From the NCBI GenBank assembly GCA_964566685.1, contig CAZMKB010000004.1, forward strand, positions 1-34,238: a stretch of 34,238 bases of DNA. The letters are read 5' to 3'. This document shows, one piece after another, positions 1-34,238 of the stretch (position 1 is the first letter of the stretch; every line of letters starts with the position of its first letter). The stretch comes from an uncultured Gemmatimonadota bacterium. GTDB taxonomy: Bacteria; Gemmatimonadota; CAZMKB01. The position numbers were made by a program, and so were the translations under genes. Under the pieces are notes generated by a model. The model was not told the DNA's origin. It worked only from the letters and a program-made list of their open reading frames with translations, and ran no database searches.

Positions 1-217
1 CAGAGCAAGTTAAATTGCCAAAATCAGGGATAGAACTTTTGAGACGCTGCACTAGATCCTCTCTCGTGTTGTCTCGAAGAGCGCATCCTCCGGAACCCTG
101 ATCGGTTCCCCCCCGCGCACCTCTCCGCAGCGAACCGAAGCATGCGGTCCCGTGCCGATGCCCGAAACTAACTCGGCGCCGCGGTTATTGATCCTCTGTT
201 TTCAACGCAGCGCCTCG

Positions 218-246
218 TTGACAGGCCTTTCCGGAGACGGTAAATT
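218..246 (+). promoter_or_regulatory. sigma70-type promoter candidate for the M6 peptidase gene
   Basis: TTGACA (218-223), 17-nt spacer, TAAATT (241-246), about 85 nt upstream of ATG 331. Motif-only call. Confidence 0.5.
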
Positions 247-330
247 GGAGTAAAGATCGAGGGCCCCTGTTCATGCCCGGGACCGCCGCGGCCCTGTTCC
301 TGAAGGGGACCGCTCCAAAAGGAGGATTCC

Positions 331-3093
331 ATGATACCCGCCCCATCCCGCACCCTGATGTTTTTCGTCTCTGCCGCACTCTTCTTCTCCCTGGCCGGAA
401 CCGCGCTGTCGATAGTACCTCCCCGCCGTTCCGGCGTCACGCTCCCGGTTCCCCGGAGTGCGCTCGAAGCGCAGGGGGTCGGCATGCCGGCACCCGTTCC
501 CGGGAGGTTCCTGGTGACGGACGGCGAAGGAAACCGGACGGTCAGGATCGAGGGGGTGTACCCGGTGCCGGTGCTGCTCGGCGAGTACTCGAACACCACC
601 GGAACTTACAGCAGCGCGGAATTCCAGACCATGCTCTTCGATGGTCCCTTTCCGACGGGTACGATGAAGGAGTACTACGAGGAGAACTCCTACGGCCTCT
701 TCACGCTCGAGGGCACCGTTTTCGGATGGTACGGGATGCCCGGCTCGAGCGGGTACTACGAGGGAGGCGACAACGGCTTCGGAACGGATTTTCCCACCAA
801 CGCCGGCGGGTTCGTGTACGACCTGGCGGCAGCCTCGGATCCCGACGTGGACTACGGCCTGTACGACAACGACGGCCCCGACGGCATGCCGAATTCCGGC
901 GACGACGACGGAGTGGTGGATGCGTTTTTCGCCGTTCACACCGGAAACGGCGGCGAGTGCGGCGGGACGGGCATCTGGTCCCACCGCTGGAGAGTGTCGT
1001 CCGCCGGGGGGCCTCCCGGAGGCTACGAGACCGACGACCCGGCGGCCGGCGGCGGGTTCATCCACGTGAACGACTACATCATCATGCCCGAGCTCGACTG
1101 CAGCGCGAACGAGATGAACGCCATCGGGGTGTTCTGTCACGAGTTCGGTCACTCCCTCGGGCTTCCCGACCTGTACGACGGAGACGGCTCTTCGGAAGGC
1201 ATCGGCGGGTGGGGCCTCATGGGCTCGGGTTCCTGGGGCGGCGACCAGGCCCACCCGGAGCTCCCGGTCCACTTCACTCCCTGGAGCAAGGAGCGGCTCG
1301 GCTGGATCGAGCCGTTCGAGCTCGGGCAGAACACGGATGTGGTGTCTCTGCCGAGGGTCGAGGACTCTCCCACCGTGGTCAGGGTCTGGAAGGACGGCGA
1401 CTACACGGGCACGGAGTACTTTCTCGTCGAGAACAGGCAGAAGGTCGGCTTCGACGCAAGCCTGATCAGGCCCGGAATCCTGATCTGGCACGTCGACAAC
1501 GACCGTCCCCACAACAACGACGAAACGCACAAACTGGTCGACCTCGAGGAAGCCGACGGTACGAACGGCCTCGACAATTCCGGCAACAGGGGTGACGCCG
1601 GGGATCCCTGGCCGGGCAGCACAGGCAACCGGCGCTTCGACTGGGACTCCCGCCCCGACAGCTACTCCTACTACGGATACCGGACCGAGGTCTCCGTGGT
1701 CGACATCGGCGACCCCGACTCGCTCATGACCGTTCGCTTCACCGTCCGTTCAGCGGTCATCGACTCGATCTCCTGGAACACCGACGACCCCGGCGGTGAC
1801 GGCGACGGAGTCTGGGACATCGGGGAGACGCTGGCGGTGGACTTCACGGTCGAGAACGACAGCCAGACTCCGGCCGAGAGCCTCTGGGCCGTTCTCGAGA
1901 GCGACGATCCCATGGTGACCGTCGACACGGACAGCGTCTTCCTGGGAACCCTCGAGGGAAGTTCCTGGATCGGGAACGGGGGCGAACCGTTTCTCGTCAC
2001 CGCGCTGCCCGAGTCGGAGGTCCACAGGACGACGCTCCGCCTGACGCTCTCCGGGAACGAGTTCTTCTCCTGGAGCAGCTCGATGGACATCATGATCGGG
2101 CATCCGTCGGTACTCCTCGTGGACGACTCGGAGGAAGGATCGGGGATCCTCGACTACTATGCCGCCTCCCTCGATTCTCTCTCCGTCCCGTTCATTTCCC
2201 GCACGGTCTCCCTCGAAGGGAGCGCGGCCGACACCCTCGAGCCGTTCGACCTCGTCATCTGGTTCTCCGGGAGGGAAACGGAGGACATACTCGACTCGCT
2301 GGATCTCCTGGCGCTCGAGGGACACCTGGAGCGGGGCGGCCGCCTGCTCCTCTCGGGACAGAACATCGCCGAGGATCTCGCGGCCAGGGAGGATCCTTTC
2401 CTCGGTGAGATACTCGGGGTGGCCGGCTGGGGCGGAACGGCAACGCTCCCGTTCGCCTACGGGATAGACGGCGATCCGGTCACCGGCGAGATCGAGGTGA
2501 TCGTGTCGGCGGGGCCGAAGGGGGCAAACAATCAGACCTCGAAGGACATCCTGGAACCGGTGTTCGAGGATCTGGTCATGGCCTCGTACGACTCGACCGA
2601 TCCGGGACAGGCCGCCGCCACGCGGAACGAGTTCCCGGAATACGGCGCGAAGGTCATCTTCCTCGGTTTCGGCTTCGAAGCGGTGAACCGGCCCTCCGGC
2701 GATCCGCTCCACACGACCCGTCTCGAATTCATGGAAAAGATGCTGGCCTGGCTCGAGACCCCCGTGGGAGTGGAGGACGCCGGAGAGAGCGGCGGACATG
2801 TTCCGCGGATCGTGTCGCTCGGCCAGAACTACCCGAATCCGTTCAATCCCAGCACGACGATCTCGTTCGAAATCCCCGCCGCCGACCGGGAAACCAGGAC
2901 CCGGCTCGTCATCTACAACATCCGGGGAACCCGTGTGCGTTCACTCGTCGACCGGATCCTCTCTCCCGGTCTCCACCGGGTGGTCTGGGACGGGAGGGAT
3001 GATCGCGGGACGGCCGTGTCCTCGGGCATCTACTTCTGCCGTATCGCTCACGGCGAAACCAGCATCACCCGGAAGATGTTGCTTCTCGAGTAA
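331..3093 (+). CDS. Secreted M6-family (immune inhibitor A-like) zinc metallopeptidase with C-terminal T9SS/FlgD-like sorting domain
   Basis: ATG 331 is preceded by AAAGGAGGA (317-325). Hydrophobic N-terminal signal (MFFVSAALFFSLAGTALS). HEFGHSLGLPDLYD zinc-binding HExxH motif. The last ~90 aa (NYPNPFNPSTTISFEIP...GIYFCRI...KMLLLE) look like Por/T9SS type-A C-terminal domains. TAA stop. Confidence 0.85.
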   Translation: MIPAPSRTLMFFVSAALFFSLAGTALSIVPPRRSGVTLPVPRSALEAQGVGMPAPVPGRFLVTDGEGNRTVRIEGVYPVPVLLGEYSNTTGTYSSAEFQTMLFDGPFPTGTMKEYYEENSYGLFTLEGTVFGWYGMPGSSGYYEGGDNGFGTDFPTNAGGFVYDLAAASDPDVDYGLYDNDGPDGMPNSGDDDGVVDAFFAVHTGNGGECGGTGIWSHRWRVSSAGGPPGGYETDDPAAGGGFIHVNDYIIMPELDCSANEMNAIGVFCHEFGHSLGLPDLYDGDGSSEGIGGWGLMGSGSWGGDQAHPELPVHFTPWSKERLGWIEPFELGQNTDVVSLPRVEDSPTVVRVWKDGDYTGTEYFLVENRQKVGFDASLIRPGILIWHVDNDRPHNNDETHKLVDLEEADGTNGLDNSGNRGDAGDPWPGSTGNRRFDWDSRPDSYSYYGYRTEVSVVDIGDPDSLMTVRFTVRSAVIDSISWNTDDPGGDGDGVWDIGETLAVDFTVENDSQTPAESLWAVLESDDPMVTVDTDSVFLGTLEGSSWIGNGGEPFLVTALPESEVHRTTLRLTLSGNEFFSWSSSMDIMIGHPSVLLVDDSEEGSGILDYYAASLDSLSVPFISRTVSLEGSAADTLEPFDLVIWFSGRETEDILDSLDLLALEGHLERGGRLLLSGQNIAEDLAAREDPFLGEILGVAGWGGTATLPFAYGIDGDPVTGEIEVIVSAGPKGANNQTSKDILEPVFEDLVMASYDSTDPGQAAATRNEFPEYGAKVIFLGFGFEAVNRPSGDPLHTTRLEFMEKMLAWLETPVGVEDAGESGGHVPRIVSLGQNYPNPFNPSTTISFEIPAADRETRTRLVIYNIRGTRVRSLVDRILSPGLHRVVWDGRDDRGTAVSSGIYFCRIAHGETSITRKMLLLE

Positions 3094-3180
3094 CCTGCCA
3101 GCTGATGATCGTGCGTCCTGCCTGCGCGGGGAAGTGGCCACGGGAGCCAGTGAAGCGATTCGACATCGGAGGGAAGAGGT

Positions 3181-4287
3181 ATGGAAGAAGGCGGAGAACA
3201 GAAAAAGACACCGCTCTATGACGTGCACCGGGAGCTCGGCGGGAAGATGGTTCCCTTCGCCGGCTACAGTCTTCCGGTCTCCTACAGCGGCATCCTCGAC
3301 GAGCACCGGGCGGTGAGAGAACGGGTGGGGCTCTTCGATGTCTCCCATATGGGAAGGATCGAAGTGCTCGGGGACGGAGCCTCTTCGTACCTCGATTACA
3401 TCACGACGAACAGCGTGCCGGCGCTCGATCCCGGGCAGGCACAGTATTCAGCGATGCTGAACGACGAAGGTGGCATCATCGATGACATCCTGGTCTACCG
3501 CGAGAGCGACCGGTATCTGGTGGTGGTGAACGCCGCCAACCACCGGAAGGACTTCCGCTGGATGGATCGGCACCTGTCCGGGGGCGTCTCTCTCGTGGAC
3601 GTGACCGGGGAAATCGCCCAGATCGCTCTCCAGGGCCCGGCGTCACAGGAGATTCTCGCGAAGCTCACCGATCTCGACCTCGACGGAATCCGCTACTACT
3701 GGTTCACCCGCGGCCGGGTGGCCGGCGCCGGCTGCCTCGTCGCCCGGACCGGTTACACCGGCGAAGACGGCTTCGAGCTCTACGTCCCGGCCCGGCGCGC
3801 ACCGGATATCTGGCGGGAGATCATGGAAGCGGGAAGGGACAGGGAAATATTCCCCTGCGGCCTGGGTTGCCGTGACACGCTCCGGCTCGAGATGCGCTAC
3901 TGCCTGTACGGAAACGACATCGACGAGACGACCACCCCGCTCGAAGCCGGTCTCAGGTGGATCACCAAGCTCGACAAGGGGGAGTTCGTCGGCCGCGAGG
4001 CGCTGGTCCGGCAGCTCGAGTCGGGCATCTGCCGGCGGCTCGCGGGATTCGAGATGACGGGGCGCGGAATCCCCCGCCCCGGATACCCGGTGTACTGCGA
4101 AGGAGAGGAAGTCTCCCGCGTGGCCAGCGGCACGAGCTCGCCGTCGCTCGGAAAAGGCATCGGGACTGCCTACCTCCCCGTGGACTGCGCCTCGGTCGGG
4201 CAGACCATCGAGATCGGAATCAGGGGGAAGCGGCAGCAGGCGACAGTGGTGAAACCGCCCTTCTACACCGAAGGCAGCCACCGCTAG
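3181..4287 (+). CDS. gcvT: Glycine cleavage system T protein (aminomethyltransferase)
   Basis: KTPLYDVHRELGGKMVPFAGYSLPVSY...GLFDVSHMGRIEV...ARTGYTGEDGFELY are classic GcvT signatures. SD GGAGGGAAGAGG lies just upstream of ATG 3181. TAG stop. Confidence 0.95.
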   Translation: MEEGGEQKKTPLYDVHRELGGKMVPFAGYSLPVSYSGILDEHRAVRERVGLFDVSHMGRIEVLGDGASSYLDYITTNSVPALDPGQAQYSAMLNDEGGIIDDILVYRESDRYLVVVNAANHRKDFRWMDRHLSGGVSLVDVTGEIAQIALQGPASQEILAKLTDLDLDGIRYYWFTRGRVAGAGCLVARTGYTGEDGFELYVPARRAPDIWREIMEAGRDREIFPCGLGCRDTLRLEMRYCLYGNDIDETTTPLEAGLRWITKLDKGEFVGREALVRQLESGICRRLAGFEMTGRGIPRPGYPVYCEGEEVSRVASGTSSPSLGKGIGTAYLPVDCASVGQTIEIGIRGKRQQATVVKPPFYTEGSHR

Positions 4288-4306
4288 CCCTCCTGCCTGC
4301 CCCGCC

Positions 4307-4335
4307 TTGACACCTTCCGGCCATCTCATTAGAAT
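4307..4335 (+). promoter_or_regulatory. sigma70-type promoter candidate for the bEBP gene
   Basis: TTGACA (4307-4312), 17-nt spacer, TAGAAT (4330-4335), about 90 nt upstream of ATG 4427. Confidence 0.55.
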
Positions 4336-4426
4336 ATAAGAGGAAGGCTGCCAATATGGCAGGCCGCGGCCTGTCGTACGATGAATAATACGGGCTCAGA
4401 ACATTTGTGGGTGAGGAGGGCAGCAC

Positions 4427-5944
4427 ATGGTGGAAGAGAACGGCCATCTCATCGTCATCAGCCATCACGATCCGGCAGTCGCCCGCCGGATCAGGGATAT
4501 CCTCGGGGAGCGGGGGATTCCCGCCCAGCTCCTGTCCGGAATCGAAGAGCTCGGTCACCACCTGCTCGGGGAGGAGTGCGACCTGGTGATCCTCTCGGGC
4601 GGTCTCCGGGACGAACCAGTCAGGAAGATTCTCAAGAAATTCCGCCGCAGCTCCTTCCGCGGGGCTGTCATCGGGTTCTGGGAGTCAGGATCCATGGAGG
4701 AGGAGGAGCGGCTCGAGCAGCTCGGTGTCGACGAGGTTCTCACGAAGCCCCCCGACCCGAGGGAGGTATTTCTCGTCTCGAAACGGCTCCTCGAGCGGGA
4801 GGACCTCATCCAGCTCACCGGTCTCATCGGAACTTCCCGGGTGATGACCGAGCTCCTCGAAAAGGTCGAGCGATTCGCCCCGGTCAACTCCACGGTCCTG
4901 ATCACCGGAGAGAGCGGGACCGGAAAGGAGCTCGTCGCGAAAGCGCTTCACCGGCTGAGCCCCCGCAGTCACAAACCCTTCATCGCGGTGAACTGCGCCG
5001 CCCTGCCGGAGAGCCTCCTCGAGTCGGAACTCTTCGGGCATGAGAAGGGAGCGTTCACCGGTGCCACCGCCCTCCGGAAGGGGCGGTTCGAGATCGCTCA
5101 CGGCGGGACACTCTTTCTGGATGAGATCGGGGAGATGTCTCTCTCGACGCAGGTCCACCTGCTGAGGGTCCTCGAGGAGCGCGAGCTCATGCGTGTGGGG
5201 GGATCCACACCGATACCCGTCGACGTTCGGGTCGTCGTCGCCACGAACAGGGATATTCGTGAAGAGGTCTCCGCCGGGCGTTTCAGGCGCGACCTGTACT
5301 ACCGGATCAAGGTCCTGATGATCGACGTCCCGCCGCTCCGGGAACGCAGGGAGGACATCCCGCTCCTGGTGAACAAGTTCGTGCGTGAGTTCTGCGAGGA
5401 GAACAGGAGGAGCTTCGCCGGCCTGACCGACGAGGCGCTCGAAGTCCTGGTCAACTATGACTGGCCGGGCAATGTGCGCGAGCTCAGAAATCTGATCGAG
5501 AGCATGCTCGTTCTCTCGCCGGATCACAAGATCAAGCCGTCGGACATTCCCGAGCACATCTTCAAGCGGGGCGATCCCCGGCGGCTCCTGCCCATGCAGG
5601 TCCTCCCCGAGATTCCCGAAGGCAGGAGATTCGAGGCCATTCTCAACGCGCTCCTCGAGATCAAGCACGACGTCGACGAGATCAAGGAAGCCATGCCGGT
5701 GAGGAAGGCCGGCGAGGTCGTTCCGGAATCGGAGGATCGGGAGTTTCCCGGCGGAGAGCCGCGATACCGGGAAGGCGACGGTTACATCAAAATCGTGCCG
5801 GGAACGCCGCTCGAAGAGGTCGAGAAGATCCTCATCGAGGCGACTCTCGACATGGTCGGAGGAAACAGGAGAATGGCATCCGAATTGCTCGGTATCGGAG
5901 AGCGGACTCTCTACCGGAAGATCAAGAACCATCAGCTCACCTGA
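4427..5944 (+). CDS. Sigma54-dependent transcriptional activator (NtrC-family bEBP) with degenerate N-terminal receiver-like domain and C-terminal Fis-type HTH
   Basis: SD GTGAGGAGGG (4411-4420). AAA+ Walker A GESGTGKE, Walker B TLFLDEIGE, sigma54-contact loop GAFTGA, RRDLYYRI arginine-finger region, C-terminal HTH NRRMASELLGIGERTLYRKI. The N-terminal ~120 aa has a CheY-like pattern but lacks the acidic pocket (see findings). Confidence 0.93.
   Translation: MVEENGHLIVISHHDPAVARRIRDILGERGIPAQLLSGIEELGHHLLGEECDLVILSGGLRDEPVRKILKKFRRSSFRGAVIGFWESGSMEEEERLEQLGVDEVLTKPPDPREVFLVSKRLLEREDLIQLTGLIGTSRVMTELLEKVERFAPVNSTVLITGESGTGKELVAKALHRLSPRSHKPFIAVNCAALPESLLESELFGHEKGAFTGATALRKGRFEIAHGGTLFLDEIGEMSLSTQVHLLRVLEERELMRVGGSTPIPVDVRVVVATNRDIREEVSAGRFRRDLYYRIKVLMIDVPPLRERREDIPLLVNKFVREFCEENRRSFAGLTDEALEVLVNYDWPGNVRELRNLIESMLVLSPDHKIKPSDIPEHIFKRGDPRRLLPMQVLPEIPEGRRFEAILNALLEIKHDVDEIKEAMPVRKAGEVVPESEDREFPGGEPRYREGDGYIKIVPGTPLEEVEKILIEATLDMVGGNRRMASELLGIGERTLYRKIKNHQLT
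5874..5889 (+). promoter_or_regulatory. sigma54-type -24/-12 promoter candidate (TGGCAT-N5-TTGCT) upstream of the FG-GAP gene
   Basis: TGGCAT (5874-5879), ccgaa, TTGCT (5885-5889), with GG/GC spacing as in the RpoN consensus TGGCAC-N5-TTGCW. Lies inside the 3' end of the bEBP gene, 64 nt before ATG 5953. Confidence 0.45.
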
Positions 5945-5952
5945 GACGAATC

Positions 5953-7428
5953 ATGAATCACCTCCTCCGCATAGCATTGCCCGTCACGTGGACACTGGTT
6001 CCGCTTTCCGTGCTCACAGCCCAGCTGCCCGGGTTTTCGAGAGCCGATCTGGAGACGAGAGAGGACCCGACCTGGGCGGAGCTCGTCGACCTCGACCACG
6101 ACGACATTCCGGATCTCGTCGTCAGCAACTCGATGAATTTCAGCGAGTACATAACGGTCTTCCTCGCCGACTCGGCGGGTTCGTTCACGCTCTCCGATGA
6201 CTACCTGATCCCCCGGGGTAACGGCGTGCGAAGCTTTTCCACCGGTGACTTCGACGAAGACGGTCATGTCGACGTCCTGGTGCCCTGCTGGCTGTCGGAT
6301 CAGGTGTTCCTGTTCCGGGGCGACGGTGAGGGCGGGCTCGGCGTGCCGGAGGAAATCTGGGCCGGACTCAATCCCGATCCGGTCACCGTCGGCGACTTCA
6401 ACGACGACGGCCACCTCGATTTTGCCGCCTCGAGCTGGATCACGGGATACGTGAATGTCATGCTGGGCACCGGCGACGGGACCTTCCTGGGCCCCGATCC
6501 CTACGACGTGCGGGGAGGGCCGAACTATTCGTGTGTGGATGACTTCAACGAAGACGGAATCGCCGACATCGCAGTCGCCAACTCGACGTTCAATGACGTG
6601 GCGCTGCTCGAGGGCAGGGGAGACGGGACGTTTCTCATCGGGGAAACCTTCGATGTCCTCTACGACGCCTACATGCCCGCTCCCGGCGATTTCAACGAGG
6701 ACGGCCACACCGACATCGCGTGTGCGACCCACCGCTCTCTCTCCATCCTGCACGGGGACGGAAACGGCGGCTTCGAGCGGGTGCAGGATTTCGTGACCGT
6801 CTCCCAGTTCAAGTGGGTGAGGGTAGGTGATTTCAACGAGGACAGGCATGATGACATCGCGCTCTGTATCAGGGAGTATTCGAACGTGGTCATCCTCGAG
6901 GGAAACGGAACGGGGCTGTTCGGCTCGCTCCTGCCGCTTCCGGTCGGCACCAGTCCGCAGTCGCTCGTCATCTCGGACGTTGACCTCGACGGTCACGATG
7001 ACCTGGTCACCGCAGGCGGAGATCCGGGAAGCGTGACCTTTCTCGGAAATGACATGGACGAGAGCCTGACGCTGGAAGTTCCCGACAGAGTAACGGCGGT
7101 GAGGGGAGACACGGGTTTCCTGAACGCCACCCTGGACATCCGGAACCGGAACGACTCGGCGGTCTCCTGTGACCTCTGGCTCACGATTTCGGAAAACGGG
7201 ACGGGAGAGAGGTTCGTCTCGCTCGAACACATCAACTGGCCGGCGAACCCGTTCCCCCTCGCGCTCGATCCGCACGAAACCCTGTCGCTCGGCCTGGCAG
7301 CGGTGACACCGCTCGACTCCGTGTCGGGGAATTACGTTCTCAGGCTGAGGCTGGGGCTCTATCCGGAAACGCTCTACTCCGCGGACTGTTTCGACGTCGT
7401 TCTCCCCACCCATGGCGGGATCGACTGA
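5953..7428 (+). CDS. Secreted FG-GAP/VCBS-repeat protein (predicted 7-bladed beta-propeller) with C-terminal Ig-like region
   Basis: Signal-like N-terminus MNHLLRIALPVTWTLVPLSVLTAQ. Seven Ca-binding-type repeats (DLDHDDIPDLVV, GDFDEDGHVDVLV, GDFNDDGHLDFAA, DDFNEDGIADIAV, GDFNEDGHTDIAC, GDFNEDRHDDIAL, SDVDLDGHDDLVT), mostly at a 147-nt (49-aa) period. Starts 8 nt after the bEBP stop. Confidence 0.85.
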   Translation: MNHLLRIALPVTWTLVPLSVLTAQLPGFSRADLETREDPTWAELVDLDHDDIPDLVVSNSMNFSEYITVFLADSAGSFTLSDDYLIPRGNGVRSFSTGDFDEDGHVDVLVPCWLSDQVFLFRGDGEGGLGVPEEIWAGLNPDPVTVGDFNDDGHLDFAASSWITGYVNVMLGTGDGTFLGPDPYDVRGGPNYSCVDDFNEDGIADIAVANSTFNDVALLEGRGDGTFLIGETFDVLYDAYMPAPGDFNEDGHTDIACATHRSLSILHGDGNGGFERVQDFVTVSQFKWVRVGDFNEDRHDDIALCIREYSNVVILEGNGTGLFGSLLPLPVGTSPQSLVISDVDLDGHDDLVTAGGDPGSVTFLGNDMDESLTLEVPDRVTAVRGDTGFLNATLDIRNRNDSAVSCDLWLTISENGTGERFVSLEHINWPANPFPLALDPHETLSLGLAAVTPLDSVSGNYVLRLRLGLYPETLYSADCFDVVLPTHGGID

Positions 7429-7494
7429 CAGGGGAGGGGTCGGTAGGCGTGAACATGTACATCGATCGCATCAAAGGAGGCTTTTCATGGTAAC

Positions 7495-7524
7495 TTGACA
7501 CCGGGACGCGCCTCGTGGTATTCT
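7495..7524 (+). promoter_or_regulatory. sigma70-type promoter candidate for the 7599 gene
   Basis: TTGACA (7495-7500), 18-nt spacer ending in TGG, TATTCT (7519-7524), about 75 nt upstream of GTG 7599. Confidence 0.45.
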
Positions 7525-7598
7525 CCTCCACGCCCGGATACTCCGAGATAGCCCGGCTGTGAGACTGACATTACCCGTCCCCGAAAGGAGAAACCGAC

Positions 7599-8099
7599 GT
7601 GAAGAGTTCTGAAAGGGAAGCGATCTGCCGGGCTGTCCGTCCGGCGGCGATTGGCCTCCTTACCCTGATTTGCTGGGGATCTGTCGCCCACGCATCGGAT
7701 TCCGGAGTGACGAAGGACCGATGGTTCATATTCTCGGGGAAGAAACCGGACGGTACGTACGTGGAAAAATGTCTTCTCGTCAACGAGGTGCTCAGGGATG
7801 ACTACGGTCCGGGTACGACAAAACGTGATATGCTGATCGAAGCGGAAGACGGGCAGTCATTCAGAAAAATGGGGACGTATCCGCCTTCTCGCTGGGAACG
7901 GAAGAGGAAACCAACCAGAAAGTACGATTGTGCGGGGCTCGTCTTCGATGAACTCTGGGACAAAGACAAGAAACCCGACGAACCCGGAAAGTACGCTTTC
8001 AAGATAGGGGCGGACAGGTTCTACAAGACCATCATCAAGGAATTCGGAACCGAGGTCGGGAAATTTGACTACATCAACAAAAGCGATGTGGTTGTCTAG
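7599..8099 (+). CDS. Orphan secreted protein, N-terminal part of an amber-interrupted gene; weak NlpC/P60-like Cys motif
   Basis: GTG 7599 with SD AAAGGAG (7584-7590). Signal-like AAIGLLTLICWGSVAHA. YDCAGLV motif (Cys codon 7929-7931). Ends at TAG 8097-8099, and the same frame continues open into the next ORF. Confidence 0.6.
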   Translation: MKSSEREAICRAVRPAAIGLLTLICWGSVAHASDSGVTKDRWFIFSGKKPDGTYVEKCLLVNEVLRDDYGPGTTKRDMLIEAEDGQSFRKMGTYPPSRWERKRKPTRKYDCAGLVFDELWDKDKKPDEPGKYAFKIGADRFYKTIIKEFGTEVGKFDYINKSDVVV

Positions 8100-8123
8100 A
8101 TCAAAGACGGGTCCGCAAAACAC

Positions 8124-9806
8124 GTGGCTCCGGTGATGAACGGCACATACTTTCTGTCGAGTGTCGAGATCCTGACGAAGAACGACAAGGAGAGCACGTT
8201 CCACAACTGGGAATCGCTTCACAGCAGCCGTCACAAGGAACTGCTCAGCATAATTGACAGCTACACCCTCAAACCGGGAGTCGAAACCCGCGGTGTGGAC
8301 GAATTCTACATCAACTTCGGCTTCATCGACCAGGCCGCGATCTACCACATCGACGTCGACAAAATCAAGGTCCGTGAGGCGACGGAGGGTGAATGTCAGC
8401 CGGTCAAAACCAGCGGCTGCGGAGATCCCCATGCCGTAACGGATGAATGGAACCGGGCCGCCCGGGAGGTCATCCCTTCGTTCCCCTTCTTCGACGCCTC
8501 CGAAAAGAGCAAACAGGTCGAGGAAAGCGGGTACGGAACTTCGTGGGACTACTCAGCGGTCATGGACGGCGGCGTCATTCCGATCTCCGACTGGGACGAC
8601 CCGAGCGTGTGGAACGCAGAGAAGGGAGGGAAACCTCATATCATCTTTTCCGCGAAGTGGCATCTATCCTATGACTACAACGGTCCGAAGACTCCTGAAA
8701 AGATGGCGGATCTGTACCAGAGGGTAAGGGACAATGCCAAAGCCTGCGGGGATCGGGGGTGGGATATCCGGGAAGGGGCGTTCGGAGAGAAGTCATGCAT
8801 CGGCTCGTACGCCCACAGGGGGACGATCGATCTCAGCATGGCGTCGGATCCCTACGGCGGGTACGGGAAACTGTACAAGTGCCTCCCCTGTGCAGACATC
8901 TATTCGGAGGTCTCGATACAGATTTTTGCACCACCATCACACGGGTCCCGGAACAAGCCGGAAGTGATCAGAGCCCTGAACGAGTCTGCCCGGGAATACG
9001 CACAGCAGATCGGTATGAAACTGATGGCAATCGCTGAGGGTGCACCGGTTGAACCTCCGCCGACGATGTTCGCGGATGGATCTGGTGAGGGCTCATTCTC
9101 CGGCGAAGGGGAGTCAACCGGTCAGGCCCAGGGAGGGAAAGTGCCTGTTCTGGCCGACGCGCAGGGCAGCGATTCCCGCCGGGGGTCGGGAGAAGATCTG
9201 CCCCTGATGGGATACCCGCAGACCGGCGTCCCGGATGTTCCTCCGGAGGACGACGTGGATCAGGTCATCGCCGATGCGATCGCTTCACTCAGGGAACAGG
9301 GTGGGGGAATGGAAGTCGAGGGAGCGGACGTTCCCACCGGGGGGGAGATGGAGGGGAGAGACTGGAAAACGGATGATCTGGCCTCCTATGAATCGGATGA
9401 CGACCTGCTCTTCGAGGGTGAAGAACTCATGGCCCAGGGTAGGTTTCGTGAAGCGGCGGAGGCATACGAGACAGCCATACGCCGGAATCCGGACAATCCG
9501 GAATACCGCGTTCGTTACGGAGACGTTCACATATTGCAGGGAAACTGGCGGGAAGCCGAGGTGGCCTACCGGAATGCAATCGAGATAGATTCTTCCAGGG
9601 CCGAGTACCACGCACTCCTTGGAGAATCCCTGGTTGAGCAGAGCAGGTGGAGGGAAGCCGAAGCGGCATATCGGGAAGCGATCCGCCTCGAGCCCGATCA
9701 CCCCGGGCACCACGGAATGCTCGGCCTGATCCTGATGGAGCAGGGAAGAGAACAGGAGGGTGAAGCTGCTCTTAAGAAAGCGGAAGAACTCGAATCACAG
9801 TGGTAA
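8124..9806 (+). CDS. Orphan protein with acidic low-complexity linker and C-terminal TPR repeats; same frame as 7599..8099
   Basis: Long ORF in the same frame as the upstream ORF (both starts are multiples of 3 apart). No SD before GTG 8124 or ATG 8136. About four TPR-like 34-aa repeats at the C-terminus (AEAYETAIRRNPDNPEY..., AEVAYRNAIEIDSSRAEY..., AEAAYREAIRLEPDHPGH...). D/E/G-rich linker at ~9060-9420. TAA stop. Confidence 0.6.
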   Translation: MAPVMNGTYFLSSVEILTKNDKESTFHNWESLHSSRHKELLSIIDSYTLKPGVETRGVDEFYINFGFIDQAAIYHIDVDKIKVREATEGECQPVKTSGCGDPHAVTDEWNRAAREVIPSFPFFDASEKSKQVEESGYGTSWDYSAVMDGGVIPISDWDDPSVWNAEKGGKPHIIFSAKWHLSYDYNGPKTPEKMADLYQRVRDNAKACGDRGWDIREGAFGEKSCIGSYAHRGTIDLSMASDPYGGYGKLYKCLPCADIYSEVSIQIFAPPSHGSRNKPEVIRALNESAREYAQQIGMKLMAIAEGAPVEPPPTMFADGSGEGSFSGEGESTGQAQGGKVPVLADAQGSDSRRGSGEDLPLMGYPQTGVPDVPPEDDVDQVIADAIASLREQGGGMEVEGADVPTGGEMEGRDWKTDDLASYESDDDLLFEGEELMAQGRFREAAEAYETAIRRNPDNPEYRVRYGDVHILQGNWREAEVAYRNAIEIDSSRAEYHALLGESLVEQSRWREAEAAYREAIRLEPDHPGHHGMLGLILMEQGREQEGEAALKKAEELESQW

Positions 9807-9910
9807 CACATGGACAAAACCTGGCAAGGCGAGACGACGAATGAATACCTGTAAGGTACTTCGAGAAGGATCAACGCAGCCAGGGACCTCGAGAGCCGCT
9901 GATAACGAGG

Positions 9911-10474
9911 CTAGTACTTCGACTTCGCGTCCTTCCAGGTACGGATGACGTTCTCCCAGTTGCCGCTCTCGATCGACTTGTAGGTGAACGTGATGGGGAA
10001 CTCCAGGTCTATCTTCTCGGAGAACAGGTAGATGGCCATCTCGGGCGTGCCGTAGAATTTGAGGACCCGCTTGTCGAAGGTCTGGGAGTGGGGAATGATC
10101 CTTTCGGGTTTGTAGCGGTTTCCCTGCTGAAGGAGCTCGAACTCGGTCGGCTCGAAGTATGTCTCGGGCTCGGTCCGCCCCTGGAAGAGAACGAGAAATT
10201 CCTTCTGGTTCATGTCGCCGGTTATTTCCGGGTGGGCCTCGAGAATCTTCGTGTAGGTCCGCTTGGTGTCGACCGTCGTGTAACGGAGAATCGATTCGTC
10301 GAGCGGGGTGATCCTGATCCAGAGCCCCTCTCCCTCGAGCGTGATCGAGATGTCCTCGGTCTTCAGCTTTCCCGTCCCCTCTTCGGCCTGCGCCAGAAGG
10401 CCCGGTGCCGGAAGGAGGAGGAAGAAGAGTATCATGAGCGCGAGAGCGGTGAATGTCGTCTGCCGGTCTTTCAT
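9911..10474 (-). CDS. Orphan secreted protein (187 aa)
   Basis: ATG at 10474 is preceded by GAGGAGG (complement of 10481-10487). Signal peptide MKDRQTTFTALALMILFFLLLPAPGLLAQA. No family recognised. The track ORF start at 10543 is a TTG overlapping the engB stop and lacks an SD. Confidence 0.6.
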   Translation of the reverse strand: MKDRQTTFTALALMILFFLLLPAPGLLAQAEEGTGKLKTEDISITLEGEGLWIRITPLDESILRYTTVDTKRTYTKILEAHPEITGDMNQKEFLVLFQGRTEPETYFEPTEFELLQQGNRYKPERIIPHSQTFDKRVLKFYGTPEMAIYLFSEKIDLEFPITFTYKSIESGNWENVIRTWKDAKSKY

Positions 10475-10514
10475 TGTCTGACCTCCTCGGTGAGGCTCGA
10501 TTGAGTCTCCATAA

Positions 10515-10543
10515 TCATTAACTCCGCCCGCCCGAACTGTCAA
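10515..10543 (-). promoter_or_regulatory. sigma70-type promoter candidate for the 9911..10474 gene
   Basis: The minus strand reads TTGACA (10543-10538), 17-nt spacer, TAATGA (10520-15). The -35 overlaps the engB stop codon. Confidence 0.45.
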
Positions 10544-11130
10544 TGCCCCCGGACCAGGGAGTCGACGGCGCTCCAGGTCTCGCTTTTCCCCAGTCCGGTC
10601 CTCGCGGAGAAGGTGATGACGTTCTCCGCCGAGCCCGTTCCGAGCTGCCGGCAGAGAGCCTGCTGTCTCGACGCAACCCTCCCTTTCGAGAGCTTGTCCG
10701 ATTTGGTCAGGAGGAACAGTGTCGCGACGCCCTGACCGGCGAGCCAGTCGATCAGCTGCCTGTCGAGATGGCTCACGTCGTGCCGGATGTCGAGGATGTG
10801 GACGATCCCGCGGGGGTTCGCGTCACGGGAGAAGTAGGCTTCGATCAGGCGCCGCCAGTGTTCGGTCTCCCGCCGGCTTCGCTTTGCGTAGCCGTAGCCG
10901 GGCAGATCCACGAAGAAGAAGCGCCGGTTCAGCAGGAAGTAGAGGATCTCCCGGGTTCTGCCCGGACTCTTGCTCACCGGCGACAGAACCTGCCTTCCGA
11001 GCAGGCAGTTGATCGCTGACGACTTGCCGACGTTCGACCGCCCGGCGAACGCGATCTCGGGCAGCTTCTGGTCCGGCAGGTCTTCGATACGACGGGCTCT
11101 TCTGGTGAGTTCGATCGACGTAATCTTCAC
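10540..11130 (-). CDS. engB: Ribosome-biogenesis GTPase EngB/YihA/YsxC
   Basis: G1 GRSNVGKSSAIN, G3 DLPGYGYA, G4 TKSDK. GTG start 9 nt after the lon stop. The lon-ysxC adjacency is known from Bacillus subtilis. Confidence 0.9.
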   Translation of the reverse strand: MKITSIELTRRARRIEDLPDQKLPEIAFAGRSNVGKSSAINCLLGRQVLSPVSKSPGRTREILYFLLNRRFFFVDLPGYGYAKRSRRETEHWRRLIEAYFSRDANPRGIVHILDIRHDVSHLDRQLIDWLAGQGVATLFLLTKSDKLSKGRVASRQQALCRQLGTGSAENVITFSARTGLGKSETWSAVDSLVRGH

Positions 11131-11139
11131 GGTGGTGCA

Positions 11140-11916
11140 TCAGTGGGGATATGCGTGACCCCGCTGGGACGACACTTTCTCCGTTTTCGGCGCCTTCTCG
11201 ACCATGTCGGGGATCGCCACGGCCACGACTTCGTCCATCGTCCCCACCAGGATGATGTTCAGCTTCTTCTTCACTTCCGGAGGGAGGTCTTCAAGGTTTT
11301 TCTCGTTCCTCTTCGGAATGAGGAGCACCGTCGCTCCGGCACGCAGGGCCGCAACGGCCTTCTCCTTCAGCCCTCCAATGGGAAGGACCCGCCCGCGAAG
11401 TGTTATCTCTCCCGTCATCGCCACGTCCCTGCGGACCGGCAGTTTCAGGAGAGCCGATATCAGCGCCGTGGCGATGGCGATACCGGCGGACGGCCCGTCC
11501 TTGGGAGTGGCTCCTTCCGGGATGTGAACGTGGAGATCGTACTTCTTGTGAAAGTCGTCCTTCAGGCCGAAAACCGGAGAACGTGCCCTGATGTAGGAGA
11601 GCGCGGCTTCGGCCGATTCCTTCATGACATCGCCGAGCTTCCCCGTGAGACTCAGGTTGCCCTTGCCGGGCACGACGGAGACTTCGATCGACAGGATCTC
11701 GCCGCCGGCCTCGGTCCACGCCAGGCCGGTTGCCACACCGACCTCGTCGGCCTCACCGAGCTCCGTCTCGAAGTACTTGCCGGTGCCGAGGAGCTTCCTC
11801 ACCTGCTTCGGGGTTATCGCCGTCCTCTTCGACTCTCCCGCGGTGGCGACCTTCCTCGCGATCTTCCGGCAGACGGTGCTGATCTCGCGCTCGAGATTCC
11901 TGACGCCGGCCTCCCG
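11140..11916 (-). pseudogene. lon: Lon protease, C-terminal fragment (end of AAA+ module plus Ser-Lys proteolytic domain), out of frame with the N-terminal fragment
   Basis: This frame reads [23 protein letters not shown]...[17 protein letters not shown]...[19 protein letters not shown] (catalytic Ser motif)...[11 protein letters not shown]. The track ORF 11140..11802 begins at an internal GTG (Val in full-length Lon). Homology continues upstream in the same frame to ~11916. Confidence 0.88.
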
Positions 11917-13541
11917 CCGCTGATGATCGTCCCGATCGCGTTCCTGCTGAAGGACACCTTCTCCCCGCTGAGGCCATGAGCCTCGAGCTGCTTGGGAATG
12001 AGAAACCGCTTCGCGATCTCCACCTTTTCGCCTTCCAGATATCCCGGAAGCCGGATGACCTCCATCCGGTCGAGGAGGGCGGGGTGGATCGTATAGAGGA
12101 CGTTCGCCGTGGTGATGAAGAGCACCCTCGAGAGGTCGTAGTCGACCTCGAGGTAGTGGTCGCTGAACGCGTTGTTCTGTTCCGGGTCGAGCGCCTCGAG
12201 CAGCGCGGCGGAGGGATCTCCCCTGAAATCGACGGTCATCTTGTCGACCTCGTCGAGGAGCATGACGGGATTCACCGTCCCCGCACGTTTCATCGCCTGG
12301 ATCAGGCGGCCGGGAAGAGCGCCGATGTAGGTGCGCCGGTGCCCGCGAATCTCAGCCTCGTCCCTGATGCCCCCGAGCGAGATCCTGACGAATTTTCTCG
12401 AGAGAGCCCGGGCGATGGAGCGGCCGAGCGACGTCTTTCCGACTCCGGGAGGCCCCACGAGGCAGAGAATGGGACCCTTCATCCTGCCGACGAGCTTGAG
12501 GACCGAGATGTATTCGATGATCCGCTCCTTCGCCTTCTCGAGGCCGTAGTGGTCCTCGTCGAGAATCCTCGCGACCTCCTTCACCGACAGGTTGTCCTTC
12601 GTCCGCTTCTTCCAGGGGATCCCGAGCAGCCAGTCCAGGTAGTTCCTCGTGACGGTCGCTTCGGGCGAGAGCGGGGCCATTTTCGACAACTTTCTGATCT
12701 CCCTGTCGACCTTCTCCCGCACTTCCTTCGGCAGTCCCGCCGAGTCGGCTTTCTCCTGCAGCTCGATGATCTCGTCACCCTGATCCTCGGCGTCGCCGAG
12801 CTCCTTGTAGATGGCCTTCAGCTGCTCCTGCAGATAGAATTCCTTCTGGTTCTTGAGGACCTGTGTCTTGACCTCACCCTCGATCTTGCGCTCGAGCTTG
12901 AGGATTTCGATTTCGGATACCAGGATGCGGTTGATCTGCTCGAAGCCTTTGTAGAGCGTCTGCTTCTCAAGCAGCTCGACCTTGTCCGGGAGCTTGAGGA
13001 TGAGGTGACTCGAGATCAGGTACAGCAGGCGGCTGTTGTCGACGACGTTCTGCAGGGTGGTGAGCAACTCGTCGGGGAGCCGCTTGTTGAGCTTGACATA
13101 CTCTTCGAACAACCCCACGGCGCGCCGGGCGACCGCCTCGATTTTCTTGCCCTTCTCTTCGACCACCGGATAGAGCTCTATTTCAGCTTCCAGGAACTCC
13201 TCCTCCTGCGGGTATGAAATCGCTTTCGCACGCTCGATGCCCTCGATGAGAACCTTGATCGTGCCGTTCGGGAGCTTCACCATCTGGAGGATGCGCGAGA
13301 CGGTGCCGACGGAGTAGAGATCGGACGGCTCGGGCTCCGCTATGTCGCTCTCGAGCTGGGGGACCAGGAAGAGGAACTTGTCACCGAGCATGGCGTGCTC
13401 GAGCGCCGAAATGGAGGCCTCCCTGCCGACGAGGAGCGGGACCACCATGTTCGGGTAGATGACGACGTCGCGCAGCGGGATGGTGGGAAGAACTTCCTGT
13501 ATCTCCAGGTGTTCGCCGTCTTTTACGGTCGTGAGTGTCAT
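11814..13541 (-). pseudogene. lon: Lon protease, N-terminal substrate-binding domain plus AAA+ module, terminating prematurely after a frame disruption near 11911-11920
   Basis: IPLRDVVIYPNMVVPLLVGR (Lon N domain), Walker A GPPGVGKTSLGRSIA, Walker B MLLDEVDK. After ...[10 protein letters not shown] the translation degrades to Arg/Ser/Pro-rich sequence ([19 protein letters not shown]...) until TAA at 11814. ATG 13541 abuts the clpX stop (TAAATG). Confidence 0.9.
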
Positions 13542-14804
13542 TTATGCCTCTTTTTTCTTCTTCCGCCTCTCTTCGAGCATGAGGATCGGCGGAGTCTGTT
13601 TGAGAACCGCCTCTCGTGTCATGACGATTTCCTTGATGTCTTTTCTCGACGGGACATCGTACATGAGTTCGAGCATGGTGTCTTCCACCACCGAGCGGAG
13701 TCCCCTCGCTCCCGTCCCCCGTTTCAGAGCCTGGTTCGCGATCTCTTCGATCGCATCGTCCTGGAACGTGACCTTCACGTTCTCCATGTCGAATATCTTG
13801 ATGTACTGTTTGATGATGGCGTTCTTCGGACGTGTCAGGATGTTCACCAGTGCGTCCCGGTCGAGCTCGCCGAGGGGTGTGAATACGGGGAGGCGCCCCA
13901 CGAGCTCCGGGATGAGGCCGTACTTGATCAGGTCGTCGGGTTCGGTGAGCGTGAGGAGCTCGTCCCTCGTCGGTTTCTGCCTGCGCCTGATCTCGACGCC
14001 GAATCCGATTCCCTGCATGCCGGCGCGCCGCTCGACGATCCGCTCGAGGCCGTTGAAAGCTCCACCGCAGATGAAAAGCACCTTCTTCGTGTTGATGTTG
14101 ATGTACTCCTGCTGCGGATGTTTCCGGCCTCCCTGGGGCGGGACCGAAGCGATCGTGCCCTCCAGGATTTTCAGGAGTGCCTGCTGGACGCCTTCTCCCG
14201 AAACGTCACGCGTGATCGACGGATTCTCCGATTTCCTGGAGATCTTGTCGAGCTCGTCGATGTAGACGATGCCGCGCTCCGCTTCGTGCACGTTGTAGTC
14301 GGCCGCCTGCAGCAGCCTCACCAGGATGTTCTCGACGTCCTCTCCGACGTAGCCCGCTTCGGTGAGGGTCGTGGCATCCGCAATGGCGAAGGGAACCTTC
14401 AGGAACCGGGCGAGGGTCTGTGCGAGGAGCGTCTTCCCCACGCCGGTGGGGCCGATGAGGAGGATGTTCGACTTGTCGATTTCTATGTCATCGGAGAAGC
14501 TCGGAGACAGGATCCGCTTGTAGTGATTGTAGACGGCCACGGAGAGGACCCGCTTCGCGCGCTCCTGACTGATGACGTAGTCGTTCAGCACCTGGTGAAT
14601 CTCGAGAGGGGTTGGGACCGATTTGCTCCCCAGCTTCGATTCCTGCAGCTCCTCTTCCTTGAGAATTTCATTGCAGAGATGTATGCAGTCCGAGCAGATG
14701 AAAACAGACGGCCCGGATATTAGCTTCTCGACCTTGCCCTGAGGTTTCCCACAGAACGAGCAACGAAAATCCCGGTAGGAGTCTTTACCGGATTTCTCTT
14801 TCAT
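13542..14804 (-). CDS. clpX: ATP-dependent Clp protease ATP-binding subunit ClpX
   Basis: N-terminal zinc finger CSFCGK...CSDCI, Walker [26 protein letters not shown], typical ClpX length (420 aa). Confidence 0.97.
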
Positions 14805-14876
14805 TCTGGCACCCTCTTTCGCGCGTTCGGCATACTGAAGAAAAGGATCCCACAGTACTCATACCCTGCCGGCCGC

Positions 14877-15491
14877 TCAGTGTTTCTCGATCACCTCGTC
14901 GATGATGCCGTAGGATTTCGCATCCTCCGCCGACATGAAGAAATTCCGGTCGGTATCCTTCGAGATCCTGTCGATCTTCTGGTTCGTGTGCTTCGCGAGG
15001 ATCTCGTTGAGCTGCTGGCGGAGTCCGAGGATCTCCTTGGCGTGAATCTCGATGTCCGCTGCCTGACCCTGCACGCCGCCGTGGGGCTGATGGATCATGA
15101 TCCGGGAGTGCGGCAGTGCTGAGCGCTTTCCGGGCGTACCGGCGGACAGGAGGATGGCCGCAGCGCTGGCGGCCAGCCCCATGCAGATCGTCGACACGTC
15201 GCACTTGAGAAACTGGATGGTGTCGTAGATGGCCAGTCCGGCAGAGGCGACTCCCCCCGGGCTGTTGATGTAGAGGTAGATGTCCTTGGTCGAATCCTCC
15301 GCCTCGAGAAACAGCATCTGAGCGATGACGAGGTTCGCGATGGTGTCGTCGATGGGGCTGCCCAGGAATATGATCCTGTCTTTCAACAGGCGTGAAAAGA
15401 TGTCGTAGGCCCGCTCTCCCACTCCGGTCTTCTCGACGACGATGGGGACGAGGTGCTGTACTTTCGGCGCTTCCACTTTCTCGTGTGTCAT
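14877..15491 (-). CDS. clpP: ATP-dependent Clp protease proteolytic subunit ClpP
   Basis: [19 protein letters not shown], active-site Ser context [11 protein letters not shown], His context RIMIHQP. Starts 1 nt after the tig stop, with SD GAGGTGAGAG inside the tig 3' end. Confidence 0.97.
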
Positions 15492-15492
15492 A

Positions 15493-16773
15493 TTAATCTC
15501 TCACCTCTGAGTTTTTAAGGAGAAAATCACTCACTTTTTCGTACGTGATTCGTGAGCGCAGCTGGTCCCGGCTTTCCTGATCTCCCGCCACCTGCCTCCT
15601 GATCTCGGAAAGCGGCCGTCCGCTCTGTTTCGCATAGTCGGCGAGCTCGGACTCGACATCTTCATCGGTTACGGCGAGCCCCTCTTTTTTCGCGATCTCC
15701 CTGATCAGAAAATTCTTCTTGAAGAGCCTCACGACGCCCGGCCGGTAGAGATCGCGTACTTTTTCGGCGTCGAACGGCTCTCCCTGCTGCTCCCGCTCCG
15801 CCTTCATGCGCGCGAGGAACTGAGCCAGCGAGTTCTCGATGATGATCTTCGGCGGTTCGAAGGGATGCGCCTCGATGACGAGATCGATGATTTTCTCGAC
15901 GATCTCCTTCCGGGCCTGCTGCTTCTTCTGCCGGGACAGACGGTCGGCGATGTCCCCCCTCAGGCCTTCGAGGTCCTTCGTCTCGTCGAAACTCCCGGCG
16001 AACTCGTCGTCCAGGTTCGGAAGCTCGACCTCCCTCACCTCGAGAACGGTTATCGTGATTGTCCGTGTCTCACCGCGGAGGCTCTGCACGAAATAATCCT
16101 CCGGATACGTGACGGTGATTTCCCGTTCATCGCCGGGACGGAGGCCGCGGATGGACTCCTCGATCTCGGGGAGCACGTCACCCTCTCCGATGGTGACGTC
16201 GAACTGTTTCTTCTCCGTATCGGCGTTTTTGGAGTCTTCTCCCGCCTCGCCGATCGGTGTGTACTCGATCGTCACGAGATCGCCGTCCTCTGCCGCCCTT
16301 TCCACCGGATGTATCGTCGCGCGGTCCCGCCTGAGGCGTTCGATGACCTCCGTGACCTCTCTGTCGGTGACCTCCTCCACCCCATGTTCGATCCTGAAGC
16401 CGGTGTAGCGGTTCAGCTCGATCCGGGGCTCGACGTCGAAAGCGGCCTCGAATGTGACGGAGGAGTCGAGCTCCGTTTTGACATTCGAGAACCGGGGTTG
16501 AGAGATCGGCTGAAGCTGCTCGTCGCGGAGCGCTTCGCTGTATGCACTCGACACGACGGCCTCGAAGACTTCTGTCTGAATTTCGCTCCGGTACTGCTGT
16601 TCGAGAATCTGCCGGGGAATTCTGCCGGGACGAAAACCCGGGACCTTCGCCTTTTTCTGGAGCCTGCTGATGACCCGCTCCTTCTCGCGGCTGACCCGGG
16701 AGCCGGGGATCTCTATCAGGAGTACCCGGTGTGCGTCGTGCTCCTCTTTGACCTTCACATTGATATCGTTCAT
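15493..16773 (-). CDS. tig: Trigger factor (ribosome-associated peptidyl-prolyl isomerase chaperone)
   Basis: N-terminal ribosome-binding signature [15 protein letters not shown]-like middle domain, 426 aa, canonical position upstream of clpP-clpX-lon. Confidence 0.95.
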
Positions 16774-16800
16774 TCCCTGCCCGATCGTGAAACGCTAAAC

Positions 16801-16886
16801 TGGTGCGAGAGGGGGGACTCGAACCCCCACGGGATATTCCCACAGGATCCTAGGTCCAGCGCGTCTGCCGGTTCCGCCACTCTCGC
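16801..16886 (-). tRNA. tRNA-Leu (anticodon UAG), type II with long variable arm, encoded CCA
   Basis: Minus strand: GCGAGAG-UG-GCG...CGC-G-CUGGA-CCUAGGA-UCCUG-UGGGAAUAUCCCG-U-GGGGG-UUCGAGU-CCCCC-CUCUCGC-A-CCA. Aligns position-for-position with E. coli tRNA-Leu. The anticodon loop CCUAGGA gives UAG at 34-36. Position 33 is C and pair 28:42 is U-U (see findings). Confidence 0.88.
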
Positions 16887-16922
16887 ACGCTGAGTGCCGC
16901 GTTGCGCGGCATCCTCGTCGTG

Positions 16923-16951
16923 AATATACCAACCCCCCGGAAATCCGTCAA
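16923..16951 (-). promoter_or_regulatory. sigma70-type promoter candidate for tRNA-Leu/tig operon
   Basis: The minus strand reads TTGACG (16951-16946), 17-nt spacer ending in TGG, TATATT (16928-16923), about 35 nt upstream of the tRNA 5' end. A GCCGCG-CAA-CGCGGC hairpin lies in the short leader. Confidence 0.6.
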
Positions 16952-16980
16952 GCACCAAAGGTCCGGGGGGGTGGGAGAGG

Positions 16981-18465
16981 TTACCACTCGGGTTCTATGA
17001 CGGTGAAGTGACGGGTGACACCGGTCTCCTCTGACCGCGAAACGTAGAGGAGAATTTCACTCTCTCCCCGGAGCCGGGACAGCCTCTCCTCCAGATCTTC
17101 TACTGAGGCAACAACCGTGCCGCGTTCGATTTCGAGAAGGACGTCACCGGCCCTGAGCGGATGGGGGCTCGCGCGTGCGGCCGGACCGTCGGGATCGACG
17201 TCCGCGATCGCCACTCCTCTCTGCTCGCTCATGCCGTGGATCTCCATCACTGCGTCCGACACGTTCTCGAATCGAATCCCGAAGGGGGACTCCGCCGGGA
17301 TCTCCGGTGAACGGGCGACCGTCTCCTCTTTGGACGGTCTCTCCATCAGATACACCGTCCGTGTCAGCCTCTCTCCGTCACGAATGATGCCGACCGTGAC
17401 CCCGTCTCCCGGCTCGTACCGGGCGATGAGCGTCTGCAGCTCATTCACTTTCGACACGTCGACCCCGTTGATGTCGACGATGACATCACCCTCTTCGATT
17501 CCCGCTTCGCGGGCCGGGCTGTCGTCCGGGACGAACCCCTCCACGACGACACCGCGCGCCTCGGGGAGGGACAGCTCCCCCGCGCGCTCCGGTGTCACGT
17601 TCCGGATGGAGACACCGAGTATCGGCCGGATGACTCTGCCGTGTTCGATGATGTCACCGGCCACCCTCCTGGCGAGACTGATCGGGATTGCGAACCCGTA
17701 CCCCTGGTAGAACCCGGTGTTGGTGGAGATCGCAGTATTGATGCCGATCACTTCTCCGTTCAGGTTGATGAGCGGTCCGCCGGAGTTCCCGGGATTGATC
17801 GCCGCATCCGTCTGGATGAAGCTCTCGATGCTGTAGCTCCCGGGAATGATGTCGATGTTCCTGCCCTTTGCACTGATGATTCCCGCCGTGACGGTGAAGG
17901 GGAGCCGCATGGGATTTCCCACGGCCAGAACCCACTCCCCGACTTGCGATCGGTCCGAATCCCCGAGCTTCGCGGTGTGGAGACCTTTCCGGTCGATCTT
18001 GATGACCGCCAGGTCGGTGGTCGGATCCCGCCCGATGACTTCGGCGGAGTGGATTTCATTCTCGTAGATCGAGACCTGGATCTCCTCGGCCTTCTCGACG
18101 ACGTGATTGTTCGTGAGGATGTAGCCGTCTTCCCTGAAGATCACTCCGCTCCCGAGGCCTTCCGTTTCGAACTGCTCCTCCTCGCGGAAACGCCTGAAAA
18201 AATCTTCGAACGGCCCGCGGAAGAGCGGGGCCTCGTCGATCGGCGGATGCTCGATCACGCGGCGGGCGCTTATGTTCACGACGAACGGCGTCACCTGTCT
18301 GGCGATTTCCACGAACGTGTTGCCGGGAGGAATCCCGGTGACGGATGGTTGCGTCGGGGTCTCCTCCTCCGTCGCCGCACGGGCGTGCGGAGTGTCCGCG
18401 AGGGGGGCCATGGTGAGAAAACAGAGGATGAGCCCGCTGATGGGGCCCATCCTCCTGCGTACCAT
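16981..18465 (-). CDS. htrA: Periplasmic serine endoprotease HtrA/DegP/DegQ family with two PDZ domains
   Basis: Catalytic triad contexts TNNHVV, DLAVIKI, GNSGGPLIN, followed by two PDZ-like regions. Start chosen at ATG 18465 (MVRRRMGPISGLILCFLTMAPLA signal), 28 nt after the dnaK stop. The track start at 18681 would overlap dnaK and encodes basic low-complexity sequence. Confidence 0.92.
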   Translation of the reverse strand: MVRRRMGPISGLILCFLTMAPLADTPHARAATEEETPTQPSVTGIPPGNTFVEIARQVTPFVVNISARRVIEHPPIDEAPLFRGPFEDFFRRFREEEQFETEGLGSGVIFREDGYILTNNHVVEKAEEIQVSIYENEIHSAEVIGRDPTTDLAVIKIDRKGLHTAKLGDSDRSQVGEWVLAVGNPMRLPFTVTAGIISAKGRNIDIIPGSYSIESFIQTDAAINPGNSGGPLINLNGEVIGINTAISTNTGFYQGYGFAIPISLARRVAGDIIEHGRVIRPILGVSIRNVTPERAGELSLPEARGVVVEGFVPDDSPAREAGIEEGDVIVDINGVDVSKVNELQTLIARYEPGDGVTVGIIRDGERLTRTVYLMERPSKEETVARSPEIPAESPFGIRFENVSDAVMEIHGMSEQRGVAIADVDPDGPAARASPHPLRAGDVLLEIERGTVVASVEDLEERLSRLRGESEILLYVSRSEETGVTRHFTVIEPEW

Positions 18466-18493
18466 GGTCGAGAGCTTCGTCCGCTCCCGGTTC

Positions 18494-20416
18494 TCACGAC
18501 TCTTTGTTTTCTTCGTCAACCACTTCGTATTCTGCATCGACGACGTCTTCTTCCTGCTTCGCCTGTCCGCCTTCCTCCCCGGCTTCCCCTGCACCTTCTG
18601 CGGACTGCGCCTGCTGCTGTTGCTGCTGGTACATCGTGCTCGCGACCTGGTGCCAGGTGTTCTGGAGGTCCTCCGTGGCACGGTTTATCTCGTTCATGTC
18701 AGCACCCTTGAGCGCGCTCCTGGTGCGCTCGATCGCAGCTTCGATCTTCGCCTTATCCTCGGCTCCGACCTTGTCTCCGAGCTCCTTCAGCTGCTTCTCC
18801 GTCTGGTAGACCATCGAGTCCGCCTTGTTCCGGGCGTCGATCTCCTGCTTCCGCTGCTGGTCCTCGGCCGCGTGGGCATCGGCATCCTTCACCATGCGAT
18901 CGATCTCGGCCTCGCTCAGACCGCTCGAAGCCTCGATCTTGATCGACTGCTCCTTGCCGGTGGCTTTGTCCTTCGCCGACACGTTGAGGATTCCGTTCGC
19001 GTCGATGTCGAATGTGACTTCGATCTGCGGAACACCACGGGGAGCCGGAGGGATTCCGGTGAGCTGGAACCGTCCGATCGTCTTGTTGCCGGCGGCCATC
19101 TCGCGCTCGCCCTGCAGCACGTGTATCTCGACGGTCGTCTGATTGTCCTCTGCCGTGCTGAAGACCTCGCTCTTCTTCGTGGGGATGGTCGTGTTCCGGT
19201 CGATGAGCTTCGTGAACACTCCTCCCAGGGTTTCGATACCGAGCGAGAGCGGCGTCACGTCGAGCAGCAGCACATCCTTGACCTCGCCGGCCAGGACCCC
19301 GCCCTGAATCGCGGCGCCTATCGCAACGACCTCGTCGGGGTTGACGCCCCTGTGCGGCTCCCTGCCGAAGAGCTCCTTGACCAGCTCCTGCACCTTCGGC
19401 ATTCTCGTCGCGCCGCCGACCAGGATGACTTCGTCGATGTCGTCCTTGGTCATGCCGGCGTCTTCGAGCGCTTTCCGGCACGGTCCCACCGTTCTCTGGA
19501 TGAGATCGTCGACCAGCTCTTCCAGCTTGGCCCTCGAAAGCGTCAGGTTCAGATGCTTGGGTCCGCTCGCGTCGGCCGTGATGAACGGAAGATTGATATC
19601 CGTTTTCGGAACGGTCGACAGCTCGCACTTCGCTTTCTCGGCCGCTTCCTTGAGCCGCTGCAGGGCCATCGGGTCCTTCTTCAGATCGATCCCCTCCTGT
19701 TTCTTGAACTCGGCCACCAGCCAGTCTATGATCCTCTGATCGAAATCATCTCCACCGAGATGAGTGTCACCGTTGGTGGCCTTGACTTCGAAGACTCCGT
19801 CACCGAGCTCGAGTATGGAGATGTCGAAGGTACCGCCACCGAGATCGAACACGGCTATCTTCTCGTCCTTCTTCTTGTCGAGTCCGTAGGCGAGCGATGC
19901 GGCAGTGGGTTCGTTGATGATCCGCAGCACCTCGAGTCCCGCTATCTTTCCCGCATCCTTCGTCGCCTGGCGCTGGCTGTCGTTGAAGTACGCCGGTACG
20001 GTAATGACCGCCTGCGTGACCTTCTGTCCGAGATAGTCCTCGGCGGTCTGTTTCATTTTCTGGAGAATCATGGCGGAAATCTCGGGAGGCGTGTGTTCCT
20101 TGCCGCCGGCCTTCACCCGCGCATCTCCGTTGGGCCCCGACACGACCTCGTAGGGGACCTTCTGTATCTCCTCGGAAACCTCTCCGTACTTCCTTCCCAC
20201 GAATCGTTTTATCGAGAAGACGGTGTTCTCCGGATTGGTGATGGCCTGCCGTTTTGCTACCTGGCCGGTCAGGCGTTCACCTTCCTTGCTGAATGCCACG
20301 ACCGACGGTGTCGTCCGACTCCCCTCGGCATTGGCTATGACGACCGGATCGCCGCCTTCCATGACAGCCACACAGGAATTGGTCGTACCCAGGTCGATTC
20401 CGATCACTTTACTCAT
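18494..20416 (-). CDS. dnaK: Molecular chaperone DnaK (Hsp70)
   Basis: [18 protein letters not shown]..., [23 protein letters not shown]-terminal lid and [14 protein letters not shown] tail. SD GAGGTG lies 6 nt before ATG 20416. Confidence 0.98.
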
Positions 20417-20483
20417 GTAATCACCTCGTCATGTCTGGTATTTCATGATTTTCGTACTTCGACGCAGGATCACGTTCGAGAGG

Positions 20484-20499
20484 AGCAAGGTCTGTGCCA
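20484..20499 (-). promoter_or_regulatory. sigma54-type -24/-12 promoter candidate (TGGCAC-N5-TTGCT) facing dnaK
   Basis: The minus strand reads gTGGCACagaccTTGCTc (20499 down to 20484). The motif ends 68 nt upstream of the dnaK ATG, giving a predicted leader of ~57 nt. Confidence 0.5.
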
Positions 20500-20740
20500 C
20501 AAAAAGGCCTTGATTTTTCCTTTGCGAGAACTATAAGAGAGAGAGGGGCTTTCGGACATTCGCCGGCATCGGCTCCCCATCGCCGTGGGCGATGGGGGAA
20601 AGCGTGGTGTGTCAGACTGGCAGTATTCTCCCGGAAATGCTGTCAATGCGGCATCCTGGCCGGTCGATCCTGCGATCATGGCAGGATGATCACGTGCGAA
20701 AAACTGTGAGGCACATTTTCTGGGGTGAGAATCTGTGAAG

Positions 20741-20756
20741 TGGCATGAGAATTGCC
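20741..20756 (+). promoter_or_regulatory. sigma54-type -24/-12 motif (TGGCAT-N5-TTGCC) facing the glycan locus, embedded in a 9-bp hairpin
   Basis: TGGCAT (20741-20746), gagaa, TTGCC (20752-20756). Part of the perfect inverted repeat GAAGTGGCA-N7-TGCCACTTC (20737-20761). Confidence 0.35.
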
Positions 20757-20970
20757 ACTTCCCTTGTTCGAGGTGATCGCGATCCGCAGCCGGCTGGCGA
20801 GTGCAGTGCTTTCATCCCGGACCGTCTGGGACGTGATCGTAGGGAGGCGACGTGAAATCGCCTCTCCTGGCAAAAGCAGATGGAACCGTGGTACCGTACG
20901 CCGGATTCGCACACGGGGAGTTGGGAACAAACTCCACGGAGGCGAGGAAGGACGCGGGGGATCTTTTAAC

Positions 20971-20999
20971 TTGACAAACCCGCCGATTTCTGGTACAAT
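20971..20999 (+). promoter_or_regulatory. Near-consensus sigma70 promoter (extended -10) for the glycan locus
   Basis: TTGACA (20971-20976), 17-nt spacer ending in TGG, TACAAT (20994-20999), ~120 nt upstream of ATG 21122. Confidence 0.7.
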
Positions 21000-21121
21000 T
21001 AAACCCATTGATGCACCGGAACCCGATGATACTCTGGATGATTCATGTGAAAACACAATCGGTCTTTTACGCCGTCCCTATGCTTCCTCAGTGACCACAA
21101 GCCGCGTGGCGGGATGAGTGT

Positions 21122-22006
21122 ATGAAAAAGAGGCTCCGGGAAAAAGACAGGGTGAGCACCCTGCACACACTCCTGAAGAAGGAACGGGACGGGTGGCGTG
21201 ACTGGGTAGGGCCCGGAGAAGGTTTTCGCGACATCCAGGCACGGTATCATCAGGATCTGGTTGCACAGGAATTCGGACTGCCTCGTGAGGACGCCCTCTC
21301 CGCGATCTCCCGGCTGTCCTACCGCAGGGCGTTTTCTCTTTCGTGGAGACGCTCACTGAAGCGCCTGATGGACGTCACCGTCGCCTCCCTGCTTCTCCTG
21401 CTCTCGGCTCCGCTCTTCTTCCTCATCGCGGTACTCATCAAGATCGACTCCGGCGGGCCCGTCTTCTTCACACAGCAGCGGATCGGCCTGAACCGGCGAC
21501 GGACCGATCGGAGAGGGACGGAGAGTATCGGGAACAAGACGACCTTCATTTTCAACCGGAGAACCGGTGATCGTCGTGTTCACGACCTGAAGGGAAAGCC
21601 TTTCAAGATCTTCAAGTTCCGGACGATGAAGACGTCGAGCCCGAGGTACGACTTCTCTCCGAAAACCCACAACGACGAACGACTGACACGGTTCGGACGG
21701 TTTCTGCGGAAGGTCTCCCTCGACGAGCTGCCCCAGCTCATCAATGTGATCAAGGGAGACATGAGCCTCGTCGGTCCACGCCCCGAGATGCCCTACATCG
21801 TCGTCGGATACAACAAGGTTCACGCGATCAGACTGCAGATGAAACCGGGAGTGACCGGCATCTGGCAGCTCCGTGCATCCCGGGACAAGCCGATCCACGA
21901 GAACCTCATCTTCGATCTCCAGTACATCAGGGACTGGTCGCTCTGGCTCGATGTCAAACTGCTCTATCAGACCGTGAAGTGGATGTTTCACTGTATCAAT
22001 GTATGA
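21122..22006 (+). CDS. Polyprenyl-phosphate sugar-1-phosphate transferase (bacterial sugar transferase / WbaP-EpsL-type priming enzyme)
   Basis: Membrane hairpin KRLMDVTVASLLLLLSAPLFFLIAVLIKIDSGGPVFF, then KIFKFRTM, DERLTRFGRFLRKVSLDELPQLINVIKGDMSLVGPRP, all family signatures. Contains an unusual Arg-rich insertion. Confidence 0.9.
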   Translation: MKKRLREKDRVSTLHTLLKKERDGWRDWVGPGEGFRDIQARYHQDLVAQEFGLPREDALSAISRLSYRRAFSLSWRRSLKRLMDVTVASLLLLLSAPLFFLIAVLIKIDSGGPVFFTQQRIGLNRRRTDRRGTESIGNKTTFIFNRRTGDRRVHDLKGKPFKIFKFRTMKTSSPRYDFSPKTHNDERLTRFGRFLRKVSLDELPQLINVIKGDMSLVGPRPEMPYIVVGYNKVHAIRLQMKPGVTGIWQLRASRDKPIHENLIFDLQYIRDWSLWLDVKLLYQTVKWMFHCINV

Positions 22007-22142
22007 TTCATCCCGGTCAGGTTCCTCTGCGTACACGCACTGCACTCGCCAGCCGGTTGCCCTTCGTCTTCTCCTCTCCGACAGACAGCGGTGTGGTCCC
22101 GGGACGGGACGGTGAATTTTCCGGTTCCCTGTCGGAAGCACC

Positions 22143-22170
22143 TTGACAGAGGCTGATTAAGCAGTAAATT
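22143..22170 (+). promoter_or_regulatory. sigma70-type promoter candidate for the Wza-like gene
   Basis: TTGACA (22143-22148), 16-nt spacer, TAAATT (22165-22170), ~110 nt upstream of ATG 22284. Confidence 0.55.
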
Positions 22171-22283
22171 TTTCTTCATCTTATGGTTTCGATCGAAGGA
22201 GTTTCTGTAGCCGGGTGGATCGGGGTCGTTCTGAATGAGTGGGAGATTTTGCACCAGAAATCGCCCCTTCTGGAGGTGTCGAA

Positions 22284-23111
22284 ATGGCGAAAAATGAGAA
22301 TTTCGGTTCGACAAATATTCCTCGGAATAACCTGACATTTCGGCAATGGCCGTCCGATTTTTTACCGATGGTCGTTCTCACTCTATTCCTCGCCTGCGGC
22401 GGGGGAACAAAAAGTACCGATGTCGCGGAGCCGGGGGATCAGCACGAGCCGCTCGCCGAAGCCGACCCCTATCTCACGGACCTCGTCCTCGGCGAGGGAG
22501 ACGAGCTCATGATCAGAGTCTGGGATCAGGAGGACCTGAGCAGGCGTGTCAGGCTCGACAGAACGGGAGAATTCTACTATCCGTTCATCGGCTATATCCA
22601 GGCCGGTGGCATGAGTATCAGGGATCTCAGGCTGCTCATATACGAGGGTCTGTCCCGGTACTACGTCGATCCGCAGGTCGGCGTCGAGGTGTTCGCCCTG
22701 CGGAGCCAGAAGATATTCGTTCTCGGCGAGGTGATGCGGCCGGGTGTCTTCCTGCTCGACACCACCGACGACGTGATCGAAGCCGTCGCGAGGGCGGGCG
22801 GCTTCACCGATGATGCGCACAAGGCCTCGGTCATCCTGGTGCGCGAGAATCCGGCCGATCCGGAAAATCCCCTCCTCGAGCGGATCAACTGCGAGAGCTA
22901 CCTCGTCGGCGGCCGTGCGGGCGGCAACAGGCTGTTGCAGGGAGGGGATGTCGTCTATGTTCCGAGGAGCTTCGTCGGTGATCTCCAGTACTTCGGGGAC
23001 GCCATGTGGCGTGTGCTCAGGCCCATCGTGCTGCTCGAACGGGCCGTCATTCTCGCTCCCGCGATGGAAGACGTGTTGACCGGAGAAGACAGGGTGATCC
23101 GTATCCGGTGA
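22284..23111 (+). CDS. Outer-membrane polysaccharide export lipoprotein (Wza/GumB-like, Poly_export + SLBB)
   Basis: ATG 22284 is preceded by GGAGGTG (22272-22278). Lipobox-compatible LTLFLAC. DELMIRVWDQEDL...GEFYYPFIGYIQAGGMSIRDL...IFVLGEVMRPGVF... matches the Poly_export/SLBB pattern. The start is uncertain (ATG 22368 is an alternative). Confidence 0.82.
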   Translation: MAKNENFGSTNIPRNNLTFRQWPSDFLPMVVLTLFLACGGGTKSTDVAEPGDQHEPLAEADPYLTDLVLGEGDELMIRVWDQEDLSRRVRLDRTGEFYYPFIGYIQAGGMSIRDLRLLIYEGLSRYYVDPQVGVEVFALRSQKIFVLGEVMRPGVFLLDTTDDVIEAVARAGGFTDDAHKASVILVRENPADPENPLLERINCESYLVGGRAGGNRLLQGGDVVYVPRSFVGDLQYFGDAMWRVLRPIVLLERAVILAPAMEDVLTGEDRVIRIR

Positions 23112-23136
23112 GTTCTTGCACAGTTGCGCATGCGAG

Positions 23137-23170
23137 CCCCCTCGATTCATGAACGAGGGGGATGCTTTTT
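23137..23170 (+). terminator. Rho-independent terminator-like hairpin after the Wza-like gene
   Basis: CCCCCTCG (23137-23144), 9-nt loop, CGAGGGGG (23154-23161), followed by ATGCTTTTT (23162-23170). Begins 26 nt after the stop at 23111. Confidence 0.65.
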
Positions 23171-23187
23171 CACAGGAGTGATCTCTC

Positions 23188-24861
23188 ATGAACAAGGTGC
23201 TCGTCGTCGGTTTCGACGGAGCGACGTTCGACATCGCCGGCCCGATGCTCGAGGAAGGAAGGCTTCCCCAACTGGCGAAACTCATCGAGAACGGGAGTGC
23301 GGGAACACTGCAGTCCACGATACCACCCAACAGCTCGGTCGCCTGGTCCTCCTTCATTACCGGCATGAATCCGGGCGGACACGGCGTCTTCTATTTTCGC
23401 GAACGCGTCGACGGAAGCTACTACAGGCCGTTCATCTCCTACGATTCCATCCAGGCGCCGAGCATCTGGCGGATTCTGAGCGATCAGGGGAAGCGTGTCG
23501 GCGTCGTGAATGTTCCTCTCACCTACCCGCCGGAACAGGTAAACGGTGTCCTGGTCGGGGGGCTGCTCACACCGGGTGTCGAGAGCCTCTTCACTCATCC
23601 TCCCGGCCTGCATCTCGAGCTCATTCGCGCTCTCGGCGACTATCCTCTCGACAGCGAAGCCGAGAAGATCTTCTGGCAGGGAGACGAGCGGAGAGCCTTT
23701 CGACACATGCTCACCACCACCAGGAAAGTCCTCGAAGCGGATCTCTACCTCATGGAGAAATACGAGTGGGATTTTTTCATGACAGTGTTCCGGTCGGTGG
23801 ACCTGGTTCAGCACAGGGCCTGGCGCTTTCGGATTCCCGAGTTCAGGGAACAGTACCCGGTCGAGTCGGCCAAGTACGGGGACGTCATCGAGATGTGTTA
23901 CGAGATACTGGACGAGTACCTGGGCAGGCTCGTCGAGAAAGCGGGGGAGGACACCACGGTCATCGTCATGTCCGATCACGGCTGCGGGCCGATCGAAGGG
24001 AAGTTCTACATCAACCGGTGGCTCATCGAAAAAGGGTATCTGAAGCTGAAGCCGGGATCCTCGCTGCTTTCCCGCCTCATGGGAGTGGGGGGGGATCAGA
24101 TCGACGATCCGAAGCAGGTCACCGGCTTCGACCGGCTGCTCCGTGCCCTCGGAAGGAGGGCGCTGACGTATCTCCACCCGGCGCTCCTCAGGCGGTCGAT
24201 GGACCGCCTGTACACCTCCATGATCGACTGGTCGAACACCAGGGCCTTCTCCAGCTTCAGCGGCGGTGAGGAGATCGTGATCATCCTGCGCGGGCGCGAA
24301 CCCCGGGGTATCGTAGAACCCGGGGAGGAATACGAGCGCCTGCGTGACCGCCTGATCTCCGAGCTGGAGGGCGTCCGCGACACGGCCGGAAAAGTGATCG
24401 TCGAGAAGGCTTACCGGCGCGAAGAGATCTACCGGGGACCGTTCCTCGACCGTGCCCCGGACATCCAGTTCATCACCCGCGATCTCAGCATTCTTCCACG
24501 CGGTGACCTGTTCGTCGACGACATCTTCCGTGATCCCGTCCTGCACACCCCTGCTCTCCACCGGGAAAACGGGATTTTCCTCATGGGGGGTGAGGGTGTC
24601 AAAAAGGGTTTCAGCGTTGAGAACGCACGGATCGAAGACATCGCACCGACCGTCATCTACCTCTCCGGTCTGCCGGTTCCGGAGGAGATGGACGGGCGCG
24701 TCCTCGTCGACTGCTTCAACGGGGAGTTCCTGGAAAAAAATCCTCTCACAACGATGAAAACGAGGGACGGCGCAACCGCGGTCAGGGCCAGGGGAACGTA
24801 TTCGGCCGAAGAAGAGGAGGAGATTCGAAAGACCCTCCAGGGCCTCGGCTACCTGAGCTGA
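23188..24861 (+). CDS. Alkaline-phosphatase-superfamily protein (type I phosphodiesterase / nucleotide pyrophosphatase family)
   Basis: SD AGGAG (23174-23178). N-terminal VLVVGFDGATFD metal-ligand strand, STIPPNSSVAWSSFITGMNPGGHG nucleophile/loop pattern, VIVMSDHG metal-binding motif. Confidence 0.8.
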   Translation: MNKVLVVGFDGATFDIAGPMLEEGRLPQLAKLIENGSAGTLQSTIPPNSSVAWSSFITGMNPGGHGVFYFRERVDGSYYRPFISYDSIQAPSIWRILSDQGKRVGVVNVPLTYPPEQVNGVLVGGLLTPGVESLFTHPPGLHLELIRALGDYPLDSEAEKIFWQGDERRAFRHMLTTTRKVLEADLYLMEKYEWDFFMTVFRSVDLVQHRAWRFRIPEFREQYPVESAKYGDVIEMCYEILDEYLGRLVEKAGEDTTVIVMSDHGCGPIEGKFYINRWLIEKGYLKLKPGSSLLSRLMGVGGDQIDDPKQVTGFDRLLRALGRRALTYLHPALLRRSMDRLYTSMIDWSNTRAFSSFSGGEEIVIILRGREPRGIVEPGEEYERLRDRLISELEGVRDTAGKVIVEKAYRREEIYRGPFLDRAPDIQFITRDLSILPRGDLFVDDIFRDPVLHTPALHRENGIFLMGGEGVKKGFSVENARIEDIAPTVIYLSGLPVPEEMDGRVLVDCFNGEFLEKNPLTTMKTRDGATAVRARGTYSAEEEEEIRKTLQGLGYLS

Positions 24862-24877
24862 TCAGGCCGCCACCAGC

Positions 24878-26335
24878 ATGGACAAACGCATCACAATACT
24901 CAGGAATGTCTTATCCCTCCAGGCCGCCCAGATTCTCATCAAGATCATCAACATCTTCTTCATCGCCTTTGCGGCCCGGTACTTCGGCGCCGAGGGATTC
25001 GGACACTGGGCGCTCGTCTTCATCTTCGTCGCCTTCTTCGGGCTGCTCTCCGACTTCGGTCTGGACACCCTGGCGATCAGGGATGTGGCGCGCGACTACG
25101 GGATGTCAGAGAAATATCTCCGCAACATTCTCGGCTTCAAGCTGGTCTCCTCCGTGTTCATCAGCATACTCCTGCTCGTGTTCGTGCGGCTCGTCGGTTA
25201 CACCGGTCAGATACTCCATCTCTTCACCATCGCGGTTCCGCTCCTCGTCTTCTCGACCCTGACGGGTCCGTTCGTCTCCCTTCTGAAAGCTCACGAGCGG
25301 ATGGAAATCACCTCGGCGGTCGAGGTGGTGTTCGGATTCCTGCCGTCGGCGACCGGCATCCTCCTCATCTGGCTCGGATTCGGCATCGAGGTCATCCTGG
25401 GCGTGTTCGTCTTCTGGACAGGCGTCAAGCTGCTCGTGCTCATCCTGATCGTCCGCCGCACGATTCCGGTCTTCCGTCCCGAGCTCGATTTCGAATTCCT
25501 CCGGAAGATATCCCGGGACGCGGTCTTCTTCGCGATTCTCGGTATCATCATGATGGTCCACATCAGGGTGGACTTCTTCATGCTGTCGCGCATGATCGGC
25601 GACGAAGCCGTCGGCGTCTACGCGGCTCCGTACAAGATTCTCGAGCACATCGCCATGATGGGAGTGCTCATCAATGTCGCGCTTCAGCCCACCATCTCCT
25701 CCCTCTACGTGCGGGCGAAGGAGCGGCTCGTCAGAGTGTACGAACAGCTCCAGAAGTTCTTTCTCACCATGGCCCTTCCGATATTCAGCGTCCTCATCAT
25801 CTACCACCGGCAGATCACGCTCTTCTTCTTCGGGCCGCAGTACGAGAACTCGGTCCAGGTCCTCTTCATCCTCAGCTGGGCCTGCGGCCTGCTCTTCTTC
25901 ACCACCCCGATGCGCGTCATCATCCTCCAGTCCAATCTCCTGTCCCGGTTCGCCCCGGTCGTCGCCGCGACCATGTTTCTGAACATCATTCTCAACTTCA
26001 TCTTCATTCCGAAGTACAGCTACATCGGCGCGGCCTGGGTGTCGCTCAACTCGACCGTGATCGATCTCTTCGTCAGGATCCACTTCGTCAGGAAGGTTCT
26101 CGGTCACAAGGTGGACTACCTCGGCATGCTGCCGCGTCCCGCCGTCGCCCTGGGGGGGATGCTCCTCACCCTCTATCTCCTCGACGGACTGTTCCTGCCG
26201 CTGCGGGTTCTCCTCTCGTTCGTCCCCTATCTCCTCCTGCTCCGATGGCTGAACGTCTACAGCGAGGAGGAGATCGACAGGTTCGTCAGGGAGCCGTTTT
26301 CGAAGATCGTCTCTCACGTCCGCGGGCGGAGGTGA
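24878..26335 (+). CDS. Polysaccharide/oligosaccharide flippase (Wzx-like, MOP superfamily)
   Basis: 485 aa with ~12-14 hydrophobic segments. N-terminal NVLSLQAAQILIKIINIFFIAFAARYFGAEGFG pattern is typical of Polysacc_synt proteins. Confidence 0.85.
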   Translation: MDKRITILRNVLSLQAAQILIKIINIFFIAFAARYFGAEGFGHWALVFIFVAFFGLLSDFGLDTLAIRDVARDYGMSEKYLRNILGFKLVSSVFISILLLVFVRLVGYTGQILHLFTIAVPLLVFSTLTGPFVSLLKAHERMEITSAVEVVFGFLPSATGILLIWLGFGIEVILGVFVFWTGVKLLVLILIVRRTIPVFRPELDFEFLRKISRDAVFFAILGIIMMVHIRVDFFMLSRMIGDEAVGVYAAPYKILEHIAMMGVLINVALQPTISSLYVRAKERLVRVYEQLQKFFLTMALPIFSVLIIYHRQITLFFFGPQYENSVQVLFILSWACGLLFFTTPMRVIILQSNLLSRFAPVVAATMFLNIILNFIFIPKYSYIGAAWVSLNSTVIDLFVRIHFVRKVLGHKVDYLGMLPRPAVALGGMLLTLYLLDGLFLPLRVLLSFVPYLLLLRWLNVYSEEEIDRFVREPFSKIVSHVRGRR

Positions 26336-26337
26336 GC

Positions 26338-27543
26338 ATGCGGGTACTCATGATCCACGATTTCGCCGGGCTTCTTGGCGGGGCGAACCGGTACCGCGGG
26401 GAACTGACCCGCCGGTTGAGGGAGAACGGCCACACCGTCGCCCTCTTCACCCTGCAGCACGACATGCGCGGTGAGGACGTCCGGGTGTTTCCGTGTCACG
26501 GGGACGGCCCCGTCGGCGGAAGGCTGAAGCAGCACGTGTTTCATCCCGGCCTCCATGCCGCACTTCGATCTCACGTACGGACGTTCGCTCCCGACCTCAT
26601 CCACGTGCAGGGCAATCACCTCTACGAACATTCCGCCTACCTGGCCTGCTCGGGCGAGGCGCCGGTCGTGCAGACTCTCCACGACGTACGGCCCGTCTGT
26701 CCGAACCAGCGGGGGATCAGAAAGAGCGGGGCGGACTGCTCCTGGTCCTTCGGGACCGTCTGCGTGCGGGAAGGCTGTGTACCGGCCCGGACGATCATCC
26801 TCCGGGCTTTTTCGAAAGCCGTGATGAGGAGGCTGTTCGATCGCCCCGACTGGCGGATGGCGGCGCCGAGCAGGGCGCTTTGCGACAACATCAGGCACTT
26901 CGGCATCGAGCCCGTCTTCATCCCCAACTTCACGGTCCCCGGTCCGGTTCCGGGTGCATGCCGGCCCGGTGAATCCCGGTCGATCGCGTTCGTCGGCGCT
27001 CTCTATCCGAGCAAGGGGGTGGTTCACCTGATCCGGGCTTTTTCCACCGTCGGGCGGAACGTGTCTTCTGCGGCACTCGACATTGTCGGCGACGGGCCCG
27101 AACGGGAGAAGCTGTCGGAGGCGGCGGACGATCTCGGCATTGCCGACCGTGTCGTCTTCCACGGACGAAAATCCGAGGAGGAGACCCGGCGCACCCTGGG
27201 TTCCGCACGGGCGCTCGTCCTGCCGTCGGTCGTGAGGGAAAACTGTCCCCTCGTCATTCTCGAGGCCATGGCTCTGGGCAGGCCCGTCGTCGCCTCCCGG
27301 GTCGGAGGAATCCCGGAACTGGTCCGGGAGGGGCGGACCGGGGTACTCGTACGGTACGGGAGAGAGGATGATCTGGCGGAAGCTCTGCTCGGGCTCCTCG
27401 AAGACGACGGCGCCGCGGACCGGATGGGCGAAGAGGGCCGGAGAATTGCGGGAGAAGAGTACTCCGAGCGCCGCCACATGGATCTGATCACGGACCTGTA
27501 CGGAGAGCTGACCGGGAAGACGTGGGAAGCACGAAGCGTGTGA
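26338..27543 (+). CDS. Glycosyltransferase family 4 (GT-B fold)
   Basis: ATG 26338 is preceded by GGAGGTGAGC, which overlaps the flippase stop. MRVLMIHDFAG N-terminus. C-terminal E-x7-E region LPSVVRENCPLVILEAMALGRPVVASRVGGIPELV. Confidence 0.88.
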   Translation: MRVLMIHDFAGLLGGANRYRGELTRRLRENGHTVALFTLQHDMRGEDVRVFPCHGDGPVGGRLKQHVFHPGLHAALRSHVRTFAPDLIHVQGNHLYEHSAYLACSGEAPVVQTLHDVRPVCPNQRGIRKSGADCSWSFGTVCVREGCVPARTIILRAFSKAVMRRLFDRPDWRMAAPSRALCDNIRHFGIEPVFIPNFTVPGPVPGACRPGESRSIAFVGALYPSKGVVHLIRAFSTVGRNVSSAALDIVGDGPEREKLSEAADDLGIADRVVFHGRKSEEETRRTLGSARALVLPSVVRENCPLVILEAMALGRPVVASRVGGIPELVREGRTGVLVRYGREDDLAEALLGLLEDDGAADRMGEEGRRIAGEEYSERRHMDLITDLYGELTGKTWEARSV

Positions 27544-27562
27544 AACCGGAGTACGGAGCATC

Positions 27563-29005
27563 ATGCTGTGGAGATTGATGAGGAGAGCGGCTCGCAGACT
27601 CGGAAGGATCGGCGGCGTGCACATGCCGCGTCCGCGCAATCTCATCCTGGTGCCCACTCCGCTCGTACCGGATCACCGGAGCAGAGTCACGGCGGCCGGT
27701 CGCGACATCGAAGAGATCGTCGCCGGCTGCGGCGGGACCCTGGCTGTCCACGCGAAGCGGGGTGGAGAGGTCCTGATCGTATGCCGAGCACCGCTCGCCA
27801 CGGAGGACCGGGAGGCCCTGACCGTGCTGGGCATCCCCACCGATCGCGTTCTCTCCGGGCAGGTGGAGGCGGACGGTGCGGTTCGTTCGTCTTCGCTCGT
27901 CCTTCTGCCGTTTCCCCCGGAAGGAGACGAGCTGGCGCTCGTGAAGAAGGTCTCGGATGCTCCGGAGCGGCTCGCCTTCTTCGACGGCAGGCTCGTTTCT
28001 CTCATCGACAGGGAGTTCCGTATCGACGAGGTCCGGGAGGAGAAGGAGAGAGCCCTTGCCTGCACCGGGTCTGATGCTGCGGGAAGGAGGGCGATGGCTC
28101 TCTCGGCCTACCGGAGCGTCGCGACGGGGAGGGGAAGGGGATTCACCGAGGGATTTCTCTCCGGCGGGGCGGGACTCCGTGCACTTGGTGTCTCCGGATT
28201 CCCCGGACGGAGGCGGTCACCGGGACGGGGGAGTCCGTTCTACAGGCGCTACGTGAATGCCCTCCTGCCGTTTCGGGACGCCTGTGCCGGTCACCGCGTT
28301 ACAGACATCCCCGGGAGACGTACGCTGGTCATCTCGCCGCACTATGATGACGAGGTCATCGGCGCCGGAGGAACACTGATGAGCCTCCGGGAAAAGGGCC
28401 GTGACGTCCTCGTGGTCTACGTGACCGACGGGCGGGAGGGAATTCCCTCGCTCGAGGATCCGGCGAAGGCGGAGGAGATCAGGAGGAAGGAGTCGGAGCG
28501 GGCTCTCTCTCACATGGGCGTCGCTGATTCGGTGCATCTCAGGGTGCCGGAGACGCGGGTGAGGCCGTATCGCAGCCTCGTCTCGGATCTGATGGCGATC
28601 GTGAACGCGTATCACCCCGACAGCGTCATCCTCCCCTGGTTCTTCGACAACCACGTCGACCACGTCGAGGTGAACAGGGTTCTCGTCCGGCTCGCCCGCA
28701 CACTGGATCCCGGCGTTCTCATCCTGGGCAGTGAAGTGTGGACACCCCTGCCGCCCAATCTCATCGTCGACTGCAGCGCGTACGCGGAGAGAAAACGGCA
28801 GGCTCTCGAGTGTTTCGCATCTCAGCTGGCACAGGTCGACTATCTCCGGACCTCGCTGGCCCTCGGAGAGAGGAGGGCCGTCGATGCTGGCGCGAAACGG
28901 CTCGCGGAAGCATTCTCCTGCCTGCCCGCACGTCTGTACGTCGACTGGATCCGGCGGGCGGGGATCGCTTCGATGCGGTTTTCCGGGGTGGGGGAGGATC
29001 CATGA
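27563..29005 (+). CDS. PIG-L/LmbE-family N-deacetylase, tandem architecture (degenerate N-terminal copy plus intact C-terminal copy)
   Basis: C-terminal half: LVISPHYDDEVIGAGGTLMSL...VLVVYVTDG...DNHVDH (the zinc-ligand motifs of the PIG-L family). The N-terminal half repeats the fold pattern (LILVPTP...IVAGCGGTLAVHAKRGGEVLIVC) without these ligands. Confidence 0.85.
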   Translation: MLWRLMRRAARRLGRIGGVHMPRPRNLILVPTPLVPDHRSRVTAAGRDIEEIVAGCGGTLAVHAKRGGEVLIVCRAPLATEDREALTVLGIPTDRVLSGQVEADGAVRSSSLVLLPFPPEGDELALVKKVSDAPERLAFFDGRLVSLIDREFRIDEVREEKERALACTGSDAAGRRAMALSAYRSVATGRGRGFTEGFLSGGAGLRALGVSGFPGRRRSPGRGSPFYRRYVNALLPFRDACAGHRVTDIPGRRTLVISPHYDDEVIGAGGTLMSLREKGRDVLVVYVTDGREGIPSLEDPAKAEEIRRKESERALSHMGVADSVHLRVPETRVRPYRSLVSDLMAIVNAYHPDSVILPWFFDNHVDHVEVNRVLVRLARTLDPGVLILGSEVWTPLPPNLIVDCSAYAERKRQALECFASQLAQVDYLRTSLALGERRAVDAGAKRLAEAFSCLPARLYVDWIRRAGIASMRFSGVGEDP

Positions 29006-30840
29006 GGGAGTGGAACGCAGACGCCGGAGAACGTCTCATGCTCGGTGTCATCGTGTTCGCGGCAGCCGCGCTCAGGATCTACGGCATCGAATTCGGCCTG
29101 CCGCTCCACTACCACATCGACGAGACGCGCATCATGGACCGGGTCATGGTCATGGTGACGACCGGCGATCTCAATCCGCACTTCTTCAACTATCCGTCTT
29201 TTCTGTTCTACTTCATCTCGGCGCTCGTGCTCGCCTACTACGCTCTCCACTTCGTTCCGTTCGCGCTCGGCAACCTGTTCGAAGGCCGTATCCCGAGCCC
29301 GTCTGCGTTCCGAGAGGCATTCCAGGCCAACGACGCAACACTGTACCTGCTTGCGAGAACTTCCATAGCCGTCTTCGGCATCCTGACGGTCGTTCTCGTT
29401 TATTTCCTCGCGAAGAGGCTCCGCTTCTCGAAGAACGCAGCGCTCTTCTCGGCACTCGGCGTGGCGCTCATGCCTCTCCATGTCATTGAGTCGCACTACA
29501 TCAAGCAGGAAGTACCGATGACCTTCTTCATGCTGCTCGCTTTCTTCCTGGCGGTGCGCGGCGAGGATTCATCGCGGCGGAGGGCGTCGACCTTCGCGGC
29601 TCTCGCTGCCGGGGCGGCCGCCTCGGTGAAATACAACGGCATTCTGGCTCTGACGGTGCTCCCGGCCCTGTTCAGGAGGGAAGGGCGTTTCCGCCTCTCG
29701 AGCTTCTTCGGCTGGCCCGTGATACGGGCCGTTCTGATCGCCGTCGGGACGTTTCTCCTCATCACCCCCTTCGCGGTTCTCGATTCCGGGCAGTTCGTGA
29801 AGGACGTCGGATTCGAACTGTTCCACGTCGCCGAGATGGGCCACCATGCGTTCGACCTGAACGGCGAAGGCATCGTGTTTCACAGATTCCTCTATCAGAT
29901 TCTGGCGGCATACCCGTTCTCGCTCGGAATCCCGCTCTATCTCCTGAGCCTTGCCGGCCTCGGCTGTGCGATCGGGAGGAGAGAACCCGGCTTCCTCTGG
30001 ATTCTCTTCTTCGCACTTCCCTATTTCCTGCTCACAGCGAGCATGAAGGTCGTCTTCCTCAGGTACTCTCTGCCCGTCGCGGTGATTCTCTGCATGGCGG
30101 CAGGTTACGGCATATCGGCTCTCGGGGAGGGCGCGCCCGGTCGCATCGGAAAGTGGGCCGTGAGGGCGGCGGCCGTTCTGGTCGTCGTGTACACCGCCTC
30201 CTTCACCTGGACGATCGTCCGGCACATGCCGCGGGGAAACACGACGCTCGACGATGCCCTGTCGTGGCTCGATCGAAACGCCCCGCCGGGCAGTCGTGTT
30301 GCACGCACGCTCTTCACGCCGCCGCTCTCGGGGCGCCCGTACGAGGTCACGATCATGAGGCCTCATCATTTCCGGTCCGAATGGCTCGAAGCGGAGCGTC
30401 CGGATGTCATCGTGGCGTCGGCCCTGGTGACGGTCGGGTTCGAGCGCGGTGGAACAGGAATGGAGGGGGGGAGGGAGTTTCTCGAGGACCTCCGCTCTCA
30501 GCGCGGCGACTACCGCCGTGTGGCGAAGTTCGAGCGGGATTTTCTGCAGAAGGATCTGTTCGAACGCATCGATCCGATCCTTTCGGAAACCTTCATGCCG
30601 GCCGTCGAGATCTTCGCCAGATACGGCTGTCCGGCACGGGATGCCGGAGCTGAAAACCGCCGGAGCAGACTGAGACGGCATGATCTCCATTCCCGGAGTC
30701 AGGCAGAATTCTTGCGTGTTTTCCCTCCCGGGAGTACGTTGACAGTGATGTATTCCCGGGGCGGGATCGGCTCTGTTGCGGGAGAAGAATGGGGAACCGG
30801 CGGGCCGGCCGGATTTCCGGTGAGATCCGGAAGTTATTGA
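29002..30840 (+). CDS. GT-C fold membrane glycosyltransferase (GT39/ArnT/PMT_2-like)
   Basis: ATG 29002 overlaps the PIG-L stop (ATGA) and is preceded by GGGGAGGA. First-loop acidic motif YHIDETRIMD, about 11+ hydrophobic segments, then a soluble C-terminal region. The last ~70 aa are low-complexity, so the C-terminus is less certain. Confidence 0.7.
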   Translation: MREWNADAGERLMLGVIVFAAAALRIYGIEFGLPLHYHIDETRIMDRVMVMVTTGDLNPHFFNYPSFLFYFISALVLAYYALHFVPFALGNLFEGRIPSPSAFREAFQANDATLYLLARTSIAVFGILTVVLVYFLAKRLRFSKNAALFSALGVALMPLHVIESHYIKQEVPMTFFMLLAFFLAVRGEDSSRRRASTFAALAAGAAASVKYNGILALTVLPALFRREGRFRLSSFFGWPVIRAVLIAVGTFLLITPFAVLDSGQFVKDVGFELFHVAEMGHHAFDLNGEGIVFHRFLYQILAAYPFSLGIPLYLLSLAGLGCAIGRREPGFLWILFFALPYFLLTASMKVVFLRYSLPVAVILCMAAGYGISALGEGAPGRIGKWAVRAAAVLVVVYTASFTWTIVRHMPRGNTTLDDALSWLDRNAPPGSRVARTLFTPPLSGRPYEVTIMRPHHFRSEWLEAERPDVIVASALVTVGFERGGTGMEGGREFLEDLRSQRGDYRRVAKFERDFLQKDLFERIDPILSETFMPAVEIFARYGCPARDAGAENRRSRLRRHDLHSRSQAEFLRVFPPGSTLTVMYSRGGIGSVAGEEWGTGGPAGFPVRSGSY

Positions 30841-30865
30841 CATCAAGAAAGTCATTCGTCAAATT
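30837..30865 (+). promoter_or_regulatory. Weak sigma70-type promoter candidate for the sulfatase-fold gene
   Basis: TTGACA (30837-30842, overlapping stop TGA 30838-30840), 17-nt spacer, CAAATT (30860-30865). The leader would be ~225 nt. Confidence 0.3.
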
Positions 30866-31094
30866 GTACTGATAACTGTACGGAGGAGGAACTGTCACTT
30901 CAGATCGGCGGGCGGGCGACGGCCCGGTCACCGGCCTGGCGTCTCGTGTCCATCCCGCCCCGGAAACCGTGAGAGGAATTCACTCCGAGTCCGGGCTCTT
31001 CACGGATCCGGATCCATCGACACGCCGGCGGTTCCCTTCTGCAAGATACGTTGAAGCACAGCGGTTCGATCGATTCGGAAAGGTGAGGCCAGGT

Positions 31095-33233
31095 ATGAGA
31101 ATCGATGACGGAGAAATCGGAGTGAAACAGGCGATCTGCCTGTGGATTCTCGGGGCTTTCATCCTGGGGATCATCGAAGGTGTTTTCTGTTTCACGACCT
31201 TCGAGATTCTGCCGCTCTCGCTCGTCACATCGGGGCTCATGGCCTACGTGCTGTTCGCCGGGGTGACCGGTACAGTCGTTTCCGTGCTCTTCTCCTCCCC
31301 CGGGTCGAACCGTATCCGGAGAGTTCACGCGGTCCTGATGCTGTTCACCGCGATTCTCGTGGCCTTCGATACCGCCGTGATCTTCAGGATGACTCCCTAC
31401 CTCCGGGGAAAGGTCGGTCAGGGAATGGGGCTCTTCCTCGTGGCGCTGGCGGGCGGCGCTGCGGCCTTCGTCATCCTCAGGTGGATGAGCTCCCGCATTA
31501 GGAAGCCGGTCGCATTCTTGCTCGCCTCGGTCGTCTCGATCCAGCTCGCATTCCTGGTGGTGCGGCTCGTCAATCACTACACGTACTACCAGACCATCTT
31601 CTACGCTCCTCCGGCGGGATACTACAACCTGGCGATCCTGGTTCTGTTTTTCCCCTTCCTGTACGTCACGTATCGAATCGTCCGGCTCGAACCGGTCATG
31701 CGGCTCGTCTCGGCCCTCTCGAGCGGGGCAGGTGCGATCGTAGTCCTCACCGCATCACTCCTGATCTTTCTCGGGGGGAAGCTGTATCTGCCCGGAGCCG
31801 GAACCGCTCATGCCGGACCGAACGTCCTCCTCATCATCATGGACACGACCAGGAGCGATCACCTGTCGTGTTACGGACATCACCGCGAAACCTCCCCGAA
31901 CATCGACCGGCTCGCCGCAGAAGGGCTCGTGTTCGACGAGGCCATTGCGACCGCTCCCTGGACGCTTCCCACCCACGCGTCCATGCTCACGGGCCTCTAC
32001 CCCAGCACCCACGGAGCCCACTGGGAGCACATGTATCTCGACGGCAGTCTCACGACGGCCGCCGAGCTGCTCGGAGAACGGGGGTACCAGACGGTGGGAT
32101 TCTCCAACAACGCCATCGTCAGCGATGCGACCAATATCTCACAGGGATTCGATGACTTCTACGAGGGATGGAGGGGAGCGGATCGATTCCCTCCTCTCTT
32201 CAGCCAGATCGGCGACCTGGTGTACCGGATGGCGGACCGGGACGATGACGGCGCCAGGATCACGAACGATATGATCCGGGGCTGGTTCGAGCGGAAGTAC
32301 GACCCCGACCGGCCTTTCTTCATGCTGATCAACTACTTCGAGCCCCATCTCGTATATGATCCTCCCGTTCAGTTCCGCAGGCGGTTCATCGAGGATTCCG
32401 GGGTCGTTCGGAAGATGAGGGATATGAACATTCACACGCTTTTCCGTCTCCTCACGAAGTCCTCGTCGAGAGGCCTCGCCCTCTCATCCGAGGAACTCCA
32501 TGCGCTCAAAACACTCTACGACGCTGAGATCGCCTACCTGGATTTCCGTATCGGGGAGCTCTTCGACTATCTCGATGAAAGGAACGTCAGGAATCGCACC
32601 TTCACCATCCTGACCTCGGATCACGGTGAGAACATCGGCGAACACGGGTTCATCGACCATCAGCTGAACGTCTACGAACCGTTGCTCAACGTTCCGCTCA
32701 TCCTCTGGTATCCGCCGCTCATCGAACGCGGGGGACGGGTCCCCGGGATGGTTCAGTCCGTCGATGTGTACCCGACGATCCTCGAAGTGGCCGGAGTAGA
32801 CGGGGACGAAACCGGGTACCCGGTCGAGGGCAAGAGCCTTCTCCAGATCGCTTCCGGAAGGGATAGCCGGGACAGGACTCTCACCGAATACATGAGCCCG
32901 AAGAATCAGTTCGGGAAGGTGCAGCGGTGGGCGGAAGCCCGGGGCGAGGCGGCGGATTTCCTGCGTTTCGACCGGAGGCTCAAGTCCATCAGGACCGACT
33001 CCCTGAAGTACATCTGGGCCTCGGACGGGGGAGACGAGCTCTACAGCCTGGAGAAGGACCCGGCGGAGGCGGTGAATCTCGTGGAGGAGAGGACGGCCGC
33101 CGTCGATACGCTGAGGGAGACACTCGAAGACTGGACCGGGTCGCTCCCCGACATCCTCGGAGAGACGGGTGAGGTCCCCGAGATGGACGAGGAGACGAGG
33201 CAGCTGCTCAAGGCGCTCGGCTACATCGAGTGA
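31095..33233 (+). CDS. Membrane-anchored sulfatase-fold (alkaline phosphatase superfamily) hydrolase/transferase, non-canonical active site
   Basis: ATG 31095 is preceded by AAAGGTGAGG. About 8 N-terminal TM segments, then NVLLIIMDTTRSDHLSCYGHHRETSPNIDRLAAEGLVFDEA, FTILTSDHGE and LYDLE-like LYSLEKDPAE sulfatase-fold signatures. The C/S-x-P-x-R site reads T-L-P-T-H. The GTG 30969 start is not excluded. Confidence 0.85.
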   Translation: MRIDDGEIGVKQAICLWILGAFILGIIEGVFCFTTFEILPLSLVTSGLMAYVLFAGVTGTVVSVLFSSPGSNRIRRVHAVLMLFTAILVAFDTAVIFRMTPYLRGKVGQGMGLFLVALAGGAAAFVILRWMSSRIRKPVAFLLASVVSIQLAFLVVRLVNHYTYYQTIFYAPPAGYYNLAILVLFFPFLYVTYRIVRLEPVMRLVSALSSGAGAIVVLTASLLIFLGGKLYLPGAGTAHAGPNVLLIIMDTTRSDHLSCYGHHRETSPNIDRLAAEGLVFDEAIATAPWTLPTHASMLTGLYPSTHGAHWEHMYLDGSLTTAAELLGERGYQTVGFSNNAIVSDATNISQGFDDFYEGWRGADRFPPLFSQIGDLVYRMADRDDDGARITNDMIRGWFERKYDPDRPFFMLINYFEPHLVYDPPVQFRRRFIEDSGVVRKMRDMNIHTLFRLLTKSSSRGLALSSEELHALKTLYDAEIAYLDFRIGELFDYLDERNVRNRTFTILTSDHGENIGEHGFIDHQLNVYEPLLNVPLILWYPPLIERGGRVPGMVQSVDVYPTILEVAGVDGDETGYPVEGKSLLQIASGRDSRDRTLTEYMSPKNQFGKVQRWAEARGEAADFLRFDRRLKSIRTDSLKYIWASDGGDELYSLEKDPAEAVNLVEERTAAVDTLRETLEDWTGSLPDILGETGEVPEMDEETRQLLKALGYIE

Positions 33234-33324
33234 TCATCCTGAACACCGGGGCGGATTTCAGCGGACGGCCGAATCACCGGATCAGGAGATGCTGCCCCTG
33301 ATGCCGGAGGAGGAAGGAACCCAC

Positions 33325-34238
33325 ATGGATAGAATCGTTGTCCTGGGAGCGGGACCGACCGGTCTCGGAGCGGGGTACAGGCTCCGGGAGAAGGGACACG
33401 ACGACTGGGACGTGTACGAGATGAGTCCCCACGTCGGCGGCCTGTCGGCCAGTTTCCGGGACGAACGGGGGTTCACCTGGGACATCGGCGGCCACATCAT
33501 CTTTTCCCACTATCCCTATTACGACAGGATCATCGAGGAGCTGCTCGGAGCGGATGTCTGTGCCCACGAGCGGGAGAGCTGGGTGCGGTTGATGGGCTCG
33601 TTCGTCAGGTATCCGTTCCAGAACAACTTCCACTTTCTCCCCGAAGACGTCGTCCTGGAGTGCATCATGGGTCTCATCGAGGCCCGGGAGAACAACCGGA
33701 AGGTCCGTACCTTCGAAGACTGGATTCTGAAGATGTTCGGTGAGGGGATAGCGAAGTATTTCCTCGCTCCCTACAATCTCAAGGTCTGGTCTCATCCCCT
33801 GACGATGATGGACTGCAACTGGATAGGGGAGAGGGTGAGCGTCGTCGACATCAGGCATGTCATGCGGAACATCGTGTACCGGAAGGATGACAGCTCCTGG
33901 GGGCCGAACAACCAGTTCCTGTTTCCCCTCCACGGGGGCACCGGGGGCCTGTTCGAGGCCTTCGTCCCGGTTCTGGGCGATCGGCTGCACCTTTCGAGCC
34001 GGGCGACGGCGGTTTCGCTCGAGAACCGGACCGTCGGATTCGAGAACGGCGAAGAGACGTCGTTCAATGCCTTGCTGTCGACCATTCCAGCCGACGAGCT
34101 GGTCCGTATCACCGATTCCGCACCGGCGGAGGTCCGGGAGGCGGCGGACTGCCTGAAGAAGGCGGGTGGCTATATCGTCGGGGGGGGTATCGCGCGCACC
34201 TGTCCGAGTGACAAGAACTGGATGTACTTTCCCGAGGG
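33325..34238 (+). CDS. FAD-dependent oxidoreductase, UDP-galactopyranose mutase-like (3' end truncated by the window)
   Basis: Not in the ORF track because no stop is reached. My translation from ATG 33325 (SD GGAGGAGGAAGGA at 33307-33319) gives MDRIVVLGAGPTGLGAGYRL (Rossmann GxGxxG)...VGGLSASF...WDIGGHIIF...FLAPYNLKVWSHP...WIGERV...LFPLHGGTGGLFEA, open to the end of the window. Confidence 0.75.
   Translation, partial: MDRIVVLGAGPTGLGAGYRLREKGHDDWDVYEMSPHVGGLSASFRDERGFTWDIGGHIIFSHYPYYDRIIEELLGADVCAHERESWVRLMGSFVRYPFQNNFHFLPEDVVLECIMGLIEARENNRKVRTFEDWILKMFGEGIAKYFLAPYNLKVWSHPLTMMDCNWIGERVSVVDIRHVMRNIVYRKDDSSWGPNNQFLFPLHGGTGGLFEAFVPVLGDRLHLSSRATAVSLENRTVGFENGEETSFNALLSTIPADELVRITDSAPAEVREAADCLKKAGGYIVGGGIARTCPSDKNWMYFPE

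Follow-up and report, generated by a model that had tools for sequence, protein, structure and literature searches.

Does a sigma-54-type core that lies within the coding sequence of an activator gene act as a promoter of the next gene, or is it a by-product of the protein encoded there? The question arises from a 34,238-nt stretch of DNA of an uncultured Gemmatimonadota bacterium (in the following: the window), in which a gene for a sigma-54 activator (bacterial enhancer-binding protein, bEBP) is followed after 8 nt by a gene for an FG-GAP/VCBS beta-propeller protein. Within the bEBP codons, on the forward strand, we find TGGCATccgaaTTGCT (i.e., TGGCATCCGAATTGCT), an exact sigma-54 core. An earlier note on this DNA had suggested an activator-target pair, in which the bEBP may switch on the propeller gene from this internal promoter. 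Features are summarized in Table 1.

Table 1. Positions of the features discussed (window coordinates).
Feature	Position	Strand	Basis or remark
sigma-70-type promoter of the bEBP gene, TTGACA-17-TAGAAT (11/12)	4307..4335	+	promoter scan
perfect palindrome CTGCCAATATGGCAG (CTGCCA-N3-TGGCAG)	4348..4362	.	just downstream of the bEBP sigma-70 promoter
bEBP gene, 505 aa	4427..5944	+	Sigma54_activat AAA+ with GAFTGA, AAA_lid, C-terminal HTH_8
candidate sigma-54 -24/-12 core TGGCAT-N5-TTGCT	5874..5889	+	sequence match; synonymous-site conservation in relatives
bEBP stop codon and 8-nt spacer	5942..5952	+	GAGG/GGAGG Shine-Dalgarno overlaps the stop in relatives
FG-GAP/VCBS beta-propeller gene, 491 aa	5953..7428	+	Pfam; N-terminal signal-like segment
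dnaK sigma-54 core	20485..20499	-	69 nt before the start codon of dnaK (18494-20416)
palindrome, 2 mismatches	20609-20623		dnaK region
palindrome, 1 mismatch	20670..20684	.	171-185 nt upstream of the dnaK sigma-54 core

The core in its coding and genomic context

We compared the motif with the consensus TGGCAC-N5-TTGCW, whose GG and GC are 10 nt apart. The motif matches it, with GG at 5875-5876 and GC at 5887-5888, i.e., at the same spacing. It is read in frame as A-TG GCA TCC GAA TTG CT-C, that is, as M483-A-S-E-L-L488 of the 505-aa bEBP, and ends about 64-65 nt before the FG-GAP start codon (ATG at 5953), which in turn follows the bEBP stop (5942-5944) after the 8-nt gap. Re-reading the sequence thus reproduced the match, its coordinates, the 8-nt gap and the 64-nt distance as noted earlier. 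From the usual 12-nt distance, a transcription start is predicted at about 5899-5901, which would give a leader of about 53 nt. The residues M-A-S-E-L-L presumably belong to the first helix of the HTH and not to its recognition helix, as we assume for Fis-type HTH domains. The closest solved DNA-binding domain, that of the NtrC-family regulator 4L5E, has LASEILG at the corresponding position, so M/L-A-S is ordinary for the HTH fold.

The host gene can be assigned to the NtrC family by its AAA+ domain with GAFTGA and its C-terminal Fis-type HTH (Pfam PF00158 Sigma54_activat, 2.9e-73; PF02954 HTH_8, 9.5e-12, residues 462-500). In its N-terminal region, no Pfam match to Response_reg was obtained at E<=0.001, and PF00072 is present in some distant orthologues. 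By eye, the N-terminal 125 residues (4427-4800) look receiver-like, the usual position of the phospho-acceptor Asp reading DLVILS. Throughout the phylum, orthologues of the bEBP occur in single copy. They share about 50% identity along the entire protein, are well separated from paralogues and usually have gcvT upstream of the gene. An FG-GAP gene directly behind it is observed in one family (f1) only, to which the genome under study (G000) belongs.

Some side observations concern the surroundings of the two genes. In the relative G001, the FG-GAP gene falls into two ORFs that overlap and use separate frames (651-1487 and 1-714 of L012 1-1487), which points to a frameshift or else to an error in the MAG assembly; the core is kept there, a point of caution for the internal-promoter reading. 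In the window, two additional forward genes (7495-9806) are found between the FG-GAP gene and the convergent p210 gene, namely a 166-aa ORF without Pfam match and a 560-aa TPR protein; relatives with sequence past the FG-GAP gene do not have these two genes there. A sigma-70-like promoter, TTGACA-18-TATTCT, is found at 7495-7524. Finally, Lon appears as two ORFs on the reverse strand (11140-13541), i.e., 11814-13541 with the substrate-binding and AAA domains and without Lon_C, followed by a 220-aa ORF (11140-11802), and a similar split is seen in L206.

With regard to the genome, a 3.67-Mb MAG of 410 contigs with 61% G+C, sigma-54 itself is encoded (rpoN on contig C174, 209.7 bits). The pattern TGGCAY-N5-TTGC has three matches in the window, while 0.05 are expected; the two besides the candidate are located in the dnaK/glycan intergenic region. 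In the whole genome, 40 matches were obtained, 29 of them intergenic and 11 coding when split by our own crude gene calls (87% coding, 13% non-coding). Control patterns with the same core and spacers of 3, 4, 6 or 7 nt gave 0-3 matches, and the reversed pattern gave 16, of which 13 are coding. Taken together, the intergenic enrichment and both types of controls imply that this consensus is clearly used in the genome. Since the 11 coding matches compare with 13 for the reversed control, one match within a gene cannot count as evidence by itself.

Core matches across the genome cluster in intergenic DNA 26-197 nt ahead of genes. We also related the candidate to the 22 good intergenic sites of the genome. 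These sit 26-367 nt before start codons, and the candidate fits with respect to both distance and orientation. In 21/22 of them a purine follows TGGCAY, and the stretch after TTGC is poor in G. The candidate shows a C after TGGCAY and, behind TTGC, two Gs at positions that are G in 0/22 sites; this C and the GG are dictated by the codons for Ser and Gly. Its non-core score of -4.0 (intergenic sites: median 4.1, range -6.7 to 10.8) is typical of chance coding matches, with only 2/22 intergenic sites scoring lower. The core is perfect, but its surrounding context appears poor.

The FG-GAP gene is very likely co-transcribed with the bEBP gene from the sigma-70 promoter of the latter, judging from the sequence features of the locus. 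TTGACA boxes are found at the equivalent place upstream of the bEBP in all relatives, and our scan returned no terminator between the two genes. Given the strong promoter, the 8-nt gap and the missing terminator, plain co-transcription could suffice for the FG-GAP gene. This leads to a first alternative, i.e., that the core has no function of its own but is a chance product of HTH_8 codons, which supply GGC...TGC anyway, kept by descent, the FG-GAP gene being expressed only via the bEBP operon from the promoter at 4307-4335. The Shine-Dalgarno sequence over the stop codon fits this alternative as well, and so do the control-like number of coding core matches and the poor context of the candidate.

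Conservation and codon choice among relatives

The f1 lineages were drawn from two GTDB genomes, protein-database matches and their contigs. The resulting sample comprises about 10 mutually related lineages. Eight of them carry the FG-GAP gene (G000, G001, G002, P0003/L205, P0004, P0059/L207, L206, P0007), which starts 7-10 nt past the bEBP stop in all eight, while the sisters P0005 and P0008 lack it and have the convergent p210 gene directly next. The f1 tree is star-like, with G000 branching first (support 83/89) and P0005/P0008 nested, so the loss of the FG-GAP gene looks secondary. A short FG-GAP-like gene without bEBP or core (L208, P0146) lies on a low-coverage contig and was left out. 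Searching the genome contigs for the FG-GAP protein yielded only distant propellers with 25-39% identity and no f1 relatives; a metagenome scan with the patterns NYDWPGN and GESGTGKE, which are common to all bEBPs, likewise returned distant paralogues only and no f1 member.

The nine f1 bEBP orthologues are 67-84% identical in protein sequence (about 70% typically). Their codon identity at conserved 4/6-fold sites is 0.26-0.56, or 0.26-0.45 save for the closest pairs. The latter range is near the codon-bias baseline, and f1 synonymous sites are thus near saturation. Despite that, the exact core is kept in 7/8 lineages with the FG-GAP gene (7/10 f1 lineages overall). Within the motif, core-bearing lineages differ only in the N5 spacer (TCC/TCT, GAA/GAT/CAA), in contrast to the free variation at synonymous sites nearby. 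In L206, where Leu replaces Met, the Leu is encoded by CTG such that TGGCA is preserved. Two core bases each are lost in the two lineages without the FG-GAP gene, P0005 (GCT, CTG) and P0008 (ATA, CTG), and in P0007 (GCT, CTG) despite the FG-GAP gene being present. Among the outcomes that would speak against its reading, the earlier note had named a motif lost by synonymous changes in orthologues with conserved protein sequence; we instead observe survival wherever the FG-GAP gene follows, with one exception, and decay in both lineages where it does not. The exception supports the operon-only alternative, since P0007 keeps the FG-GAP gene without the core and co-transcription must suffice in this lineage. 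We rejected a recent transfer of the bEBP 3' end together with the FG-GAP gene as the cause of the conservation, given that the flanking synonymous sites vary freely and that identity between the FG-GAP proteins is no more than 53-62%.

To what extent does the protein sequence itself dictate the core? In f1 bEBP genes, TTG accounts for 5% of the Leu codons and GCA for 21% of the Ala codons. From codon usage alone, the chance that M-A-S-E-L-L spells the core is 0.21 x 0.70 x 0.05 x 0.95, i.e., about 0.007 per lineage. TTG is nevertheless found at L487 in 6/9 sequences; among 40 invariant Leu columns, it is absent in 33 and occurs a single time in 6. We performed 961 codon-by-column binomial tests, where TTG at L487 is the top outlier (naive p 1e-6), while GCA at A484 ranks 5th and TCC at S485 13th. 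The p-values ignore phylogeny, for which the rank among columns of the same gene and the same tree provides a fair control. When assessed by sliding-window excess codon identity, the motif window (aa 480-489) ranks only about 13th. This measure is dominated by common codons, and the per-codon test was used in its place.

The amino-acid choice contributes as well. Two residues are specific for f1, i.e., M where other families have K/Q/R and S where others have A; M supplies the T before GG and S supplies the Y of TGGCAY. The conserved x-A-A/S-x-[LM]-L already yields a GG-N10-GC skeleton in many orthologues, a further point for a mere product of HTH codons. Against it, about 60 other HTH_8-coding segments in the loci gathered show no match to the core, not even a loose one, and TGGCAY-N5-TTGCTNGG is found in HTH regions of f1 only (loci examined, 400 genomes of the phylum).

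Overall, the core is kept across species to a degree that the encoded protein does not call for. The operon-only alternative has to explain why rare TTG and GCA persist at core positions (1st and 5th of 961) near saturation while their neighbours vary, and why the M-to-L replacement of L206 uses CTG, which keeps the core. We consider it unlikely for these reasons. The rare synonymous codons kept by relatives rather suggest that the core is probably a real internal promoter.

A comparable case was encountered in f3 genomes, where a conserved gene that encodes ...NALWSFGPHDVSVALYLLGE... holds a TGGCAC-N5-TTGC core around position 1501 of loci L214-L236. GCA and TTG are used here as well, and the core is found in 8/9 and 9/11 genomes of two genera, which makes it a possible second case of a conserved sigma-54 site within a gene.

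The bEBP, the palindrome at its promoter and the chaperone genes

We also asked which activator could serve the internal core. The adjacent bEBP is the obvious candidate, and a palindrome just downstream of its own sigma-70 promoter (Table 1) points to the site it would bind. This palindrome is found with 0 mismatches 44-79 nt before the bEBP start in 8/8 f1 loci with upstream sequence, and with 0-1 mismatch upstream of f2 bEBP orthologues. In the whole genome of G000 only six matches with <=1 mismatch exist, four of them intergenic, i.e., the bEBP operator, the one at 20670-20684 and two on contig C21. The latter two (19051-19089) lie 91-129 nt upstream of a sigma-54 core heading hsp20-grpE-dnaJ. 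In relatives, the arrangement recurs at hsp20 (G002) and dnaK (G005), where the palindrome precedes a sigma-54 core by about 100-125 nt. From its position and recurrence, the palindrome at 4348-4362 is likely both operator and activator-binding site.

Hence, the bEBP is likely an autoregulated activator of sigma-54 chaperone promoters, i.e., those of dnaK and hsp20-grpE-dnaJ. This is at odds with its earlier description as an orphan, as the palindromes near the sigma-54 cores of both transcription units provide it with likely targets. The suggestion that it may act on the control region at 20.4-21.1 kb, in turn, gains support, since the palindrome of the bEBP promoter recurs upstream of the dnaK sigma-54 core.

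For the internal core, the situation differs. Activator sites (UAS) usually lie about 80-200 nt upstream of a sigma-54 core. No palindrome with up to 3 mismatches is present inside any f1 bEBP gene, and the one nearest to the internal core is the bEBP operator itself, 1.5 kb upstream. That is, none is found at about 80-200 nt, although sites of other activators may exist; roughly 19 bEBPs were found in G000. The core may be served from the distant operator, by another of these bEBPs or by activator in solution. The codon alignment shows no conserved inverted repeat in 5400-5874. Inverted repeats in 5400-5960 were also tried as activator site and rejected since they are not conserved in this alignment. 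We further considered whether the motif is a degenerate copy of the palindrome; it holds one TGGCA half-site only, which leaves the conserved TTGC unexplained. With regard to the proposed activator-target pair, the internal promoter is supported by the conservation of the internal core along with the FG-GAP gene. The pairing with this particular bEBP is not, given that no palindrome lies inside the gene and the nearest is 1.5 kb away.

The missing proximal site fits a second alternative, in which the core binds sigma-54 holoenzyme or is otherwise constrained, though not as a promoter of the FG-GAP gene, e.g., as a closed-complex block or insulator of read-through or by an RNA or translation role of the rare TTG close to the 3' end of the bEBP gene. 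The sigma-54 holoenzyme binds DNA in an inactive state, most intragenic sites of E. coli are without an assigned transcript (PMC4591121), and a conservation test reveals constraint, not its cause. On the other hand, TGGCA and TTGC are jointly constrained at the exact sigma-54 spacing, which is more than a single codon, and the core decays where the FG-GAP gene is absent, tying it to the downstream gene. Furthermore, a roadblock within this gene would also cut short the mRNA of the bEBP itself. We therefore rate this alternative as slightly less probable than expression via the operon only.

A probable promoter within an activator gene

We thus favor the internal promoter, i.e., that the motif at 5874-5889 is probably a functional sigma-54 site which gives the FG-GAP gene activator-dependent expression atop the read-through. 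Under this reading, sigma-54 holoenzyme would bind 5874-5889 and, on activation, initiate transcription near 5900. With the 15 final codons of the bEBP and the 8-nt spacer, the leader would measure about 53 nt, and a conditional expression of the secreted propeller would be added to basal read-through from the bEBP sigma-70 promoter. The core may have been built into the first HTH helix in one family, once the FG-GAP gene had become the downstream neighbour at a distance of 8 nt. Two replacements (K/Q/R to M, A to S) would have supplied the flanking T's of TGGCAT, and the A in TGGCA and the initial T in TTGC would have come from the unusual codons GCA and TTG.

A further step would be that this promoter was born de novo in the HTH codons after a promoterless FG-GAP gene had been inserted, and that it is fired by the same bEBP, either from the operator 1.5 kb upstream or by high local concentration. 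We regard this combined scenario as rather doubtful. If true, it would draw a secreted propeller into the sigma-54 chaperone stress regulon of dnaK and hsp20-grpE-dnaJ.

Intragenic sigma-54 promoters are an already known kind. In E. coli, sigma-54 commonly binds within genes (PMC4591121), validated promoters being nagB->nagE, yqeC->yqeB and rlmD->relA (Bonocora et al. 2015, PMC4591121), and intragenic promoters that drive a downstream gene are described for E. coli and Salmonella (Bonocora et al. 2015, PMC4591121; Samuels et al. 2013, PMC3844500). The case at hand shares with them a sense -24/-12 core in the upstream gene that is conserved across species and would serve the next gene. It differs in its predicted leader (about 53 nt compared to 360-760 nt) and in its host, which is a sigma-54 activator whose HTH codons overlap the core. 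While function was assigned there from ChIP or transcripts, it is deduced here from synonymous-site conservation. Particular to the present locus are thus the short leader and the use of the activator's HTH codons.

A second comparison is provided by NtrC-family bEBPs with an adjacent sigma-54 operon, e.g., glnAp2 with its NtrC sites. Here as well, the bEBP adjoins a gene with a sigma-54 core, has the canonical AAA+ GAFTGA and Fis-type HTH, and carries a palindrome at its own promoter, which is consistent with autoregulation. In contrast to the canonical systems, it has no receiver match and no adjacent kinase gene, and no activator site is found 80-200 nt from the core, the sole palindrome lying 1.5 kb upstream. 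The latter also sets the FG-GAP core apart from the genome's own dnaK and hsp20-grpE-dnaJ promoters, which combine palindrome and core.

If real, the site would be a clean natural example of dual coding, in which 16 nt encode part of an activator's DNA-binding domain as well as a sigma-54 promoter, with the cost visible in the choice of amino acids and codons. It would show that a newly inserted gene without intergenic space can acquire conditional expression, and it would extend the validated enterobacterial intragenic sigma-54 promoters to Gemmatimonadota. Probably more useful is the side result of this analysis, i.e., that the phylum-wide, gcvT-adjacent bEBP is likely an autoregulated chaperone activator with a defined palindromic site.

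Follow-up and report, generated by a model that had tools for sequence, protein, structure and literature searches.

In a 34,238-nt stretch of DNA from an uncultured Gemmatimonadota bacterium (the window), positions 7599..9806 probably form a single gene that carries a genuine, recent nonsense mutation, and that would be either a newly formed pseudogene or a truncated allele. Two open reading frames, 7599..8099 and 8124..9806, lie in one frame (frame 0) and are separated solely by the TAG at 8097-8099. Sequence comparison supports one gene, with the Cys half and the His half of an NlpC/P60-like domain on either side of this codon. The intact product would be a secreted protein in which a signal peptide precedes a papain-like Cys-His hydrolase domain, remotely of the NlpC/P60 type; after this come the Cys-rich middle domain, the acidic linker and the TPRs. 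It presumably acted as a peptidoglycan or amide hydrolase.

One reading frame and its domains

Retranslation of 7599..9806 (735-736 codons) gave one internal stop, ...KSDVVV*IKDGSAKHVAPVMNG..., and so bore out the original prediction, made from the window's letters, of two ORFs in the same frame with a single TAG between them. The codons of the predicted catalytic residues (TGT for Cys111, CAC for His175) also lie where that prediction had placed them, on opposite sides of the TAG, and a Cys-His dyad would indeed arise only with read-through. The features of the gene are collected in Table 1.

Table 1. Features of the interrupted gene, in window coordinates.
Feature	Position	Strand	Basis or value
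Promoter-like site: TTGACA, 18-nt spacer, TG-extended TATTCT; ~75 nt 5' of start codon	7495..7524	+	
Shine-Dalgarno (SD) AAAGGAG, then GTG start 7599-7601	7584..7601	+	−8.7 kcal/mol vs anti-SD
Predicted Sec signal peptide, aa 1-32, ...GSVAHA/SD	7599..7694	+	read from sequence
NlpC/P60-like domain, Cys half, aa 33-166, invariant D-C-A-G (Cys codon 7929-7931)	7695..8096	+	
In-frame TAG; homologue column Tyr, Tyr, Phe, Phe or Trp; corresponds to Phe of MepS GDLVLF	8097..8099	+	
NlpC/P60-like domain, His half: KHVAPV (His codon 8121-8123), TKNDKES, AIYHIDV	8100..8393	+	
Cys-rich middle domain: VIPSFPFF ... SC.GS ... DPY ... PCA ... HG.R.KP.VI	8376..9074	+	matches P0004-P0023, alignment A5
Low-complexity linker, acidic, Gly/Pro-rich	9075..9416	+	translation
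Four C-terminal TPR repeats and TAA stop 9804-9806	9417..9806	+	Pfam scan

Upstream of the gene, the scan returned one promoter-like site, with 0.8 expected by chance; the site is well placed and not statistically significant. The predicted signal peptide, judged by eye, has a basic n-region, a hydrophobic core and an AHA cleavage motif, and signal-peptide-like starts are also present in the homologues P0025/L003, P0026, P0028 and P0030.

The two ORFs and the read-through product, when scanned against Pfam and NCBIfam, gave TPRs only. These had been predicted from the sequence and were confirmed by matches above the Pfam cut-offs in the downstream part (residues 440-567), to TPR_16 (79.9 bits, cut-off 32.7; E = 1.7e-22) and TPR_2 (73.7 bits, cut-off 27; E = 4.1e-21). 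The middle domain had no Pfam match and no relative among PDB sequences; we define it here as an uncharacterised Cys-rich domain that is repeatedly placed before TPRs. Linkers like the one between it and the TPRs are present in P0005 and P0007.

Homology across the stop

When the read-through product was used as the query, an exhaustive phmmer search returned five remote homologues (P0024, P0025, P0026, P0028 and P0030) that match query residues 36-181, the stop being query position 135. All five are uninterrupted and have an aromatic residue (Tyr, Phe or Trp) at the stop column. Each carries the DCAG Cys motif 5' of this column, reads [GNH]D[IV][VM][VIA]-[Y/F/W] up to it, and continues 3' of it with the His motif (HVA/HIA), TKDGxE and IWRID; the second ORF of the window keeps counterparts of these three downstream motifs. 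All 7 sequences of alignment A1 share an invariant DCAG, and all 6 that have the His region conserve the His. The Negativicutes MAG version (L003) is an uninterrupted protein of 515 aa with a signal peptide. As in a pseudogene, the premature stop in the window interrupts a domain that runs on without a break in the homologues. Uninterrupted orthologues, whose existence had been suggested as a check, were thus found as remote homologues; no close one turned up in any collection searched (protein, genome and metagenome-contig sets), and the ancestral codon is read solely from homologues of ~30% identity.

The family is very rare, with ~8 clusters among 1.8 billion representatives. A word-indexed search of 5.8 billion proteins returned the window's own proteins and P0002, and with a profile also P0030. 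Among genome and metagenome contigs, a single Negativicutes locus matched the family profile (L003 and L004 denote one contig), and none matched the window protein alone.

NlpC/P60 proteins (MEROPS C40, Pfam PF00877) are peptidoglycan endopeptidases, for example E. coli MepS/Spr, in which the His follows the Cys by ~50-60 residues and a third polar residue (His/Asn/Gln/Glu) lies ~10-12 residues after the His. Like them, the family has a D-C-[SA]-G-[FLY]-V Cys motif, whose Cys opens a helix (79-88) in the first AF2 model, and ~55 residues further on a G-D-hydrophobic strand that ends in an aromatic residue and is followed by xHV[GA] with the His; its proteins are also predicted to be secreted. 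In hhalign comparisons, the family profile matched E. coli MepS with 92.1% and 92.5% probability, with the D-C-A-G Cys and the His aligned to C94 (precursor numbering) and H145, while 29 decoys reached ≤2%. Spr/MepS were also the best matches in a search of PDB sequences (E = 0.0031 and 0.0054). In the window, the His, on the strand after the GD-hydrophobic-aromatic strand, belongs only to the read-through product.

The NlpC/P60-like layout of the original prediction was borne out in the comparison with MepS, at 92% probability with both residues aligned, but fell short of the PF00877 threshold. The window read-through product gave no match to PF00877 even at E ≤ 10, the window sequence alone matched no Pfam hydrolase model, and PF00877 matches in 3/7 family members were sub-threshold (best E = 0.022); no Pfam or NCBIfam model reaches threshold for the hydrolase domain. 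Unlike NlpC/P60 proteins, which these curated models describe, the family has a beta-hairpin region added at the N-terminus and additional strands at the C-terminus, and the window copy is interrupted by a stop. The +12 position after the His is not conserved, and the profile alignments to MepS stop short of it; a conserved TKD(G), 17-19 residues after the His, is at most a candidate for the third catalytic residue.

The AF2 models had a pLDDT of 76 for the full domain and 63 for a trimmed core with X at the stop. Three Foldseek runs found nothing at E ≤ 0.001, and the highest-probability match each time was a CHAP endolysin domain (probability 0.35-0.66). CHAP (PF05257) amidases/peptidases belong to the same papain-like clan as NlpC/P60, and the family resembles them in its HVA-type His motif, with weak PF05257 matches in 4/7 family members (best E = 0.0069). 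We rejected CHAP membership, as these Pfam matches are all sub-threshold and the hhalign probability for the CHAP domain of E. coli Gss was only 1.5%; in contrast to CHAP, the Cys motif of the family is of the NlpC/P60 type, and no fold match was significant.

Origin of the TAG codon

An assembly error had been among the explanations first offered for the TAG. An assembler slip is unlikely, because an independent Logan contig (SRR7048218_262432, from run SRR7048218) is identical to window 7322..8499 over 1178 nt, with zero mismatches and the TAG included, although the MAG and this contig may go back to one set of reads, which would leave room for a coexisting intact allele. A literature search for the run gave no match. 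We likewise think it improbable that the TAG is a wrong base call in the consensus, or a strain polymorphism in which an intact Tyr/Trp allele coexists: the contig is metagenome-assembled, and a frameshift in lon on the same contig could point to imperfect consensus quality, but the Logan contig shows no break at the TAG, and the site lies in neither a homopolymer nor a repeat.

For a real nonsense mutation, a single-base change would have created the TAG in place of the conserved aromatic residue that immediately precedes the His strand; TAC/TAT (Tyr) or TGG (Trp) would be the simplest original codon. Translation would end after residue 166 and leave a secreted fragment of 14 kDa with the Cys and without the His. 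The remaining 568 codons lack a signal peptide, a promoter and a good ribosome-binding site of their own, and would be silent or nearly so. The His half is translated only with read-through of the TAG, and its His codon sits 5' of the first possible restart codon, GTG 8124. The downstream starts, first described as having no SD, have weak anti-SD energies of −4.1 (GTG 8124) and −2.6 kcal/mol (ATG 8136), as against −8.7 kcal/mol for GTG 7599 and −8 to −13 for many neighbouring genes. SDs as weak as those at 8124 and 8136 also precede some real genes in the window (tig and an FG-GAP gene). No promoter-like site was found in the scan 3' of the TAG, and we infer that the downstream part is not expressed.

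The lesion appears recent, because the downstream frame has no second defect, and it may well be fixed in the population. Of the explanations first proposed, a pseudogene fits best in the form of a recent, real nonsense mutation, given the TAG in an independent assembly and homology across the stop. The gene resembles nonsense pseudogenes of bacterial genomes and MAGs in its lone premature stop within a conserved domain, its otherwise intact frame, the lack of restart signals and the presence of a second disrupted gene (lon) close by. It differs from typical nonsense pseudogenes in that its relatives show natural loss of the part past the break point. The frameshifted lon lies 4 kb away on the same contig, with the frameshift at about 11905-11925; we counted its disruption in favour of a nonsense lesion. 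Neither lon fragment, nor P0001 from the window, was on record in an exact-product look-up.

Nearest relatives and other readings of the stop

The two nearest relatives, P0002 and P0006, keep the Cys half without the His half, and their break points fall within ~15 residues of the TAG. P0002 is homologous to the window protein only over aa 1-162 (61% identity; ~70% over the best segment), and continues in the same ORF with unrelated sequence. In P0006, the Cys half (34% identity; DCAG kept as RDCAGAV) is joined directly to the middle domain and a TPR-like region, and the ~120-residue His half is skipped. Like the window, both have 9 residues inserted after DCAG, a feature specific to this clade. 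Over the Cys half (aa 33-162), comparison of the window with L001 gave a pN of 0.21 versus a pS of 0.745 (saturated); other frames of L001 hide no His half.

Because the nearest relatives are without the His half, truncation here might be tolerated or functional, instead of marking the death of the gene. The window would then encode a 166-aa secreted Cys-half protein comparable to P0002, with the Cys half in, say, a binding or structural role; what remains of the gene would be a relic of domain loss in progress. The break points of both relatives, their common insertion, the low pN of the Cys half and the DCAG motif, invariant throughout A1 and kept in P0006, all agree with such a protein. We nevertheless consider it unlikely. 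The clade consists of three sequences only, and L001, a contig of 1.2 kb, may be a chimera. The Cys half of P0006 is still fused to the middle domain and TPRs, which the TAG disconnects in the window, and in the window no His-half motif has been lost, which speaks for selection on this region up to the very recent past. We also know of no function for an isolated Cys half. An extended version, which we hold to be quite doubtful, takes the Cys half as an autonomous, non-catalytic secreted module whose His half was discarded three separate times, always at one boundary (by deletion in P0006, replacement in P0002 and the TAG here); the TAG would be a snapshot of adaptive domain fission, and low-level UAG read-through might add some full-length enzyme.

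Programmed recoding, by UAG read-through, suppression or pyrrolysine, would yield a regulated, low level of the full-length hydrolase-TPR protein. The whole 735-codon frame is otherwise intact, and the catalytic dyad would arise through read-through only. However, this genome uses TAG as an ordinary stop, as first noted: gcvT (3181..4287) ends with TAG at a natural C-terminus, six residues past a complete GCV_T_C domain. The sequence after the stop has no stable or unusual RNA structure (fold z-score 0.22), and the window contains no suppressor tRNA, tRNA-Pyl or pyl genes. At the stop column the homologues carry aromatic residues, unlike a Pyl position, and no relative has a conserved TAG. The read-through explanation of the original prediction thus gained no positive support, and we regard recoding as very improbable.

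Finally, it is scarcely credible that two separate genes happen to share a frame: the source NCBI record does list two proteins (P0003, 166 aa; P0001, 556 aa), but in the five uninterrupted homologues the junction lies within a single conserved domain, the downstream ORF has neither an SD nor a promoter nor a signal peptide, and where relatives possess the middle domain and TPRs, they have signal peptides of their own.

A recent nonsense mutation in one gene remains our preferred reading. In the annotation, the two ORFs are best joined and marked as a single disrupted gene, not as two hypothetical proteins. The nonsense lesion itself is most likely ordinary. The gene and its homologues define a very rare, secreted branch of the NlpC/P60 superfamily that lies outside the curated models and is recognised by the motifs DCAG ... 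[YFW]-x(6-11)-HVA ... TKDGxE. Only if the repeated loss of the His half proves real would the case have a wider meaning, as domain fission at a boundary that is conserved.

The interrupted reading frame and its signals

Translating positions 7599 to 9806 gave 736 codons with a single internal stop, TAG 8097-8099 (...KSDVVV*IKDGSAKHVAPVMNG...). The original prediction, that two ORFs share one frame and that an NlpC/P60-like Cys and His lie on either side of the stop, was borne out at the codon positions given in the table. Neither product on its own could contain both the Cys and the His, because the His codon lies before the first codon at which translation could restart; the downstream ORF would also be without a signal peptide of its own. 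Upstream of ORF1 are AAAGGAG (−8.7 kcal/mol with the anti-SD) and a promoter-like site. After the TAG, the restart candidates all have poor ribosome binding sites, scoring −4.1 (GTG 8124) and −2.6 (GTG 8133 and ATG 8136), and no promoter-like site was found 3' of the TAG. This fits the original remark that the downstream ORF has no SD, and several neighbouring genes do have strong SDs (−10 to −13), although a few genuine genes of the window score as poorly as the restarts.

Third-position GC in the target gene is 0.65-0.69, vs. about 0.77-0.87 in most neighbours, a possible sign of weaker codon adaptation or of foreign origin. In this contig, two of about 25 genes are disrupted: the target gene and, 4 kb from it, lon, which is frameshifted at about 11905-11925. 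When aligned to solved Lon structures, lon was missing the YT of the conserved YTREAGVR. The gap fits a deletion of 7 nt, or of a single nucleotide should the native protein be two residues shorter.

Features of the target gene and its surroundings (window coordinates)
Feature	Position	Strand	Remarks
Upstream genes	331..7428	+	M6 peptidase (immune inhibitor A-like, C-terminal FlgD Ig-like domain), gcvT, sigma-54 activator, FG-GAP repeat protein (491 aa), in order
Promoter-like site	7495-7524	+	TTGACA-18-TATTCT, well placed 5' of ORF1
ORF1	7599..8099	+	GTG start, 166 aa
Cys codon	7929-7931	+	Cys half
His codon	8121-8123	+	inside the 24-nt gap between TAG and first possible restart
Second ORF	8124..9806	+	shares frame with ORF1
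Cys-rich domain	8376..9074	+	about 200 aa; read-through residues about 260-492
lon	11140..13541	-	canonical tig-clpP-clpX-lon-engB cluster; split by frameshift
lon fragment	11814..13541	-	575 aa; substrate-binding + AAA
lon fragment	11140..11802	-	220 aa; Lon_C
tRNA-Leu	16801..16886	-	anticodon UAG; just upstream of tig; only tRNA in window

A domain across the stop and its likeness to NlpC/P60

Pfam matched neither ORF1 nor the junction, only four C-terminal TPRs. Among 5.8 billion proteins, a word-indexed search matched just the downstream product of the window itself (P0001) and a single relative (P0002). What settled the matter was phmmer, run exhaustively over 1.84 billion representatives with the read-through translation as query and X at the stop: five proteins (P0024, P0025, P0026, P0028 and P0030), none of them interrupted, align to query residues 36-181 and cross the stop at query position 135. 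D-C-A-G is invariant throughout this alignment and is followed about 50 residues later by [GNH]-D-[IV]-[VM]-[VIA] and an aromatic column, where the five homologues have Tyr, Tyr, Phe, Phe and Trp and the window has its TAG. Past this column the homologues continue with x(6-11)-H-[VI]-[AT], then T-K-D-G-x-E and then an IWRID-like strand, and the second ORF keeps all of these (KHVAPV, TKNDKES, AIYHIDV). A single domain therefore extends over both ORFs, from residue 33 of ORF1 to about residue 265 of the read-through, with the stop in the column of a conserved aromatic residue. The ancestral codon was presumably TAC or TAT (Tyr) or TGG (Trp), each one substitution from TAG. The domain directly follows a signal-peptide-like N-terminus in P0026, P0028, P0030 and P0025, the last being a complete 515-aa ORF recovered from a Negativicutes MAG; P0024, as retrieved, starts without such a segment.

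The proposed likeness to NlpC/P60 stood at the level of profiles. Against 177,635 PDB sequences, the top matches of the family profile were Spr/MepS, the E. coli NlpC/P60 hydrolase (E-values of 0.034 and 0.093 with the whole domain, 0.0031 and 0.0054 with a trimmed core). With hhalign, the family matched MepS at 92.1% and 92.5% probability (best of 29 decoys from the window and E. coli, 2.0%), aligning DCAG with DCSG (catalytic C94, precursor numbering), GDVVV[YFW] with GDLVLF, and xHVA with RHVG (catalytic H145). Curated models and structure comparison gave no confirmation: NCBIfam had no match for the domain, and Pfam matches of individual members stayed below threshold (CHAP in 4/7, NLPC_P60 in 3/7, DUF1287 in 2/7, each a family of the papain-like clan). 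AlphaFold2, run with a seven-sequence alignment, produced a model of moderate quality (pLDDT 76, pTM 0.77) that places the Cys at a helix N-terminus; the trimmed core was poorer (pLDDT 63). Foldseek found no significant match in PDB or BFVD. Its highest-probability match was a CHAP endolysin domain in every run, but hhalign against the CHAP domain of E. coli Gss gave only 1.5%, and a CHAP identity was rejected. Pfam's own criterion places the domain outside PF00877; it is NlpC/P60-like as judged from sequence profiles, and is best filed as a putative remote, uncurated branch of that superfamily.

The Cys-rich middle domain and its TPR scaffold

The Cys-rich domain (VIPSFPFF ... SC.GS ... DPY ... 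PCA ... HG.R.KP.VI) has no relatives in Pfam or, by sequence, in the PDB, and is common to about 20 other protein clusters found by phmmer (P0004-P0023). A signal peptide or an N-terminal head of variable kind often precedes it, and TPRs come after it in five (P0004, P0005, P0006, P0007 and P0013) of the ten relatives that were scanned with Pfam. In P0005 and P0007, which have an acidic linker resembling the window's, it comes straight after the signal peptide. P0004 (672 aa; 49% identity to the window's middle domain, C-terminal TPRs) carries a different N-terminal region with an HExxH-like motif, LLHELRHID, its Pfam matches being TPRs only; hydrolase heads may therefore be interchangeable on this scaffold of middle domain and TPRs.

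Origin of the stop

A genuine, recent nonsense mutation in one gene is the best explanation, and probably the correct one. Its product would be a secreted fragment of 166 aa that lacks the His, and the remainder would be untranslated yet still intact.

A functional truncation, or a domain loss still under way, is an unlikely account. It is favoured by the two nearest relatives, which lack the His half and have their break points no more than about 15 residues from the TAG. P0002 (L001 215..1090, on a 1.2-kb ENA contig) matches ORF1 at 61% identity over residues 1-162 and continues in-frame into unrelated sequence; the His half was not found in any frame of that contig. In P0006, a signal peptide and Cys half (34% identity) end at ...KPFGWEI and join directly to the middle domain and a TPR-like region, omitting the ~120-residue His half. 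Both keep DCAG and share with the window a 9-residue insertion after it that is absent from the distant full-length homologues. Loss of the His half, whether by removal, replacement or cutting off, has thus occurred three times in this small clade, and the break points lie no more than about 15 residues apart. The Cys half, compared between the window and L001, shows strong purifying selection (pN 0.21, pS 0.745 and saturated).

Strain polymorphism or a consensus error at the TAG is about equally improbable. The 166-aa product is also recorded from Logan, which assembled SRA run SRR7048218 independently and whose 1178-nt contig has zero mismatches to window 7322..8499, TAG included; an assembler or polishing artefact, one of the original suggestions, is therefore unlikely, and the site lies outside any homopolymer. 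Since the Logan contig and the MAG possibly derive from the same reads, a minority intact allele could still be present.

Programmed recoding of UAG is very improbable. As originally argued, TAG serves this genome as a normal stop, because gcvT (3181..4287) ends in TAG six residues past a complete GCV_T_C domain; the window encodes no suppressor tRNA, its sole tRNA being a normal tRNA-Leu(UAG), and RNA 3' of the stop is no more stably folded than its shuffled counterparts (z 0.22). Two true genes, contradicted by homology across the stop, are scarcely credible.

If the gene has suffered a nonsense mutation, the lesion itself is ordinary. The break zone shared by the three sequences may be a domain boundary that tolerates lesions once catalysis is dispensable, or may be a sign that the Cys half has its own role. 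The family, judging by the searches, appears to be very rare and new, within the known NlpC/P60 superfamily.

Follow-up and report, generated by a model that had tools for sequence, protein, structure and literature searches.

A conserved divergent control region between dnaK and a sugar-polymer operon of an uncultured Gemmatimonadota bacterium, with predicted sigma-54 promoters and a candidate three-site enhancer

The window analysed here is a 34,238-nucleotide stretch of DNA (contig CAZMKB010000004.1, assembly GCA_964566685.1) from an uncultured Gemmatimonadota bacterium. The longest intergenic gap of this contig, 705 bp at 20417-21121 (the runner-up has 232 bp), separates dnaK on the minus strand from a Bac_transf sugar transferase gene on the plus strand. 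The genes and elements in and around the gap are as follows.

16981-18466, minus strand: htrA/degP-type serine protease (Trypsin_2 and PDZ, Pfam)
18494-20416, minus strand: dnaK (Hsp70, 640 aa; Pfam HSP70, E=3.5e-279), first gene of the leftward operon
20485-20499, minus strand: putative -24/-12 promoter TGGCACAGACCTTGC facing dnaK, an exact match to the sigma-54 consensus
20575-20597, no strand: 10-bp perfect palindrome CCCCATCGCC-gtg-GGCGATGGGG, present in a single copy on the contig and contig-specific
20610-20622, no strand: candidate enhancer site 1, TGTCAGACTGGCA, exact TGYCA-N3-TGRCA
20641-20653, no strand: candidate enhancer site 2, TGTCAATGCGGCA, 1 mismatch, 31 bp from site 1
20671-20683, no strand: candidate enhancer site 3, TGCGATCATGGCA, 1 mismatch, 30 bp from site 2
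20741-20755, plus strand: putative -24/-12 promoter TGGCATGAGAATTGC directed at the sugar-polymer operon, a match to the sigma-54 consensus
20767-20970, plus strand: non-conserved spacer or leader between the rightward sigma-54 and sigma-70 promoters, unalignable across six genomes
20971-20999, plus strand: predicted extended -10 sigma-70 promoter TTGACA-17-TGgTACAAT (11/12 positions and the upstream TG)
21122-22006, plus strand: Bac_transf initiating sugar transferase (Pfam, NCBIfam), first gene of an exopolysaccharide-type operon

The start codon of dnaK and its MSKV N-terminus line up with the orthologs. The likely ATG of htrA lies at about 18466, roughly 27 nt past the dnaK stop, and there is a 4-nt overlap between them in the related genome L001; htrA is probably co-transcribed with dnaK. 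On the other side of the gap, Bac_transf is followed by Poly_export, a phosphodiesterase-family protein, a flippase, a GT4 glycosyltransferase and a PIG-L deacetylase (Pfam, NCBIfam). The transferase gene has syntenic orthologs with protein identities of 67-87%. A contig search queried with the window's own sugar transferase gave no match. The GC content of the gap is 54.3% vs 61% for the contig, in agreement with the initial annotation, which had been made from the sequence alone and had described the gap as poorer in GC than its flanks. All the sequence features listed in that annotation were found again at their positions.

Orthologous dnaK/sugar-transferase gaps were compared between the window and five uncultured Gemmatimonadota-like genomes (L001, L081, L168, L169 and L170). 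Three conserved islands emerged from the alignment, which are both sigma-54 elements and the sigma-70 promoter with its extended -10. In a three-genome alignment with a background three-way identity of 21.5%, the best 15-nt blocks were the rightward sigma-54 element (15/15) and the -35 region of the sigma-70 promoter (13/15), followed by the leftward sigma-54 element (11/15) and the -10 region (10/15). All three promoter-like elements that had been proposed for the gap are thus present in the relatives and form its most conserved blocks, and most of the proposed hairpins are missing there. The earlier description of a non-coding divergent control region holds as well. The gap is an evolutionarily conserved divergent transcription control region, neither a protein gene nor an RNA gene. 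For annotation this means that the longest gap of the contig is regulatory DNA and hides no missed gene or RNA.

The motif TGGCAY-N5-TTGC occurs exactly three times on the contig, at 5874 (+), 20485-20499 (-) and 20741-20755 (+). The by-eye scan had counted the same three matches against an expectation of 0.13; dinucleotide shuffles lower the expectation to 0.05, and 0/100 shuffles reach three. In both gap elements the GG and GC dinucleotides stand exactly 10 nt apart, as is demanded of sigma-54 promoters. The gene rpoN is absent from the 34-kb contig; the presence of an activator with a GAFTGA loop on the same contig (see below) suggests that the organism possesses sigma-54.

The leftward element scores 18.0 bits with a heuristic position weight matrix, which was built on consensus frequencies and is not a curated matrix. 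It stops 68 nt short of the dnaK ATG, and transcription would start near 20473 with a 5'UTR of about 57 nt. The element is kept at the same place in all six genomes (the window, L001, L081, L168, L169 and L170). A wider set of 80 dnaK loci from Gemmatimonadota, Zixibacteria, Ignavibacteria, Eisenbacteria and Cytophagia carries a sense-strand sigma-54 element at -150 to -40 of dnaK in 29 cases vs 0.43 expected (Poisson p about 1e-42). About 11 further elements in these loci stand upstream of an hsp20 gene preceding dnaK, and further such sites stand ahead of grpE and dnaJ in related loci. No other sigma-70-like site was found near dnaK. The CIRCE element TTAGCACTC-N9-GAGTGCTAA was found neither on the contig, with up to 4 mismatches allowed, nor, in six related loci, up to 1.5 kb from the start of dnaK, and HrcA/CIRCE heat-shock control of dnaK was rejected on this ground. 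A sigma-32-like reading of the CCCCAT in the 10-bp palindrome was also discarded by eye, its -35 and spacing being a misfit and the sequence not conserved.

The rightward sigma-54 element would direct transcription from a start near 20767. Its 15-mer is identical in L001 and L081, and TGGCAnnnGAATTGC is invariant in six genomes. It is the core of the hairpin at 20737-20761 noted in the initial annotation, and conservation does not extend to the flanking arms of this hairpin. The sigma-70 promoter nearer the operon was recovered in L001 and L081, and its TTGACAAA...TG.TACAAT is invariant in the six-genome alignment; its start would fall near 21006 and leave a leader of about 116 nt. The spacer between the two promoters varies from about 170 to 300 nt across the six genomes and in the window holds the hairpins 20844-20864 and 20917-20935 as well as a 40-aa ORF (20852-20974).

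The rightward sigma-54 element could instead serve some other purpose as a conserved binding site, or represent an orphan promoter, the operon being expressed only from the sigma-70 promoter. Either alternative would suit the next 200-300 nt, which are unconserved and variable in length, the strong sigma-70 promoter nearer the gene, the lack of a nearby palindrome triplet in L168-170, and the core of the element, which is itself palindromic (TGGCA-N7-TGCCA) in the window and L081. However, the palindromic arms outside the sigma-54 consensus are not kept in L001, whereas the -24 TGGCA and the -12 GAATTGC are invariant in six genomes whose proteins share 67-87% identity. The element is always oriented toward the operon and points at 21122 without an intervening terminator, a terminator-like hairpin between it and the sigma-70 promoter being found in none of three genomes (window, L001, L081). 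Tandem sigma-54/sigma-70 promoters are common. These alternatives are considered unlikely, although they keep some weight, and the element is taken here as a probable promoter. Its activator may differ from that of dnaK: in L168-170 a deoC-family gene puts the palindrome triplet about 1 kb from the element, so that shared use of one enhancer cannot be general. No remnant of a deleted deoC gene was found in the window gap. Distant Bac_transf homologs in 79 metagenome loci showed no general link to sigma-54 or to the palindrome.

Between the two sigma-54 elements lie three 13-bp palindromes of the form TGYCA-N3-TGRCA (20610-20683), two of which (sites 2 and 3) carry a mismatch. The position aligned to site 3 in L001 is TGCGATGGTGGCA on the reverse strand, also with 1 mismatch. 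Site 3 is inside the hairpin ATCCTGC-N7-GCAGGAT (20667-20687). Two hairpins of the initial annotation thus coincide with other elements, that at 20667-20687 with one of the three candidate enhancer palindromes and that at 20737-20761 with the rightward sigma-54 element. The centres of the triplet are 143-204 nt upstream of the predicted leftward start, site 1 being the nearest at about 143 nt, and 90-151 nt upstream of the predicted rightward sigma-54 start. Of the 1.2 Mb scanned, triplets spaced 29-34 bp were confined to the gaps upstream of dnaK in the window, L001, L081, L168 and L170; chance predicts about 0.05 such phased triplets.

The exact motif is also concentrated near sigma-54 elements. 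It occurs 22 times in total in 680 kb of dnaK loci, and 18 of these sites stand no more than 300 nt upstream of a sigma-54 element (0.39 expected), the elements concerned being those of dnaK or hsp20-dnaK. Other TGYCA-N3-TGRCA palindromes adjoin sigma-54 sites ahead of grpE and hsp20. Zixibacteria and Ignavibacteria loci have palindrome pairs at -131 and -91, and in several Gemmatimonadales loci (L021, L031, L055, L056 and L071) one palindrome directly adjoins the -24 element (offset -21). The site shares a CCA-N3-TGG core with the NtrC consensus. The spacing, dyad symmetry and distance to the predicted sigma-54 starts are typical of the enhancer (UAS) geometry of NtrC-family activators, and the phased triplet is likely to be an enhancer.

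A candidate for the protein bound to these sites is encoded on the same contig.

4307-4362, plus strand: predicted activator-gene promoter TTGACA-17-TAGAAT (4307-4335), followed by the palindrome CTGCCAATATGGCAG (4348-4362)
4427-5944, plus strand: sigma-54 enhancer-binding protein with a pseudo-receiver, an AAA+ domain with GAFTGA and a Fis-type HTH (Pfam)

The protein matches Sigma54_activat (Pfam, E=2.9e-73) and HTH_8, and its GAFTGA loop is intact. The receiver match is weak (E=5.5e-4, below the Pfam cut-off). When 20 family members were aligned against an NtrC receiver sequence, the phospho-acceptor (D54) position proved to be Ser, Thr or Gly, embedded in a conserved LTGGL motif, and no DD pair was present. 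The protein was accordingly rejected as a phospho-accepting response regulator (NtrC proper), and control by a histidine kinase is unlikely. Its orthologs adjoin a ysxC/lon/clpX/clpP cluster.

An activator gene was not found within 4 kb of dnaK in any of the 80 loci, and the link to the triplet was therefore drawn from the activator's own promoter. There, the palindrome overlaps the sigma-70 promoter in the window, standing just downstream of its -10, and it recurs in 5/6 orthologs: an exact copy is found 20-65 nt ahead of the ortholog's start codon in L161, L162, L163 and L164, a copy with 1 mismatch precedes the ortholog's operon in L165, and none was found at the ortholog in L166. This position suggests autorepression. 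Since the palindrome is common to the dnaK gap and the activator promoter, the pseudo-receiver protein is the probable activator and is predicted to bind the palindromes of the gap, although this link is circumstantial; the lon/clpX/clpP neighbourhood of the orthologs is a further indirect argument for it.

The palindromes might also be operators of a separate heat-shock repressor, similar to HrcA/CIRCE or HspR/HAIR, with another enhancer feeding the sigma-54 promoters. The site just past the -10 at the activator gene is in a classic operator position, and the single palindrome that abuts the -24 element in the five Gemmatimonadales loci would fit a separate repressor too. Against this, the triplets of the window clade, phased at about 31 bp and placed at -90 to -205 from the starts, as well as the Zixibacteria and Ignavibacteria pairs, show the geometry of enhancers. 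The core of the motif and the Fis-type HTH of the candidate protein are both like those of NtrC, and PspF and NtrC are known to bind their own sigma-70 promoters. A separate repressor is thus regarded as unlikely, and enhancer sites read by the pseudo-receiver protein remain the preferred explanation.

The initial annotation had placed the enhancer of the dnaK promoter in the 10-bp palindrome at 20575-20597, which is perfect, unique and centred about 113 nt upstream of the predicted start. This proposal did not stand, and it now appears very improbable. In both closest relatives, L001 and L081, the alignment has a gap where the palindrome would be, no comparable G+C-rich perfect repeat is present in the gaps of the relatives, and a different motif accompanies sigma-54 dnaK promoters across phyla, so that the TGYCA-N3-TGRCA triplet is the likelier enhancer. 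A role as a repeated element was rejected too, the palindrome being neither multicopy nor conserved.

All five perfect inverted repeats previously reported in the gap, four of them with 7-nt loops, were confirmed. Perfect arms of at least 7 nt are found in four of them, at 20575 (10 nt), 20667 (7), 20737 (9) and 20844 (7). The scripted count, which left out the 9-nt arm pair at 20737, is three, compared with about 0.3 in shuffles, and 3/500 shuffles reach it; the script gives three for two further 705-bp tiles of the contig as well. The density of inverted repeats in the gap is elevated and not unique. The description of the gap as hairpin-dense therefore holds relative to shuffled sequence and fails for the relatives, whose gaps are not rich in inverted repeats.

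The suggestion of a structured ncRNA, or of a sigma-54-dependent small RNA starting near 20767, is given hardly any credence. The hairpins 20844-20864 and 20917-20935 fold well in isolation, and a long untranslated stretch does follow a conserved promoter. Yet those hairpins are missing in relatives, and no intrinsic terminator precedes the sigma-70 promoter in the three genomes. Rfam returned nothing in 20350-21250 either at the gathering score or at E<=10; over the whole contig, Rfam 15 gave only a tRNA-Leu at 16804-16886. Folding energies of three putative leaders are ordinary (z-scores -0.08, +0.29 and -0.77, the first being that of the spacer 20767-20970), and no covariation was found: the RNAalifold consensus of three orthologous leaders reaches only -3 kcal/mol on a poor alignment of an essentially unalignable stretch. 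The chance that the gap encodes a small protein is negligible: ORFs such as the 40-aa one and those of 121 and 126 aa are present, and the 40-aa ORF has an SD-like GGGAGG, contrary to the initial annotation, which had denied SD sequences to the gap ORFs and had rightly seen in them no protein family, but Pfam gave no match for eight gap ORFs, a tblastn comparison of every reading frame of the gap with the gaps of L001 and L081 returned only short promoter blocks, the 40-aa ORF is not conserved in relatives, and the indels between genomes are not multiples of three.

Taken together, the motifs and their conservation make it probable that the gap is a conserved switch region, in which dnaK-htrA is driven by sigma-54 with a three-palindrome enhancer and an activator, and the sugar-polymer operon by a sigma-54 and a sigma-70 promoter. 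On the leftward side, sigma-54 RNA polymerase would bind at 20485-20499 and transcribe dnaK-htrA from about 20473. The sigma-54 holoenzyme is unable to open DNA alone, and an AAA+ activator is therefore needed. Activator dimers would most likely bind the palindromes at 20610, 20641 and 20671, which lie about 31 bp apart and hence all on one helix face. The bound dimers would assemble into an active oligomer and reach the promoter through DNA looping. The pseudo-receiver enhancer-binding protein, whose gene lies 15 kb away, is the best candidate for this activator. On the rightward side, two tandem promoters are predicted, a distal sigma-54 promoter with a start at about 20767 and a proximal sigma-70 promoter with a start at about 21006. 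As the triplet is 90-150 nt upstream of the former, one activator may fire in both directions in the window genome. The inducing signal is probably proteotoxic or heat stress, and the arrangement suggests that proteostasis stress is tied to surface-polysaccharide production. The outcome is a testable wiring diagram consisting of a promoter, a three-site enhancer, a candidate activator and its autoregulatory operator.

A broader proposal is made tentatively, with slightly more doubt than belief. Pseudo-receiver activators reading cTGYCA-wwt-TGRCAg, with the protein at 4427-5944 as prototype, may constitute an undescribed family acting as the master heat-shock and proteostasis regulator in Gemmatimonadota and FCB neighbours; in the window clade, the enhancer would also be wired to the second sigma-54 promoter and co-induce chaperones and exopolysaccharide. 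If this is true, the FCB neighbours concerned are Zixibacteria, Ignavibacteria, Eisenbacteria and some Cytophagia, and the activator would stand in place of sigma-32 or HrcA/CIRCE.

In the textbook picture, heat-shock control rests on sigma-32 or on repressors like HrcA. Sigma-54 requires an ATP-driven activator, which allows very tight on/off control. In Myxococcus xanthus, HsfA/HsfB control lonD, a sigma-54-dependent heat-shock gene. The predicted system resembles it in that a heat-shock or proteostasis gene is activated via sigma-54 and an NtrC-type activator. Unlike the pseudo-receiver protein, HsfA is a genuine phospho-accepting regulator with a cognate kinase, in a different phylum, and its binding site is not known to be related.

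In E. coli, the activator gene pspF is divergent from its target, the sigma-54 stress regulon pspA-E, and PspF is kept inactive by PspA. Common to both systems are a sigma-54 stress operon, an unphosphorylated activator and enhancer sites that autoregulate, in the present case putatively, the sigma-70 promoter of the activator. PspF lacks an N-terminal regulatory domain, whereas the protein at 4427-5944 has a conserved pseudo-receiver, and the gene of the latter is 15 kb from its presumed target and not divergent from it. At glnAp2 of enteric bacteria, NtrC binds tandem dimer sites (consensus TGCACCA-N3-TGGTGCA) upstream of a sigma-54 promoter. Here the likeness extends to several phased palindromes at about -100 to -200, the CCA-N3-TGG core, an activator with a Fis-type HTH and a GAFTGA AAA+ domain, and repression by the activator bound at a sigma-70 promoter, known for NtrC and putative for the candidate. 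The differences are the N-terminal domain, which in the candidate has no phospho-acceptor Asp and no acidic pocket, and the targets, which are chaperones instead of nitrogen assimilation genes.

The closest parallel comes from a PSSM survey, in which predicted sigma-54 promoters were enriched at DnaK, DnaJ, GrpE, GroEL/ES and IbpA genes of Bacteroidota and Planctomycetota; GrpE of B. thetaiotaomicron and F. psychrophilum and GroES of B. thetaiotaomicron are stated there to be sigma-54-dependent (PMC12316311). Sigma-54 has also been linked to exopolysaccharide genes (PMC3162934). A term search of PMC12316311 for Gemmatimonadota, Ignavibacteria, Fibrobacteres, enhancers and palindromes gave nothing, and the searchable literature yielded no named heat-shock sigma-54 activator or binding site in these phyla. 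As far as this literature shows, the candidate activator and its predicted site have not been proposed before. The surveyed systems and the window have in common a -24/-12 promoter directly upstream of dnaK and a broad lineage (the FCB group), with sister promoters at hsp20, grpE and dnaJ in loci related to the window; the window differs in pairing the dnaK promoter divergently with a second sigma-54 promoter that faces a polysaccharide locus. The gap is thus a new example of an already known control type and not a new type, and it adds evidence that a large, mostly uncultured bacterial branch puts dnaK, hsp20, grpE and dnaJ under sigma-54.

The 705-bp gap between dnaK and a sugar transferase gene (20417-21121) is a real, conserved divergent control region. 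No other intergenic stretch of the contig, whose whole NCBI length of 34,238 bp is the window, is as long (runner-up 232 bp). As described in the initial annotation, the gap is lower in GC (54.3% vs 61% for the contig), and the Pfam search of its ORFs gave no match. Its flanking genes and promoter elements are as follows.

18494-20416, minus strand: dnaK (Pfam HSP70, E=3.5e-279), flanking the gap
20485-20499, minus strand: sigma54#1, a -24/-12 element facing dnaK
20741-20755, plus strand: sigma54#2, a -24/-12 element facing the sugar-polymer operon
20971-20999, plus strand: sigma-70-like promoter TTGACA-17-TACAAT with TG before the -10, matching at 11/12 positions
21122-22006, plus strand: Bac_transf sugar transferase, flanking the gap on the other side

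Leftward lies a proteostasis cluster, all on the minus strand (dnaK, htrA, tRNA-Leu, tig, clpP, clpX, lon, ysxC), with the htrA start about 27 nt past the dnaK stop. Rightward lies an exopolysaccharide-type operon (sugar transferase, Poly_export, a phosphodiesterase-family protein, flippase, GT4, PIG-L). The best DnaK matches (82% and 78% identity) both come from uncultured Gemmatimonadota; these and a T9SS-tailed protease assign the contig to the FCB group, among its Gemmatimonadota-like members. The lon gene (11140-13541, minus strand) is read as two ORFs in different frames 11 nt apart, encoding 575 aa (N-terminal and AAA domains) and 220 aa (protease domain). Its ortholog in L162, an activator-ortholog locus, is one 802-aa protein, and the split is either an assembly frameshift error or a pseudogene. 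The sugar transferase is a short form with a conserved N-terminal extension, cytoplasmic and about 75 aa long; an Arg-rich insert, NRRRTDRRGTESIGNKTTFIFNRRTGDRRVHDLKGKPF, divides its Bac_transf match into two stretches and is near-identical in the 70%-identity ortholog.

The dnaK/sugar-transferase neighbourhood is common to five further genomes, with the following sugar transferase identities.

L001, from a genome collection (DnaK 82%): 70%
L081, from a metagenome: 68%
L168, L169 and L170, contigs reached through homologs of the sugar transferase: 69%, 67% and 68%, respectively

The alignment of orthologous dnaK-upstream regions, suggested as a check in the initial annotation, found the promoter motifs conserved. 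Identical columns made up 21.5% of the three-way alignment of the window, L001 and L081, and the three proposed promoters were its most conserved 15-nt blocks (sigma54#2 15/15, sigma-70 -35 region 13/15, sigma54#1 11/15, -10 hexamer 10/15), along with the start-codon regions of both flanking genes. TGGCAnnnGAATTGC and TTGACAAA...TG.TACAAT are invariant in the six-genome alignment, and sigma54#1 was found in 6/6 genomes. TGGCAY-N5-TTGC has exactly three matches in the window, as previously counted, namely both gap elements and 5874 (+), while dinucleotide shuffles predict 0.05.

The hairpins fared differently. All five listed inverted repeats are present, four with 7-nt loops, and direct reading gives perfect arms of at least 7 nt in four of them, one having 9-nt arms at 20737. 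A repeat-counting script, which missed these 9-nt arms, scored three in the gap vs about 0.3 in shuffles; two more 705-bp tiles of the contig reach three as well, so the repeat density is raised but not unique. The gaps of L001 and L081 are not rich in inverted repeats. The 10-bp palindrome at 20575-20597, once proposed as the enhancer, falls in an alignment gap in both, and L001 does not keep the arms that widen sigma54#2 into a 9-bp hairpin. Thus, promoter hexamers, not hairpins, are what is conserved.

Sigma-54 elements upstream of dnaK extend well beyond these genomes. In 80 dnaK loci from Gemmatimonadota, Zixibacteria, Ignavibacteria, Eisenbacteria and Cytophagia, a heuristic rather than curated matrix of consensus frequencies (cut-off at least 11 bits) gave 29 sense-strand matches at -150 to -40 of the dnaK start, against 0.43 expected from the match rate elsewhere in the loci (Poisson p about 1e-42). 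About 11 more loci carry the element 620-1055 nt upstream, before an hsp20 gene preceding dnaK, and other strong sites precede grpE, dnaJ-like and hsp20 genes. CIRCE elements were found neither on the contig nor around dnaK in the six related loci checked. These data agree with a 2025 survey in which sigma-54 promoters at DnaK, DnaJ, GrpE, GroEL/ES and IbpA genes were enriched in Bacteroidota and Planctomycetota (PMC12316311); its text, searched by term, mentions neither Gemmatimonadota nor Ignavibacteria, and neither enhancers nor palindromes.

A sigma-54-like element, CGGCACGGTTGTTGCC (17107-17122, minus strand, 13.5 bits), sits some 140 nt ahead of the htrA stop and is directed toward tRNA-Leu and tig-clpP-clpX-lon. 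L001 has a counterpart at 7293 in the same relative position, and similar matches occur in L005, L074 and L076. It could be a protease-cluster promoter or reflect mere codon constraint (G-x-x-V-A, same frame); no TGYCA-N3-TGRCA palindrome was found near it. In the inferred dnaK 5'UTR (20405-20473, minus strand), the first bases, GUGAUC, can pair with the bases just past the Shine-Dalgarno sequence, and GTGATC occupies the same place in L001. An RNA thermometer is unsupported, since the fold is no better than shuffles (z=-0.77).

When the 300 nt preceding the dnaK-locus sigma-54 elements were searched for dyads, TGYCA-N3-TGRCA stood out. The loci, 680 kb in all, contain 22 exact copies; 18 of them lie at most 300 nt upstream of a sigma-54 element (0.39 expected), and most of the others adjoin other sigma-54 sites. 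The consensus of 31 distinct sites is cTG(T/C)CA-(A/T)3-TG(G/A)CAg. The gap holds three candidate enhancer sites.

20610: site 1, exact
20641: site 2, one mismatch, 31 bp from site 1
20671: site 3, one mismatch, 30 bp from site 2, within the previously listed hairpin at 20667-20687

The same phased triplet occurs in L001, L081, L168 and L170, and in 1.2 Mb scanned such triplets were found only at these orthologous positions (about 0.05 by chance). The distance from site centre to inferred start is 143-204 nt for sigma54#1 and 90-151 nt for sigma54#2, the sites being upstream in both cases. In five Gemmatimonadales loci (L021, L031, L055, L056, L071) a single palindrome begins 21 nt before the TGGC of the dnaK -24 element, and L002 has the same site with one mismatch. 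This arrangement, in place of a distant array, is another promoter architecture built on the motif and could serve repression or very close-range activation.

A candidate activator is encoded at 4427-5944 (+), a sigma-54 enhancer-binding protein (Sigma54_activat E=2.9e-73) with a Fis HTH and an intact GAFTGA loop. Although rpoN is absent from this contig, the presence of this protein means that the organism almost certainly uses sigma-54. Apart from gap site 1, the contig has one exact palindrome, CTGCCAATATGGCAG (4348-4362); it directly follows a TTGACA-17-TAGAAT promoter, 65 nt before the activator start codon. Orthologs with 50-70% identity over the full length are widespread in Gemmatimonadota, repeatedly adjoined by ysxC, lon, clpX and clpP. 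Of six examined, four carry the exact palindrome at this position and a fifth carries a one-mismatch site ahead of its two-gene operon; the sixth has no site. The N-terminal domain has a receiver-like fold (E=5.5e-4, below cut-off) in which the acidic pair is missing and S, T or G, within a conserved LTGGL, takes the phospho-acceptor position, as judged against an NtrC reference sequence. We infer from these sequence features that the pseudo-receiver activator probably binds the palindromes, represses its own sigma-70 promoter and activates dnaK-htrA.

In the window (segment 331-5944) and in the ortholog loci L161, L163 and L164, the activator gene comes after gcvT; so it does in L166, with a small MoCF_biosynth gene intervening. 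Ahead of gcvT, the window, L161 and L164 carry an M6 metalloprotease, for which a T9SS tail was seen in the window and L161. The activator gene is usually convergent with the ysxC/lon/clpX block. The third TGGCAY-N5-TTGC match (5874-5888, plus strand) lies within the Fis-HTH codons (MASELLG), 79 nt before an FG-GAP gene (5953-7428). It is kept in L161 and L163, where the downstream gene is co-directional, whereas in L162, with a convergent neighbour, synonymous changes destroy it and leave the peptide unchanged, which hints at a real internal sigma-54 promoter.

On the rightward side, the 170-300 nt downstream of sigma54#2 are unalignable between genomes. The earlier suggestion of a structured ncRNA found no support there, as neither a terminator, a folding signal, a consensus structure nor a conserved peptide was detected behind sigma54#2. 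Beyond this stretch come the invariant sigma-70 promoter and its leader (about 116 nt), which is likewise unremarkable. The simplest reading is that sigma54#2 and the sigma-70 element are tandem promoters of the polysaccharide operon, in line with published work linking sigma-54 to exopolysaccharide genes (PMC3162934). Distant Bac_transf homologs, in 79 metagenome loci, showed no general association with sigma-54 elements or the palindrome. In three of the genomes, which form one clade, a deoC-family gene (PF01791) lies between the triplet enhancer and sigma54#2.

L168: 1664-2503
L169: 1807-2649
L170: 897-1754

The gene is absent from the window, L001 and L081 with no detectable remnant, a clean gene-sized insertion or deletion within a regulatory region. 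With this gene between triplet and sigma54#2 in L168-170, and with the window's layout, a triplet between two sigma-54 promoters, being either ancestral or derived in a comparison of three unrooted clades, sharing of the enhancer by sigma54#2 in the window is only plausible.

The initial annotation was right on all three promoters; it was wrong on the enhancer, on what the hairpins signify and on a possible ncRNA. The gap belongs to a recently outlined class, the sigma-54-driven chaperone genes of FCB/Planctomycetota lineages. What appears to be new is the phased palindromes as a proposed enhancer, a candidate pseudo-receiver activator whose own promoter has a putative autoregulatory operator, and a polysaccharide operon as divergent partner. 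In its operation, the gap resembles the classic NtrC-type and PspF-type sigma-54 systems.

Follow-up and report, generated by a model that had tools for sequence, protein, structure and literature searches.

Chaperone induction is poorly understood outside Proteobacteria, Firmicutes and Actinobacteria, and the locus described here raises the question of which promoter, and which regulator acting on it, control the main Hsp70 gene of a bacterium belonging to the Gemmatimonadota. The window, that is, the whole 34,238-nucleotide stretch of DNA that was analysed (GC content ~60%), carries dnaK on its minus strand, followed by the gene of a periplasmic protease. An earlier sequence-only reading of this DNA had placed the two genes behind a sigma-54 promoter, a proposal that is now backed by conservation of the promoter element, by activator-type sites upstream of it and by a GAFTGA-containing bEBP encoded in the window. 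The features from which the analysis starts are the following.

18494..20416, minus strand: dnaK (640 aa), an HSP70 gene (PF00012, E = 3.5e-279).
16981..18465, minus strand: gene of an htrA/degP-type periplasmic serine protease (494 aa), with a Trypsin_2 domain and two PDZ domains.
20484..20499, minus strand: putative sigma-54 (RpoN) -24/-12 promoter element, TGGCACagaccTTGCT.
20473, minus strand: predicted transcription start, which standard sigma-54 geometry places 12 nt after the C of the -12 GC.

For the encoded DnaK, identity reaches 82% and 78% with the proteins from two MAGs of Gemmatimonadota and is in the range of 70-78% with the homologues from Eisenbacteria, Zixibacteria, Ignavibacteria, KSB1 and numerous Gemmatimonadales. 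The window was treated as DNA of a deep-branching, Gemmatimonadota-like lineage. The N-terminus of HtrA (MVRRRMGPISGLILCFLTMAPLADTPHARA) is a clear signal peptide. As had been noted from the sequence, htrA begins 28 nt past the dnaK stop; a search of this gap for a terminator found none, and htrA is probably carried on the same transcript as dnaK in the source genome. The order dnaK then htrA is kept in most Gemmatimonadota loci, with a gap of 100-400 nt in most relatives, and co-transcription of the two genes is therefore not general. The absence of grpE and dnaJ from the immediate neighbourhood, also pointed out earlier, extends to the entire window, in which neither gene was found. Beyond htrA, the minus strand carries a tRNA-Leu gene, tig, clpP, clpX, lon (divided between two frames) and the gene of a GTPase.

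Across the putative promoter element the minus strand reads gTGGCACagaccTTGCTc, composed of TGGCAC (20499-20494), a spacer (20493-20489) and TTGC (20488-20485). The doublets GG (20498-20497) and GC (20486-20485) are exactly one helical turn apart within TGGCAC-N5-TTGCW, the box is on the sense strand for dnaK, and the dnaK ATG follows the C of TTGC after 68 nt, so that the match at ten of ten core positions and its distance from the gene stand as originally described. TGGCAC-N5-TTGC has no other exact match in the 34 kb window when both strands are scanned; dinucleotide shuffles give 0.04 exact matches expected by chance, with at least one match in 4 of 100 shuffles, and if one mismatch is allowed the window holds 4 core matches compared with 0.95 expected. 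The box scores 18.2 bits with a position weight matrix (PWM) that approximates the published sigma-54 compilation. No sigma-54 box was found upstream of lon, clpP, clpX or tig of the window.

Very probably, the motif is a genuine sigma-54 promoter that would start the dnaK transcript at about 20473 and most likely drive htrA too. The leader counted from this predicted start comprises 57 nt and includes a Shine-Dalgarno sequence, GAGGTGA, at 20427-20421. An RNA thermometer or riboswitch in the leader was considered and rejected, on account of an Rfam search without match and of ordinary folding (z = -0.38). A promoter of the sigma-54 type only, placed before an essential chaperone gene, would require basal activity of its activator. 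The rpoN gene is absent from the 34 kb window; in the supplement of the aRpoNDB study it is listed for Gemmatimonas aurantiaca and Gemmatirosa kalamazoonensis (Carrera-Reyna et al., 2025; PMC12316311).

Conservation of the motif upstream of dnaK in related MAGs had been named by the sequence-only reading as a check on its proposal, and the outcome supports it. The interval from -200 to -15 upstream of dnaK was scanned on both strands in 78 of 80 related loci, and boxes of at least 10 bits were found in 41 of the 78 sense-strand regions versus 3 of the 78 antisense regions; at 12 bits or more, the numbers are 28 and 0, respectively. Among random 185-nt segments, 2.6% reach 10 bits. The boxes of the relatives are located 45-105 nt from the dnaK ATG and usually take the form YGGYAYG-N4-TTGCY. 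In the closest relative (locus L001) the box reads TGGCATaatccTTGCC and lies 77 nt from the dnaK ATG, and in the alignment of this otherwise diverged intergenic region with that of the window it is among the few conserved blocks. Nine loci that have no dnaK-proximal box (L004-L006, L008-L012 and L015, from Zixibacteria, Ignavibacteria, Eisenbacteria and others) display a box of 14.5-19.2 bits before an HSP20 gene directly upstream of dnaK, and sigma-54 boxes also precede GrpE and DnaJ-domain genes in related loci. As in a regulon of the Bacteroidota type, boxes are thus present before several chaperone genes beyond dnaK in the relatives, a comparison in which groESL, htpG and clpB fell outside the available sequence. 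Judged from these sequence comparisons, the dnaK box belongs to a predicted sigma-54 proteostasis regulon (dnaK, hsp20, grpE, dnaJ) that is common to Gemmatimonadota and neighbouring FCB-type phyla.

Alignment of promoters on the box first brought to light a palindrome, CTGYCA-N3-TGRCAG, in the upstream sequences. For 31 of 60 chaperone-gene boxes, the 220 nt upstream contain an exact TGYC-N5-GRCA, compared with 1.8% of random 220-nt segments. When the palindrome alone was used as the anchor, without the PWM, information peaked at GG and TTGC in their canonical spacing, which shows that the box is not an artefact of selection by the PWM. Upstream of dnaK in the window, three such sites and a second box were recognized.

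20610..20622: activator-type palindrome UAS-2; the minus strand reads TGCCAGTCTGACA; centre at about -143 from the predicted dnaK start.
20641..20653: activator-type palindrome UAS-1; the minus strand reads TGCCGCATTGACA; centre at about -174, 31 bp from UAS-2.
20669..20685: imperfect third palindrome, CCTGCCATGATCGCAGG, with one mismatch to TGYC-N5-GRCA; centre at about -204.
20741..20756, plus strand: probable divergent sigma-54 box, TGGCATgagaaTTGCC, 15.8 bits.

UAS-2 and UAS-1 are located 117 and 148 nt upstream of the dnaK box, respectively, and provide the upstream activator sites characteristic of a sigma-54 promoter, to which an activator protein would bind. UAS-2 is conserved in L001 as TGCCGTCCTGACA, at the identical distance of 117 nt before the box, and the third, imperfect palindrome forms a conserved block with L001, whose version reads CCTGCCACCATCGCAG. 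The number of palindromes in the window is not significant when taken alone (4 observed versus 1.9 expected). Two geometries were found among the related loci. In the first, which is that of an enhancer, the sites precede the box by 84-148 nt and are often paired, 31-40 nt apart; it is shared by the window, L001, Zixibacteria, Ignavibacteria and 'Cytophagia'-type MAGs. In the second, found in 14 Gemmatimonadales loci, the centre of the palindrome precedes the box by exactly 15 nt and so falls at about -42, a placement that is atypical of an enhancer and could reflect another binding protein or a repressive role.

The box at 20741-20756 probably represents a divergent sigma-54 promoter element of putative function: it is directed toward a Bac_transf/polysaccharide operon and has the three palindromes in common with the dnaK box, at about -90, -120 and -151 relative to its predicted start. 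Its core is identical in L001, where the same divergent Bac_transf gene is found. A small conserved ORF was sought downstream of this box and none was found.

A candidate for the protein acting at these sites is encoded at some distance from dnaK, on the opposite strand of the window.

4427..5944, plus strand: bEBP gene, encoding the candidate cognate activator (PF00158, E = 2.9e-73; PF25601; PF02954).
4307..4362, plus strand: promoter and operator of the bEBP gene, with TTGACA at 4307-4312, a 17-nt spacer, TAGAAT at 4330-4335 and then the palindrome.

The protein consists of a receiver-like N-terminal domain, an AAA+ sigma-54 interaction domain with intact GAFTGA, an AAA lid and a C-terminal Fis-type HTH (HTH_8), and therefore has the NtrC-type AAA+ domain and the DNA-binding domain of a bEBP. 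The position of the phospho-acceptor (D54 of NtrC) is occupied by Ser, within DLVILSGGL. Full-length orthologues with ~50% identity are found throughout Gemmatimonadota. Among 117 full-length orthologues, 101 have Thr at this position and 15 have Ser, together 116 of the 117, the surrounding motif is (V/I)LTGGL and the conserved Lys K104 is kept; the true receivers of other metagenomic bEBPs, by comparison, show DLVxxD. None of the NCBIfam equivalog cut-offs was reached. Since the domains are present and the aspartate is missing, the protein is a bEBP, though not a canonical phospho-regulated regulator of the NtrC type.

The bEBP gene is itself preceded by a perfect palindrome (CTGCCAATATGGCAG) at 4348-4362, 65 nt before the ATG, a position of the autorepression type. 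In seven of ten orthologous loci (the window, L081, L082, L165, L166, L167 and L168, in the last of these before a MoCF-bEBP operon) the palindrome overlaps the region in which transcription would start from a TTGACA-N17-TAnnAT promoter belonging to the bEBP gene or its operon. It is missing at the other three (L083, L084 among them) and is absent from four more distant bEBP orthologues (L085-L087 and L091), which were the sole orthologues obtained from a metagenome scan with the bEBP, in which matches to the generic AAA+ peptide FLDEIGEM predominated. In L082, L084 and L165-L168, a (lon)-clpX-clpP-tig(-htrA) cluster faces the bEBP gene in convergent orientation, with htrA inside the fetched stretch in four of the six, and the bEBP gene shares a contig with dnaK in the window and in L001/L081. 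Homologues encoded near dnaK in L018, L033, L035 and L044 were rejected as orthologues, with only the AAA+ core matching. Another box, at 5874-5889, was set aside; it falls within the bEBP codons for MASELL, where coding constraint may explain its conservation.

Location and synteny make the bEBP encoded at 4427-5944 the best candidate activator of dnaK, an assignment that we regard as somewhat more probable than its opposite, and on the same grounds we infer that it binds the palindrome, represses itself and activates dnaK. Neither a bEBP with an aspartate-less receiver of this kind nor the palindrome CTGYCA-N3-TGRCAG was found described in the literature searched, the coverage of which was incomplete, and both the regulator and its binding site appear to be undescribed so far.

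The explanation that best accounts for the locus as a whole, and in which we have good confidence, combines the sigma-54 promoter, the upstream palindromes and a bEBP activator. The sigma-54 holoenzyme would be held as a closed complex on 20499-20484, while the bEBP, bound to the palindromes at 20610-20685 (110-200 bp upstream), would contact the promoter through looping of the DNA. Hydrolysis of ATP by the bEBP would then open the promoter, and transcription would proceed from about 20473 through dnaK into htrA. At its own gene, the bEBP would repress the sigma-70-type promoter via the perfect copy of the palindrome. The inducing signal is presumably proteotoxic or envelope stress, as suggested by the membership of the regulon (dnaK, hsp20, grpE and dnaJ, together with htrA at this locus).

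A more far-reaching version of this mechanism can be offered tentatively, as a possibility rather than as an expectation. One dedicated bEBP with an aspartate-less receiver (LTGGL), recognizing CTGYCA-N3-TGRCAG and repressing its own gene, may run the core heat-shock regulon (dnaK, hsp20, grpE, dnaJ) of Gemmatimonadota and neighbouring FCB-type phyla, and may perceive proteotoxic stress independently of a histidine kinase, through chaperone titration or Ser/Thr phosphorylation, for instance. The phyla and groups covered by this proposal are Gemmatimonadota, Zixibacteria, Ignavibacteria, KSB1, Eisenbacteria and Bacteroidota-like MAGs. If it holds true, a dedicated bEBP takes in these phyla the role played elsewhere by sigma-32, HrcA or HspR.

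The assignment of the palindromes to the bEBP has a competitor, which we consider unlikely while giving it some weight. The box would be real, and the palindromes would be the operators of a separate protein, such as a dedicated heat-shock repressor, that also represses the bEBP gene; dnaK would then be activated by a different bEBP, or by one that does not bind DNA. The 14 Gemmatimonadales palindromes at about -42 fit this alternative, as they abut the sigma-54 footprint in a manner more typical of a repressor or co-regulator, and so does the palindrome at the bEBP gene, which occupies a classical repressor position. However, autorepression of bEBPs through their own sites is common, as in the case of NtrC. 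At the often paired sites 84-148 nt upstream of the box, moreover, a repressor would be ineffective, whereas bEBP enhancers are normally found at such distances, and the HTH_8 domain of the bEBP is intact, while the synteny of its gene with the regulated cluster is conserved. These observations argue against a separate repressor.

An improbable alternative is that dnaK is transcribed mainly from an unrecognized housekeeping promoter or an ECF/sigma-32-like one, the sigma-54 box being auxiliary, used under stress only, or vestigial. DnaK is required at all temperatures in most bacteria, which favours a promoter of this kind, and a weak sigma-32-like match exists upstream of dnaK. This match, the best one to CTTGAA-N13-17-CCCCATnT, reads CTGACA-N12/13-CCCCAT; it has 9 of 12 positions correct (three mismatches) and a short spacer of 12-13 nt, and does not amount to a sigma-32 promoter. 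Its CCCCAT string, at 20597-20592, is part of the palindrome at 20575-20597, which is present as the sequence-only reading described it. That reading had named the CCCCAT element as a possible alternative start point; nevertheless, the region around it is missing from L001, whereas the box and the palindromes are conserved there, and a scan of the dnaK strand from 20417 to 20760 revealed no sigma-70-type promoter, a type that is clearly recognizable elsewhere in this lineage. The other alternative that it had named, a TTGACA at about 20645, turned out to be the right half of the palindrome UAS-1. In the related loci, the dominant conserved feature is the sigma-54 box (in 41 of 78), which again speaks against an auxiliary or vestigial element.

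The known heat-shock control systems were looked for in the window and in 80 related upstream regions, and nothing credible emerged for CIRCE, HAIR or sigma-32. CIRCE (TTAGCACTC-N9-GAGTGCTAA) was not found upstream of dnaK in the window with up to five mismatches, nor, with up to four mismatches, within 400 nt upstream of dnaK in any of the 80 related loci. HAIR (CTTGAGT-N7-ACTCAAG) was not found in the dnaK region of the window with up to three mismatches, and its sole match in the window at that tolerance is located at 29485, far from dnaK. The earlier statement that neither element is present near dnaK is upheld at these tolerances.

That the box is a chance match devoid of promoter function is barely credible, in spite of the few shuffled windows in which an exact core match arises somewhere, since its strand and its distance from the ATG are correct, dozens of genomes have kept it while the intergenic sequence around it diverged, and it emerged independently when the palindrome served as the anchor.

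Control of the main Hsp70 by a bEBP had been regarded as unusual in the sequence-only reading, a view contradicted by cases in Flavobacterium psychrophilum, in Bacteroidota and Planctomycetota, and in Chlamydia. In F. psychrophilum, a sigma-54 motif (SM4) is found at the mapped starts of dnaK, groES-groEL, grpE-dnaJ, htpG, lon, clpB and skp, and the SM4 genes form one co-expression cluster (B254) concerned with protein quality control and envelope stress (Guerin et al., 2021; PMC9723704). Three bEBPs were noted in that study, which named none of them as the activator and reported no enhancer site (PMC9723704). The similarities to the present locus include membership of the FCB superphylum and the placement of cytoplasmic and periplasmic quality-control genes under one sigma factor. 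On the other hand, the phylum differs, lon of the window (like clpP, clpX and tig) is devoid of an upstream box, and a candidate bEBP and a palindrome are proposed here from sequence evidence, in contrast to the mapped starts available for F. psychrophilum.

Predicted sigma-54 promoters are likewise enriched before DnaK, DnaJ, GrpE, GroEL/ES, IbpA, ClpB and Lon genes in Bacteroidota and Planctomycetota, as reported for aRpoNDB, the main text of which does not include Gemmatimonadota and gives no activator or upstream site (Carrera-Reyna et al., 2025; PMC12316311). In Chlamydia, a sigma-54 promoter is located upstream of hrcA-grpE-dnaK (2020 work cited in PMC8762339), and the operon is further served by an internal sigma-28 promoter and by a sigma-66 promoter that HrcA/CIRCE controls, with the two-component regulator CtcC/AtoC as the activator (PMC8762339). 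The two systems are alike in having a sigma-54 promoter upstream of a dnaK-containing operon; unlike that of Chlamydia, the operon of the window lacks CIRCE, hrcA and grpE, and its candidate activator lacks the phospho-acceptor Asp.

Participation of sigma-54 and bEBPs in stress responses is also familiar from Escherichia coli and Myxococcus xanthus. In E. coli, sigma-54 drives stress and small-heat-shock genes, as in the PspF-pspA system and at the ibpB promoter, and dnaK is sigma-32 dependent. PspF is a bEBP without phosphorylation control that autoregulates via its own sites; it has no N-terminal regulatory domain at all and is controlled by the binding of PspA. In M. xanthus, HsfA/HsfB reportedly control the heat-shock gene lonD through an NtrC-type bEBP and a sigma-54 promoter, in work attributed to Ueki and Inouye in 2002; HsfA accepts phosphate in the canonical manner of response regulators and is paired with a partner kinase, and its target is the gene of a Lon protease, not dnaK.

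Given the published sigma-54 chaperone promoters, the dnaK promoter described here extends known wiring, in this case to Gemmatimonadota, and is an expected extension of that work. Such promoters were known from mapping in a single Flavobacterium and from prediction in Bacteroidota and Planctomycetota, with neither an assigned activator nor an enhancer sequence, and the comparative data presented here suggest a concrete regulator, the bEBP with an aspartate-less receiver, together with a concrete binding site. The value of the locus accordingly resides in a testable pairing of regulator and enhancer, and not in the promoter itself, as it renders heat-shock sensing in bacteria of the FCB group experimentally answerable. 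As a separate observation, the window also encodes an M6 peptidase with a T9SS-type sorting tail, which is consistent with the FCB group.

The polysaccharide operon divergent from dnaK may have promoters of its own. Between the Bac_transf gene and dnaK lie the following elements (bits are scores on an approximate sigma-54 matrix):

20741–20756, plus strand: second sigma-54-type box, TGGCATgagaaTTGCC, 15.8 bits, oriented away from dnaK
20971–20999, plus strand: strong sigma-70-type promoter, TTGACA-N17-TACAAT with TG upstream (11/12), kept in L001, the nearest relative's dnaK locus
20575–20597: perfect GC-rich palindrome, CCCCATCGCC-CAC-GGCGATGGGG, between the activator sites and the dnaK promoter

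The core of the divergent box is identical in L001, where a divergent Bac_transf gene 70% identical to the window's is likewise present. Transcription from this box would yield either a non-coding RNA or, ahead of the polysaccharide genes, a leader of about 350 nt; the sequence downstream of the box contains no small ORF that is conserved. Since the sigma-70-type promoter lies approximately 120 nt upstream of the Bac_transf gene at 21122, the operon may be served by sigma-54 and sigma-70 promoters in tandem. The activator-type palindromes upstream of dnaK are common to the dnaK box and the divergent box.

In 14 Gemmatimonadales dnaK loci (L020, L021, L022, L031, L039, L052, L053, L055–L057, L068, L071, L072 and L080), the centre of the activator-type palindrome precedes the -24/-12 box by exactly 15 nt, which puts it at about -42, often with an extra TGCCA half-site immediately upstream of the palindrome; such a fixed, promoter-proximal placement is atypical of an enhancer. 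Four other related loci (L019, L037, L046 and L050) contain, downstream of the palindromes and ahead of the sigma-54 box, a hairpin followed by a T-run (GGCACAT...ATGTGCC TGTTTT), the stem of which shows compensatory changes and which looks like a terminator protecting the dnaK promoter from read-through. The GC-rich palindrome of the window has no T-run and is not present in L001. A fourth exact TGYC-N5-GRCA palindrome, TGTCCGAGTGACA, is found at 34201–34213, close to the contig end and 211 nt upstream of an unannotated ORF (33990–33274, minus strand), with no sigma-54 box nearby.

Further elements lie within or beside coding sequences:

18423–18455, minus strand: hairpin with a 13-bp stem, then GTTTTCTC, located 10 nt past the htrA ATG, where the signal peptide is encoded
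17107–17122, minus strand: sigma-54-type box, CGGCACGGTTGTTGCC, 13.4 bits, within the htrA 3' end
5874–5889, plus strand: sigma-54-type box, TGGCATCCGAATTGCT, 15.8 bits, with an FG-GAP gene 64 nt downstream and a counterpart at 5436 in L081
11140–13541, minus strand: lon as two ORFs in different frames, one with the N-domain and AAA (11814–13541) and one with Lon_C (11140–11802)
9911–10543, minus strand: 210-aa ORF with no Pfam or NCBIfam match

The genes tRNA-Leu, tig, clpP, clpX and lon may have an internal promoter in the box within htrA. Only two genomes showed this box, those of the window and of L001; in L001, CGGCATGGAAGTTGCT occupies the matching codon position (9293–9308) and the encoded residues are not the same (GTVVA in the window versus GMEVA). 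The htrA hairpin may have arisen by chance, the sequence being GC-rich, or it may act as an attenuator placed between the dnaK and htrA genes. The box at 5874–5889 lies within the HTH codons MASELL of the enhancer-binding protein gene, and coding constraint could therefore explain its conservation.

Either the split lon is a pseudogene, or a frameshift or assembly error accounts for the split; its orthologue in L165 is a single gene of 802 aa. In the position equivalent to the 210-aa ORF, L082 and L165–L168 have genes of 190–225 aa, likewise without Pfam matches, which adjoin the enhancer-binding protein gene and are convergent with it.
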